DNA of 5,022 nt from a virus (lineage: Duplodnaviria; Heunggongvirae; Uroviricota; Caudoviricetes). Below are positions 1 through 5,022 of the stretch, piece after piece. Under the pieces are notes generated by a model, which saw only the letters and a list, made by a program, of their open reading frames with translations, was not told where the DNA came from and searched no databases. The stretch is taken from IMG/VR virus record IMGVR_UViG_2740892229_000003. The stretch is one strand, 5' to 3'. A program made the position numbers and the translations under genes. Positions within the stretch are counted from its first letter, which is position 1, and each line of letters opens with the position of its first letter.

Positions 1-1
1 C

Positions 2-4721
<4,720 letters not shown>

Positions 4722-4741
4722 ATTTTCATAACCCATATGCG

Positions 4742-4765
4742 GGCGCCATTTCTGGCGCCTTTTTT
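4742..4765 (+). terminator. Rho-independent terminator candidate between J and lom
   Basis: Perfect 7-bp GC-rich stem (ggcgcca at 4742-4748 pairs with tggcgcc at 4753-4759), 4-nt loop tttc, then a run of six T at 4760-4765. It starts 21 nt after the J stop. Confidence 0.6.
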
Positions 4766-4778
4766 ATTGCAGAAAAGC

Positions 4779-4784
4779 GAGAGG
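4779..4784 (+). promoter_or_regulatory. Shine-Dalgarno sequence for lom
   Basis: gagagg lies 5 nt upstream of the ATG at 4790. Confidence 0.5.
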
Positions 4785-4789
4785 TAATT

Positions 4790-4990
4790 ATGCGTAAAGT
4801 TTGTGCAGCCATTTTGTCCGCAGCCATCTGTCTGGCCGTATCCGGTGCGCCTGCATGGGCGTCTGAGCATCAGTCCACGCTGAGCGCGGGGTATCTTCAT
4901 GCCCGGACGAACGTTCCCGGCAGTGATGATCTGAACGGGATTAACGTGAAATACCGTTATGAGGTAAGCGTCAACGGAGCACCGTATTGA
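4790..4990 (+). CDS. lom: Lom-like outer membrane protein, N-terminal 66 codons only (truncated; possible pseudogene or junction artefact)
   Basis: ATG at 4790 with an SD upstream. Translation MRKVCAAILSAAICLAVSGAPAWA/SEHQSTLSAGYLHARTNVPGSDDLNGINVKYRYE has a typical signal peptide with an AWA cleavage motif and matches the N-terminus of lambda Lom as I recall it. After codon 58 the sequence diverges (VSVNGAPY) and hits TGA at 4988-4990, whereas lambda Lom is about 200 aa. The position immediately after J matches lambda gene order. Confidence 0.7.
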   Translation: MRKVCAAILSAAICLAVSGAPAWASEHQSTLSAGYLHARTNVPGSDDLNGINVKYRYEVSVNGAPY

Positions 4991-5022
4991 CGCTTATTTA
5001 TTGGTGAGTACTACGTTCCATG

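Follow-up and report, generated by a model that had tools for sequence, protein, structure and literature searches.

The lom fragment downstream of J

The window (the whole 5,022-nucleotide stretch of viral DNA analysed here) ends in an N-free piece of 893 bp (positions 4130-5022) that is 100% identical to the closed chromosome of Escherichia coli 2013C-4991 (NZ_CP027355.1; positions 5441-6333 of the extracted locus L001, whose numbering is used for this genome below). It encodes, on the plus strand, the 3' end of gpJ, the tail tip attachment protein J (4130-4721, stop codon at 4719-4721; the corresponding L001 coding sequence, 2553-6032, reaches window position 4721), followed by the 5' fragment of an Ail/Lom-family gene (4790-4963). 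A consensus terminator scan of 4600-5022 made its sole call past the J stop codon and ahead of the lom ribosome-binding site: a plus-strand, terminator-like, GC-rich hairpin with a T run (4741-4760; GGGCGCCATTTCTGGCGCC followed by TTTTTTATT); a consensus promoter scan of the same interval called no promoter.

The lom fragment comprises 58 codons, which specify a signal peptide and approximately 34 mature residues. In a profile search, residues 1-59 of the reading frame matched positions 1-59 of the 199 positions of Pfam Ail_Lom (PF06316; E = 3.3e-32), in agreement with the initial annotation, which had recognized a Lom-like signal peptide and about 35 mature residues. Full-length members of this outer-membrane beta-barrel family have about 199 residues, made up of a signal peptide and an eight-stranded barrel, and the open reading frame in the window is a gene fragment in comparison. 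It extends from 4790 to 4990 and encodes a 66-aa chimeric product (MRKVCAAILSAAICLAVSGAPAWASEHQSTLSAGYLHARTNVPGSDDLNGINVKYRYE|VSVNGAPY*), of which the last eight codons and the TGA stop (4964-4990) are contributed by an insertion sequence and continue the reading frame of the lom fragment. A product of 66 aa would be without seven of the eight expected barrel strands, and therefore this lom is most likely a pseudogene; NCBI PGAP likewise annotates a pseudogene with the C-terminus missing.

The break in the reading frame, placed initially after about 58 codons at approximately 4963, falls exactly between 4963 and 4964. A search of 5426 complete E. coli genomes with positions 4690-5022 gave thousands of records that aligned over bases 1-274 of the query only (the J-lom part), and DNA similarity to intact lom genes ended at base 274, which is window position 4963; all 333 bases were aligned in only five records, at 100% identity.

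The gene had been described as a homologue of lambda lom, a description that holds for the Ail/Lom family and not for lambda lom itself. Similarly to lambda lom and the Ail/Lom genes of other prophages, it directly follows J and precedes a tail fibre gene, and it has in common with lambda Lom the Ail_Lom profile and a conserved GINVKYRYE motif, which stands at the break. Identity to lambda Lom is only 44%, however, and the gene in the window differs further in being a pseudogene split by an insertion sequence; as a prophage Ail/Lom paralogue, it is assigned by sequence comparison to what appears to be a distinct Ail/Lom subgroup that is common in E. coli prophages. Alignment of 4790-4963 with lambda (NC_001416, 18965-19585) shows approximately eight residues to be missing from the prophage protein in the first predicted loop.

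An ISEc23 end adjoins the lom fragment

The sequence that follows the break, initially reported as unrelated DNA, consists of the terminal 59 bp (4964-5022) of ISEc23, an insertion sequence of the IS66 family, from the end that adjoins the transposase gene tnpC; the element is antisense to lom, and the window ends within it. A comparison with insertion-sequence ends had been recommended; the match found is to an ISEc23 end with its first base at 4964. No Lom frame had been found past 4963, and indeed the minus strand there carries the 3' end of tnpC (4994-5022, TAA stop at 4996-4994), encoding an IS66-family DDE transposase: positions 4994-5020 specify its last eight residues and stop (WNVVLTNK*), identical to those of the complete copy in L001. 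The imperfect terminal inverted repeat of the element occupies 4964-4987 (GTAAGCGTCAACGGAGCACCGTAT), with 20 of its 24 positions matching the other end, and starts with GTAAGCG. A GTAA start is found family-wide among IS66 terminal repeats as described in ISfinder, and abrupt loss of homology at GTAAGCG is a recognizable signature of an IS66-family end. The sequence at 4964-5022 begins GTAAGCGTC, which is the reported start of the terminal repeats of classic IS66 members, elements with a three-ORF layout (PMC12888890).

Matches to the 59 bp were found in 4426 of the 5426 E. coli genomes, mostly at 95-100% identity and on chromosomes as well as plasmids, with two places per genome as the median and 42 as the maximum. 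At these places, the annotated genes are those of IS66-like ISEc23 or IS682 transposases; the name ISEc23 is taken from the NCBI PGAP annotation. ISEc23 is close to IS682 and ISEc47 and is a classic three-ORF IS66 element; the part visible in the window is 100% identical to its tnpC-side end and shows no difference from it. The identification of 4964-5022 as an ISEc23 end is established by these results.

The complete locus in closed genomes

The junction is present at 100% identity in five closed E. coli chromosomes, four of which are nearly identical in length and probably represent one clone, so that the junction is supported independently by about two genomes. In E. coli 2013C-4991 (L001), the gene order is gpJ, a lom pseudogene without its C-terminus, the insertion sequence, a lom pseudogene without its N-terminus, and a tail-fibre gene. 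The ISEc23 element at this locus is 2532 bp long (L001 6275-8806); it carries tnpC, tnpB and tnpA, all on the minus strand and antisense to lom; its ends read GTAAGCGTCAAC... and GTAAGCGTAAAC...; and its 24-bp imperfect terminal repeats, GTAAGCGTCAACGGAGCACCGTAT and GTAAGCGTAAACTGACCGCCGTAT, both start with GTAAGCGT. The same 8 bp, GTTATGAG, lie on both sides of it (L001 6267-6274 and 8807-8814), of which the first copy corresponds to window positions 4956-4963 and the second lies beyond the far end of the element. A duplication of 8 bp is that reported for IS66 (PMC6778807). In-silico excision of the element together with one copy of GTTATGAG restores a 600-nt open reading frame, the 199-aa product of which matches Ail_Lom over positions 1-199 of 199 (E = 4e-122). 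All of this is observed in the closed genomes, from the exact junction to the complete element, its duplication and a restorable lom.

Every defining feature of an IS66-family insertion was found. The tnpC gene of L001 (6305-7918, minus strand) encodes PF03050 (DDE_Tnp_IS66, E = 9e-98) along with PF13817, PF13005 and PF13007; the window holds the last eight codons and stop of tnpC, and the domain assignment comes from the L001 copy. Outside the window, tnpB (L001 7949-8299) encodes TnpB_IS66 (PF05717, E = 1e-36) and tnpA (L001 8296-8721) an HTH_Tnp_1 domain. The domains found in the proteins of the element are therefore DDE_Tnp_IS66, zf-IS66, LZ_Tnp_IS66, DDE_Tnp_IS66_C, TnpB_IS66 and the HTH transposase domain. 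How IS66-family elements transpose, and what TnpA and TnpB contribute, is still poorly understood.

The element is also mobile by the measure of its distribution: 2489 of the 5426 E. coli genomes have copies that cover at least 80% of the 2532 bp, in diverse surroundings on both chromosomes and plasmids, and many of the ISEc23 copies listed are 100% identical. An identical 2532-bp copy is located on a plasmid of the same strain, 2013C-4991 (NZ_CP027357.1, 118432-120963), adjoining traD. The identity of copies across the chromosome, the plasmid and other records suggests that the spread of ISEc23 is recent and ongoing. The chromosome of 2013C-4991 has 11 places that match the element, and the 2532-bp ISEc23 is found at 100% identity in at least about 60 other E. 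coli records among those listed.

Insertion of ISEc23 into lom

We conclude, with a probability of roughly 0.93, that the lom gene of a lambdoid prophage was inactivated by insertion of ISEc23 between codons 58 and 59, in antisense orientation. The DDE transposase would have joined the ends of the element to staggered cuts in the target, giving rise to the 8-bp duplication of which GTTATGAG at 4956-4963 is one copy; window position 4964 is the first base of the end that adjoins tnpC; and the rest of the element, followed by the 3' two-thirds of lom, would be expected further on in the source chromosome. A simple insertion in the source predicts the tnpA-side end of ISEc23, then GTTATGAG, then TTTACGGACACACTGGGG..., with a far junction reading ...CAGTTTACGCTTAC|GTTATGAGTTTACGGAC. 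The window contains one IS end, one copy of the duplication and the 5' part of lom, and the complete picture is borrowed from the related closed genomes, whose far side the source genome presumably has as well.

Among the origins initially proposed for the junction, an insertion boundary is the one borne out, since ISEc23 begins at 4964 and since GTTATGAG and the rest of lom are found on its far side in the closed genomes. A full-length lom frame running past 4963, which was to have exposed the break as an assembly artefact, is not what the closed relatives contain: the insertion sequence comes next, and the remainder of lom only after it. A deletion or recombination junction and an assembly join made without Ns had been the other proposals, and both are rejected on the evidence of the same junction, duplication and lom remainder in the closed genomes.

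The hairpin at the IS end

The inverted repeat noted beyond the break is real and has the 12-nt loop attributed to it, whereas its arms, given initially as 7 nt, are perfect over 10 nt: TAAGCGTCAA (4965-4974) and TTGACGCTTA (4987-4996) form a palindrome (4965-4996) whose predicted fold includes an inner ACGG/CCGT stem. T-rich sequence follows it on the plus strand (TTATTTATTGG), as had been observed. Rather than belonging to unrelated DNA, the hairpin is situated wholly within the terminal region of the element; it shares bases with the 24-bp terminal repeat and takes up the 30-bp non-coding stretch from the IS tip to the tnpC stop codon (4996-4994, minus strand).

The hairpin might be functional in its own right, and compatibly with the insertion, as an intrinsic terminator of lom transcription on the plus strand or as a stabilizer or terminator at the 3' end of the tnpC mRNA on the minus strand. 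The segment 4960-5006 folds far more stably than shuffled sequences on both strands (-19.5 kcal/mol, z = -4.8 on the plus strand; -17.0 kcal/mol, z = -5.8 on the minus strand; 0 of 200 shuffles as good in either case); TTATTTATTGG comes next on the plus strand; and on the minus strand the hairpin begins directly after the tnpC stop. Judged as a possible Rho-independent terminator, the hairpin has a stable fold and, on the plus strand, a T-rich tail, but the consensus scan of 4600-5022 did not call the hairpin as a terminator, and no T run follows it on the minus strand.

Comparison of ten IS66-family ends (ISEc23, ISEc47, ISKox1, ISKpn24, ISEc22, ISEc8, and unnamed elements of Salmonella, Serratia and Klebsiella) argues further against such a function. 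Two motifs, GTAAGCGT and CCGTATTGA, are constant in all ten ends, and the full 11-nt CCGTATTGACG is kept in nine; the 3' arm of the hairpin lies within this conserved non-coding motif, which could be taken to favour a functional hairpin, but binding of the transposase to the terminal repeat explains the conservation better. Across the ten ends, none of the 14 proposed pairs shows a compensatory change: pairing is kept where both columns are conserved and is broken at most variable positions, and the stem is largely lost in the group of ISEc8, ISEc22 and ISKpn24. The palindrome of ISEc23 and ISEc47 results from the two conserved motifs being complementary to each other. A conserved RNA or DNA structure was accordingly considered and found to be unsupported. 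All told, a function of the hairpin itself is unlikely, and the narrower proposal that the near-palindromic last 34 bp (4964-4997) serve the ISEc23/ISEc47 branch specifically, as an insulating terminator or as a DNA hairpin in transposition, is more doubtful still.

The best reading of these alignments is that the hairpin is a conserved, protein-binding IS-end sequence that would be self-complementary by chance in the ISEc23/ISEc47 branch, the CCGTATTGA/CCGTATTGACG motif being a probable transposase-binding site. The hairpin and the T-rich run may nevertheless dampen read-through from lom into the element. The motif CCGTATTGA (window 4982-4992; approximately 79-89 in the extracted loci L004-L012) is non-coding and lies directly downstream of the tnpC stop in ends that share only about 66-95% identity overall; CCGTAT also occurs in the other terminal repeat.

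Rearrangement, misassembly and the composition of the window

The junction could be genuine and the 3' part of lom nevertheless have been removed or moved in the source genome, through a deletion or inversion by recombination between copies of the insertion sequence. The far side of the element lies outside the window, the related genome has multiple copies of ISEc23, and IS66 copies mediate large deletions by homologous recombination (PMC6778807). There is no sign of such an event in the window, however, and the closed genomes that are 100% identical to it here, and also in a J fragment from a second prophage, contain a simple insertion whose duplication is intact, which makes a subsequent rearrangement in the source very improbable.

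That J fragment is one of the pieces from which the window is assembled. Fourteen runs of exactly 10 N (starting at 663, 985, 1144, 1350, 1666, 1880, 2104, 2200, 2296, 2963, 3147, 3357, 3893 and 4120) interrupt positions 663-4129, and the intervening pieces align, at 90-100% identity, with one and the same gpJ gene over intervals that overlap. The piece at 3904-4118 has only 90% identity with the J gene that adjoins lom, but matches at 100% a J gene that lies in another prophage of 2013C-4991, at 2.65 Mb; it is 100% identical in all five genomes with lom::ISEc23 and also in HCP5S3_I4, whose lom region matches the J-lom part only. The source appears to be a draft assembly from a strain of this lineage, one in which N spacers link small contigs that come from several J paralogues, and the long open reading frames across 663-4129 are assembly constructs, not real genes. 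The most likely reason for the window to end inside the element is that ISEc23 is multi-copy in the source and that a short-read assembly broke there; its end is probably a repeat-induced contig break, 59 bp into the insertion sequence. A contig built from short reads would be likely to stop within a few tens of bases of entering a repeat of this sort.

An assembly of this unusual kind, in which overlapping fragments are joined by 14 runs of 10 N, calls for caution about any join, and the patchwork of J fragments, the low contiguity and the multi-copy nature of the element are what could be said for a misjoin of a lom contig and an IS contig without Ns, with lom intact in the real genome; such an artefact is scarcely credible when five closed chromosomes share this junction and have the 8-bp duplication and the lom remainder at the other IS end, when a chance misjoin would not hit the exact first base of an IS terminal repeat, and when the N-free piece matches the lom::ISEc23 locus at 100% over its entire 893 bp.

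Significance of the insertion and related events

Insertion of ISEc23 into lom accounts for the truncated gene and for the end of the contig, and carries little weight beyond annotation: this is an ordinary insertion-sequence boundary, already annotated, and nothing new. In lambda, the genes from J to the side tail fibre form part of a late operon, and an insertion that separates J from the side tail fibre genes might be polar on the latter. Lom-family proteins have been linked to adhesion, and loss of lom could slightly alter the surface of the lysogen, although several lambdoid prophages are present in the strain. The exact junction, found in 5 of 5426 complete E. coli genomes (four of them likely one clone), could serve as a lineage marker. 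A literature search found no paper that joins lom, prophage and IS66, and papers on ISEc23 were surveys only.

A comparable case is a prophage lom pseudogenized by ISEc12 (IS21 family), which was in turn hit by ISEc23, in E. coli strain AVS0223 and its relatives. ISEc23 is involved in both cases, but the insertion site in lom and the primary insertion sequence differ, which identifies an independent event. Further records that resembled the five genomes in the search with 4690-5022 (H6-H10) belong to this different event and were set aside. In NZ_CP124415.1 (L002 4100-8995), from another E. coli lineage, ISEc12 cuts lom elsewhere and ISEc23 is nested within ISEc12.
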